A model generated the notes under the pieces. That model had not been told where the DNA came from. It did not search any database and worked only from the letters and a program-made list of their open reading frames with translations. Positions 1 to 64,000 of a stretch of DNA of 64,000 nt are shown piece after piece. The DNA is taken from positions 1 through 64,000 of the forward strand of contig JAUGWO010000115.1 of assembly GCA_049724395.1 (NCBI GenBank), given 5' to 3'. The DNA is from Spongospora subterranea f. sp. subterranea. Its lineage: Eukaryota. How positions within the stretch are numbered: the first letter of the stretch is position 1; each line of letters opens with the position of its first letter. Both the position numbers and the translations under genes were made by a program.

Positions 1-446
1 ATGGTACCTAATCCATAAAAGACCGGTGAACCTAAATAATAGCGGTATGATGTACCACAAATGTGACCTTTACATTGATCAGTACAAATTATCAACAAAG
101 GAGTACAGTTCAGCAACGCAAAATGTTAGAAATGATAATTCCAAACAGCAATTTATGATAAAACCATCGCTAGACAAAACGATGAGACACGATAAAAACA
201 TAAATCCGAAAAGGCACCGATCATGCGACGATTCCGACGACCAACCCACTCAACGTGCCAAATATGAAAAACATCAAACGCACTCTAAACAAATCTGCAC
301 AAAAAAGCGAACATTGCTGATAAGATAAGGACGGCACTGAAACGCAGTATAAAAGACGGCTTACCAACAGCGAGCGCCAATGCAAAGAAGTTGCAGACAA
401 TGAAACAGCGCGAAAAACAGCCTCAAAACAGACACCAACAAGCCAG

Positions 447-3400
447 ATGAGCCACTACGAACTCACCAAATTGATCGGAAATATACTAGAACCAGACAAC
501 AAGGAAGACAATATAGCAGACACATCGGACAAAAACCTGAACGGAACTAAAACACACAAACGGCAGATGAAAATAACTCAATATTTCATGAAAACCAATA
601 CCAAAACCAGAAAAATAAGAACAACCAGGAGCTTAAAAATCGCTCAATGGAACGCCTGCTCCCTAAGCGAACAAAAATCAAAAGAACTGTCTCGATTTGC
701 TAACACCAACCGCGTCGATGTAATATGTATATCAGAACTTCACCATAGACGCCAAGTAGACGATTTCCCAAACCACGAAGCCGATGACCGGTACACCCAA
801 GCTGGAATTTTTTGGAGGGACCATGTAAATGTAGATGTGATGCGCATTCCTGCAATACAAACGTTTGGGAACGACGGAATCATGACACAAATAGTAAAAA
901 TATATAGTGAAATGATATTAATTCACATATATATACCACCGGATATAGATCGAAATACTAGAAAAACATATTGGAAACAAATCGGCAAATTCGTAGAAAT
1001 GCGAGATGAACCGATACTTCTAACAGGTGACCTCAACACCAAAGATAGACGGTTTGGAATCCACCATGACGAAACTCACAAATACCTAGACAGCATATTG
1101 GAAGAATGCAAATTGATGAACAACCCGGAACGCCCAACAAGAGGAAACAACTCATTAGATATCACCATTGCCAATCGACAGATGGCAAAGGAGATCTTAC
1201 AATGGGACGTGCACGCAGAGCTAGGCAGTGACCATTCACCGACAACAATAGATACTACAATTAGAAGAAAATCGACGCAAAGGATTCCCCCTAGCCGTAA
1301 AAGAATACAGCGAATTGACACACGAGCGACAACGAAAGCGTTAGAAGAGGAACTGCAGAATGTTGAAAGCAAGAACATGGGACTAACAGCTTTCATTGAC
1401 CTATTGCAAAATAGCATTAAGCACAAATATGTTAGACAGAATAGATGCAAATTCTGGACCACGAAACTCAAAATTGCGTTAAACTTGCGAAATAAACTCA
1501 AGCGCAAACACCAGGAAGCCATACTGAAATGCAAAAGCCAGCAACTTATTGCACGGCAGCACACCGAAATGCGAAAAGCGGAAATATCATTGAGGAAACA
1601 ATTTCAGAAAGCGAAAAATGCAAGCCTTAGAACGGAAGTTAAACAGGCATGTATGGACGAAACAGGAGCCAAAATATGGAGCCTGGTAAAGAAGATAAGT
1701 CCTCAAACCAACAAACGGAGACGAAAGTACGAAACACAGAAAGTTGATGCAAAAGATGAAGCGGAAAAAATAGCTGACAGTTTTGAGGCAATCTACAGCG
1801 AAGCAGACCTTAACCTCAATGAGCATGAACAGCGTGAACACGATCTACTCATTGAAAAACTATGGAAAGAGAGAATCTCTCAACCACCGGAAAAGATTAC
1901 TTTGAGAGAGCTAGAAAGGGCAGTTGTTAAGGCCAATAGGAAATCAGCAGGAGGAATTGATGGAATACCGAATAGTCTCATCAAAGAATTATGCAAAAAT
2001 GATATGAACAAATACGCGTTGCTGAATTCAATTAATAACGATATTATAGATTTAGGATACTTCCCACAAGATATGAAAATAGCGAAAATCAGACCATTAC
2101 CTAAAGATAAACCAGGTGAATATAGACCGATATCATTATTGCCTAATATAGCCAAACTGGTAGAAGGGATTATTGAACACAGAATAAGACACCAAGCGGA
2201 AAAGCACATACCTGATAACCAATTCGGGTGCAGACCCGCTCATAGTACTACGCATGCATTGTTAAGATTGCTGCATAATGCAGGATTAGCAGCTGCTAAA
2301 GAACAACAATTCGCCCTAATTGTATATGACTTTATGAAAGCCTTTGACAGAGTACAGAGAACACTACTAGTACGAAAGATGAGAAATATGGGAATAGACT
2401 CATACCTAATATTATTGATCGACCAATGGTTGACAAAGCGAATATTCCACGTGTGCCACAGGAAAAATATTACAGAGCCGCATTATCAAGAGAACGGAAT
2501 CCCTCAAGGATCCAGTATTAGCGTCTTATTATGGATTATATATATCTACGATGCACCAATAGAAACGGTCAATAGTAATGTTTATGTAGATGATACCACA
2601 CAATGGGCAACAGATTCAACCAAATGGGAAGTAAAAAATCAACTGAGGGCAGAGAGTTCAAAGCTGCAAAGCTGGTGCACAGCAAACCACATTAAGATAC
2701 AATGGCTGAAAACCCACTTATTATTCAATGAACATGCTCATAGAGACCAAATAACTGTCAACGAGCATAAAATCAAAACAACAGACACAATCAAGTATTT
2801 AGGGGCAACCTTAAGAGCAAATGATGAGAATCACCACGCAACAATCAAAATCGATCTCAAAGAAGTAGCAAAGGACATTAAAACCAGATGCAAATTAATG
2901 AGAGGGCTACGAAAATATGGAATTCCAGTTTCGACCTTTCAAAAAATATGTCGAGGATTCATAGGCGGAAAACTCAATTACTACCTGCCATGGCTTGCAG
3001 CGGAAATACACCAAACCATGAAGACCACTCTGAACCCGATGGAAATTGCATATAGAGACTATATGAGAACATATACAGGATGTTTCCCATCGACACCAAT
3101 CCCATTATTACATGCGATATCACGATTCCCATTATTAAAGGATAGAATAATTACAGAGACAACAATGACAGTACTTTCAGCACAGGCAAATGGCACATTA
3201 TTAGGAAGTGAATATGCTGCCTGGAATGGAGATGGCGATGGATGGACCCCATTAGGGGAGGTATGGGAAGCACTCAAAGAGAGAGTACCTGACACATATG
3301 ATGCAGTTCATACTAGGACTGATATACCAGCACGAATATTGGAGGGATTATATAAGGTCAAATACCATTCCTCAAATAGGGAAAAAGCAATCAAAAAACA

Positions 3401-4362
3401 CAAAAAAGGAAAGCTATTGCCGACAAACCCAGATATCGAACTATGGACAGATGGGAGTTTTAATAAGGATGTTGGCGGAGGAGCGGCAGCTCTGCTAATT
3501 GATTATACAAATAGAGATGAAAAAGGCGAGACCAACGAAGACATAATTACCGTTAAACTAGGAACAGAAGTGACATCATCATATGAATGTGAGATTATTG
3601 CACTGAATAGTGGACTAGATATAGCTGTAGACCAGAACTATGAGGGAAGACATATCCACATAATGACAGATTCCTTATCATGGATGAGTCAACTACAATC
3701 CTTACCGATAAAACCAAGGAGAGTGAACGCTATCGTTGCGGAATGTGCAGATAAATTAGCGAAATTAACAAAAGAAAACATGGTGGATATACACTTTATA
3801 CCAAGTCACGTGGAAAACGACAACAATAATGAAGACGAGATGAAAGTCCCCATAGGACACAGCGATGACATTGATCAACTAGCAAAGCAAGCATCGATGG
3901 ACGGCGATGAAATTCAACATGACCCATTTATATCATCGTTCAAACTGCATCTTAAAAAGAGAGAGAGAAAACCTTAAAGATTACATCAAAGAACGAGTTC
4001 AAGCTAGCAGATTCAAAGGATACCCAGAAAGGGATAAATTTAAGATATTAATGACGCTAAACGAAAGGAAGATTGAACCTACAACCCCGCTTCTCAACAG
4101 AGCAAGAACTGGGCACTCTTGTGCAAGAAATCACCTGAAGAACCTGAATATGGATGACAGTAACATATGCAGATGGTGTAATACGGAAATAGAGACGATT
4201 GAACATCAGGTGTTACACTGCAAGGCGTTACAAGGAAAGTTGAGTAAAGTCAGGAAAGAGTACAAAGGTTTGAACACCTCATCATTTGAAAATGCACTGT
4301 GGGAATACCCGCAAGAAATGAACAGGATCCTAAGAAGGGCAGTGAAGAGGTGCTACATCTAG
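447..4362 (+). CDS. LINE polyprotein split by a frameshift in a (GA)n run near 3958-3970
   Basis: 1176-aa ORF 447-3977 continues in the +1 frame (ENLKDY...CRWCNTEIETIEHQVLHC); adding one GA unit joins the two. Confidence 0.88.
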
Positions 4363-4449
4363 AACCACAGGAACCCGAATCCGAATACACGAGCAGAAAA
4401 TGCACTGTGGAATACCCGCAAGAAATGAACAGGATCCTAAGAAGGGCAG
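4288..4449 (+). repeat. About 55-bp direct duplication of the LINE ORF end (4288-4342 and 4396-4449)
   Basis: gaaaatgcactgtgg(g)aatacccgcaagaaatgaacaggatcctaagaagggcag occurs twice, differing by one G. Confidence 0.95.
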
Positions 4450-4920
4450 ACGGCGATCGAGACAGTGTAAGAGAGGAGGCAGCCTAGATAAATATTTTCC
4501 GAAGAGGAGTAAAACCTCGATAAAAAATCAGCTACCTAACCGTAGCGAAGAGGTGCTACCTCTCTAAATACAGGCCGAAGAGGAGGACAACCTCTATGCA
4601 AAAACCGAGCTGTCTAGTAAGGATGCGACCTGGTTAGGCCAAAGGGTGTTCCTTAGGGAATTTTTAGTGTCCCGGATACAGAGTTTTCCGGGTACGTTTT
4701 TTAGTTGGGACGGAATATGTAGGACTATTCTAACCCCACACTACCCTTTGCGTCGACCAAAATGCTGAACTACCGGCGAAGGTCTATATTTCGGGTGCGA
4801 GCCTGATACTGGGAGGAGCTTCTGAGACGCGAGTCGAAGAAACGAATCTTGGCCCAATAGCCGTGGGACCGGCCGACCTGCATGAAAAGTGCAAACTCAA
4901 TCACAAAAAAAAAAAAAAAA

Positions 4921-6370
4921 ACTGATGGGGGATCTGCGTATCCAGGTGCTGCATCGACAGCCGGTATGCTTCACATTCTATGCAGTTATCACTTCCAACA
5001 AGAAGTATTTTGTCCTGTGGCGGTCTCGGCTCAATGTCAGACCTCTTTAAAAAGGATGCGATGGCACTTATATATTCGTCATTTTCGACTGAGGAACATT
5101 TCTCTGAATATTACAAGTCGTGCATTGATCGAAATGCTTCATATGCATCTGCCTCCAGTTGCCTGCACAATATATTGAAGTCAAAAACCAAGGTTTGCAG
5201 ATTGTTCACTGGTAAGTTTGATGATATATGTTAAGGATTTGTCGCAAAGCATGACGAATTTGATAATGTACAGGGCGGGCCTTCACTTGCAGTCAAGTTG
5301 CGTCACAACGGGAGAGAGTGTGAATTCCATCATAAAAAAGAGAAGGGCGTTAAAAAAAAGGAGCTGCGTTCGTTTAATCTGTATCAGTTATGGCAGCATT
5401 TGAGCAACCATTTCAACAGAATGGAAGCCCGATCGCTCGACATAATCTGCGACCTTATCCGCAGCAAAAAGAAATGGAGCACGTTCGTCGACAACATGTG
5501 GCAAGAACAATATCGCAAAGCTGTCGATCTTCCGCTGGCGGAATTGGCCGTTGATTGTGATTTTGATTGGCGAGTGCTTTCCTCGGACCAGACTGTATCA
5601 CATTTGGTGGTACTTGAAGATGATCGCCTGGGGGGCATTCCATCCTGCAACTGTGCTTGTTTTATTTCTAGCCTAGTTCCTTGTGCTGGCATCTGCGTTG
5701 TTTTCAGCCGCATCGATGCAAGTCTATTTCATGAGGCAAATCTTCACCGACGCTGGCGTCTGGAATATCATCCACTGTACACGAAAGCTTTAGAGAAGTT
5801 AAACTTGATTCATCCCAAAGGAACTGAGGAACCTTCCCCAGAAACAATGGTTCCGGATATTCGCAATCACATCTTGATATTACCGCATATCAGAGTGTCC
5901 TGTATCCTGCCAAGGCAGACGTTCGATATTCTAAGATTAATAATTTATGGAAATCAATCGAACCATATGCGATTAGCAACGAGCATACATACCGGTTGCT
6001 CACTGTGAATCTGCTGGAATTTCGCAACAGTTTGCATGGCGATGGAAGGGCAGCCTTTCTTCAACCTGAACATGTACCTGCAGTGGCGTCTCTAAGTGTT
6101 CCAGTGCTACCCCCTAGTAAAAGAGGCAGGGGTTCGGATGATATCAACAGGTACTGTATGGGCTTGTATAAGAGACCAGAAAACGCAAACAATGTTGCTG
6201 TATTTAAGTGGTTGATTTTCAACAGATCATCTTTAAGTCGGCGTAAGAATGGCAAATGTTCGGCGTGCGTCAAGGCTGGTGCTGTTCCAGTCGACAATCA
6301 TCGGGCGGGTAGTAGTAAATGCCCATTACGAGCCCCGTGTGCATCTTTAACATCTATTGTTCTGGAATAA
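4921..6370 (+). pseudogene. MULE (Mutator-like) transposase, 3' part, interrupted by the LINE
   Basis: TDGGSAYP...HILCSYH (second catalytic D plus CxxH), TT.GES (third catalytic E), SWIM-like CNC..PCAG, C-terminal CxxC..H..C; introns and frameshifts. Confidence 0.85.
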
Positions 6371-6705
6371 AAATGTGGTTGATCAAATCGACAAAATTCT
6401 ACAGAACGCGTAAATTATTTTGAGAGATCCAACACGAAATCAAATGTAAAGAACTGAGAGCCAATCTCATTGGTGGAGGGTTCAATTATGCGTTAGACTT
6501 TAGACTCATAGCTGTAGTTCTCGCCGGGAAAATATTCATCGTTGTTGAGATGGTTGCCAGACTTCCTCCAACCTTCTACCGGTACAGTCACTCACTAATT
6601 ATCACTAATTTGTGACTGTACATAAGGTTTTGGAGTGGAGAGACTGGCAATCTCTCCCCGCGGGGAGAGAAGACACCACCGCACTCCGTGACCCACACTC
6701 TGTCC

Positions 6706-9089
6706 GGAAGTGTCTTTTGTCCACGCGTGGACAGTCCACCCAAAAATAAGTGCCCCAGTGGACTAACTTAGTTATATACACAGACCCAACAAAGGTAATA
6801 GGTTCTTCAGCGAAGTCAATACTGTATCAGATTCTGGCCCACTCAGCTACAAAAATACGATGGCAATGGCGTTAAAGTTTTACTAAATGTATCGAACTTG
6901 TCAATTGCATCGTCATACTTTCGTCGCTTTGAAAAACAATTCATACGAGAGCATAATGCACCAACCAAACGAAAGAGCTACACGAAGATCAATGACCTTT
7001 TCAAAACAATCGAACTGATCGCAATGACCATTTTATAGGTTGTTGACTTTGAATCTACTGGCGGTTTCAGAAGCAACAAGAGTGTGCGTTGATAACAGAT
7101 GGATTATAGAAAAAAATTTATTCGACCGTCGGTATCTGAGCGTTTAAAGACGGACACTTGGAACTCCTAGCTCTGTGATTATCGGTCGGCATCAAACCGG
7201 CCTTGATGCACGCTGAACACAACCTCTTGCGAGACGACAACAATGACCTGTTTACATCGTCGCCACCCCCTGTTTTTCTTGGTGGCAGAACTGGGACTTG
7301 CAAAGGCTTGTCTGTGTTGTCCGCTTCAGGTTCTGGCAGGATAAATTCACTGCTCCCTTCCCCATGAAGACTTTGCTTGAACGCCAGCAGATTCAGCGTC
7401 AACAATTTGTAGTAGTGATCATTGCTAATTGCGATTGGCTCGATGGTTTTGAAGAGATTGTTGAGCTTCGTGTACCGAAGATCCCGCTTCGTTGGTACCA
7501 TTATGCACTGGTATGCTGTCATATTGAGGTGATGCTGTGCACTACACGGAATACCAGTTTGATGGAGATCAGGGGATTCGAGAGTGGCAACCGATCTTAG
7601 ATTTAATTTTGCCAGAGCTTTATCAAACAGAGGGTGAGAGCTAATTCTCCAGCGAGGATGCAAATTGGACACATGAAAGAGCTGCCTTCCTGGCAAACGG
7701 CAAAGCGCAGCACATATTCCAGCGCAGGGAATCAAACTCGACGAGAAATCTTGACACGAGCATGTGGGAATCTGTGCAGGCCCATCGAGGGACAGATCGA
7801 TGACGTGACAAAGACTTTGATCAGGTGACGATGACGCATACCATAGATCATTCGTGTCGGGCATCAAACCCACAAATGGAAGTTTTGCAGCTTCTTGGTA
7901 ACTGTCTTGCCACATGTGATCAACGTACTTACTCCATTTTCTTGAGTTTCTGATAAGATCACATAATACATCTAACGAACTCGCCTCCATTCTGTTGAAC
8001 TGATTCAAAAGGTGCTCCCACAGTTGCAACAGGTTGAACCCGCGAAGTTCTTTCTTCTTGACTCCTTTCTCTTTAATAGACGAATTAACACTCTCTCCAC
8101 GCTGGGTTGTCATGTGATTACAGGTAAAAATGCGACCTACAAAAGGTTAGCAAATTTGTTCACTCAAAGTAACTCAAAATTACCAGTGAATGTCCTGCAA
8201 ACTTTTTCCTTGAATTTGACAATCTTATTGATACATTCGACTGCAGCTGAATGCACCGCAAACTTATTCAAGCACATATTAACATGCTTTTCAAAATCTG
8301 CAGCATTTCTCGAATCTAAAAAACACCGCATTCAGCGGCGCCAAGGGTATTGGCGAGGATATATATTTGAAACCTTGCTTAGTGGCAAATTGTATCGCGA
8401 TAGCAGGTGAATCATCTCACGCTCTTCCATTTTCAAGTTGGATAAAAGATTAATTTGATGTAAGCCTCCAACTGGCGTGATCAACGCATTATTGATAATG
8501 TGGTTGTGATCCATGCATCTGTGATTGATGACATAGTCCCCTGCCTTTCGATCGAATGTCAGATTGACATACCAACTGCAAGTGGATTTTAGTCGTTTCT
8601 CTTTCGGTGATCCTTGATCCCTATAGTTGCAATAGATTTTGGCGCGCTGCCAAATTTTGGATCCAGCTCCTTGTATTGGATGGGGATTAAGCACCGAAAA
8701 TGGATGCGAGTTACATGCGACGACGAACCTAGAAATGAAGGAGGCTAAGCAGCGAAACAGGGTGCGAATTACACCCAAACACAAACCCGTTAGCAAGAGC
8801 GAACTCGCGTGCATGTTGAACAATTATATCAGCGATAAGAAATGGCTGTTCACCGCCGACACTTCGGATTCGATTGACATGTGGAGCTCGTTTGTGGAAA
8901 ATAGTTAACAACGCGGGTCGTCTAAATATTGATTTAAAGGAGGGCACTCCATCGAGTCTACTGTACTACTGTGCCGCGCCGCGTGTAACTAATGAAGAGT
9001 GTATATGACTAAGTTAGTCCACTGGGGCACTTATTTTTGGGTGGACTGTCCACGCGTGGATAGTCCACGCGTGGACAAAAGACACTTCC
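6706..9089 (-). mobile_element. TIR-bounded MULE deletion derivative
   Basis: About 75-bp inverted termini (ggaagtgtcttttgtccacgcgtggac... / ...gtccacgcgtggacaaaagacacttcc); FAR1-like N-terminal piece 8332-8823 (CSW...HNH); SWIM and knuckle ORF 7118-8113 paralogous to 5298-6370; first two catalytic D motifs not found; no TSD found. Confidence 0.88.
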
Positions 9090-10275
9090 GAATAATAGGA
9101 TATCCTAAAACCCTATTAGTGTTAATAACACTAATATGGAACTAACACTAATAATAGGATATCCTATTCAGTGTGAATAACACTAATAAAATCTGCACTT
9201 AGTGTTATACCGTGGGAACTGTACACATACATCTGATCAGTGGGGGCTGTACAGCTTCCATCGCCAAGCACGTCATCAATTTCAAAATCGTTACCAATAA
9301 TATTGCCGCTGGCGTAGGTCACTTCGTGTAACGCTGACATTTTATCTTGTTGGGAAATGGTTGACGGCGTTAGAGCATCCCCACAGCGCAAGGCGTAAAC
9401 CTCAGTGTCCAATTTTGAAAACAACCATTTTGTTAGGTTGAACACAAACTTTTTTAAAAACCTGCGAGGAAAACATGCGCAGCCCTATCGAAAATCAGCG
9501 ATCATCCCTCAGCGTAAACCCCTGTAACATTAAATAGGAACTAACACTATTCAGGTTATAAGTAACACTAAATACGGTAACCGGTGTAGTGATCCACCAC
9601 AACGATTACATTAATTTGCACAGATAACGGCAAAAAATATCATTCGACGTTTCATATAGTCAAGTGATCGTGTCGAAAAATAAGTATCAACGAGAGCATC
9701 CAGCAGTCTTCATGAGGGTCATATGATCCACTGAATGCGTCTTAACGGTGAAAATGATTCCACCCATATTCCCATTTTGCTGTGGGCCTTCTGAAGATGG
9801 ATACAGAGGATTCTACTGGCGATGGAGTATTGACGGTGCCTATATTGTAGTAGTATTTGTAAGACCTCCAAGACTGACATTTGTTCACGACTCCCCACAA
9901 TGAATCCATACAAAATTGAAACGGATATTCCGAAAATGGTGATTAAGACATTCTCGTCCGGTTCAGGTTATCGCAATTGCGGTCCGTTGTCTTTTTTTGG
10001 ATTTCTTCCAACCATGTCAGGATCGGGTGGTGAACTGGATCAACACCCATTCTTTATTGAAAGCCAGCGTCCTCTATATATGACAAAGATAATGACAACA
10101 AGCGGCAATCGTTATGAAAGACAGGTTTGATCATATTGCGAATGATGAACAAGGTCCAAAGAAAGGTAATCTCAATCAATGATTTCAAGTGAGCGACTAT
10201 TTTGCATGACTCACCTCCCGTAGATTCGTAGATAAAGTGATTGCCGTCCATCCGCTTCCTAGTTAGAGCTGATTT

Positions 10276-11922
10276 ATGACAATGAGGTTGACCGATATTG
10301 TATTTTTTGTCATCTTCTCGTGGTCATCGGCTGCACCTTGTCTTGAGATTGGGGTTCATGTTGTGAATGACGCCCTGATCTACCGCCGTCTGGGCGGCCG
10401 GGTCGAACAGGTTGCTCGTGATCTCATTGCCGAAACCTCAAACATGTTCATCAACTCTGATGCTCCTGGAGTACAATGTTTACGTCTTCGGTTTACTGGT
10501 ATCTGCAATTCGATGTTGCAAGTACCTCGGAATGAGTTTATTTCTGATTTATGATCAACACAAATACTTTCTGATTTAGGGTTTGGTTTATGCAGACAAA
10601 CAGGATGTCTGACGTTTGCCTTTGTGATTTGGATTAGGTCAAACGACATTGACGGAATTTGGCCCGTTGTCATATCAAACATGTGATGGCAACTGCGGCG
10701 AAGGCGCCACAAAGTCCTCCGTTGACCCAATGCGCCTATTGGATGATTTCACGACCTTCGCACGACAACGCCCTCCAATGTCGGGATTAACGCTGTTGCT
10801 GACGGGTGCTGCATTTCCGGGGTCGTCAAGAGGTTTATCGAACCAGGCAACGTTGTGCACGGTGAACGCCCTTGGAACGGTCAGTGTCCAAACGGGATCC
10901 TCGCTTCATCATGCACAGCTCATCGCGCACGAGATCGGGCACATATCGTCGATGACGCATACAAAAAATGCCAAGTCAATTATGATTGACCGTTCGTCTC
11001 CCTTTTCACTGCCAACAACTTTCGCACCAGATGATTTGAGAAAGGTGACGTCGTCAGGAGAATGTCCAGTTCCGAACGAAACCGCCTCCCAATGCGGTAA
11101 TGGACTTGTTGATGACGGTGAAGAATGTGATCCAGGAATGAATGATGACGCGTGCTGCGATCGATGCCGACTGGCCAACGGTTGTCAATGCGCTCAATCG
11201 GATGCGTGCTGCATCGATGGGCGAATTGCGCCAGCAGGTCAACGGTGTCGTCCTGCGCAAGAGAGTATTTGTGATCGCGAGGAGTTCTGTGATGGTGTCG
11301 ATCGCCGCTGTCCTGCCGATGATTTCGCCCCGGTCGGTACACCGTGTATTGATGTAAACGGCAGTGCATCCCAGTGTTTTGACGGGCAATGTGCTCTATC
11401 TCCTGATTCGCAATGTCGTAATACGGGTTTGCAACATTTGATGTTCTCGTGCCCGACAAAACTCTGCAATGTAAGTCAATTACAGAACTTGATGTTGACT
11501 TATATTGTTAATCTACATTGCAGAGATTATACTGTTCAGCAACGGCTGAGCCAACCCGCCAAGATTGTTCTGCGTTCGTGGAAAGGAACGTGGCCGATGG
11601 CACCGTTTGTGGTACCGATCACATTTGCATGGATGGATCGTGTGTCGCCGCTGATGACGTCAATGACGAATTAGTAGCTGAATCGCGAGCGCGGCGAGAG
11701 CAAAAATTTCAATGGGATGTATCGCCTTGGAGCGAATGCAGACAGCATGGAGCCAAGTGCATCCAGACACGGCAAGTCGTTTGCCACAATGACGATCAAC
11801 AATGCAGTCACGATCGCCCTAGCGCCCAGAGGCGCTGTCTCTGCGACCTCACCTCCACGTCGTCATCGTTCATTTCCCATATCGGGGTCATTATGGTCGC
11901 TTTGACTTGGGTCGTACTTTGA
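10276..11922 (+). CDS. Secreted or GPI-anchored ADAM-type (M12B) metalloprotease with disintegrin, Cys-rich and TSP1-like domains, spliced
   Basis: Signal-like N-terminus; HEIGHISSMTH plus SIM Met-turn; CGNGLVDDGEECDPG and CDREEFCDG...CP disintegrin; VADGTVCG; WDVSPWSEC; hydrophobic tail; intron 11471-11523. Confidence 0.88.
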
Positions 11923-11960
11923 GAATATATATTTATAACTATTTGAAATTTTCGTAATTA

Positions 11961-12275
11961 TTAGATAAACAAGTTGTTTTTTTGCGTCAGAGTACCCGAG
12001 CCGTTTTCTGTAGCGCCATGGGCATTACTTAAAGTGTTCAGTAGGTTAATGAGATTCATGAAGGGTAATCTTACAATGTCGACTCTTGATATCGTTATGA
12101 AAGGATCTGACGGAACTGGATCATCGGGATTCCTGAGCGAATTCAGGGCGACGGACCGGGCCCGTCGTCGCATTTCCTCGAGGCGTTTGACCTCGTCTTT
12201 TTTGTTATCATTCATGTCTCGTCCAACCCATCCCAGCACAAAAGCAACCGGACCTGACAGAATGAATACTGGCAC
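11961..12275 (-). CDS. Small hypothetical protein with one hydrophobic segment and a charged helix
   Basis: ORF composition only; start and exon structure unclear. Confidence 0.25.
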   Translation of the reverse strand: MPVFILSGPVAFVLGWVGRDMNDNKKDEVKRLEEMRRRARSVALNSLRNPDDPVPSDPFITISRVDIVRLPFMNLINLLNTLSNAHGATENGSGTLTQKNNLFI

Positions 12276-13871
12276 ATTCCTGTTTCAAAAAACCTAGCGC
12301 CACTTTCAGTGAACACATACTGGTCTTTTGATGACGTGCCATAAATGACATGATTGCCATTCTGCCTTCTGTATTAGAGAGATACAGACGTACAGCAGCG
12401 CGCAGGTTGATCTGTGATTCTGTGTCTTGGGCTGATGACCGGCAGGACGGATTTGTGGCGTACACTAATGGACCTGCGCCATATTGTAGGGTTTATGGCG
12501 AAAAAGAGGCTGGTACATTGACAGGTTGGGACCTTGAACTTCTATTTCAAGGCTGATTCGGATTTGTTATTCAACAACTGGCTCCATTTAGTTCTGATTC
12601 GCTAATATGCTCACAGTGCTGACATGGCTGCCGATACCCGCTCAGCAGCTCAATTTTACATTTTCATGTCATAAGGTCAGAGAAAAGGTCGTTAACCCGA
12701 TTGTTTAATTGATGTATTTTGACTATTTTCATATATATATAATTTTGGCATTGGTTTTATTATATGGCAAAGACTCACGTCTATACGAAGGCGAAAATGC
12801 TCTTATTTATTTGAACTAATTAAACCACTCCATTTTTCGGGGTTTACCATCAGTATTTGTTGGGGGTCTTTGCAATCAAAAAAATTCCCTGTTATAGTAC
12901 TCCCAGTTGTTTCCCTATTTCCACCTGGCCGCTACAAGTACCCTTGGGTATCCATTGAAGGAGCCTATTAGACCAGATTACAGTTGGGATAGGTGCTATA
13001 GTCCAGTGACCATGAGATGACAGAAAGAACAATAAGAAATATCAGATCATATCGAATTCTGAAACAAGAATCACCCGTTGGAAGTCCCTTGGGGTCCATT
13101 GTTCCGCCCCTGCCATGCTGCTAGTGCTAACAGCTGCACCAACAACATGGCTCTCTCCGATACCAGTAAAACCACCTATATTTAGACTTGATGAAAAGAG
13201 TTTCAACCGGCGTCAATCCTGAGTCCGCGTTTAATGCACAAGTGCAGACCAATGAAGCTTCCACGAGTTTCCTGCTGTTGAAAAGCAGGACCACGCGACC
13301 ATATCATGGGTTTTCACTCAAATTGAAGATTCTCAACGAACGTTACGTTATCAAAAACTTTTAGCTATATACATGATCAGCAAATTGTGTCAAATGTTTG
13401 TTTGACTAGAAAACATGATACATATCCAATCCTGCGTGAAGACTTGGTGTTGAGTTGCGTTTTGAAGCCAAGTTGGACATGTCGAATGACTATTTCAATC
13501 GTATTGCTGGACCAATTTATATCAACATTAATAAAACGATGGAGAAGTGAAATCGACAACGATGATGGTCCCGGATTCACGCGTCAGACTCATCAGTCGA
13601 TTAATGTACGCACCCGTCATACAGTTGAGGGTGTGAATAAGTGGGTAACGTGGTTTGGCATGCAACAGTCTCAACAGCTGGCCCTGTGTCAACAACTGAT
13701 AAATTGAACCCCCTAAAGAGTCATGCACTGTATGCTGTAACCCTTTTCAACAACATTTCGGAAACGATTTCAATCACTTTACAATGAAGAAGATTACAGA
13801 ATTCGCCAAATACGCGATTGCGGACCTTGTAGATGGATGGTCTAAGCATCCCGGAAATGGTGCGTTCATCG

Positions 13872-16800
13872 TTTTAGATCCATTGTCCGATCGTGACCTT
13901 CCCAACACTATCGTCTGCTGCAGTTTTGCTAACCCTGTCCGGATTTACAATATACGGCGTCAAAACATCCAAAGACCAAATGAAAACATTGACAAACATA
14001 CAGGAAACCCAGAAAGCGTCGTTACAAATGCTCAAACAATTAAAGGTGATAACAAACTCAAAAAAAGTGGTTGAAGATTGCGTCTGATCAATGTTTTAGG
14101 AAAAAATAGGTTATACAAACACAAAAATAATGGTTGAAGATTGTGTTTGATCAATGTTTTAGATGGAGCAGCATAGCGCCAAGAAGTGGTCGAGTAGGAA
14201 GAGGGTCGATTCCAAGCAGAGACAAGTGAAAGCCAAGGCGGTACGGGCGGCGATTGAATCATAATAAACTTCATTGCACACCCAGATGATATTCCTCCAG
14301 GGATTTGCCGAGTTATCGCCGATCTGCCATCGCTGTAGTTGAATGTTGCCCAATCCCATTGTGCAAGTATATTCCACCAAACGGATCGTGCCGACTTTGG
14401 ATGCATAAAAAGCATTGGTGTTTTACTTTGTCATCGAGAAGGGGGCTCCAGAAATAAAGTGTATGTTAAGCCCCTTGCTTCTGATAAGCCTCGTCTAAAG
14501 TTTGTATTTCTCCTTCCTTGTTCGAAACACTCTAAAAATAAACGTGCTCGGGTTTCGTTTTTCACCGTAGATGTAAACTCAGGCAGCCATACGACACTGT
14601 CCGATACTGCTTTCATAGTTTCGCGGATAACGCGCGCCGCTACAGTTGCGTGGTGGGTACTGGGTACGTTTTGGGTAGTTGCGCGGTTAGCAGACTCGTA
14701 ACAGACAATCTGGTTCTGATAGCGTACTTTTATGATTGAACGAGTTTTTCCACCATGGCTGATACCTCCAAGCGATGAGACGTTGGACAAATACAAACAT
14801 ATCTGGCGCCTCAAACTCTTCATCAGCTAGAGTCACTCCAATGAAACTAAACTTCGTGCCCGTCACGAAACCGGTTTGATGTAGCGTATCTGATTTTCAT
14901 CAGCACTTTACTGCTGCAGTGGTTTTTATGAGTTTGTTGAATTGCCGATACATTGCGATTACATTGTTATCGCAATGAAAGGTGTTCTTCCACCTGCAGT
15001 TACAGTTACCGTCAGACGATGTTACATCTCAGTAATCGCCAGGATACTATCGTCATGTCAACTGGAGTTTTACTACTTGAACACGAAGGATTTTTTGAAG
15101 TTGAATTGCCTTGAAAAGAGCGCTAAACCGGCTTGGAACTTATGTCTTGCGTAATTACTCTCACTTGGTCCAACTTGACAAGCTCATTCGTTGCATGTAT
15201 TGAAGTTCTTGGGGTCATGTACTAAACTGTGATAATCGTGAAGTTCTTTTAGGTCGTCCGCTACTTCTATGTCTGAAAAGTGAAGTTGACCAGCAACTCT
15301 GCGAGCTGGGAAAACAAGGTTATTAGATCACTGATACCACTGATTCTTCTATATTGTCGGAACATCTTAAAATTGATGACCTCGATGACAGCAGTGTCTC
15401 TGTTTTGAATCAAGATGAGGCCAACAAAACTCTTGATCTACGCGTTGCTGAAGCTGCACGCATTGCTCCTCCTGAAATTGCTGCAACTCTTCTAGCGTAC
15501 ATTGATGAATTTCGGCACATATTTCCGAGACACCTTAGGCCCAGATCCTCCGATCAAGGTCGAGCCTGTTATATTACAGGTGAAGGAATAGGCTGTTCAA
15601 ATTTGGGCAAACCCCAACGACATATACCTACCTATTCATGCTGAATTTTTTGTCTTCCCATTTTCGCCAACCCACCGAATTTGGATTTGTGTGCGAGAAC
15701 CCGCATTCTCACTGGGCCTCCCCTGTGTTTTGCGTTTTCTGGGGCCAATCGAAATTTTCGGTCAGTCGTTGATCTGCGAGTACCTAATTCTTTACTTAAA
15801 CGTCTTGTCTGGCCGATGCCGGGTTTAATTATGGCTGGCTCATATTTATCTGACTCTCACGTTGATGCCGTTTTTTACGCTTACAAACGTTTCTGGCAGT
15901 TTCCCATTGCTCGTGCTATAGAGTCTTAATTCATGATGACACCATTCGGAATTGTCACCCCGTGTCGTTTACCGCAAGGCAACACCAACTCGGTTTTCGC
16001 ATCCCAACATGGTATGGGTCAGATATTTCGAGGTGTTTTATTTCATGAACCAACTTTTGATATGGGTTGATGATTTTTGGCACATTCTCCAAAACCAGAA
16101 TCATTGCTTTTGATATCAAATCAGTTTTAAGTTCAATGTCATAAGTTTGGTCTCAAGCTGAACACTTCGTGATGCTCTTTTCACCTACGTGAAGCCAAAT
16201 ATTGCGGAAAACCTATTCAGAACACGGTTGCCGTCATGATCCTTCGAGGATATCTGCATTCAACAAAATGCCAGTTCCAAGCACCGATGCTGATTTAATG
16301 CAATTTATATGTGCATCTACGTGGTTAATTTCACATATTACTGAATTCGAACCGCTGATTCAGCCCCTCCGCCAATTACTCGAAATCCTTAAAATCGGAC
16401 GTCAGATCACAACCAGAGGTATTATGACTCAATCGCCGCCCGTACCGCCTTGGCTTCACTTGTTTTTCCTTGGACTCCACCCTCTTCCTACTCGACCACT
16501 TCTTGGCGCTATGCTGCTCGATACAAAACATTGGTCAGACACAATCTTCAACCGCTATTTTTGAGTTTGTATAACTTAGTTTTTCCTAAAACATTGATCA
16601 GACACAATCTTCAACCACTATTTTTGAGTTTGTCATCATCTTTATTTGTTTGAGCATTTGTAACGACGCTTTCTGGGTTTCCTGTATGTTTGTCAATGTT
16701 TTCATTTACTCTTGGGATCCGTATAAGGTGAAACCAGACAGGTTTAGCAAAACTGCAGCAGACGATGGTGCTAGGAAGGCCATGATCGGACAATGGATCT

Positions 16801-17540
16801 AAAACTCACTGACCTTCCTAACACCATCGTCTGCTGCAGTTTTGCTAACCCTGTCAGGTTTCACAATATACGGTGTCAAGACATCACATGACCTGGTGAA
16901 AACATTAACAAGGATACAGGAATCCCAGTCAGAGTCGTCAGAAATGCTCAAACAAATAAAGGTGATGACAAACAAAAAAATAAGATTTTGTCTGATCAAT
17001 GTTTTAGATTACATGAACCCGAGAACTTCACTACAGGCAACGAATGAGTTTATCAAAGCTGGAAGATGTGAAAATAATTACGCAAGACATAAGTTCCAAG
17101 CCTGTTTAGCGCTCTTTTCTGGGCGGTTCAACTTCAATAGATCCTTCGTGTTCAAGTGAAAACTCCAGTTGACATGACGATTAAGTAACATAACGATATG
17201 ATTCTCGCGATCTGACCACATTACGCTCGTTGAGATGTAGTAACATCGTAAAAACGAATCCGGAGCACGGTTATTTTAAGAGCCCCCTTCTCGTTGACAA
17301 CTTTGTAAAACACAAATGGTTTTTATACATCCAAATTCGGCTCTATCCGTTTAATGGAATATACTTGCACAATGGTATTGGGCGATTGGCGACAACTCGG
17401 CAAACCCCTGGAGGAATCATCTGGGTGTGTTTGAAGTTTATTATGACTCAATCGCCGCCCGTACCGCCTTGGCTTTCACTTGTTTCTCCTTGGATTCAAC
17501 CCTCTTCCTACTCGACCTGTTCTTGGCGCTATGCTGCTTC
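13872..17540. repeat. Multi-copy inverted/direct duplication block
   Basis: 13872-14265 is inverted at about 16420-16804; a third copy lies at 16811-17010; about 14168-14440 is inverted at 17280-17540; about 15048-15220 is inverted at 17010-17182. Confidence 0.88.
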
Positions 17541-17860
17541 TTGCTTTCTTGCGCTTTCAGCCATTTATTCAGCAGCTTGGGATCGTTCTTGGCCTTGATT
17601 CCTTGCGCTTTCAGCATAACCAGCTTGCTGCTTTCTTTCTGCTGCAAATTGATCGTCTCGGCCGGATCGAGCTTCTTCAGCTTGTGCTCGAATTTCTCAG
17701 CGTTCTCTAACGCTGTCACTAATTGCTTGCGTCTACTGTCTTTCTTGTTCCGGCGGGAACCTTTGACGAGAGCATCGACGTGCAGACTACCGAACATGAT
17801 GTCTTCGTTCGGCTCTGCTGCCATTTCAAAATACTTTCTTTGATATTTTTTTTGCTTCAA
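17441..17860 (-). pseudogene. SURF6: SURF6/RRP14-like C-terminal fragment, with shorter copies at 14168-14264 (+) and 16421-16518 (-)
   Basis: FG.L...LKAQGIKAKNDPKLLNKWLKAQESKKQHSAK(K)W matches the SURF6 domain pattern; no N-terminal part seen. Confidence 0.65.
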
Positions 17861-18172
17861 CAGCTTTTAAACCGGTACCGGGTGTGGTCACGGCCACAAC
17901 GATGTCAGTGAATCGGCGTCCCGAATCAATCAGCAACTTAAGGAATCGCAATCAGGCTACAGCGACTTCTCAAGGAAAAGACCAAAGTGAGAAGAACAGT
18001 CGGCCTAGGCTTTATCCTCTGACGCGAACGTGTGTAGGAAATATTAGTATTGAATAGTGAAGTGGCACAAAACATGACCAAACTGAAAGAATCGTCAAAT
18101 TGAATGGGATTGTTAGAGAACGCTTTCGTAAACATTTAGGTCCCTCTCAACGTCTTTTGGGTTTAGGCTTCG

Positions 18173-18475
18173 ATGATGGCTCAAATACAAATGTCGACCA
18201 CCAATTTGTATACTCGCGTTTTGCAGTCGTACGAACAACGTAGACCGAAAGGCATTGAGCCTGATGCGTCGAATTTCAATAGAGACCGACAGGACATCGA
18301 TTACCTATCGCGACTGTTGAGCGAAATCGGGGATCGGCTGATCGAGGTGACCGAGATTTGCGACGAATACGCAGCTGAAGCTGTGACTGCGTCGAAGACT
18401 TCGTCTGCCGTCAAGCCGCATCAAACTCGTAGACTTGAAAGGGCACCAGTTGACGAAATGTTTTTATCGGATTAA
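18173..18475 (+). CDS. Hypothetical 100-aa helical protein
   Basis: ATG-started ORF with amphipathic acidic composition; no family recognised. Confidence 0.35.
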   Translation: MMAQIQMSTTNLYTRVLQSYEQRRPKGIEPDASNFNRDRQDIDYLSRLLSEIGDRLIEVTEICDEYAAEAVTASKTSSAVKPHQTRRLERAPVDEMFLSD

Positions 18476-19000
18476 GGTCAATTTTCACAAAAATCGAATT
18501 GCATTATTTGATCACGAAAACAGTTGATATCTTTCATATGTAGTGATTTTGTAGCGACACCCCTATACTTTTCACTGTTCTGTCTTCGCTCAAAAATGAC
18601 GCTTTGAATCTTTTGAATGAGGCAATACACAAAATATGGGCTGGCTGTCAACGGTGCTACATTGTTCATGTCATGAAAAACGCTTTCAAATATCATTTCT
18701 CAATAGTGGCTTTCGCGAATATAAGAACGGGGCTCGTGCTGAACAGGCGTTTGTCACGAAATCTATTTTTGATAAACAGGAAACAGTTCCTGGATGCTGT
18801 GATTGCGAAAGTCATCGCAACGATCAAGTCCAAGTTTCCTAAAAACGCTCCAGTTTTCATGCAGCAGAATAATGCGCTATCGCATAAAAAAGGCATTTAT
18901 TCGAAAAATTTGATCAAGGCTCATCCGTTTGGTATGTCAACCGGCGAACAGGACACTGAAGCGCCAGGGAACCGGGACAACAGTTGATTTCGACAATCAT
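18474..19000 (+). mobile_element. Decayed plant-type (DD39D-like) mariner remnant
   Basis: Decayed VHV(D)EKxF motif and VIATIKSKFP..VFMQQNNALSH; nucleotide similarity to 60326-60600. Confidence 0.65.
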
Positions 19001-22000
19001 TGAATCGTTTGAAACACTGGACCTGCTGAAGCAAAGTTTTCACATTGCAGTTCGTTCTAAGCTCCCGCAATGCAGACGGAGGCGCGGCAACCGATAGTTG
19101 ATCCCTCATACGGGGATGACGAAACCGGCAAAATGTAGATTAGCTCGAATGGCCTATCGGACTATCGCCGTAAACGATGAAAACAACCGTTGGCAAAACA
19201 ACTTGGACAACTAAATACAAGCTGAAATTGTGTTTCTTTGTGGATGGTTTTTCTAACAAAGTAAGTGGTCCACAGAAAGTGGTCCTATATGTGTCTGTGA
19301 TTATGAAGCCATATCGACCACATATTTTGGAACAAACAAGTGCTGGAACGGAGGGAGTAATAACGATGCTGTGAGCGTTTTTCCTTGTCGGCAATCATGG
19401 TTAAAGAAGATAGTTACTTCGGCGATCCTCAATAGGTCACTTCCAATCGTCGCAGCCGATCTGCAACAATATCTGTGCGCCCTCATTTGGATTCGTTCGT
19501 GCATCTCACGTTTCGGATCTCTCACCTCATCAAAACTTATTGCTGCATCGCGTGATGCCAAACGCTTGAAAACAAAGTTGCCTCAAACGAATGATGGTCA
19601 ACTCCGCTGGTCATTATCGAGAAAGAGGCTTTTCCTCTCATTGGAAGATGCCATCGCTGGAAGCGCTACCTGCTCAGTCGACTTTTACTTCTCATATTTA
19701 CTGGTCATCGAAATTTAGTTTACATATTTGACCCCCTTGGTCGCATTTCCATGGCAAGCCGCATTACTGGTGACCGTCTCGACCGATGGAAACTGCAGAT
19801 AAAAAATCTCAATCGTCGCATTGAACACATATCTGGTGAGGATAACGTTTGGGAGGATTTAGGCACCCGCTGGTGGACCCAGCATTTGTCATTGTTTTAA
19901 GCCGCACTCTCAACATGAAGAGTTCATCGTGTTATCTTCAAAGATTATGAAATTGCTGGGGATTTCACTGCCAATTGTTATGGAAATCCGCAATTCACAA
20001 CAATCATTCATCGGAGAGCACAACATTTATCCACATGAAAATACATCATTTCCTGAATCAACACCCGCTCATTCTCGTGAATGACACCTGGAGAACCCCG
20101 GAAAAACAATTCTGGATTCCTTTCACTACACTTCAGACTAAAATCATGTGACATATGGGACTAATCAGGTCATGTTGCCCCCTGATTCCGCTAATTGCAG
20201 TATTTCTATGGTGCTCTCGCAAGTGTCTACATTGTTTGACGTCAGGGACTTTATGATCCCTCGACCATTTGGTCACGCTATTCTCGCAAGCAAGCCGAAC
20301 AAAGTCATACATTATGACTATTTGCTCATTGGCAATTCACGTCGTGGATACTCCCACCCCTTTCAGTACGTTCTAGTCATCAAAGACTATCTGAGTAACA
20401 TCGTTGGGCTAATTCCCTGCGAAGCTGCCGAACATTTCACAGTGGTAGATGGTCTGTTGAATTGGTTCAAGAAATTTGGGATCGTTTTCCAGCACGTTCG
20501 AGATCAAGGTCCATATTTCAAGAATCGAGTAGTTCAGGAACTGTGTTCTCGTCTACATATCAAACAGCATTTCGTCTCTGCCTATACCCAATGGGCTAAG
20601 GTTGTCAACCGCCACATTCTGTTTTTATTATTGAAATCATTACTATCCGAAATTGGTCTACCGTTTCAAGATTGGCCAAGTTTGATTCCTTTCGTAAATA
20701 TGGTGATTAACCAGAGGGTTCGCCCTCGCATTGGGTTCGCCCCTGGAAGCCTATTGCCCTCATGACAAGTATTTTCCTATCACGATTTGAAAATTTGGCG
20801 ACACTCACCATTTCCTTGATTGATGCGATGGATGAAATTCAGAATGAAGCCTCAGATCGCATTTCTGATCAGCGGCAGCAGCAACACAAGGTCAAAACGT
20901 AGACAGGTCAAAAGTGATTAACTTTGCTGTGGGCGACAACTTCCTTGTTGCAACAAGCATTCAACAACACAGTCGAAAGTCTCAGTACAATTGATCAGGA
21001 ACATCGCAAATTGTGGACATCGTCAACGAACACATTGGCGTTGTTCGTGATCTGATTACGAATGAGTCTGCCGAAGTACATGCTCAACCTGTCAAATATT
21101 ACGACGATGCCAGCCTGAAATCGAAGGCTGAACTTTTTGAAAATATCTTTATCACGAATGGATCTTATAATATGGTCAACAAATAACCGAGTTTCTCAAG
21201 AATCCGATTCAGGCGAGCCTGACGTCCTACCTAGTTTTCTGGAAAGGATTTTGAACCGTCCAATTCTACATGGGAGCCATTTACTTCCACGGTCGAAGAT
21301 GTACCTCCTGAGGTGAAAACGTTTCTGAAAACGCGTCCTCATCAACCTTTTTTTATTTCTTTGCTGAACTCCGTTTAGAGAATGGGAGTGTTTTGCAGCC
21401 CTATCGCAGCCATTGTACTCCCCTCATGCCGCTCGACCTATTCACAATATGATACTCCTCAAAAAACAATTATCTTTGAGACGAATGGTAGAAAAATTCT
21501 TGCGCTGAAAAGCAAAGCTTCAAATTCATGCTGAAGAAAAACAATTGTTTCTCATTTAAATGGCGCTGTTTTGGCACCAACCTTGGCGAGTTTGACACAA
21601 TCCATGCTGTAAATATTGTTTACTATGATCAATAAGGTGGTTCGAAATAAGCCCTGCCGTTTGGCAAATAATTATACTGTAAGTATACCATAATACTGGA
21701 ACTGTTTTGGACTCAAAAATGGCGATGAGCAGATATTTCATGCTGAGAGAGATTCCATTACAATTGGCGCTGTTTTGAATCAACCCTGGCAATTGAGTGG
21801 CAATGAAAGGACTTAATTATTGCACAGTGGAATAAAGCTCCAGTTATTGGTACACCTGGGCCGCAGCCCTATACAATTACATAGTGACTGTGTAACGCTT
21901 CGATAGGGACATGATCTCGTAAGTCACAATCCAATCGACAATTACAACTTTGTTCTCATAAACGGTCTCTGGGCCAAGACCCAATCTCCGGTCTCTCCAT

Positions 22001-22031
22001 CTCTCTGGTTCTACCTCTTTTTGAACTACTC

Positions 22032-23755
22032 ATGGATCTTGATCGTGGCAAGGTTCAGATAAGTCCAGATGCGGTATCGCAACGACTGACGTTAAGATTT
22101 GCAGACTGTCGCAGTTCCATTACTCTCAAAAAACGACTTCCAAAATAACTTTTTGCCCTGGGTGCTAACAATCTCGGTCGGTTTTGGGACTTTATTATTC
22201 GGATATCATGCAGGTTATATTTCTGCGAAATTCAAACCACTGTAAAATAACATTTAGTTAGGGTTTTCAAGTCCTACAGATAGTGCCATATTACAAGAGG
22301 TGTTTGCCGGTAATCGTGAACGGGCTGATCTAGCTTGGTCTATTTTAAATATTGGTGCAATGTTTGGTGCCCTGCTTGCTGGGTCCCTGGCTAGCTCTTT
22401 CGGCAGGAAACCAGCCGTTCTTATCAATTGTGTTCCATATGTGCTTGGTGCTCTTATGATGCTTGTGAGTACGCACTCCTCCTCGTCATTATTTGTCGCT
22501 GGCAGATTTGTCACCGGAGCCGGTGTCGGATATAGCTCTGTCGTTGTACCACTCTATATTGCTGAGATTGCTCCACCATCTCTTAGAGGAACCCTCGGTT
22601 GCATTAATCAATGTTAGTTGCAATTTGAACTCCTTCTGCATTCCTGGACTTAAATTTTTCATTTAGTGAACATTTCAACTGGTGTCCTGATCGTTACTGT
22701 GATTGGCCTTCCAATTATCCAGTATGAATCCTGGTGGCGAATAATGGTCTGGGTCTCGCTCGGGTTCGCAGCAGCTCAATTTATCCCAATCCTGTTTTTC
22801 GCACCCGAATCTCCTATTTGGCTATGCTCACATGGTTTCATGGATGATGCGAGGAAGAGCTTGCAATTGCTTCGTGGGAAACGGTGTTCTGTCGACAGCG
22901 AGCTTCAGTCTCTAACCTCACATACTCAGCAGGTTTGCCGTTGATTTTCCATCGGGTCCGATTTCATGATATTGTCTAGAATGCCGACGACGGAGAAGCC
23001 CCATCTATTTTATCAGTGATGACTTCACGGCGACTTCGCAGACCTGTCCTGATTGGAATAGGCTTGATGATGCTGCAACAATTCTCTGGCATCAATGGTG
23101 TCGTGTTCAACATGAAGTCTATTTTCGTAGGCGGAGAAAATAACGTTGACGCTTCCTATGTTGCGATGATGGGATCGATTTGCGTCAATGGGTTTCAGGT
23201 TGCGAAAAATTGGATTGGACATGCGTTAGGTTTATTTATTGTAACCGCTAGGTAATAGCTACAGGTATAGCATGTTCTGTAATCGAGAAGATCGGGCGTA
23301 GACAGTTGCTACTGACGTCATGTACCGGTATGGCATTGTCATGTATGTTAATGGCAGTCGCTGCTTTTCTGTCGATGCCCGCATACGTGAAAATAGTTGC
23401 ATTGTCAGTAAAAATTTCCCCAGGTCTATAAAACCGGTTGGTAATTCATATTCTGTTCAGGTGTGGTTATATCTGTATGTTCGCAATTGGAGTTGGCCCG
23501 CTTCCTTGGCTTTTATGTTCCGAGATATTTCCTTCGGAGATTCGATCTTTCGCGATGTCTGTCGCTACCGTCATCAACTGGGCCTGCAGCTTCCTCGTCA
23601 CACTTGCATTTGATTCAATGATGAAATCATTAGGGGCACACGGTTTGTTCCTATCATATGCATTTGTTTGCGCCATGGGGACCATGTTTGTGTTCGTTAC
23701 CGTGCCAGAAACTCAAGGTCTGTCCCTCGAAGAAATTGAAGACATGTGGGCCTGA
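22032..23755 (+). CDS. MFS sugar porter (GLUT/ERD6-like), spliced
   Basis: LFGY, FGRK, GRFVTG, YIAEIAP..LRG, PESP.WL, QQFSGIN, GRR.LL, GPLPWLLCSEIFP, VPETQG.SLEEI. Confidence 0.95.
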
Positions 23756-23855
23756 TTGGCTGGTTGAACCACCTTTAATCAACAATTCCATTAATGTTGC
23801 CTTATAACTTTTATATTATGAATCTGTAATTAGTACTATATGCGACTAGCGAATA

Positions 23856-24294
23856 CTATTCTGGGGGTTCGGCCCTTTCCTTGACGTCCGTTTTGGAAAT
23901 GCTGTTTCGTTTCATCATTGCGTCTATGGCTGCTTTTCTTTCGAAAAACGATTTTCGACAAAAGTACCATGTTACTAATGACATCCCTAATGTCGTTTTA
24001 ACTGCGATGTCGACAGCCGGCAAAATGGCGCCTGGAGTTGAAAAAAAACAAATCAGTGCGGGCGTCAAGACTGAGTAGAACAACAAACGCGTTTTGTGAA
24101 ATTTGTGTATGCCCATTAACGCGCCAGTAGACATTCCCCAAAGCATCGCATTACGAAAACACGGAATACGCTACAACAAGTCAAACGATAAAATTGACAA
24201 TCAGTGCAATTTGTGGAAATACGCTGAAAGAAAACAAAAAGGTAAACGGATCGAATGTCCCTTCGTTCTCCGTTTCGGTACTGGATGGACCCAT
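23856..24294 (-). CDS. COX20: Cytochrome c oxidase assembly factor COX20, spliced
   Basis: RIPCFRNAMLWGMSTGALMG, second TM ending WYFCR; about 110 aa; two short introns. Confidence 0.78.
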
Positions 24295-24353
24295 CAAAGC
24301 GGTATTTAACCACCAATCTAACCTGTCCAAAACATGTACATAATGCTGCCGAA

Positions 24354-26370
24354 ATGCCGATTACAGTACCCGACACTGAAGTGACCCCCTTCCACCACGG
24401 AGTCCAGACAAAGTGTACAGTGTACAGCTTGGATGATCACCTTTCAGTGTGACGTACGGGATGCGAGGACTGACGTCAACCCACGAAGCGTCTGTAGTTG
24501 CGCACGTCTTACAAACTGCAACCTTCGGCTTCCATGCATGCGTCCAGCGTGGTTGGAAATCGTGTTCTGTCCAATAACTCATTGAAACAATATCACCGCA
24601 TGTTTTCGCGCGCTGCAGCTGTTTCTCACAACGATTGGGACTATCTTTCCCTGTCGGTATTGGATGAGCATGTTCCACAATATTTTGTCCATGTATGAGA
24701 GAGACTCTTAAATTGCTTCCATTGATTACAAAGTTTTACCTGCCGGAACCCCGGTACTAATTTCACGCCGACGTCGCCTGCAATTCTGACAGTGTGAATC
24801 CTGTCAAGGACGTTTTCACGAGCACACAACTCAAGGCGACTGGAATGGCCCAGGCCCGTGTAACCAGTGTCTGTTTGTTGCACCAGGCTCGGAAGCGAAA
24901 GCGGTCATATTCCGAGGCGTATCCAGACTGTAATATCGATTCCGATCGAAGTCGAACCCATGCCGATTTTCCCCGTTTGTGGAGAACTGGATGCCCACGT
25001 AAAGACCCTTGTATTAAAAAGTGGCGAAGTTTGATTTTCCGGACTTCCAAAACCATGGTAACCTGACCTCTGCTTCCGAATGAGATGCTTGCAATCAGAA
25101 ATGCTCTTTTGTCAAAAATCTGTGGATGCAATGCGTTTCTGGACAATGGTTTTGTTCCATGTTCAGTTATTCCTGCAGACGGGTGCCCATTCAAATTCGA
25201 TCATTGTGTACCCGGACTGACTTCGGTGAATCAAGTTGTTGCTATTGGTGTCATAACCAATGGCAGTAGGGAAGAATCATTCTAGTTGATGATGATATGG
25301 ATAAACGACAAGGTTCCAGAGGTGTGCCCAGTGAGACTGCTTCTCGCGTGTAAAGTCAGGCTACATTTCCCCATGTAAAACAGCTGGTTCTGCTGTCGAG
25401 TATGAGACGTTCACCTGACAGTAAGTTTAATTGTTTCGAAACCTCAGCTCTGATTGATAGCATTTTTCGTTCGGCCTATTGTAAACGCTATTGCAATGGG
25501 CTGGGTTCTGATGAGATATTACAATATATCCATCAAGGTTGTTCCCATCGGCCATCCGGACAATTTCATGGCTGGAGTTCGATTTCTACAAGGAGTGGAA
25601 GATGATAATGTTGAAATTTTATATCCAGACATGGTCACAAAATGGACCTATAGACCTACTTTAGGCACCCCATCCATATAACCAGATGACGTATTTGGAA
25701 TTTTTTCGTTTATGTGATCTGGCAATCGACCCACAAAGATTTCCCTTATATGTTCGAGAAGCAGCCGATTCGAAAGTTCCACCATTGATAATTGATATTT
25801 CTCTCCAATCATAGGTAACAACATTCATCAAAAATATCATTGCAATAAATCCTCATCATCATCAGGAACATAAATGCGATGCCGCAAGAACTCTCTTATC
25901 AAGATGTTATTATAAAAATTGGCTGCTTCTCGAACATATGTGGGTCGATTGCCAGATCACATAAACGACAAAAGTCAAGATACGTCATCTGGTTTGGGGT
26001 GCCTAGGTCTATAGGTCCATTTTGTGACCATGTCTGGATATAAAATTTCAACATCATCATCTTCCACTCCTTGTATGTAGAGATCGAACTCCAGCCATGA
26101 AATTGTCCCGATGACCAATGGGAACAACCTTAATGATGACATGAAATAAGTTAGACTAAAGAGATAATACTAGTATCATCGGTAAATACCCGTCGAGGTC
26201 CATAGGGTACTCTAAGGAAAACCGGCCATCTAATGGCCATATGGGGAAATGGGTTCGTTGAGCAGATCATGCTCTCGACCCGACATTCCACCATTGCCAG
26301 CGCTAAAAAGTACTATCAAGATGCAGCAGCCCTTTTGCAAATAGCCAGAAAGCAAAAGTATGGTTGAAGG
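24354..26370 (+). pseudogene. Tyrosine recombinase pseudogene (Crypton-like element)
   Basis: PEVCPVRLLL near 25315-25345; GTLRKTGHLMAIWG...IMLSTRH...AKKYYQDA at 26206-26325 (decayed HxxR box, then H and catalytic Y); stops and frameshifts. Confidence 0.7.
25535..26131. repeat. Inverted repeat, arms 25535-25770 and 25917-26131
   Basis: Arms are reverse complements with small indels; spacer about 146 nt. Confidence 0.95.
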
Positions 26371-26779
26371 GTCTTATTTCCCTGGCATAGCCTCGCATAC
26401 ACGTAGGTGTGTCTTCTTACAGTATCAAGTTAGAGCGATATGGAAATTCGATGAGGCTTTTTTCAATTCAACAGTACTGTATTGTTGCATTTACCGGTAA
26501 TTTCTATCAGGCAGTGACGACTTCCTTTAAACAGTAACTCTCTGCAAGTTGATCACCATCAAATCGTAATTTGTAATGTCAAGTCAGTTGCGGTTTTCCA
26601 ACAGTGGCCCTGGACGGAGTGCCGAGTCGTAACAATGATTCGTTACCCTATCCCGTCAAACACAACAATGGTTTCCATGATAGGTTAGCGGCCTGAACAG
26701 CAGATCGTATGGGTCCGGTTGGTCCAGTGTATTACCGGGGCTGTGGCTTGTTGTTCTCTTCCAGATCCAGGTCAGTTTA

Positions 26780-29700
26780 TTGATATGGGATTTCACACCT
26801 GTGCCCATCCCGGAGTTTCAGTTCCGACGAATGGAGGCGATCGCCATGTCGGATCCGACCGGAGGCTGCGATGCCATGTCGGTGGCGATTCGTATGGCTA
26901 AGGCCCTGCGGTATGCTGGCTGTGGACCGAGGAGAGCGCAGAAGGGTATCCGATGGTCGTGGTCTGTACCTGGCCGCATATCGAATTCCATTTCCGAATT
27001 GCTCGTGATTCTCGAGAGGGATTCCGACTTGTTCGTTTGTCCTACATTTCGCTGCCATATGACAGGTCTCTGGCAGTTTGTTAGCCGAATTCAATCTGCC
27101 CAACTATCGCATGACGAGTTCTTACTGTCTTTGGCACATTATCTCGCCACACTTTACAAGAAAGGATCAGCGTCAGTTCGATCATAGTCGTTTTTACTTT
27201 TACATCTTTTTCGATTAGATATTTGTTCTGAGTTGTATTTACATCTTGGATTTCCTACACTTAGTTCGATGTTTTTATGCGTGATGCATTTTTCGTTTCT
27301 TACAGGTTTTTCAATCAGGATCGGTGCTCGTTCGTCTTTGCATTCACGGACGTTGGACCGGATCGCATCAGTTTGCCTGGAAATCGCATTGGGTGGTATG
27401 CGCCGACAGTATGACAATATCGACTTCATCTCGACATGCAGATCTGTCATCGTTCAACTATTAAGTGAATCGTCCAGCGAGCCTGACCACCTTAGAGTCC
27501 CTCCTCATCTCTTCTCTCAAATGCCAGATTTCTCTCTCGCCGTGTTCACCGAACAGTCCCACATTGTATCGTCCGATACATTAGCAGCGCAGAATATCCC
27601 AGGCAGAAGTCAAACGATAGCCACAGCGGTTCCCACAATACCCCGCACCGACTCAATGGACATTGAGGGAGTGCCAGTCTCTTCTGACACGGTTGTTGAC
27701 GATATCCAAATTCGCGATTGCTCCATGTCTGACGATGATGACGAGGACGATGATATTGCTTCAGCAGATGATGTTAGCCGTTCAACCACCACTAAGGACG
27801 TCCCATCAGTCAGCTTTGATGCTCTTTTCCATCGATTCAATATTCGCCATTCTGGTTCTTTGCGAGTCCTTGACGTCTGCCGTAAACTCCTTTCCGCAGA
27901 TCGGTTTGTGACCCCGGTTTCAATATCCACTCTCCTTCTTCGATTGTCAACCGTGAATAGCCTTTTGGAAGCTATTGTTTCTACGCAAATTAGGTTTAGA
28001 GTGGATACAGATGTGATTTCATTCGCCCTGGACGTTCTGCACAATACACTCACAGTTCACGCCCCCATGGCGCGGCATTTCATCCTTGTTGGTCCAGACG
28101 AGGTTTTATCGTGTCGGGATGCATCTCAAGCGTTATCTCACGTCGTGCAGAACATTCTGAAACTGATTGTCGCGGTTGCACCAGCGCATGTTGCACGTAA
28201 TGTCCGCGTTGTGGTATCGGCTTCAATTCTCCACTCATTCTTGTACTTCGACATGGCGCATTTCAACGAGTTGGCTTCTGTATCTGGGTTTCCTATACCG
28301 GAATCGACCCCCGACACTTTCCGTCTCAACTGCTCAGACGCCCCGGCCACCACTGGCGAATCATCTGCTTCTTTTCAGCGCTTGATAGAATCTTTGGCGT
28401 TCTCATCATCTCTGCTGCCGCTGGCGACGAATACATCCATGGATGCCGTGGGTTATATTGGTATTGAACCGCTTCCTCCGATTCTCTATAATCTCTTTTC
28501 GTCAGTGTCGTCCGTCTCCGATTACACCGTCGATGTGACGGATTCCTCGCTCTCTCCCGACGACTTGTACAGTATTCTTCTTAGCGGCAGTTTGCTAAAA
28601 CCGTCTGAGCCAGGAAATTTATTTTATAAGTTTGCCCTTCTCACATTATCATCATTGCATTACAATTTCAGCGATAGTCTCTGTGCGACGTTCATTCAGT
28701 TCTTAATTCGCTTGCTTTCCTATCACCATCCATCAATATCTGCCACGGTATTGCGGTCTTTAAAGCAGGTTCATCTTGACCTGATGTTGGGCATGTCTTT
28801 AATCAACGGAGAACGCGGCACGTTCAGCCCGGCGGATTTCATTGAACTTAGCTGTGCGCTTTCACAGCGTGCTTGCATTCCTGATGACTTTTGTCTTAGT
28901 CTTGTCCAACGTCTATTAAAACAAAAAACCTGGGTGTGGACGTTGCCGACTATGACAGTTCAAACGCTGTTTTTGTTGGTGGCGAAGTCGTCCCCGGCAC
29001 GGGGTGTATTACTGGACAAACTTCTCGGCGGGTTTGACGGTCTGTTACAAGGAAGTCATCTCGTTGGGAATGGTCCAATGGGGCGCGCCATGATTTTATT
29101 GACGTTGTTGTCTTTGTTAAGCCCATCTGAAGTTAGGCAACATGTTTTACAAGTGCTATTGCAAAGCCTGACGGCCAAGACCAACGTTAGTTTCGCCCCT
29201 ATTCTCAATAATGTCAATGTGGTTTGGCTGTCAATGCTGTTTATGTCTAATTTCATAGCTCAACGTTTGGATCGGGCAGCCTTACCGCTTGAAGAACTTG
29301 GACTGTATTGCGATTTGCTCGAACACACTGACGTTTTCAGCCTTGACGAAATCTGCGCCCTGTTGCGGGGGAAATTTCCTCTCTCGTTCACACCATCTTT
29401 GTCGAAATTTCACCACGGTGACGAATTCTGTGATCGTTTTTGGCACCTGTTATTGGCGTTTTCCCGGAAGATGAGCTCCGACATGAAACATGCCGAACTG
29501 CCATTCTCGCTAATCAGTTATCAGGCAAAATCATTCAGGTTCATTGGATCGATTCTGCGTATCATCGTGGATTCATCATCGAATCTGTTGTCTCAGTACG
29601 AGAAGCTATCGCGGTGTTCGGCGGAGCTGGATCCGGCGTCTCCAACCACCGCTTACTTTCTGCAACAGTGTGCGATCAGGATGCGAACCGGGTCTGGCGA

Positions 29701-32700
29701 CACTTTGATGCCCCCCGACCCGATCCTGTTCATGTTGGACTGTTTGGATAGTAATCGACAATATCTCTCTAATCACTCGGCTCGCCCATGGTGGGTCCAC
29801 CTCGCCATCGATACATGTATTCAAGCGGCAAGTTTCCATCTCGTCAATGATGATTCCGACGTATTTATTGCCGAAATGTTCGTCCTATCACTGCTACGGC
29901 TCGTTACAACCTACGCTAATCTCTTACGAAAATGCGTTCATGACCTGGTCTTGTCGAGGGAAAACGTCGACGATCCCGTCCGGTCCTCCGTTATCGAGTC
30001 ATTTCTTGAGTTTGGATTAGGGAATGTAGATACTCTGAGTCTCCCTAGTGAATGTCTAGTCGATGTCATTGCTGTTAGCGATCTTTGGGACCCATCAGTT
30101 CTAACCACATTGTGGTCGCACCATATCCCATCTGGTTCTGATCCGGTATCATCCCTGATAGCCGACCTAACCTCTATCCAGTCTGTACTCCGCTCTATAT
30201 TCTCATCGCTTTCCCTAATGTTAACCGCTTGGCCAGCTTTATGCAGTAAACTGTCGGATATGGGCATAAAAATCCTGAAACCATTGCTGTGCAGTCGCTT
30301 GGTACCACTGGGTCAATCAGCCAATATCCTGGCGTTCTTTCAGCCATTTCTATCATCAAGTGGTGTTTTATTACAGGAGTCCACAATACAACTTGGTCAC
30401 GTTCACTCGATCATTCACCGAATCATCACAGAATTGACACCTCATCTTCATGAAATCTCGCAGCTTATCGTGGAGTGTTTGACTTTTTTACGACGACAAT
30501 CGCGCGCCGCTTTATCGTCATTTTACGCCACAGAATCAGCTGAATATTGTTTTCCTGATATCGTGTTTCTGTTTGCTAATGGGGGCGCGCCGATCGCCCA
30601 TGAGACTCTGCGTTTGATCCTGATCCTAACTGAACAGACGGCCCAGATTGGCATTGCCAACCAGTTTCGCCTCGCCTTTATCGTATCATTAGACGCCATC
30701 ACGTCGCTGATCAAGGCCCCGACCTCCATGACCCGCCTCCCGTCCACTGAGCAACGGGTTCGTGAACAATGTTGGACCCTTTTACGCCGTCTATTATCGT
30801 CAACTACTCGCGATTGTCAATCAGCTCTCAGTTCCGCGACGTCTGTTCGAAAATCTCTAGCGTCCTTGCCGAGAATTTGTTGAAAGATGGTGGAGGTGCT
30901 GGCTCCGTTTATGCGGCCGTTTCCATTATGTGTCGTAGTTCACCTTCCACCGCCGCGATTACACTTCTTTCCCGACTTCTACCTACGCTTGCAAATCGTT
31001 CCGCTTTTTGCGCCATCGACGCCATCGATGAGCTGCTTGAACTGGGGTATGACTCCCAGAACGATTGCGGAATCCGGTCTGCTCTCCCATCTCGATGCGC
31101 TTCGGACTCCAATACCTTGTCGGGTACATATATGCTGTATTCGTCAGCAACTCCTGTCGAACTGTGCTCGTTCTGCGTTCGCCATTGTTTCGCTGGGAAG
31201 TCTGAGGATATTGCGTTAACTTCGACTTCATCATCCGCTGTTGGTCGCTCGCAGTGTTCCTGCCAATCACATCATGAGGCTCCGCAAATGGTGTCGACGA
31301 CGTGTTCGGCTTTGTTCGAAGAGTCTCTAATTGGGCCATTATCAGCCGCTCTAGAGCAGTTTGTCTCATCGCGTATCGATCTAATTGGTTATCCGTCGGT
31401 CAAGGGATCGATATTACCCCAAATGCATCTGTCTCAAGCCGTTCCTCCATCTGTTCTTACATCATCTGCCGTTATTGGTCAGCCTTCTCAGCCTATATTA
31501 CCTCCTCTCGCATTGGTAAATCCCCCCTTGTTTTCTCTTGATCGTGATTCTATACTGTTTGTGTGATGGGTTTATATTATCTGAATTGGTTTGCCTTGTG
31601 TGCTTCAGACTGAAAACCCTGCATCATTCTTGACGAGCCCTCCAAAACTCTCATTATGTGGTGTCACGTCTTTTCCGGATGCGCTTCTGGTTACGTGCGA
31701 TAATTCAATGGTCAACGTGTACCGTAATTGGCGGAATGATCTTGCGTCCAACGTCCGTTTGTGCTCATCATCGTGTATGCCATTCCATGTTTTAGGTGAA
31801 ACCCGCTGGATCATATCGTCATTTTTACATCTTTTTTGTTTTCGCCATTCAGTTTCGTTTTGATTGTGTCACTCTGAATTCATTTTTATCCCATTTTTTC
31901 TGATAGGAATATCGGTTCAAAACTTGATGGTGCTGTTGCATGGGCCACGTGATGCACACATATTGAAGCTGGATGCTACTGGGAAGCGTATTGGGCGAAT
32001 TAGGCTGGATCTTTTGCTGGATGACACCAGAAATGCGGTTCGCATTGTGTCTGGACAATGGTTAACAGGAACATCACGGATAATGGTCGCCACCAATATT
32101 TGCATCATGATGTTCGATATTGACGATGACAATCCGCTTCCGGTATTGGAGCCGTCATTCCTGGTTGCCGGCGACTGGGATAATTATATTTGTGATGCCA
32201 CGATTTACCAGAATCGCTATCTTTTCGCCATCACCACAAACGGATCAGTTTTCGTCGAAAATCTGGATTCTGTAACAGGGCAACTTTCCAAACAGGTCGT
32301 TATTCCGGGTTTCGACTATGGCGAAACCAGTTCCGGATCCGGTGTTTCCATTTTCGCGTCGGCAACGTCTCGTCGTCTGATTTGTTGTTGGTCTGGATGC
32401 GGGACGCGCATTTTCTCTGTGGATGATGATGTCGTTTTGAGCGCCTGCAATCCGCCTTTGCTGGTCAATACGCCGTCGTCGGCTGTCACCAACGATTTGC
32501 GGTGCTGGACCGATGTGATTGGGTCTCATGATTTGATTGCTTCGATCGCCCCAGACAGCCACCGTCTTGTTTTATTCCAGGTCATTTTTATTTCTCAAAC
32601 GTTTCAGTTTATGTTTGGTCGATTTTCTCTTTGATAATCCCGAAAGTAATCAGTGTCCAGGTTTCTGATGAAAGCCCGGACGTATGGTGTCGAACATGGT

Positions 32701-35019
32701 CGTTGCCAGAACGCGGTCGTCAATGGTGTGGTCTGGTTGACTTTTCGTCAGATTTGCGGACTCCTGCTCTACTCATTCAAATGGAAAACGGTTCCTTCCA
32801 CGTTCTCAGCGAAGATCTCAACGTTATTCAGCCCCAGCTCGTCAGTGTGCCCTCATTTCAATCGTTCCTCGACGCCCCCGATCCTTCCTCGTCCAGGTTT
32901 TCACCATAAATCTCAATGTCTCATCGCTTCCCCCTAACTTATGCTTTCTCAGAGCGACCGGAAGTGGTGGTGGCGAAAGTGCCGCCTGGTCCTATCGTGA
33001 CCCGACCATCTTTGATCGATCCAAATGTGTGGCTACAGTTACTGTTCGTGGAACGTCAGCGTCCAAGGATTTTATCAGGGATGTGGCAAAAAGCGCCGGT
33101 TCCAATGGAGATTCGTCGTCGATCAATAAAACCGATGAACTTGCTATTATGATTGAGCCAGAGGTTCCTCCCGGTCATTGCATCGTGGCTGTTCGTGCAC
33201 TCGTTGATCGGTCATCGTCGCTCCAGAACCTCACAATCACTCTGCCTGCGTTACGACGGGTTTGCCACATCTCGGTCACGCCATCGTCTCCCAAGCGAGG
33301 ATTCGACATCCCTTTGTGCAGGTCCTTAAAACATGGTTTTCTCGAACGATGAATGTTGAACAGCACCCATCAGGTTTGAATCAGCCCAACTCGCCTCAGT
33401 TCGCGACTGTGTGGAAGTAGTTTGCCATTCAGAACCGGATTCCCTATGTGCTCTGCTCGCAATCGAGGTTTATGCTATGCCAAGATCGGAATTCCATAGT
33501 TCTACTTCCGCATCGACCGTAACCAATATTCGTCAAAACTGGCCGTAATATTTGTCGAATCTCTTCGCTTTTGAAAAAATATCTGATCGGTTATAATAGC
33601 TGGCCTCTGCCATCTCAACCGGAATCGACCCCGGATTTCAGCAATGAGACTCTCCTTGGGTCCGCTCTACGTTTATGCCTTCGGATATGCCACATCACCA
33701 ATGGGCATTGGGTGGTTTTGCAACGAATCCTTCTGCGTGTTCTTAGCGTTGTGGGGAAACCCTGTTTTGAGAGATTGGAGACGTTATTTCATCTGCTTTT
33801 GATGGAGGTTTGTGCTTTTCTTACAGTCATTTAATTGACAGTGTATCCACAGTTTTGCAGGTTATTCCGCATTACACCTTTCCCGAATTTGAGAACATGG
33901 CCTCTTGTGCAAATTTTTGTGGCCGTCCCGGTTTGCGAATGTTCATCTCGTTTAGTCATCTTCATGCACAAGTATGTAGTCTGATTTCTGTGGTGTTTTG
34001 CTTTCACCGATGTTGAGCAGGTCTGTCGAACTAAAGTACCATCGTATCAAGCTGGCAAACTACTGATTGCGGTGATTGATGACGGCCTGAATGCAATTGG
34101 CAAAGTCCATGCGCATCGCTTCGGCGCATTTCTTCGTTCGTGTCCGACGTTCATGACCAATTTATGCGAGATTGCATCCAAGCTCATTCTAACTGGAGAG
34201 GTACATGAACAATTCTGCAAATCCATTCACTTCCTAAATCTAATCTATCATTTTTCAGAATTGTCACGTATTTCACTCCGTCTCGCTTCTCTCCAGTTTC
34301 TTCGAGTTCATTTGCGAATCAATCATTGCACTGGCCCATGGCGATCATTCACAGGACGTTCGGGATTCGTTCCTGCAAGCTCCGCTGGAATTCGTAGTTG
34401 CATGTTTGGCATGTCCATACCATACAGTTCGCAAAGCCGCCCTGGAGCGATCAGTGGCATCGTTCGCCTCGTTATCGCAACAGTTTGCTCTAAGAGCTGC
34501 CACATTACCTCTTGTCAGAACACGACATTGTACCATGGTGGGAGCCTAATTTGGGAATATTGCTTAGGAACCCGTCCCTGCTGTGAAACCAGTCGTTGAA
34601 CCTGCAGTTTCAGTCTCTTCAGACAATGACACTTCCGCTCCTGAACATCAGCAACAACGGGTCACGACCATTTTGAACAGCGTTAATCGCAGTTTGACTG
34701 CACAAGGTCTGCTTTTTTTCTGTTGAAAATGCTGTTTGTGGTTGGTGAATGTTTTCTAGGAACACGATATCGATGCGATCTCTGTGATATTTGCCCAATT
34801 ATTGGGCCAAGATATCACTGTGCCCATCCAGATTGCGTTGATTTTGATCTTTGCGTGAGCTGTTTTGGTGCCGGCGATTTCATCGGTTCAACTCATCTCT
34901 CGTCGCATGAAGTCGTTTTGCTCAACGATGCTCAGTCAAGTCGTAGCCAACAGCCCGGTTCGCATTCTGCTGGCCCGAATGTTCGCCTTGGTCGGAGGCG
35001 AAACGCCCAGCATTCCTAG
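26780..35019 (+). CDS. Large UBR4/BIG-like protein: helical region, degenerate UBR box, propeller-like region, ZZ finger; multi-exon
   Basis: 1216-aa Leu-rich exon; CSFCVRHC...CSC UBR-box-like; YRCDLCDICPIIGPRYHC...DFDLCVSC...H...H ZZ finger; apparent frameshift near 30810-30830; both ends approximate. Confidence 0.62.
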
Positions 35020-35192
35020 TAAACTATATTGTACATCACAATTTTCCATCGAAATTCCATCGCTTGTATCGAGTCGTTGTCAGAAACCCCAAAGAAACCG
35101 CTAGGTCGAGTCAGATTTTCTGAGTACCCCTAAGAACCGTAAATCTTTTCCGGCCATGCAGATCCTTTAACTGTTTTACCAGATTCAAGTTG

Positions 35193-37672
35193 ATGCGGTT
35201 TCGTGATTATGCTTTTCCGCAACAAAGATGGAATCTTTCCAATGGAGAGGCCACTAGCCTCACCGCTAGCGTGTACGCCAATGGCAATACCCATCCGACG
35301 CTTATCTACAAGAAGGCAACGCTCAACGCCGCCCACAAACCTCACCGACACACTAGACCGAAAAGTCGTCTGCGGAAATCGCCTAAGATTCCAGCTTCTT
35401 CTCGTCCTACCGTATCTTGTACAGAGGAGGATGCAGAACGGCCAACAACACAGCGTTCACAGACACCGAACGCTAGACCTACCGGAACCATCACGGGTAC
35501 AATTGCATTGATCTGAATTGAGGCGTTCTGCGTTGATACCATCTAGGTCGGTTGGTCAGCTCTAACAGCGAGATGAATAGCGCTACTGTTGCTTGTGAAT
35601 ATTCGCAAATATGGGGTGCCAGCCAGTACGATGATTATCTTGACGATATAAAATGGGACGACGACGACGGACTTCAAAGCTCGTGCGAAGTCAGGAGCAA
35701 TCGTTCCAGCGATGAGGGTCGTGAAGGCGAAAACGAGTATAAAATCATTGCAAGACATTTGCGGCAGCGCTGCTCTCCACTAAAAGGAACTGTTCATGCA
35801 GAAAAAGATCCTACACCACCTGGTAATGTCATTGCCTTTCCTTATCCATCATATATGGCGTTGCAACGTCCAGGCCCGGTATCAGCTCTACATGCTCTTC
35901 CTTGTATCGCCAGGTTTCAAATTCACCATGAGGTCCCTGATTATTATGTAGGGCAGCTAGGCAGGAGTTTATTGTTAGCTCTAAATGCGGGTTTGATCGT
36001 AGGTAATAACACGGGTTGCGTTAGCAGCAGGTATGAGGGCAACAATGAGTACAGCTCGTTCGAACATATTCTGGGGAAAACATCTTCCACCGGATAAGTG
36101 GGAGCTACTTACGCCGGTACAACGTGTGAACCACTTTCCAGGTATCAATGGTGCCAACCATTATCGAATATCTGAAAGCAAATCTAATAGGATCATCAAC
36201 ACTGAGCAGAAAGGATAAACTGGCCCTTTGCCTTCGAGACAATAAGGACTGCGATTTTCTGCCGCAGACGTTTGTTCTTCCCGGTGATCGGGCGGCTTTC
36301 CAAGAGGCAGCAAGGCTCCACTCACATTTCATTTGGATACAGAAGCCACCCGCCTCCTCTTGTGGAAGGTTAATAGAAACTCGTTGTATTGTTCGGCAAA
36401 GTGACGAACGTGTCTCCTGGTTAGGGGCATTCGGCTGATCGACAGATATGGACAGGTCGGAGCCAAGAGCAAGACAGTCATCAGCCGTTATATTGACAAC
36501 CCACTCCTGATCGATGGTTTCAAATTCGATATTCGCCTTTACTACGTTGTGACCTGTATGGATCCTCTACGAATATTCACTCTTGACGACGGATTGGTGC
36601 GATTCGCCACCCAAAAGTACCGCCCCTCGAACACCGTTTCTTCACATCTTGAATTTACTGTGTCTTTACATTGTGCAGATATTCGCTGTTGAAATGTAGT
36701 CGCAATCAAAAACGTAAAAGGCGCAATTTCATGAATGTCGTAACTGATCGATCATCTGGATTTTCTAATGGGATATTTGTCATGTGTATAGGTGTCCATC
36801 TCACCAACTTTTCCATCAACCGCTATTCCAAAACGTTCGTGAGAACAACTGACTCGGGTGATAACGGGTCGAAGTGGGGTTTGAAGGCATTGATGGGGTA
36901 TCTGGCGAAATCCGATCCGCCGATAGATACGGTGAAGCTACGAGATCGCATAGACGACATTGCTGTTCGTTCCATAATCGCCGCCGAAGATGTCATCAAT
37001 AGCAAGATAGAAACCTATAGATGTCCAAGGTGCGTCATATTTTCCTGTCCTAATCTATTGTTTATTCAATCGGAAATGATCAGAACTGCTTGTTTTGAAG
37101 TATTCGGTTTTGATGTTCTTCTGGACGCGGAAATGACGCCATGGCTATTGGAAATCAATTCGATGCCGTCCCTAAGTTCACCGTCTAAGCTCGATCTTTT
37201 CATCAAGACTAAATTGATTGCCGACGTCTTTCATATGATTGGGCTTCCTGCCGCCGAAAACGATCTCAAGACGATCAAACGAGCTCAAACGCGACGGTGT
37301 CCAATCCGATTTGTGAAAAGAAATTTCATCTTACTCGTTGATAGGTTGAAAAGGGTGATCGGGTTGAAGAAGCATGAGCCCATAACACCCAAGATATGGA
37401 ACGGCGCTGCTATGACCAAAGAGAAATTAAGTTCAGATGACATTGCGGTGTTGAAAGAGCTGGAAGCTGAGGTAACTGCCGAACATGCAGTTTGAAAATC
37501 GCTGATCTGACTCGATAAGGATCGACGTCGAGGCCATCTACAACGTATATTCCCGACAGCTGATAGGTCACGTCGGTTCTTGCCAATGTTTAAACACGAG
37601 CGGCACAACAACTTGCTCATCGCCGAGTTCATTAACCTGCCACGGGAGGAGGCACTGAAGTTGCTCGAATAA
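35193..37672 (+). CDS. Tubulin-tyrosine-ligase-like polyglutamylase (TTLL4/5-like), spliced
   Basis: QRVNHFPG, RKD.L, FLPQTFVLP, WIQKPPASSCGRGI, SRYIDNPLLIDGFKFDIRLY, GLVRFAT, HLTNFSIN, CFEVFGFDVLLD..PWLLEIN.MPS. Confidence 0.93.
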
Positions 37673-38170
37673 GGTTTATGAAACCGACTAATTGGAGCAC
37701 GCGTCAAATCATGATAATAAATAGGAGTAGTTAATAGAGAGTTAGATAGTTATATGAAAAATGAGAAGGGCCAGTACGGTGATGCGACTAATTGGGGTTT
37801 ACCCTGTAATTGATCAATTATTTGTTGGCGTTCCTTAGCGAAGGTAGTCCTTACACAGAATCAGACTCAGATCACGGAGCGCTGTGGTTGTATCGGCCCG
37901 ACAAAGGAAATGATGGCGAACTAGACCGTTGGCTGCAAAGCATCCCGGTGGAAAATCGACGGGAATGCATCGAGAAACGCAATCACAAACGTGTCCGTTC
38001 CGGCGTGGTTTCGATTAGGGCAAATGGACGGGTGGCAATGTGGACTTTTGTCGGTCAGATAAATGCCCTTCAATGGACGTCAACAGGTCATGTATTAACA
38101 ACATGGTATCAATGACGAGCGATCGTAATCAGGCGCGGCCCTTATTCAGTGAGCCAGTCCCTGATTATCG

Positions 38171-38192
38171 GTGTGTGTGTGTGTGTGTGTGT
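38171..38192. repeat. (GT)n microsatellite
   Basis: About 11 GT units. Confidence 0.9.
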
Positions 38193-38353
38193 TGGACCTG
38201 TGTATTCAGGAGGTTTATCTTGATCTGCACATCCATTACCATTTTCACTGCCTTATTGGTCATTTGGCTCATATCGGCGTTGGGCCGATAACGGCGGGTA
38301 AGGTCGTTCGTCGGGGAACCAAGAGGGGCGCCGGTTCACAATATTAACCCGTC

Positions 38354-41300
38354 ATGACGTCCTCGAATGATGGCGACCGCGTCGACTGCAGATGGATCGA
38401 GCGAGAAGCGACCCTTGACAAGTTGCGGGACGTTTCAGAGTTCCTGAATGATCGTGAGCGTCCATGGTTTCACAGGTTTCGAAAACCTCTCGGATCACTG
38501 GCAAATCCTGACAAATCGTTTCGAAAGATTTCTTGAGCAATTTCGTCGGATCGAAGTGAAGGCAGGTGGCGTTATAGTGGAGCAAGGCCGTTTGAGAAAA
38601 TCCTACTATGTGATTGAATCAGGCAAGGTCGAGGTCATGACTCGCCTTCCAGATGGCACCAACCACGTCTGCAAACATTTATCGCCATATGACTGTGTAC
38701 GTATCGGTCTCGACCGAATCAGCGTCGAATGACCGGCCCGTTTGCCAACGCATCATGGAAAATCATTGTAGTTTGGTGAATTGGCAACAATCTACCGGCA
38801 ACCTCGGGCTGCTACAGTCACCGCGGCAGAAGATTGTGTGGTCTGGGAGGTTGACGAGGCAAGCATGCAACAATTCCTGATCTGCAACCCGCAACTTGAC
38901 GATGGGTTCAGTCAGAAACGCCGATACAGGTTGGATTTTCTCATCACAGCATAGCGATCAGTTTAAACGATTATCCCGGAACGATGAGAGTAGGTTAGAA
39001 CAGTTATCTATTCGAGCCAATAGTTTAGTTTACCCAATTTCCGTCTGAATAACCGTTGCACCCGTCGTTATTTTCATCTTAAACAATTCTGATTCGTATT
39101 CGCGACCTCCAGGCAGGCACTGTCCAGAGTGCACTGGTTTTTACCAATCATCCATGACGAGATTAAAGTAGAAGCCGTCAAAATCACGGTCAATTCTTGG
39201 GAAGCCTTTAACCATGACTTGTAGGTCCGAGAACTAATAGAAGCATTCCAAAGCGAAGAATTTGCAGAAGGAGAAATTGTTCTAAAACAAGGGGACAACG
39301 CCATTGATGGCAAATTCTACGTTGTTCTCGAAGGGCAATGTGAGGTTATGGTAAAGAAAGGGGATAAACCTCCCGCGTCCATCGCTCGTCTGGGGGCAGG
39401 CGACTCGTTCGGCGAGTTGGCGCTAATGAGGCGCGGCTCGTTGCGGAACGCCACAATTCAGTGTGCGGAACGCACCACGCTGTTATCGATTGGCAGGCGA
39501 CAATTTCACAGGTTAGCAAGGAAAGGATGGTTAGTCAGTAGTACTCCCGATATTCACAACCTCATGTCGTTGAATCATGTATCAAGCTCCCGTCTATGGT
39601 CGAACTTTGCCGAAAACGCTAGTGTGGTTGTCGATGGTGAAAGGTTCATTAATATGCAGGTTCGGCGATCTTATATCATGCTTCCAACTGCTTCTTTTCA
39701 TATCTGAAGGGTCTGCCAGGATTTGGGCAGAATTCTGCTGCAAGGTGACAGATCTGACGATGCATCTCTGGTTAGCCTGATCTTCGAAGCTGCAAAAGAG
39801 CGAACACAGAAGATCATGTCGTGGCCAGAGTTTGTAATCTTGACCGGGCTTCTGCATCGAGAAAATTCACACCTGCAGTTGGCGTTCATGTTCGCCGATC
39901 GAAACCAAGACGGATTTGTGACTCGTGAAGAGTTTAGAGATGCGATGGCTCAGCTAACGGCCCAGCAAAAGCGATTTGCAGGAATTTCCCAAAACAATAC
40001 GAATTTGAAATCGGTTAACTTTGAAGTGTGTCTTTCAAATTGAAAAGTTTTTAATCGCAATTTCAGGCTGAAAGCGAGATGGAGCACTTGTTCGATGAGA
40101 TGTTTGAGGGGTCCGATAGTCTAACTTTTGATGAATTTTCGACAATGCTGCAAAAGGAAAAACGCCCTATCTGCCATGGTGAAAGTCTGGGATGACGTTG
40201 TACTGCGGATGAAATCGACATCTGCCAATTGGTATGCCCAAATTACCATAAATACTTCTTTCTAATGGCTGAGAACAGGTTTGTGTCTGCAATTGAAGTC
40301 GGGTTTGAATCTGATTTTCCGGCGTCGCTCGCTTCCCCTGTGAACGTCGACGATAACACTCATCGGCCTTGGCTCTACTTAACCAGCGGTGCTATTGCAG
40401 GCGCGGTTAGCCGAACTTGCGTATCACCGCTGATCAGGTTGAAGATGATCATGCAAACAGGAAAGTCTCCTCCTTCTGGCGTTATTTCTGGCTTGCGGTG
40501 TTGGTTAAAACCAAAATCAAACGTTATTTTACATATCTCACCGTAGTGTCTTAAAGCAATGTACGTTAAAGATGGGTTCCGTGGTTTATTCCAAGGAAAT
40601 GGGTCGAATATTCTTAGAATAGCGCCGACAACAGCGCTGCAGTTTCTGTTTTTTGAGACCATAAAAAGTTGGATGAATCAAGGCGATAATGGGAGGCCTC
40701 TTTCCGTTCCCGAAAGACTGTCAGTTTTGTGAATGTAATTGCCGTTAATTCGAAATAATCCTGTATTCAGTATAGGAGGGGGATTTGCTGGTATGGGGGC
40801 GGCAATTCTCACATATCCATTAGGTAAGTTAGCTTGAGCCTTTTTATATCAAAACATATAAAGATCATCCATAGATTTCATCAGAGCGCGACTGACAATT
40901 CAGTCAGCTGCAGATAAAAAGTACAACGGCATCATTCATGGCATCAATGTTGTCATCAAAACAGAAGGTTGTCCAGAGCAATCTGTGTCTGTTTCAATAA
41001 GTTAAATATCTATCAGGGTATTCCGCTTTATTTCGAGGGTTATGGCCAACTATACTCGGTGTATTTCCCTACATTGGCATTGATTTCGCTGTTTTTGAAA
41101 CTCTGAAGCCCCTAATGCCCTGCAATGAAACATCAAACGGGCGCCGGGGAAGCACAACAGCTGGTATATGAGCGTATCGCGTCTTCACCAGGATCGGTTA
41201 AATGTTGATAAGGTGGATTATTACTTGCTGGAGGCGTCGCGGGACTGATATCACAGACACTTGCGGTTTCCACTAGAACTTGTCAGGAGAAGATTACAAG

Positions 41301-41545
41301 TAATAGATAACTTGATTCGTGAAATGGCTCGGCAATAATATATGGGAAATCAGGTACAAGGATTCACAGAGTGCTCATACGGTTATAACGGAGGGGTCTT
41401 CGATGCTCTACAAAAGACTGTAGCTCGGGATGGGTTTTCCGGTCTGTATAGAGGGATGAGCGCCAATATGGTCAAAGCCGTTCCGTCCATATCAATTTCT
41501 TTCTTTGTCTACGAACGTTGCAAGGCGTCATTTGATTTACAATAA
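38354..41545 (+). CDS. Predicted fusion of two cNMP-binding domains, an EF-hand region and a mitochondrial carrier (SLC25)
   Basis: FGELATIYRQPRAATV and FGELALMRRGSLRNATI cassettes; DRNQDGFVTREE EF-hand; three carrier repeats (PLIRLK, PLDFIR, PLELVR); phase-compatible introns; 1-nt indels at 40158-40162 and 41265-41266. Confidence 0.82.
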
Positions 41546-41594
41546 ATTTGGTAGGACAGAAGAGGTGGAGCGTGACATGGATGACAACATAATT

Positions 41595-42801
41595 TCAACA
41601 GATCACCCTCTTGAAGGGTCCCTCGTTTTTATCGGTATTATCGCATGGCCTTGTTCTGCGCTTATAAAGTACAGGCGGTAATTCGTACAGCAAACTGTCC
41701 AATGTTGCTTGAATAACGCCGGAGTTGATTTTTTGGGCAAGTGAACGATCCCTCAGCTTGTTCAGCACCGACCAATCTCTACTGATGCTTTCTATTGTAG
41801 TTCTGGATATTAATCCTACTTCCCAAAGCCGTAGGACGTTATGCTCGTAGAGTGTCCACTCCGGCAACTGCAACGCTCTTTGCAAAGATATTTGTTTTGT
41901 TGTAACCAGGCGAAATAGTTCGGCTTGCTCGCAAGCAACGCTTGTCGCCAACGATAGCTTCTTCGCCTCTGTGAACGAAAGCCATCCGCCAATTATGTAT
42001 TGCCAGACGAAGTCACTTTTAATGCGAATAGATTCCGGAATGGTCAAACTTGCGATCTGATGGAGCGACGCTCGTCTTTGTGTAATCAGAGTGCATAAAC
42101 GCTCACTTGCCAGATTCTGAAGCCCTCCTCGCATCAATGATCGCCCTGCACTCAAGCTAGTTTGCACCAGATCTGTGAACGTAACAACCCCGCTTTTCAG
42201 CAAGTTTCTAACTGTGGCGGATCTCATTGAAAACATGGCTTGCAATAGCGACGAGCGCGAGTACGATGCTGCTAATAGGTCCAAAACGTCTTGTAAGGTG
42301 AAGCAGGCAGCTCTGTGAACCCAGATCTATGGAGCCAGTTGACAAAACTTAACGATTCACTGTTTGCCAACTTACTAAATTCTGTATATTGTCATTTTGA
42401 TATGCCATGATCTTATCCAGGGCTTCCAACTGATCGGCAGATGACCTATGTTCTCCTGAGTACTAGATATAATGGCTTTTTGACAACAATCACCATTTCA
42501 GCATCCAGATAGTGAATACACCAGCTCTAAGTAAAATGTTGAGGGTGGGGTTATTGTAAACGAAACAACGTTGCTCTTCATTTAGCATCAGCCAATCATC
42601 ATTTTTCAGAAACATATATTCCGGGCGACGTTTCAGTGGTTGGTCAATAAACGTTGCAATTGAAGATGATTTCGTAAATTGGCGCCAGAGGTTTGCTTTA
42701 GTGGCGGCATGTCTCCATTCGATGCAAACTCCAGCTGCCCGCACCAGGTCAACGGGGTCGAGTAGTTCTAGTAGGACGGTAAGGGCATCGCGACAAATCA
42801 T
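41595..42801 (-). CDS. F-box protein, three exons
   Basis: DALTVLLELLDPVDLVRAAGVCIEWR...LWR F-box; two short introns join the ORFs in frame. Confidence 0.75.
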
Positions 42802-43280
42802 GATTGTGGTGTTCGGCTTAATAACCCAAAACCGGTTTGGTAGCGATTACGATCGGTAACAACCAAGCGTACCTATATTGATTAGAGCATGCAGATTCAA
42901 CACGAAATGTAACATGGGCATGTGTGCCGAAACATTACTCCAGTGTAAACATCGGCCGTTACCTGCAATTGCAGTGAATTTCACGACACACAGTGAGCTC
43001 CAAGAATGAGATCATGATATGATAACAGTGTGCCCTAATACGATACTGAGATCCGTTTCTGGGATGGAGTGTAACGAGATCGAAATGAACGTCAATAGAG
43101 GTAACAGTGTCTTCATATCTGATTGAATTACTATTATAGTCCAGTTTGTAATGAGCTCATTGCTTAATTGATGTGGACGGTTCCCAAAAGGTAGAAGGAA
43201 GAACCGAGCACGCTCAGGCCGCCAATCAAAATACTACATTCAGATTTTGTACAGAATTAGCTTTTTATTGACTTGATGCT

Positions 43281-44809
43281 TCATTTAATGCGGATGGTTC
43301 GCAACAGGTAAACGGAAGAGCCGACCACGGTTAGGGCACCAATCTGGTGCAAGGCACCGAGCTCGACCGGCACGTACGTCAGCAAAGTCGCGATTCCTAG
43401 TCCTGCTTGGGTCGCAACCGCTCCCATCATCATCGAAGCTGCCTTGACTGTAGAGGGATGCAGCGTCGGTGTTCGCTTGGTCATGATGAATAGACCGCAA
43501 ACAGTTGCAAATGACGCCATTGCCAATATTCGATGTTCAAACTGAACCAGCGACGGATTCTGCGAATCCTAAGAAAAACCCGCAATTGAGACAAATCGTA
43601 TTACCTCGAAGCAATTTCTCCATGGAGTTGAAACCAAAAATGGACTGAAGATATCGTCGGGGACGATTCCTTCTCCCATGAAAGGGAATTCATTGTAAAT
43701 TAACCCAGCATGGTTGCCGGCGACCTACGGGATCGATGAACTAATAGGGGAATAACCCACATTTGGCTTACGAATGCCCCAGATACAGCAGTAATAGCAA
43801 CGAGATGAGTAGCTGCAATAGCCAAAGAGCGGTACCTTCGTGGCGCCAAGTATCTAACGGTTCCAACACGTTCGCCGATCGCCGTATGGAGCAATGCAGC
43901 AAATATTGCAAACCCCGATGTCAAATGGGTAGCCAGACGATATGGACTAACGCGAGGAACTCCAAAGTCAGCTGGCTGTTCGGTAAGTCCAGATTTCACC
44001 ATCCACCTAACCACACTTCAATGCACTATTGATCCATGGCAGCAACCGACCATCCAATTAAGCCCTGGGCACCTCCAGCTGCCAGCAAGGCCGTTAATTT
44101 CATCCCTAATGGACGGGAAATAGCCCCACGCAGACCAAAATATGCAAAGGGCAGGGCGAAGGCAACGCCGATCGCCCGACCGAGCATGCGATGGCCCCAT
44201 TCCATATAGTAGATTGACTTGAAATCCTCGACATTCATCCAATTGTGAACTCTGATGACACGTCAACGTAAAAACTGAATTGACAGGTAGCATTTTTTAC
44301 TTCTGGTATTCCGGAAACTGTTTGTACTTATTGAATTCCGCTTCCCAAGCCTCTGCGGATAATGGAGGGAAACTGCCTTGCACTTTCCAATCCACCTGAA
44401 GATCATCAGCACGACCATCTCAAAAGCTCAGCTTTGGCCCACCATTGAAAGACCGGACTTGGTCAATCTGACAACGGTCAACCGCTTAAAAACGAGATGT
44501 CATACGATCGCTACCTTGTAATTCCACCCAAAACAACCATGCCGAATACAAGACCAGAACAGCCGAACAACCCTATTTCCGAATTTCTGTCAAAAATCGC
44601 ATTCGGAAACTAAGGTGATCGCTTCTATCACAGTTCGAGATCGCGTTTGAAGGTTCAATTGTTTTCGTGTACGACTTGACTGTTGCTGACCCAGCATCGG
44701 CGATTGCTAAGCTGAACGGCCTGACAGTCGTTTGGGGGATCAAAGGCCAGCGTTGAATCGGCAGGCGAAATGTCAACCGTCTTGCGCAAAACGCCATATT
44801 GCTCGCCAT
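43281..44809 (-). CDS. COX15: Heme A synthase COX15, spliced
   Basis: Presequence-like start; GGITRLT.SGLSM, EF.KYKQFPEY, FKSIYYMEWGHRMLGRAIG, WMVKSGL, VSPYRLATHL, LGIATLL.YVP..LGALHQ.GA. Confidence 0.95.
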
Positions 44810-45005
44810 CAAATCGATAAACTCGCCGGTGTGTGGGAATGTGTCGCCGTCCGCTGTTCTCCGTGACTGCTGTTCCTTCACTGCACCCGACCTACACCTC
44901 TGATCCGTGCTCGAGGTTTCCAGCGATGCCGCTCATTGAATGATCGAAATTGAAAATCAGGCTTAAGCACTTGTTGCACTAAGAAACTAGATCAACTCTC
45001 AGCAN

Positions 45006-45007
45006 NG
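45006..45007. other. Two ambiguous bases (NN)
   Basis: agcannggag. Confidence 0.99.
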
Positions 45008-45118
45008 GAGACGATTTCCCTAGTAGGGAAACCCGATAACTATTGATGTTTCTCTTTAAAAAAAAGCACATTACGAGTTCGATACAGCAACAAAATCCAC
45101 AATTAATAAATTCTTGCT

Positions 45119-46296
45119 TTATAATTTTATCTTGAGAGTTGATGAATGCTGTATGACGTCTCGGATAGTGCGGATAGTGCCCGAAGCCGAAGCCCGATCC
45201 AGAACGCTGCATGTTAGGACAGTGACCTGCTCGGCGCCCGACCTCGTCACCCGACTCAAGAACGTTGACTTTAAGAATGCAATCGCTTTCGATGGGTTCT
45301 GGTCATCCTGAACAAACAAACGCATTTAAGCAACATCGGCAAACGTGACCACAGCAAACTGACAGCAAATTGAGGGAACAAATTTGTTAAGGAGTATTTC
45401 CTCATTGTTTGAGGCAGAAGATCGATTTTTGTAAAAACAACTATCACTGGAACTCCAATGCAATTACGGCAGTTGACGAGCTCTTCGAACACTGCTAACG
45501 ATTCTAGAAGGCGATTTGCTGTAGGATCCTCTTCAAGCGACTCCTGGAAATCCCCGATTGACGCCAGAAACACGATCGCGCCCAGGTTATGGAAACACGG
45601 AAGCCATTTTTTGCGTTCGGCGCGGCGTCCACCCACGTCCAGGAACTGGATTGGTTTGCCAGCCACTTCGACGTTGGCCTCAGTGATTCCGGACGATCGC
45701 ACAGTACAGTGCAGATAATCGGCAGAAGTCGGCACATAGCCTACTTCAGTAACGCTTCCAACCTTGTCGAGAAAATACGCCACCGATGATGGAATCGATG
45801 TGGCAATCTGCGATCGGAGTTTGTAAGTGTTGCGGATAGAGGGGCTGGCCCAAAGCCTGGCGATGTGCCGGCCCATCTTGACGCTTAATACATCGTCATG
45901 TCGTAATGTATCCATAACATATATGGCAGAGCGAGCAATGTTGCCATCTGAGGGCAACGCAGTCCCCAGCGTTGGATGAGTTATTGCCAGCTCTTTGGCC
46001 GCCTCCACTAACGCTTTGATGCCAATTATGATGATTCCGTGGATAACGCTGCGTATCACTTGGAGATCCTTGTTGGACCAGGAGCGAGTTTGAATTTGCC
46101 GAAATAGGGTTGTTTTCCCAGCACCGCCAACGCCTAATATGAGGACACGCTTGGTGGTTGACGGCGATGGCCGCGGCTGGCCATCGCGCTTTCTATGAGT
46201 TCGTCGAGAAGAAGTCGTGACCGAGCCAGCATCACCAAAACGTGATGACGACCGGGCGGTTGGCGTTAGCAACGCGCCGCAGAATAGACTTGGCAT
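45119..46296 (-). CDS. Divergent heterotrimeric G-protein alpha subunit, two exons
   Basis: LILGVGGAGKTTLFRQI, LW..PSI, YFLD, Y.PT..D.L, DVGGRRAERKKW..CF, NRL.ESL..F, TKID, TCS..D; intron about 45310-45362. Confidence 0.92.
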
Positions 46297-47107
46297 GCGA
46301 CTCCCGTTTAAATATCGAATATATTAAGTAATACGGCAATAACGATAGTGCACGAACTGGGGAAAGAACGCTCAGGAGTCACTGTCGCGTGAGTCAAATC
46401 CAGGGACAATGGATTAAACCTGCGGGCTGGATGGTTGAATTCGAACAAAAACGAGACGGGATTCGAAGGCGATGGTGGTTGTGAAAACAACTGCGCGACG
46501 CACACCGATCTGTACAGGGTTCGCGCCGCCTTTCAGTGAAAGTGAAATAATTACGCGCCTGACTTGACCCAAATCGGCACTTTTGTAAACCTGCCTGGTG
46601 ATGACGAAAACGGGTCTATGACGTAATTTGAATTTGCACCCGATACCGTCGGCCGATATTATATTAACGGCCGACTGTTCGCTGTGACGAATAAAGGGGC
46701 TCGTCTGGTCGTCTCCGTGATTTTCATTAATCACCGCGCTAATACTAATGATCCGTTTTTTTCACATCTATGATGCCGCAATACCATCATTACCAAAAAA
46801 AGTTGCTCCTGTAGAGTCAAATCGGTATTATTATCCCGTTCAAAGCGGTCGATTGTTGCGATATGATCCTGTGGTTTAGGAATAGGGCTCTGGCAATGAC
46901 CCATGTGACGTATTGACATGCGACAGAGGTTTCATAAGGAGGTTGCTTCATGAAATGGATCAACCCAGTTGTTGGCGTTAGACGAATCCCGCATCGCAAT
47001 GAAATCTATACACTGCTCTGAGATGAAACAGCGTAAAGGGAATGTGATCATCATCAGGAGTTCCCCTAGCAGCAATACATGAGAGGCGTTCAGTAACATG
47101 TATATTG

Positions 47108-47665
47108 ATCGTTACACATAAGGGTACTACTGTACGAGGTTCACTGTTGCAATGCGTTCATCGTTACACATAAGGGTACTACTACTGTACGAGGTTCACT
47201 GTTGCAATGCGTTCATCGTTACACATAAGGGTACTACTACTGTACGAGGTTCACTGTTGCAATGCGTTCATCGTTACACATAAGGGTACTACTACTGTAC
47301 GAGGTTCACTGTTGCAATGCGTTCATCGTTACACATAAGGGTACTACTACTGTACGAGGTTCACTGTTGCAATGCGTTCATCGTTACACATAAGGGTACT
47401 ACTACTGTACGAGGTTCACTGTTGCAATGCGTTCATCGTTACACATAAGGGTACTACTACTGTACGAGGTTCACTGTTGCAATGCGTTCATCGTTACACA
47501 TAAGGGTACTACTACTGTACGAGGTTCACTGTTGCAATGCGTTCATCGTTACACATAAGGGTACTACTACTGTACGAGGTTCACTGTTGCAATGCGTTCA
47601 TCGTTACACATAAGGGTACTACTACTGTACGAGGTTCACTGTTGCAATGCGTTCATCGTTACACA
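47108..47665. repeat. 55-bp tandem array: one 52-bp variant, nine identical units and an 11-bp partial
   Basis: Unit atcgttacacataagggtactactactgtacgaggttcactgttgcaatgcgttc; full units start every 55 nt from 47160. Confidence 0.98.
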
Positions 47666-48249
47666 ATGAGAGGTGTGTAATAGAGCATCAACAATCGACG
47701 TAATGTCCGAAACGATTAAGAAACGCAATGGTTTGGCCAGAGATGTGGTCACAATTAACCGTTCCATCATGGGCAGCCTAGAACGTCGTCTCGATGGTCC
47801 ACCGAGTTCAACAAGGAATACAATTTATCATGTTTTGTACGATTATCGCCTTCATTTCCGCCTACGTGTTCCAGGTGTCATGGCGAATTCTAGGCACAGT
47901 ATTTAAGAAACCCCAATTCCTTGGAACCTCCTTGGCACGATTTGTGTATGGAGATTGATTTTCATTTCTTTCCGCGTGCGCACCGCCAATCGTAGGGACA
48001 TAAAACAAAAACTCTTATTACATCAACGCACAACGTTGCGCTTTAAGTTCGATTTCGATCTAAGGTAGCATTTGAAAACCAGAAATTCGATCACTGCGAA
48101 TCACTGAAGAAAGACAACGGTGCTCTCATTGTGCTGAAAAAGACGCCCTTCATGAAAATCCTAGACCACTTCCGCTTCAGCGAGGAATCCGGCTACAGTT
48201 CCAGCTTCACACGACGACAGTGCACATGAATTGTTTTGGCAGGATTTCA

Positions 48250-49882
48250 GAAGTACATAAAGCGTAATGATACACCTTGCCCTTGGCATTCGGGTGTCTT
48301 TGCATCCTTGCCCAATCGGCGTCGACATTGCTGAGCCATCCCACTGTCGTACCGAAATATCACCTTCTTATAGCCATGCACCGGGATGGCATAGTTTGCA
48401 GTTCGCACGACTCTACAAGGCAGAAATACTAATGAGGAACGCAGAACAAGAATGCTGGCAAGCTCAACCTGATCAACGGCAATTCTGTTCTGATTCTCCA
48501 CCGAAACTTGCATCGCACTCTGTACCACGGTTTGCAAAGGCGAAAACTAGTTGCATTCAACGATGGGCGTCCGCCAGACACCACCGATAGCCTCATCAAT
48601 GATCAGGCTGTGGCAAGGTCGGACCAGCCATTGAAACGTCTTTCCAACAGCCAATTGTCGCCTCCCTTGAAGAAAAAAGCTGGCCGACCTAAAGGAACAA
48701 AGAATATCGATAGAAGCCCAGGTACTACGTATCAATCGTAAGTACATTCCAACAACACCTGCTATATCACTGCGTTGTTGGAGCTTCTGTCTGTATGCAG
48801 TAATCAACTTCCTCCTTCACCTCGTAGGATCTCCAGCATTTCACTATGTATATATAGTCTGATGATTACTTCAGCTCATGTAAACTGCAGGAGCCCAGTT
48901 TTCTTCCGTCTGTTGCAACACTTCAATAATCGTAAAAATACCGTCGATCCCGCACTGACCAAAGAGCTTGCAAAAGGAAGAAATCTCATAACCCAGTGGT
49001 GTATTGAAGTGAAACAGCTTTACAAATCAGGGGAATTTGGTTGCCCGTTCGTTGTCTTATCAAGCATACTTCAAGAAGTTGCTACCGAACCTTGGTTTAC
49101 ACATGTAAAGACAGCTGCTAAGGTTAATCTTTTTTTTGTTCATCTTGTACTCATTTTTTCTTAGAAAACCGTCAAGTGCTGCAAAGGGCACTTACTTGAT
49201 TCTCGTGAATTAATTTGGTCAATCCTGGTGAACTGAACTATTCGGTTCATTGAAAACCGTATTTATTTATATTTTTGACAATAGAAGGTCAGGGACCAAC
49301 AGATAGATTCTAAAAAAACAACAGTGCAGGCGGTGTTGTCAACTTTGATGATGAGGAATTTCACAGGTGCTGTACTCTGCCTGGTTGTGATGCTGTAAGT
49401 GAACACTGATGTCACCAAAAATAGTAGCAATATTAAAATATTGTGATTAGGCGATGCAGATTGAGACCCTGACAATTCAAAAGTCACCTACCTCTGTTAT
49501 GTTTATTTCACTACCCGTTGGTGTTTCAGTTGAGTGTCCTGATGAAGTTCTGTTAAGCGACGAACCCTGGGGTCTTCTGAGAATATCTGCAACAACTGCC
49601 ACAGGTGGGCATTTTTTCGTACACGTTAAAAGGGATGAACCGGGCAAGATGCCAGGATTCTATTATTACGATGACCTTACAAACGGAGGAAGGATGAGAG
49701 ACCAATCACTTTCAAAGCCAACTCTGTTTATGTGGCGTACGGTAAAAAATAAACCTAAGCTTTCTTTTTTAATGCCAACACGAATCGGATTGATGTTATT
49801 GTCAGCATTTCAGAAAATCTCCCCAACAGACCCCAGGATTCGTCGCCCAGAAGGACTTCATAAAGAAAGGGCAGTTAATTGA
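48250..49882 (+). pseudogene. Decayed gene with AT-hook and USP-like cysteine protease motifs, possibly transposon cargo
   Basis: KKKAGRPKG; NNTCYITALLELL near 48751-48790; GGHFFVHV...YYYDD; interrupted frames. Confidence 0.45.
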
Positions 49883-50307
49883 AACACCAACGGGGAACGA
49901 AATATAGGTGACATTTTTACAATACAATCAGGCCACGGGTGGGCAGTTTTTTGCAGGAAAAAAGGGGAAGTTTCCGATCTTATGCTGGCTTAAAACTATT
50001 TCAAGTTAGTGGTACTTGATTCTAATTCAAAAGAAGAAAAAAATGGTTAACCTGAATATGTCTACCTGATCTATGATGTGTTGAGGACAACGTTTTATAC
50101 GCCGGTGAGGGAAAAGGCGGTCGACGTTCGTCAGTAGTTCCCAGTTTTGTTCGCTGAACCGTGCGGTGACAATTGTTCGTTCACGTAAAAAGGATTCTTA
50201 AGCCAACTACGTTGACACGGTACACTCAGGTGTATATAATAATATTTAAATCCCAAATCCACAATGGCAAGTCAAATAAGAAACCACAGTCAGTTTGTGG
50301 CCAGTCT

Positions 50308-50869
50308 ATCCCTGATCCGCACTCCGTATCCGGCATATTATGCCGACTACGATTTTGAACACCTGAGATTGTGTCTGAGGGCACAGGAAGCTTTTTCTAT
50401 GAAACAATGAATCTGGCTTGACTAATTAATGGGCCTACAGAATTGACTGGATCAAAAAGCTGGATCAAAAAGTGCGTGCCAGTCTTTGAATCCAGTCTTT
50501 TCTGTCCAACAGAAAAGAGGATTCAAATCACCAGTCATGACGTTCAAAAGACTGGATTCAATCATTCGAATTAAATCAGAGGCCCCGCCATACAAATGAC
50601 TCAAAGGATTTTCTGCGAAGTGGAACAGGGTTACCACTGCGGGTACGCATTTCTTAATAAATTGTAAATCCCAAATCCCCAAACTGGCAATTATACATTT
50701 TGTGGTTATCACAGCTCTATCATGAAATCTCGATGGAATCCTCCGAATCCCTGATCCGCACTCCGTATCCGGCATATTATGCCGACTACGATTTTGAACA
50801 CCTGAGATTGTGTCTGAGGGCACAGGAAGCTTTTTCTATGAAACAATGAATCTGGCTTGACTAATTAAT
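50308..50869 (+). repeat. 123-bp direct repeat (50308-50430 and 50747-50869)
   Basis: atccctgatccgcactcc...ctggcttgactaattaat occurs twice with no difference seen. Confidence 0.96.
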
Positions 50870-51005
50870 TCTGAACGACACCAAGCTTTAAAAAAAAAAA
50901 CGCGTCGGGTCCGCCCAAACTGGTCGGTGGACACCCCTGGTACGCATTTCTTATAAATCACACAATTATACATTACCACTCAGGTTATCACAGCTTGTTA
51001 TCTCG

Positions 51006-51296
51006 ATGGAATCCTCTTCTCTTTTGTCAACGGTTGAGGAAACCTTCCATGTCTTTAAAAGCCAGATGCACGCAGCAGGGTACAATATTAACAAACGTCG
51101 GTTCAAACGCAACAGCTCCGGTTCCATATACAAGGTATGGCTAGTCTGTCAGCACGGTCGATCCTACTGCAACTCTCGGCCGCTTCTCGACAGCGATACG
51201 CGTATCAAATGTATGAGTACCAATAAAATGAACTGTCCCTGGTCTGCAATAATTCAAGCCAAGAAAATGACCTTACCAAATGGTCGCGGAATGTGA
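51006..51296 (+). pseudogene. FAR1/WRKY-like DNA-binding N-terminus of a MULE transposase
   Basis: AAGYNI...WLVCQHG...TNKMNCPW; truncated at the next element. Confidence 0.65.
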
Positions 51297-51306
51297 TCTG
51301 CGATGA

Positions 51307-52245
51307 CTCGATAGACGACGACCAATATCGATTGACCTCTGTGCTCTCTGAAGAAATGGGAATCCTTCTCCTTTTCCTGCTAGTCTTAAACCGAGAACCA
51401 CAGAAGAAACCAGCGACACCGCATTGGTTGAAACAACTCCAAAGGCTTTCTTAGGATTGTTGATTCGGGCGAATCCCATTTCTTCAGAGAGCACAGAAGT
51501 CAATCGATATTGGCCGTCGTCTATCGAGAGAATTGTCGTGCCCCGAATGTATGCCATTTTGCAGCTACACACTGTTAACGACTGTTCCATTGAACGAACT
51601 ACAGGATCGACAGTAAACGGGGCATCCCACGTACCACCATTCGCGCTGGACCGCTTCTTGTTCAAAGCTATCAAAACCTTTCTGAATGCTTCCTGATCCA
51701 ATGCAGCAGCCATCGGATACAGAAAAGCGTATTGACGTTTGAAAAACTTCGTCGGAGTCGTCCGGTACAACGAAACGTACACTAAAATCTTGATGAATTG
51801 AACAATTCGCTTCCAACCACTTTCTCGCCGTGAGGTAGTCCTTCCAAAACAACAGAAAATACAGCAGCGATGATCGATTCAAAAAACAATAAATACACCA
51901 CGTCGCTAAGGGCACTCAAGAAATAATTTCTTGAGTGCAGGCCAGCTCGGAGAGTTCAACATCACTAGTACAGGGATGGACGAAGTGCTGCTTTCAACTG
52001 CAATTCCTGAAATCAAGGCACTTTGTCGCAATGCGCGACAATTGCTGTGCAGACAATCGAATAATGATGTCACCCTTAGCGACGTGGTGTAATTATTATT
52101 TTTTGAATCGATCATCGCTGCTGTATTTTCTGTTGTTTTGGAAGGACTACCTCACGGCGAGAAAGTGGTTGGAAGCGAATTGTTCAATTCATCAAGATTT
52201 TAGTGTACGTTTCGTTGTACCGGACGACTCCGACGAAGTTTTTTT
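51307..52245 (-). mobile_element. piggyBac-like transposase remnant rearranged into fold-backs
   Basis: ILSIDD(G/D)QYR...NNPKKAFG resembles the first catalytic region of piggyBac-type enzymes; inverted arms 51307-51360/51475-51528 and 51742-51912/52073-52243. Confidence 0.5.
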
Positions 52246-52918
52246 CCGCTCGGTGTTTTTGTGGACAATCCCACTCTTCATCGCTGGAATGGCTCGCAAA
52301 AAATTCTTCGAGGGTCGCCATTGTGCCAAGAAATTCGCAGTGCAATATCGATAATGGATTGCCAACAGAAAAATGAATTAAACTGTACTTCAATCCGTCA
52401 ACAAAGACGTCCGTCACACTTTACCTTTGAGAAAACCCTCACAAAGCGCAGCTAGGCCACCAATGATTTTGTGGCGGAACCAACCCTGGTGGGCGCACTT
52501 TACATCCGGTCAAAAATGATCGTCAAATTTTTTTCAAGAAAAAATCCAATGGGTGGTGCAGAATTTGCTTTAGAAAACTGTATTTTTTGGGCCGTTAGCC
52601 GGCATAATATTCCGTCTAATATGTTTTATCAGAATTAGTAAACATTAAAAGAACAGTAATTCCGTACATTTCTAATACTCCCTCCGTTCGGAAATAAGAG
52701 TCCCACGCACATAACGAGTCCGGAAGTATTCCTTTTCTCAAAAGAGTTGCCTTTCCCATATGTGGGAGCTTGTAGTGGTTTCCTCCATTGATTTTCAAAT
52801 TTCTACCATGCATCGCTGAAGTGTCAAAAACGTACGCCCTCTGTTCGGAAATAAGAGTCCCATTTCAAGCAACTGCGTGGATTAAGGCCATTTTTAGCGC
52901 CATCCAGTTGATTGCAAC

Positions 52919-55900
52919 AGGAGGGGCGACATCCCTATCACGGACTCTGATCCCCCGCCGGTACGCCACCCACAATTTTTTCATGGACCAGGGTCCCTCC
53001 TAGGGTTTGGCTGACTCTACGGCCGACCGCCACGGGCTTCAAATGTTGCGGACCATAGTCCCTATAATATGGCGGAGGGTGTGAAGACCTGGAATGTTGA
53101 TGAGCATGCCATGCTGCTCAGCCAGGAAAATGTCGCCCTTGACCCGGATGGCCACTGGATTCGATGCAAACTCGATAATACACGGATTTTATGCAGGCAT
53201 CCGTTTACTGTTGGACGTCTCAACAAACACAATCGGTGGATTTTTAACCAATTATATTCTCAGAGTATTTTTCTGAGCGCAATGTTTTGTTATAACTGCG
53301 ATCCACATGCGGGCTGTAGAAGGCAGTCGGTCTTCAAGACTTAATTACCTCGTATTTCACAGCAGCGAGGAGTAGCGATGCTGTTCTAGAGGCAGATAAG
53401 GCTTTGGTGGTTAGCACTCCCTCTGCTGTGAAAAAGAAACGCACCTGCCTGGGCGGAATGCAGTCCCGTTTAGGTCTTGTCCGTTTATACGAAAAGTACG
53501 GTTGTGTTCAGTCTGATTGGGTTTTTCGCTCTTTCGCTGGCGTCATGCATGTTCACCATCTGAGCTGCGATGGGAAAAGTCTAAAAGGATCCCGGTTTGC
53601 GATAAGTGCAGCCTGCAAGGAGGCATTCGGTTCGCGTGTGAGTCGGAACCGATTTAAACGAATGGCCAAACTTGAAGCGGTCGAACTTGCAATTGACCGG
53701 CAGAAAAATATCGATCATTGAAGTTACAGCAGTGAAAAATTTCTTGCATTCATCCGAGAACACAGCAACTCCTGCCCGAAATTATCTGATGCTGTGCGCT
53801 AAACAATGGCTTGCTTATGTCAGTTCCGTTAAGGGATTGAAAGATCGTTTGGGTTCTGCAAATACGACTTTGGGAGAAGGACAGGAGGTCATCGGTGTAA
53901 ATGAATTTATGGATAAGTTCGCTCATCTATATTCGACGAACACTGAGATTCGTGAATCGCTGCTAATGTGCATGCTCCGATCAATGGTTCCCGGTCAAAT
54001 GGCCAGATGAACGCCCCACTTGAATCGGTGTTGATGGACTTCTATCTGATGCTTGCATCTTATGGAAGGAAAGTATTTAAACTCATCGCGACGAACTTGC
54101 CAGGACCATCTTGGCGTCATATACAACGGATTTCGGCGGCTGCTGTTAGTAAGTGGTTTTGTCCAACGCCATGAATGCGTTCCGGTTTTGATTTGTAATC
54201 TTATAGACTTCTGTGTCCTCAACACAGAGGCCGACAATATTTACAGACGTATCACCCGTTACGTGGAGGGATTACGGTCGAAAACGACATCTTCGGTCTT
54301 TCATGTATCTTTATCATTCGACGCCACAGTAACTGTCCCGGCTTTGCTGTCGTCGCCAAAATATGGAAGCAATGTTGGTCGAATCTATCCAAATCATCTA
54401 ATTCCTCTGTCAAGCACATCGTTTGCCAGTATAACCGCCGAAGGCTCCAATGCGTTTAACGATTTGTCTTCTGAATTACAGGTACCCTCGAAGGTTGTCG
54501 CGAATTCGATTGTAAGTTGATGCCGCCGCATCAGGTTGCCGTTCTTTCTGTACAGAAACCCCGGAAGGCATCTCACCGATGTTTATCGTAGCTGCTCGGC
54601 CACTGAAACGAGCGATTTCGATAGGCTCAAATGGAATCGCATTAAGAAATTCGAACAAGGTGGAAATCATTGTATGGGCATTAAAACCAGTTTGGACAGG
54701 GTCTCGAGCAAATTGCTGGTTCGAGCATGTATCCAAACAAAGCTCTGGAAAATCAAAATTAGAGTAATCATCAGGCTTGGAAAGCGACCAAGTGTGAGGA
54801 TAAAAATAGATATGACGGCAGCATCCGTATCTGGAATGTTCAGTTCTACTGTAACTTGTTCCTCCAAACAACCGGAGGGCGTCATCGTTGGCGTTTCGTT
54901 GTTTTCTTTTTCGGACTTCAAATACCTCGTTGGGAATATTCTGAACAACGAAACGCCAACGATGACGCCCTCCGGTTGTTTGGAGGAACAAGTTCCAGCT
55001 GAACTGAACTTTCCAGATACGGATGCTGCCGTCATATCTATTTTATCCTCACACCTAGCTTGGTCGCTTTCCAAACCTGATGATTACTCTAATTTTGATT
55101 TTCCAGAGCCTTGTTTGGATACATGCTCGAACCAGCAATTTGCTCGAGACCCTGTCCAAACTGGTTTTAATGCCCATACAATGATTTCCACCTTGTTCGA
55201 ATTTCTTAATGCGATTCCATCTGAGCCTATCGAAATCGCTCGTTGTGCAATCGCATGCCTCCCGGATCGTTCGATTTCACTGTCTCGCAATCTTCAGCAA
55301 CATCGGTCTCTGCAAGGCCGTTGGTATCACAGAGAACAGCGCTTAAGGACGCCAGGCGCAGATGATATAATCAGAGGCAGAATCTTTTATCATAACAGTT
55401 TCCATTGGATGGTGTTAGGAGTATACATGAAAGGTTATGGTAAATTCAGGCTGGTCAAATCAATTGGTTCCGAGATGCCGATAAAAGACGTCCGAGTACA
55501 TGCAATTTGGGGTCGACAATCAGCAATGGGTGGTGCTTTCGCCATTTGTTTTCCGGACATGACCGATACCGCTACAGTAGTTGACCGATACCTGAACGTC
55601 TTTGCCAAAGACGTTCACAAATGGATCAATTGCACATCACAACATGGAGTTTAAATAAACCGCTTGTTTTGCTTGAAAATTCAGAAGTTTTTGCAATTTT
55701 GAAAAAGTCGCGAAGACCTCCGTTTTTTTTTAAACAAAACACAATAAAACCGAATAAAACTATGATTTTATTACCAAATTGTCCCTGATCCAAACCGGTC
55801 GCCATTTGAATCATTTTTGGTGGACCAGGGTCCTGTTAAGGTGGCGGGGCCTCTCGCCGCCCGCCATGCTGTCAGATTTCGAGGACCTCAGTCCCGAATA

Positions 55901-55927
55901 TATGGCGCTACTCATGTCGCCCCTCCT
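52919..55927 (+). mobile_element. DNA transposon with 14-bp TIRs and 8-bp TSD, P-element-like, nested in the mariner
   Basis: attgcaac|aggaggggcgacat ... atgtcgcccctcct|attgcaac; FYLMLASYGRKVFKLIATNLPGPSWRHIQR and SLSFDAT resemble P-type HTH and first-D motifs. Boundaries are firm; the superfamily is not. Confidence 0.8.
54607..55244. repeat. About 300-bp inverted repeat (54607-54903 and 54944-55244) with a 40-nt spacer
   Basis: Reverse-complement arms with few substitutions and indels. Confidence 0.96.
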
Positions 55928-56199
55928 ATTGCAACATGCATTGGAATATCAAGCATAGGTGCAGTCTTTGTCCAATCTTGAAGCGCCAGCAATAAATACT
56001 TGCCTTAAAACCGCCGAGGTAAAAGTTGGGTATTCGTCCGAAACTTCCAACGGCACCGCTGCTTTCACATAGCCGAGTTTTCTTGTAAAAACATGTCTGC
56101 ACCAGGAGTAGGTCCGAATTTGCCCTGTGAAAACATCAAGTCGCTGAGAAGTACGTTAATTTGATTTCAAATCCGTCTTTGGCCGCGTCCACGTTAAAT

Positions 56200-57226
56200 T
56201 ATGCATCAGATGGATCGAGGTGAGGTTTTGGTTGTCCTGTTGCAAAAAGATCGGCTGCGATCAGTCCCGGGGCCATTTCGAACGAATTGCAGGCATAATG
56301 TCATGAATCAAATGTCTTCGGATCACATCCTTGTTAACTGATTCAATGGGTTTAGTCACCATAGTGCCTGCAGGACGATTCTTGCTGCTCCTTTTGGCAG
56401 GCTCCTTGAAAACAAATGGGAAAATGCCTATTTTCCCAGAAAACCATCGGTTCCGCGACCGGTCCCATTTTGGTCTTGCAACTGCTGCCATAAACATTAT
56501 CTTCTCTATAAACCGCTTACTTTTACACGTGCGGTAAGGCTCAGTCTCATCGGATGCTAAGTAAATTCGCTTGTTTGTTTCTGTCATGAAAAACCACTTC
56601 TCGTCAATGTGTATCACATTCATCATGTCATGGAAGACTGGTTCTGCGGCTTCATATATGTTCACCATCGAGATACAGAATCTGAGTCTTTCAAGCTTAT
56701 TAGCTTCAGTTAAATATGGTTTCAAAGCGTTCGAATGAGGTTTAAGAATGCCTTGTTGAATCCGATTATGAACAGTAGAGACTGATACATTCAGAGCGCA
56801 AGCGATTGATCGAATATTTGTTCGCTTCTGCAATGGAATTTGTTTTACTTGCTCCGGCGTGATGACCGTTTTCTTCCTTCCAACACGGCCTCGTTTTTTG
56901 GATGAAACATCTGCTGGGCCTGTTCCAAGGATAGAAGACTTTTTGCCTTGATTCCAGATTCGACTGACAGTTTTTCTGGCAACAGAAAATTGGCGACTTG
57001 CCAACAAGATTGAACCGCGAGCAAGTTTTCCTGCGACACTCACTTTCAAAAGATATTCATAAATGACACGTCTTTGACTATCTGTAACGTTTGATTTCCC
57101 TTTTCTGTGTGCGAAATCTGCATCAACGATTTGATTTTCGAAAACTTGTTGCTCTCCATCTATGGTACTTCTCAGCGACTTGATGTTTTCACAGGGCAAA
57201 TTCGGACCTACTCCTGGTGCAGACAT
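56200..57226 (-). pseudogene. Mariner transposase, truncated
   Basis: HTH region, IHIDEKWF, KIMFMAAVARP, GKIGIFPF, SKNRPAGT; stop at 56261 then IFLQQDN; third-D region not found. Confidence 0.92.
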
Positions 57227-57735
57227 GCTTTTACAAGAAAACTCGGCTATGTGAAAGCAGCGGTGCCGTTGGAAGTTTCGGACGAATACCCAACTTTTAC
57301 CTCGGCGGTTTTAAGGCAAGTATTTATTGCTGGCGCTTCAAGATTGGATAAGACTGCACCTATGCTTAATATTCCAATGCATGTTGAAATCAACTGGATG
57401 GCGCTAAAAATGGCCTTAATCCACGCAGTTGTTTGAAATGGGACTCTTATTTCCGAACAGAGGGAGTAGTAAATAAAGTAAATTTACATGTGTTTTAACG
57501 TTTATTAGAATTTTTGTATTTTTACGGGTCAAAACGCACAAAGTGCAAATCTCTGTGCCGGCTATGGGGATCAGGGCTATTCTCGTACTGTACTTTAACT
57601 GGCCATCCACGCACTTTTTGAAATGGCCAGTTAAAGTGGCCAGTCTTTTATAGCCCCCCGTGTATCCAACTCTAAGGACCACAGCTGTATCCCGTAAATC
57701 ACGCCACATTTTCCCATCATCGCATTGAAAGATCA

Positions 57736-59622
57736 ATGGAGTTGGTGTTGCCGAAACCGGATGACATGCATCTCCATGTGCGAGATGGCAGTGCTTTGAA
57801 TGTCACGATTCCGACCGCCATTCGCCAATGCGGGCGAGCTATTATTATGCCGAACCTGCAGGAGCCTGTCACAACCACTGCACTCGCTCTCGCTTATCGC
57901 CAGCGTATCCTCCAGCACGTCGGACCTGATTGCTCATTGACTCCATTGATGACCCTGTATCTCACTGACAGCACTTCTATTGCTGAGATTAGAACCGCCG
58001 CATCATCTGGCTTAGTTTTCGCCTGTTCGTTCCCCTGCGTTCATTGCTCTTACATTGTGATCCCCTGACAGTTTGATTTATAATTTAAAAATGGCAGCTG
58101 TTTTTTTACGCCCAGATTTGAACTGTGATTTGTCTTACTCGGCCGCTCGCGTAGCCAAGTTTATAATAATTAACATCTTACTTTGTATTACACCGTCCAG
58201 TATGTTACCTCTATGTTCTTACAACCTGATTTGTGATTGAACAATGGAATTGAATTTATAATAACTTTGGCCTAGGTAAGTTGTATCCATGCGGTGCCAC
58301 GACAAACAGTCATAACGGCGTTACCGATATTGTCGCCATGTACCCTTTGTTTCGTGTCATGGCCGAATGCAACCTGCCGCTCCTGGTCCACTGTGAGGTC
58401 ACCGATCCGCAAATCGACATTTTCGACCGAGAGCGCGTTTTCATACAAAGGTGGATTTACAACGTTCCGTTTTTTCTCTTTCGCCTTTTCTCTCGATAAT
58501 GTTGCTCTGGAGTCGCTCTTTGGCTCTTTCTCTTCTGCTTAACTCCTCATATGACCCTAATTGAAGTTTGCCTTGTGAACCAGCAATGATTGCCATATTT
58601 CAAGCTGTCGTTGTTGAACAATATTACATGGCGCATTGTTTTCATGGTAGCGTCGACAATGTTGATTGACTAGGTCAGGCACCTTGTCGGAATAATTGAT
58701 AGTATTCCGTCGCTGAAGGTCGTCGCCGAGCACATCACCACCGCATTTGGTGTAGAATTCGTGCACAGCGCTCGGTCAGGTGTCGCCGCTACAATCACAC
58801 CACATCATCTGCTTGAAAACCGCAATGCCCTCTTCCATGGCGGTCTTCGCCCTCATTACTATTGTCTCCCAGTGCTTAAAACCGAATCTGACCGTCTGGC
58901 GCTGCTCGCGGCTGCAACAAGCGGCTCTCCACGATTCTTTTTAGGGTCGGACAGTGCACCCCATTCCCGTTCAGCTAAGGTTAGTGCTTATCACCACATC
59001 CGTAACAAGTCTGTGTACTTGTATCAACCTCCATTATATCTTTGTGCTTAGCTTAAAGTGGTTCTATCATTGTTTTTTTCGAAAGAAACCCAATTACACT
59101 ATACCACCGTAATTTCGTTGAGCTGACTCAATGCATTCACGCTTGCAACATCCATCGACAATATTTTGCAAATTGACAGCAGATTTTGATTGGGCAAGTT
59201 CTTTTTTAATCGATGTGTAACGTAGGAGTCAGATTGTGGATGCGCTGGATGTTTTGTCGGGTTTGCCTGTATCGAACTGTACGCTGAGGCATTCGATTCA
59301 GTCGGAAAGCTCCACATGCTAAAAGATTTCGCATGCGTAACATTGTTTCATTGGTGTTGAATTTCATTTTTTGCTTAGCTTTTTTCGAAAGACCCATTGG
59401 GCTTGCCCATCATTTCTTGTCATCTTTATTTCGGGATTCTCGCTGACTTGAAATTTGCAGACGTTTGGGGCACAGTTTTATGGCCTATCACCAAGTGATG
59501 AACAAGATACGATCATATTGCGGAAAAGGGCTTGGACGGTGCCAAAACAAATTCCCTATATTCAGGATGAATATGTTATACCGTTCAAAAGCGGCCAAAC
59601 CCTTCAATGGTCTCTCTCATAA
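57736..59622 (+). CDS. pyrC: Monofunctional dihydroorotase (E. coli PyrC / yeast Ura4 type), spliced
   Basis: [83 protein letters not shown]. Confidence 0.95.
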
Positions 59623-60269
59623 CTTCACTGACGTATATTTCAAAATTCTCATCCGCATTCTCTCCATTCTTTATTTCCTGGCATCGGTTTTTTTATAAAC
59701 CACTATAGCTACTTCTCCTTCTCGTTGGTTGGAATTACTGATCACCATTATCTGTACAACAATAGCGTTAATCCCAACGTTATTCTCCGCATTGATGTTT
59801 ATGATCCAACCCTGAGTTTCCCGTTTCGCTTGTCAATCTAATCTGCATATCGTACTCCTGTTTTGCATATCGCAGAAGCAATGGCATTGCAGTTTCAGTT
59901 TCGTACAATATCCAATTTCAAAATCTACATTGCCTTTGAATACCATTACTTTCATCCTGACTCGGGCGTCCATGAGGTGGCACGAAATACGATCGATGCT
60001 TGTAAAGATGATAGTGTGTCTGCAAAGATCTCACAGTACTTGTCATCTTTGATTGCCGCCAGTTTGCGTGGCCAACATTTTATTGTTAGAACGTGCAATT
60101 AAGTTCAAATCATATGAAGGAGTATGAAATATGCTCAAAACACGTATCTTCCCTACCCTTTGTTTGAATCGAACACAGTAGAATCTCGTATCAGTATTCA
60201 ATGCTCCTATAACTGATCGATATGGTGTCCACCGATGGCGCTATATTGCTTATACAGTAGCATCCCTTA

Positions 60270-60620
60270 TTCCCTCCGTTCCAAAATATCTGGTCGATTC
60301 GGGCTTTTTATTCAGCCATCTGATCAAGGTCAATTTTCAAAAATATCGAATTCAATTTAGACGAACCGTAAACGTTCATTTTCTTCATATGTTGTGTATT
60401 TTGAAGCACAACTCTATATTGTTCACTGTTCTAACTTCGCTCAAAGATGACGTCTTGAATCTCTGAATGAGGAAATATACCTTATAATGGGCCCGGTTAT
60501 TAACACACTGCTTTGTTCATGTCATGAGAAAAGCTTCTAAATCATTTTCAACAGAGGCTTGCACGAATATAAGAACCGGGCTCGTGCTGGACAGGTTGGT
60601 ATGATATACCAGGTTGGTCC
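60270..60620 (+). mobile_element. Second decayed mariner remnant with a Stowaway-like end
   Basis: TA-ttccctccgttccaaaata at 60268-60288; 60326-60600 resembles 18474-18750. Confidence 0.65.
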
Positions 60621-62296
60621 TGATCTTGTATACGAACTTGACGAGTGAGGCTCGTTCACAAGAAGGTCAAAGGTATGTTTGGGAGCGTTGATGTAGGCTT
60701 CGGTTGAAACCTCAAAATGTTTCTCATTCAATTCAGAGCATTCAGCCTGATCCTCAGTAGCTTCAGAAAACAATTCGGCGAGCTCTTGATCAGTAAACTG
60801 ATTGTACATCGGATTTCAGGACCTGCCATCTCTTCCATTGACAAAGCCGAAGAGATGTTTAGCTTCGGCGAAATGGATAAGAGGAGCTCATTGACCTCTT
60901 TATTATCTGATGAAGCCTATAATGTTAGTACAGTTTTGGCTGTGGCGATAAGCGGTAGCATGCCATGGGCGATGATCAATTTGCCCACTAAACCTAATTG
61001 GAAATAAGACTTGGCCAAAAAGAGACTTGGCCAAGGTTTTTCAGCCTCTTTAGTCTTCCGCATTAGTACTTCAATGCCGCCCCCGTTGTGGCTCAATCCT
61101 TTCTCGACCCTGGTTACAAACTCTCGCTTTTTATTGATCTCAACAAAAACAAAACACGTAATAATATTCGTTGAATATTGTTTATCTGATGAGATATATC
61201 TTAGTGCATAGTTCAAAGGCTCTCTGGTTACGGCAGCTTTGCACTGTTTGTAAAACGTTTTCTGCCAACCACACAACAAAGCAAATTGAAGCATGAGGCT
61301 GCAAACACCAAAACTGCGAGAAACGAGAAAAGGATTGAGACATAGGAGGGCGACATTAAAGAACTATGCGGAAGACTTGAAAGAATGGAAAGCCAGTAGT
61401 CAAGTCTTCTTTCCAACGAGATCCGATGGGCGGATTGATGATCGCCCTGGCAGGCTCTTACTAAGGAACACTTTATCGCCACACCTGAAGAGTGAACCTA
61501 CCGCCGACCGGTGAGATGGCGGACAACGCAACAGGAGCCAACTCCATTTATGAGGAAGATGGAGATTTACGATTCGAGTATGATCCTACAGGATCCGACA
61601 ATGGTGAAGCTGCCTGCACAATTATGCGGCAATTGGCAACCGGGCCCGAAATATGGCGCCTTTCAGAGTTGCAGCAAGCTTTGTTGGTCCAACTGGAAGC
61701 ATCGAACGAGGTGTCGTTTGTTAGGAACGCCGATAAGCTCAGCCTGATTGTAATATCCCTTGAGCACTCGCTAAGTATTGTGTGACAAAAATAAGTTTCT
61801 CGTCAATACCATTAGGATATTCCTTTTTTGCGTGCATCACCCTTGCGTTGGCTGCAATCATCCCAAATTTCGGTCATGTATTCGCATCGCTAACATTGTC
61901 GTGCTTACCGACCCGAGCCACCCATTGAGGCCCTTTTCAAAGGTCTAAGTTCACCACGAAAATCATTCTGGAATCCGCTTGACGAATTGTTGTCATTTAG
62001 TAATCGCCACCACAAAAATGCATTGCTCATATACAGTTGTGGAGAATTCAGTTGGGGATTTCGGATCGGTATGCTTCATGGCTCACGAGTCCAATTGCAC
62101 AATGGCGCCGGTCCCTTTTTATATCAATGGCAGTTTATCGCAGCCAATATTTGAATTCGTTGCATCATCGGTGCAGTCGTTGGCGGTCATCGTCGCGGCA
62201 GGCGCCATGCCCGGAGACGGCTGAGCTCCTGGCATCTGGAGCGATACGAGACTTGAGCCCTCATTTTATCATGAACTTCCAGTTCATCATCACCGA

Positions 62297-63307
62297 GTGG
62301 ATGCCACTCAGGAGGTATCAACATTCGTCCCTTCAAAGCTCCACATTTCGTTTACCAATCCAACAGATGCGCTCGCTGATCAACGCCATCGCTATCCTGA
62401 ATCGTGCACACCTTGCCGGTATGGTTTGCGAGACAGCATCACTCATCATCATGCGACGATGTCTGGACGTACCGGTTACGTGTTTGACCCGAACCGCTTG
62501 CCTCAAGAGGCGGACGGGGAGGGTCCTCGTCTCCAATTTCCTACGATTGAGACCCCAGAGATGGCTTTAATGTCAAATCAGATGAATTTCTTTCTTGGAT
62601 CAATCACCCCTGTTTTCGAAGGAAACAGTCAAGCATAGTACTGGATTATGGGGACACCCAGCCCTCAAGCGCTCCCCAAATCGATCTCGTTATCGACACC
62701 ACGTTTCGGCTGGTCTCCAAACCTTTCAACATCTGTTCATAATTATGGCGGATAAGGACCTGTATGTGCCCGTTTTTACATTCTTACGACGGGCAAAACA
62801 AAGTTTTGATATTACAATCTTTGGGTCATATGAAACTGCGTTGTGGGAAAGGCAATATCTCCTGGGAGTGTCTGTTGTAATTATGAGGCTGCCTCGATTG
62901 GGGCAGTTAAAGGTTCAAACAAGTCGAATGTTTCTTTATTTCTATAACAAAATTTGTTTTCAAACACATTCCTGGCATCGCCTTCAATTACAGGCTGTGG
63001 TTTCCACTGGAAGCAGGTGAACCGCCGCAAGCTTGTAGAACTCCGAATGCATATTTCTCTGATCAACGTGTTGATGATCTCGGGAAACCTGGACGTGGTA
63101 TCGCTAATTCCTCATTGTGAAATCATGGAGCAGGGGTTTGACTATATCTCCTCTCTCCACGAACCGATTCCTGCATTCACACATGGTTCTAGTGAAGGGA
63201 AGAATCCCAAGCGGTTCATTAGCTTTTTAAACGAATGTGGATTGAAACAATACACCCCAAAACTGGAACATCGGTCGGCAGATTGCGTCCAGAGAGTGTA
63301 TCACTAA
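62297..63307 (+). pseudogene. MULE transposase pseudogene, catalytic region
   Basis: WGHPALK, DTTFR..SKPF, DLYVPVF, DYEAA, ITGCGFHWKQ..RRKL; several frameshifts. Confidence 0.75.
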
Positions 63308-64000
63308 TAGGACAAATAACCCGATTAATGTGTACAAACAACCGTTGTGACAGTAGAATGTTCCCTTCGCCTCATCCCAGCCTGACAGTTTGAATTGACG
63401 TTTTTCGTGGAGACGATGAGTCGTTTGTTCGTTTGTTAGACGATATCGATCAGGGAATCAGTGTTGCACTGTCTCATGCGCCTTCTATTGTGCCAACACA
63501 GGCGTTTTTCTCCTGGCTATAATAAATTTAGCCACCGATTTGATTCAGAAAACACGACAATGGTGGAGAGGTTTGTGTTCTGATTTGTTTCAGATGCTAT
63601 CTCAAAATTCATGAATCACGTAGAAGCAACAATATTCGTGTCATGGGCTCATTGCGCTTTACATTCGTGAACGCAGAGTTGTCTACACCTGTTGTGGCAA
63701 CTGCTGTGTCACATCATGTTGACGATGTGTGATACCATCTCATCTCATTTGTCAGCTTGATGACGTGGCAGAATCAGATAATTGCAACACCTGTGATGCA
63801 TATTCTGTTCCCGATGCAGTATACTCGCATACAACGCAGACAATTTCAGGTATTGCAATGATAAAAAATGAGCAACTCGTTTCACCCTTCTATAAAACAG
63901 GCACAATCTTGCTATGATAGTGATCAGGAAATTGCTGCACGAGGGACATTCTGAATTCTCCAAGACAAGAGTCAGAAGTTGCAATAGAAGCGGAGGACGT

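What the first reader, a model, noticed from the sequence alone, without database searches (positions are those of the whole stretch)
38354..41545. Mitochondrial carrier fused to tandem cNMP-binding domains and an aralar-like EF-hand module
Seen: short GT-AG introns join, in phase, cNMP domain A (FGELATIYRQPRAATV), cNMP domain B (FGELALMRRGSLRNATI), a segment ASVVVDGERFINMQDL...MSWPEF...AFMFADRNQDGFVTREEF...LTFDEF, and a three-repeat carrier. Known: domain A matches the PKA regulatory-subunit phosphate-binding cassette (PRAA, cAMP type); the middle segment parallels the aralar/citrin (SLC25A12/13) N-terminal regulatory domain; the carrier motifs (AVSRT, GNG.N..RIAP, GVFPY.G..F, RRRLQ, K.VP) belong to the ADNT1/SCaMC/CoA group rather than Asp/Glu carriers. 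Inference: a transporter regulated directly by cAMP and Ca2+. I do not know this architecture from characterised SLC25 proteins. Caveat: the join needs one A removed from the run at 40158-40162.
Basis: partly seen in the sequence, partly recalled or inferred. Interest (0 to 1): 0.9.

Follow-up and report, generated by a model that had tools for sequence, protein, structure and literature searches.

The report
cAMP-sensor mitochondrial carrier of protists
This protist gene joins two cyclic-nucleotide-binding domains and a calcium-type EF-hand module to a mitochondrial transporter, a layout found intact in several distant eukaryote groups, and it likely makes an adenine-nucleotide carrier switched directly by cAMP and calcium, a control not found described in the papers searched.

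Summary
The fusion is real. Fifteen GT-AG exons give about 768 aa: cNMP x2, EF-hand module, amphipathic helix, three-repeat SLC25 carrier. The window copy has two one-base surpluses (40158-62, 41265-69); no reads could be checked, so error (about 70%) versus a freshly broken allele stays open. The join does not depend on them: 19 of 120 listed database clusters carry cNMP plus carrier in one protein, among them Plasmodiophora brassicae (57% identical, mislabelled 'Calmodulin'), two unicellular holozoans and red algae. Their carriers form one clade (98/92), apart from ATP-Mg/Pi, CoA and Asp/Glu carriers. The EF module is the aralar/MICU-type EF1-4 half; the window lost aralar's calcium loop (EF2) but has a canonical EF3. 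The carrier keeps the adenine-nucleotide site and one of two ATP-Mg/Pi-carrier acids. Best model (inferred): an adenine-nucleotide exchanger gated by cAMP and Ca2+ through a locking-pin-like helix. Ten literature searches found no description. This scan noted related fusions four times before on other DNA. New variant of a known kind.

The parts
38354..41545 (+). Whole gene, 15 exons: 38354-38475, 38528-38696, 38772-38929, 39113-39167, 39225-39529, 39587-39659, 39720-40025, 40067-40231, 40279-40499, 40557-40719, 40771-40823, 40875-40967, 41017-41163, 41213-41299, 41354-41545; about 768 aa when read through two breaks
   Evidence: every exon aligns to the Plasmodiophora orthologue, 57% identity over 750 positions
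38354..38929 (+). cNMP-binding domain A (exons 1-3); phosphate-binding cassette at 38772-38813 with Glu, Arg and Ala (cAMP type)
   Evidence: PF00027 E 8e-8 and 2e-7; motif rules from PMC2246266 and PMC3080414
39113..39529 (+). cNMP-binding domain B (exons 4-5); cassette at 39408-39452 with Glu and Arg-Asn and a one-residue insertion shared with Plasmodiophora
   Evidence: PF00027 E 5e-18; PKA-R and PKG structures are the top hits; alignment
39528..39647 (+). C-helix of domain B, which is also the entering helix of EF1, followed by the EF1 beta-hairpin (spans the added intron 39530-39586)
   Evidence: BLAST to a PKA-R; AF2 secondary structure of the orthologue, H262-272 then E275-284; profile alignment to aralar
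39720..40138 (+). EF2 (loop degenerate, 39795-39830), EF3 (canonical 12-residue loop, 39897-39932) and EF4 (degenerate, 40118-40138): aralar/MICU-type EF1-4 half
40158..40162 (+). Break 1: A run one base longer than the orthologue frame allows
40176..40303 (+). Predicted amphipathic linker helix between EF4 and the carrier (spans intron 40232-40278)
   Evidence: AF2 H415-440 and H156-185 in the orthologue models; hydrophobic moment 0.37 here, 0.26-0.68 in 19 rows
40367..41527 (+). SLC25 carrier domain, three repeats; H1 motif with Ile at the acidic position (40427-40444), adenine-site G-V-x-x-Y with following Asp (41058-41084), H5 RRR motif (41270-41293)
   Evidence: PF00153 on 4 exon pieces; motif table; trees
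41265..41269 (+). Break 2: GG/TTT one base longer than the orthologue frame, just before the H5 Pro motif

Best explanation
The locus is a member of a conserved family of cNMP x2 / EF-hand / SLC25 fusion proteins, and the protein is likely a mitochondrial adenine-nucleotide exchanger (likely ATP-Mg or ADP against phosphate or another nucleotide) whose activity is predicted to be gated directly by cAMP and Ca2+; the two breaks in this copy are likely assembly errors. Shown: the architecture, its intact occurrence in Plasmodiophora, Chromosphaera, a 'Clim' gene model (Corallochytrium by recalled prefix), red algae and environmental sequences, one carrier clade, and intact ligand and substrate motifs. 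Inferred: the N-terminal part faces the intermembrane space, as in other EF-hand carriers. cAMP binding to domain B moves its C-helix, which is the first helix of EF1 with no linker between, so it would shift the EF1-2 unit that is mobile in aralar. Ca2+ would bind EF3. The amphipathic helix after EF4 would shuttle between the EF groove (carrier free) and the carrier cavity (carrier blocked), like the locking pin of ATP-Mg/Pi carriers.
For: 19 of 120 listed clusters carry PF00027 plus PF00153; named ones. Fused carriers form one clade, 98/92 on 18 of 18 rows. PBC-B keeps Gly-Glu and Arg in 21 of 21 rows that hold it. EF3 loop canonical in 19 of 24 rows (2 rows read where the pattern mis-picked). 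Carrier keeps H1 Arg, H2 Arg, G-V-x-x-Y and H6 Lys, and the Asp matching APC1 Asp361 in 18 of 18 non-red-algal rows, a residue shared here only with APC/SCaMC rows (residues from PMC6283063 section 9). Cytoplasmic network 3 of 3; matrix network 2 bridges plus 2 Gln braces, balanced as in exchangers. The EF-plus-helix model matches citrin best (Z 13.3, rmsd 3.3, 148 aligned), the aligned range reaching citrin residue 646, within its groove-binding C-terminal helix 632-658. Breaks: no premature stop, 14 of 14 GT-AG introns, 94 of 106 family-conserved columns kept, the same count as Plasmodiophora, and no rate increase after break 1 in 4 of 4 tests.
Against: No binding, transport, localisation or expression data. 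PBC-A has lost its Arg in 6 of the 19 rows that hold it and its Glu in more, so two working sites are not a family rule; 4 of 21 PBC-B have Thr/Ser (cGMP-type). APC Glu264 is absent, and the clade's sister is a group of plain green-algal carriers, not APC (93/90), so the substrate is not fixed. Aralar's calcium loop EF2 is lost here, and a 2025 review says calcium regulation of aralar itself is not supported. Whole-model pTM is 0.43, so domain packing is not predicted; the helix-in-groove reading rests on first and last aligned residues only, and calcineurin-type hits lie within 1 Z. Neighbouring genes checked show no frameshift, which makes two errors in 2.3 kb less expected; 1 of 16 rate tests showed the window faster (cNMP part, p 0.006).
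Confidence: 0.55

Rival explanations
1. The family is as described, but this copy is a recently inactivated allele: both one-base surpluses are real, giving a truncated cNMP-EF protein and no carrier.
For: Both breaks are in the sequence as given and break 2 cannot be spliced out. COX15 (345 codons), a G-alpha frame (350 codons) and the TTL-family junctions inspected show no frameshift, so the local error rate looks low.
Against: Both are +1 and repeat an adjacent base, typical of long-read consensus errors (own knowledge). No stop codons, splice-site loss or loss of conserved columns. A LINE element in the window also shifts frame at an AG/A run, though that may be decay.
Confidence: 0.28
2. 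Only cyclic nucleotide regulates the carrier; the EF module is a structural lever, as now argued for aralar, and the cargo is AMP/ADP, PAP or CoA rather than ATP-Mg.
For: EF2 lost in the two phytomyxid rows; EF1 and EF4 degenerate. PMC12410006 passage on aralar. Glu264 equivalent absent; sister group is plain carriers with Asn in place of the APC Asp.
Against: EF3 loop is canonical in 19 of 24 rows and its first Asp is invariant; the APC-type Asp is kept in 18 of 18 non-red-algal rows.
Confidence: 0.25
3. The cNMP domains capture cAMP as cargo, feeding it to the carrier, which imports cAMP into the matrix or buffers it at the inner membrane, rather than being gated by it.
For: The carrier has an adenine-nucleotide site and belongs outside the characterised clades; the H1 acidic gate residue is replaced by Ile in a 7-member subclade including the window.
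Against: No substrate evidence. High-affinity PKA-type cassettes release ligand slowly (own knowledge). Loss of one matrix-gate charge is common in ordinary carriers (abstract of PMC9104175; animal APC).
Confidence: 0.1
4. The protein is a membrane-anchored PKA regulatory subunit or scaffold, and the carrier is mainly an anchor.
For: The tandem cNMP pair is closest to PKA-R and PKG structures.
Against: No dimerisation/docking domain by Pfam and no RRxS/A inhibitor site in the 41 residues before domain A (read). The carrier is the best-conserved part (73% to Plasmodiophora against 42-55% elsewhere) with gates and substrate site kept.
Confidence: 0.05

Closest known systems
Mitochondrial ATP-Mg/Pi carriers (APC/SCaMC, SLC25A23/24/25; yeast Sal1)
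   Same: Order EF-hands, amphipathic helix, nucleotide carrier; adenine-site residues and the Asp361 equivalent; balanced gate networks.
   Different: EF module is not the calmodulin-like one (family EF profile scores APC rows at 26 bits or less against 55-125 for aralar-type rows); no Glu264; separate clade; APC has no cNMP domains.
Aspartate/glutamate carriers aralar/citrin (SLC25A12/13)
   Same: Homologous EF1-4 including the EF1 beta-hairpin (E 8e-31 and 5e-27; top Foldseek and VIA hit).
   Different: No EF5-8 dimerisation unit, no C-terminal helix after the carrier, EF2 calcium loop lost in the window, EF3 canonical instead, and an unrelated carrier clade and substrate site.
MICU1-3 (Dictyostelium MICU, 9k6m)
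   Same: Same EF-module superfamily; the best sequence-profile hit (E 3e-35).
   Different: Ranks lower by structure (Z 8.6, 67 aligned); MICUs are free regulators of the calcium uniporter with no carrier.
PKA regulatory subunits / PKG tandem CNB domains
   Same: Tandem CNB-A/B with canonical phosphate-binding cassettes.
   Different: No docking domain, inhibitor site or kinase; the last C-helix runs straight into an EF-hand.
Plain green-algal carriers (database label 'SLC25 member 23/24/25/41'; recalled as ADNT1-like, a label from no call)
   Same: Sister group of the fused carriers, 93/90; near-identical H2, H4, H5, H6 motifs.
   Different: No regulatory domains (one has CBS domains); Asn where the fused family has Asp.
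Uncharacterised database orthologues: Plasmodiophora PBRA_005283 (CEO96679.1, 'Calmodulin'), Chromosphaera Nk52_evm47s1671, Clim_evm27s108, Cyanidiophyceae and Eucheuma proteins
   Same: Same architecture, 33-57% identity to the window model.
   Different: They are intact; red-algal forms add an N-terminal PF05708 domain that the window lacks (upstream DNA is a TTL-family gene ending 682 nt before the ATG).

Membership tests
SLC25 mitochondrial carriers | Three Mito_carr repeats with six transmembrane helices | tested here: met
   PF00153 on 4 window exon pieces; 3 repeats in the orthologue; AF2 helices
SLC25 mitochondrial carriers | Px[DE]xx[RK] on H1, H3, H5 and [YF][DE]xx[RK] on H2, H4, H6 | tested here: met
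   5 of 6 complete; H1 acid is Ile in the window's 7-member subclade; single losses occur in working carriers
SLC25 mitochondrial carriers | [quoted passage not shown] | not testable with these tools
   needs localisation and reconstitution
ATP-Mg/Pi carriers (APC/SCaMC) | [quoted passage not shown] | tested here: not met
   one canonical loop in the window; APC domain 4zcu aligns over 67 residues, Z 7.7, against citrin 148, Z 13.3
ATP-Mg/Pi carriers (APC/SCaMC) | Amphipathic helix between EF domain and carrier | tested here: met
   predicted only
ATP-Mg/Pi carriers (APC/SCaMC) | Adenine/phosphate residues plus the two acids Glu264 and Asp361 | tested here: inconclusive
   adenine and phosphate residues and Asp kept, Glu replaced by Thr
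ATP-Mg/Pi carriers (APC/SCaMC) | Carrier falls in the APC clade | tested here: not met
   APC rows 98/97 and fused rows 98/92 are separate clades
Aspartate/glutamate carriers (aralar/citrin) | N-terminal EF1-4 with EF1 hairpin | tested here: met
Aspartate/glutamate carriers (aralar/citrin) | EF5-8 dimerisation unit, calcium-binding EF2, C-terminal helix after the carrier | tested here: not met
   module ends after EF4 and one helix; EF2 loop lacks Asp1; protein ends 5 residues after H6 (features from PMC4250520)
Aspartate/glutamate carriers (aralar/citrin) | Asp/Glu-type carrier sequence | tested here: not met
   motif table and trees
PKA regulatory subunits | Tandem CNB domains with FGE-AL...R cassette | tested here: met
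PKA regulatory subunits | Docking domain and inhibitor site | tested here: not met
   no Pfam match on exon 1 or PF02197 on the orthologue; no RRxS/A before domain A
PKA regulatory subunits | cAMP binding | not testable with these tools
   needs ITC or cAMP-agarose

The most novel reading that the evidence does not exclude
An ancient, undescribed SLC25 subfamily, present in Rhizaria, unicellular holozoans and red algae, is a third independent invention of a ligand-regulated mitochondrial carrier and the first gated directly by cAMP: a PKA-type cNMP pair is welded through a shared helix to the mobile half of the aralar EF module, which operates an APC-style locking helix over an adenine-nucleotide carrier, so cAMP and Ca2+ set the matrix adenine-nucleotide pool without a kinase.
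Probability: 0.45. Interest if true: 0.85.

Novelty: new variant of a known kind. Interest (0 to 1): 0.64.

Why it matters
The review passages read name only two carriers with regulatory domains, APC and aralar/citrin, both calcium-type; the 2025 family review contains neither 'cAMP' nor 'cyclic'. A carrier with built-in cAMP sensors would be a new route from cAMP to mitochondrial metabolism, and intact orthologues in harmless culturable protists make it testable with standard liposome assays. It also bears on the evolution of carrier regulation: APC and aralar were called convergent, and this family joins aralar's EF module to an APC-like carrier and helix. It offers a natural case for the disputed question whether the aralar EF module can transmit a signal. 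Databases hide it under names such as 'Calmodulin'.

Tried and rejected
No genome is held for the window and no read data were obtained, so the breaks are untested. A metagenome scan with the last exon gave 11 loci (of 489 pattern matches), all distant carriers at 30-61% identity, none with cNMP exons. Word-index searches with single exons found no relative or only unrelated cNMP proteins; the HMMER search found the orthologues. The ESM Atlas did not complete, so cluster sizes and wider taxa are unknown. A viral scan with the family alignment could not run. The predicted complex of EF module and linker helix gave no verdict (0.25 against a mark of 0.34). Rejected: the indel-free splice 40179-40298 (removes the conserved linker helix); two separate genes (the frames overlap by about 20 nt, and orthologues are one protein); a SCaMC origin of the EF module; an upstream PF05708 domain. 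The EF-module tree does not resolve one origin of the fused modules (60/44); the quick carrier tree gave 79 with all 62 rows, and the 98/92 value comes from 42 rows after dropping 20 (4 long or unstable rows and 16 near-duplicates or end-truncated rows). Searches for prior description returned nothing on this architecture; subscription papers and supplementary domain tables were not seen and could list it.
Full report
Observation. The region 38354-41545 holds one + strand gene between a TTL-family gene (stop 682 nt upstream) and a - strand frame ending 50 nt downstream. Reading three frames and chaining GT-AG junctions gave 14 exons; comparison with an orthologue added a stop-free 57-nt intron at 39530-39586. 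The final model has 15 exons, 14 of 14 GT-AG introns of 41-183 nt and about 768 aa, with two places where the DNA has one base more than the frame allows: the A run 40158-40162 and GG/TTT at 41265-41269. Pfam on 12 exon pieces found cNMP_binding on 3, EF-hand on 2 and Mito_carr on 4.

The fusion is a conserved family. A HMMER search with the EF exon returned a 744-aa Chromosphaera perkinsii protein with cNMP x2, EF-hand and Mito_carr x3 in one chain. Searching with it gave 128 hits, 120 listed, of which 19 clusters carry both PF00027 and PF00153: Chromosphaera, a 'Clim' model (Corallochytrium by recalled prefix), Plasmodiophora brassicae PBRA_005283 (annotated 'Calmodulin'), 4 red-algal clusters with an extra PF05708 domain (Cyanidiococcus, Cyanidium, Eucheuma and one unnamed) and 12 unnamed environmental clusters. 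No listed animal, fungal or land-plant hit had PF00027 with PF00153, but the search is word-limited, so absence is not shown. The window model is 57% identical to Plasmodiophora and 41-43% to the holozoan and nearest environmental proteins; the window is therefore probably a phytomyxid relative (inference). Orthologues align through both breaks in the shifted frames, which rules out the indel-free splice and two separate genes.

Are the breaks real? Reads could not be examined. For error: both are +1 repeats of an adjacent base; there is no premature stop; the window keeps 94 of 106 family-conserved columns, as Plasmodiophora does; relative-rate tests after break 1 are flat in 4 of 4; branch lengths are 0.26 against 0.21. 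Against: COX15 reads through 345 codons, a G-alpha frame 350 codons, and the junctions inspected by eye in the TTL, ADAM-like and a large unnamed gene fit introns; only a LINE element shifts frame, at an AG/A run. One of 16 rate tests had the window faster (cNMP part, p 0.006). I put error at about 70%.

cNMP domains. Both match PKA-R and PKG structures best. PMC2246266 (passages) gives the cassette as FGE[LIV]AL[LIMV]x[PV]R[ANQV]; PMC3080414 (passages) gives Thr after the Arg as the cGMP determinant. Window domain A has Glu, Pro-Arg-Ala; domain B has Glu, Arg-Asn with a one-residue insertion shared with Plasmodiophora. Across the family domain B keeps Gly-Glu and Arg in 21 of 21 rows, while domain A lacks the Arg in 6 of 19, so B is the conserved sensor. 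BLAST against a PKA-R places the C-helix of domain B on the residues that the aralar alignment and the AF2 model (H262-272, hairpin 275-284; mean pLDDT 79, pTM 0.43) assign to the entering helix of EF1: the two modules share a helix.

EF module. A family profile scores aralar-type N-termini at 55-125 bits over the full length, a MICU-like protein at 64 and APC/SCaMC proteins at 26 or less. Against the PDB the profile ranks Dictyostelium MICU (3e-35), aralar (8e-31) and citrin (5e-27) first; the folded module (pLDDT 87, pTM 0.81) ranks citrin first by Foldseek and VIA (Z 13.3, rmsd 3.3, 148 aligned; calcineurin-type chains 12.4; aralar 10.3; MICU 8.6; APC domain 7.7). It corresponds to EF1-4 only. 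PMC4250520 (passages) shows EF4-8 dimerise, EF1-2 are the mobile unit, only EF2 binds calcium, EF1 has a hairpin, and a C-terminal helix (632-658) binds a groove. In the window and Plasmodiophora the EF2 loop has lost Asp1, whereas EF3 is canonical in 19 of 24 rows. After EF4 comes a predicted amphipathic helix and a disordered loop. The VIA range extends to citrin 646, suggesting this helix lies where citrin's C-terminal helix lies; the tool reports only end points, so this is a hint.

Carrier. The fused carriers are one clade (98/92, 18 of 18 rows among 42), separate from APC/SCaMC (98/97), CoA-type and Asp/Glu carriers, and sister (93/90) to plain green-algal carriers that I recall as ADNT1-like (the 62-row quick tree gave 79). 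PMC6283063 (abstract, passages, sections 8-9) lists Gly353, Ile354, Tyr357, Arg209, Lys260, Lys453 as the nucleotide site and Glu264, Asp361 as APC-specific. The window has all six equivalents (Val for Ile, Arg for Lys260) and the Asp, but Thr for Glu264. The Asp is present in 18 of 18 non-red-algal fused rows and in 12 of 15 rows I had grouped as APC, and in no other row. The cytoplasmic network is complete; the matrix network has lost the H1 acid in the window's 7-member subclade, leaving two bridges and two Gln braces, about the balance the same paper ties to strict exchange. Single missing charges are tolerated elsewhere (PMC9104175, abstract).

Mechanism. Shown: architecture, conservation, motifs. 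Inferred: an adenine-nucleotide exchanger whose N-terminal part sits in the intermembrane space; cAMP on domain B moves the shared helix and with it EF1-2; Ca2+ binds EF3; the linker helix is held in the EF groove or released to block the carrier, as in the locking-pin model of APC1 (PMC5369052, abstract and introduction). I give this 0.55. Rivals: broken allele at this locus (0.28, compatible with the family model), cAMP-only control or another cargo (0.25), cAMP as cargo (0.1), anchored PKA-R (0.05). [quoted passage not shown]

Novelty. It is an SLC25 member but not an APC, AGC, MICU or PKA-R by the tests above; it is predicted to work like an APC with a cAMP input. Ten full-text searches (listings seen) found no description; passages of PMC12223298 and bioRxiv 10.1101/2020.03.24.006015 did not mention it, and the CNB survey PMC2246266 has no 'carrier' or 'mitochondri'. 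Supplements and subscription papers were not seen. This scan had noted related fusions four times on other DNA, mostly the form with the papain-like domain; those notes are unchecked and not independent. Verdict: real, conserved, apparently unstudied; new variant of a known kind; interest 0.64.

Noticed in passing
window 324-4362 +: LINE-type element (endonuclease, RT, RNase H, zf-RVT) with one frameshift at an AG/A run near 3960-3975.
   Followed up: partly
window 10628-11919 +: ADAM/ADAMTS-like gene (reprolysin, disintegrin, cysteine-rich domain) in a probable phytomyxid.
   Followed up: no
window 27188-35000 +: Large multi-exon gene with a 1231-codon open frame and no Pfam match on five pieces.
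   Followed up: no
window 45274-46323 -: G-protein alpha subunit whose P-loop reads GVGGAGKT and switch region DVGGRRAER, with Arg where I recall the catalytic Gln; possibly GTPase-deficient.
   Followed up: no
window 38697-39719: Five successive introns of the gene have lengths divisible by three (75, 183, 57, 57, 60); one has no stop, so its retention would insert 19 residues at the cNMP-B/EF1 shared helix.
   Followed up: no
P0166 / P0281, after EF4: Both Plasmodiophora models carry an 18-residue basic insert at the position of the window's break 1; it may be a retained intron or a real insert.
   Followed up: no
P0186; P0182, P0183, P0229: A Neomeris carrier in the sister group carries CBS domains, another nucleotide sensor fused to this carrier type; choanoflagellate, trypanosome and environmental CoA-type carriers occur as tandem doubles.
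   Followed up: no
window 38172-38191; 45005-45006; 56264-57310 -: A (GT)n microsatellite about 170 nt upstream of the ATG; the window's only two N; a Tc1/mariner-type transposase frame.
   Followed up: no
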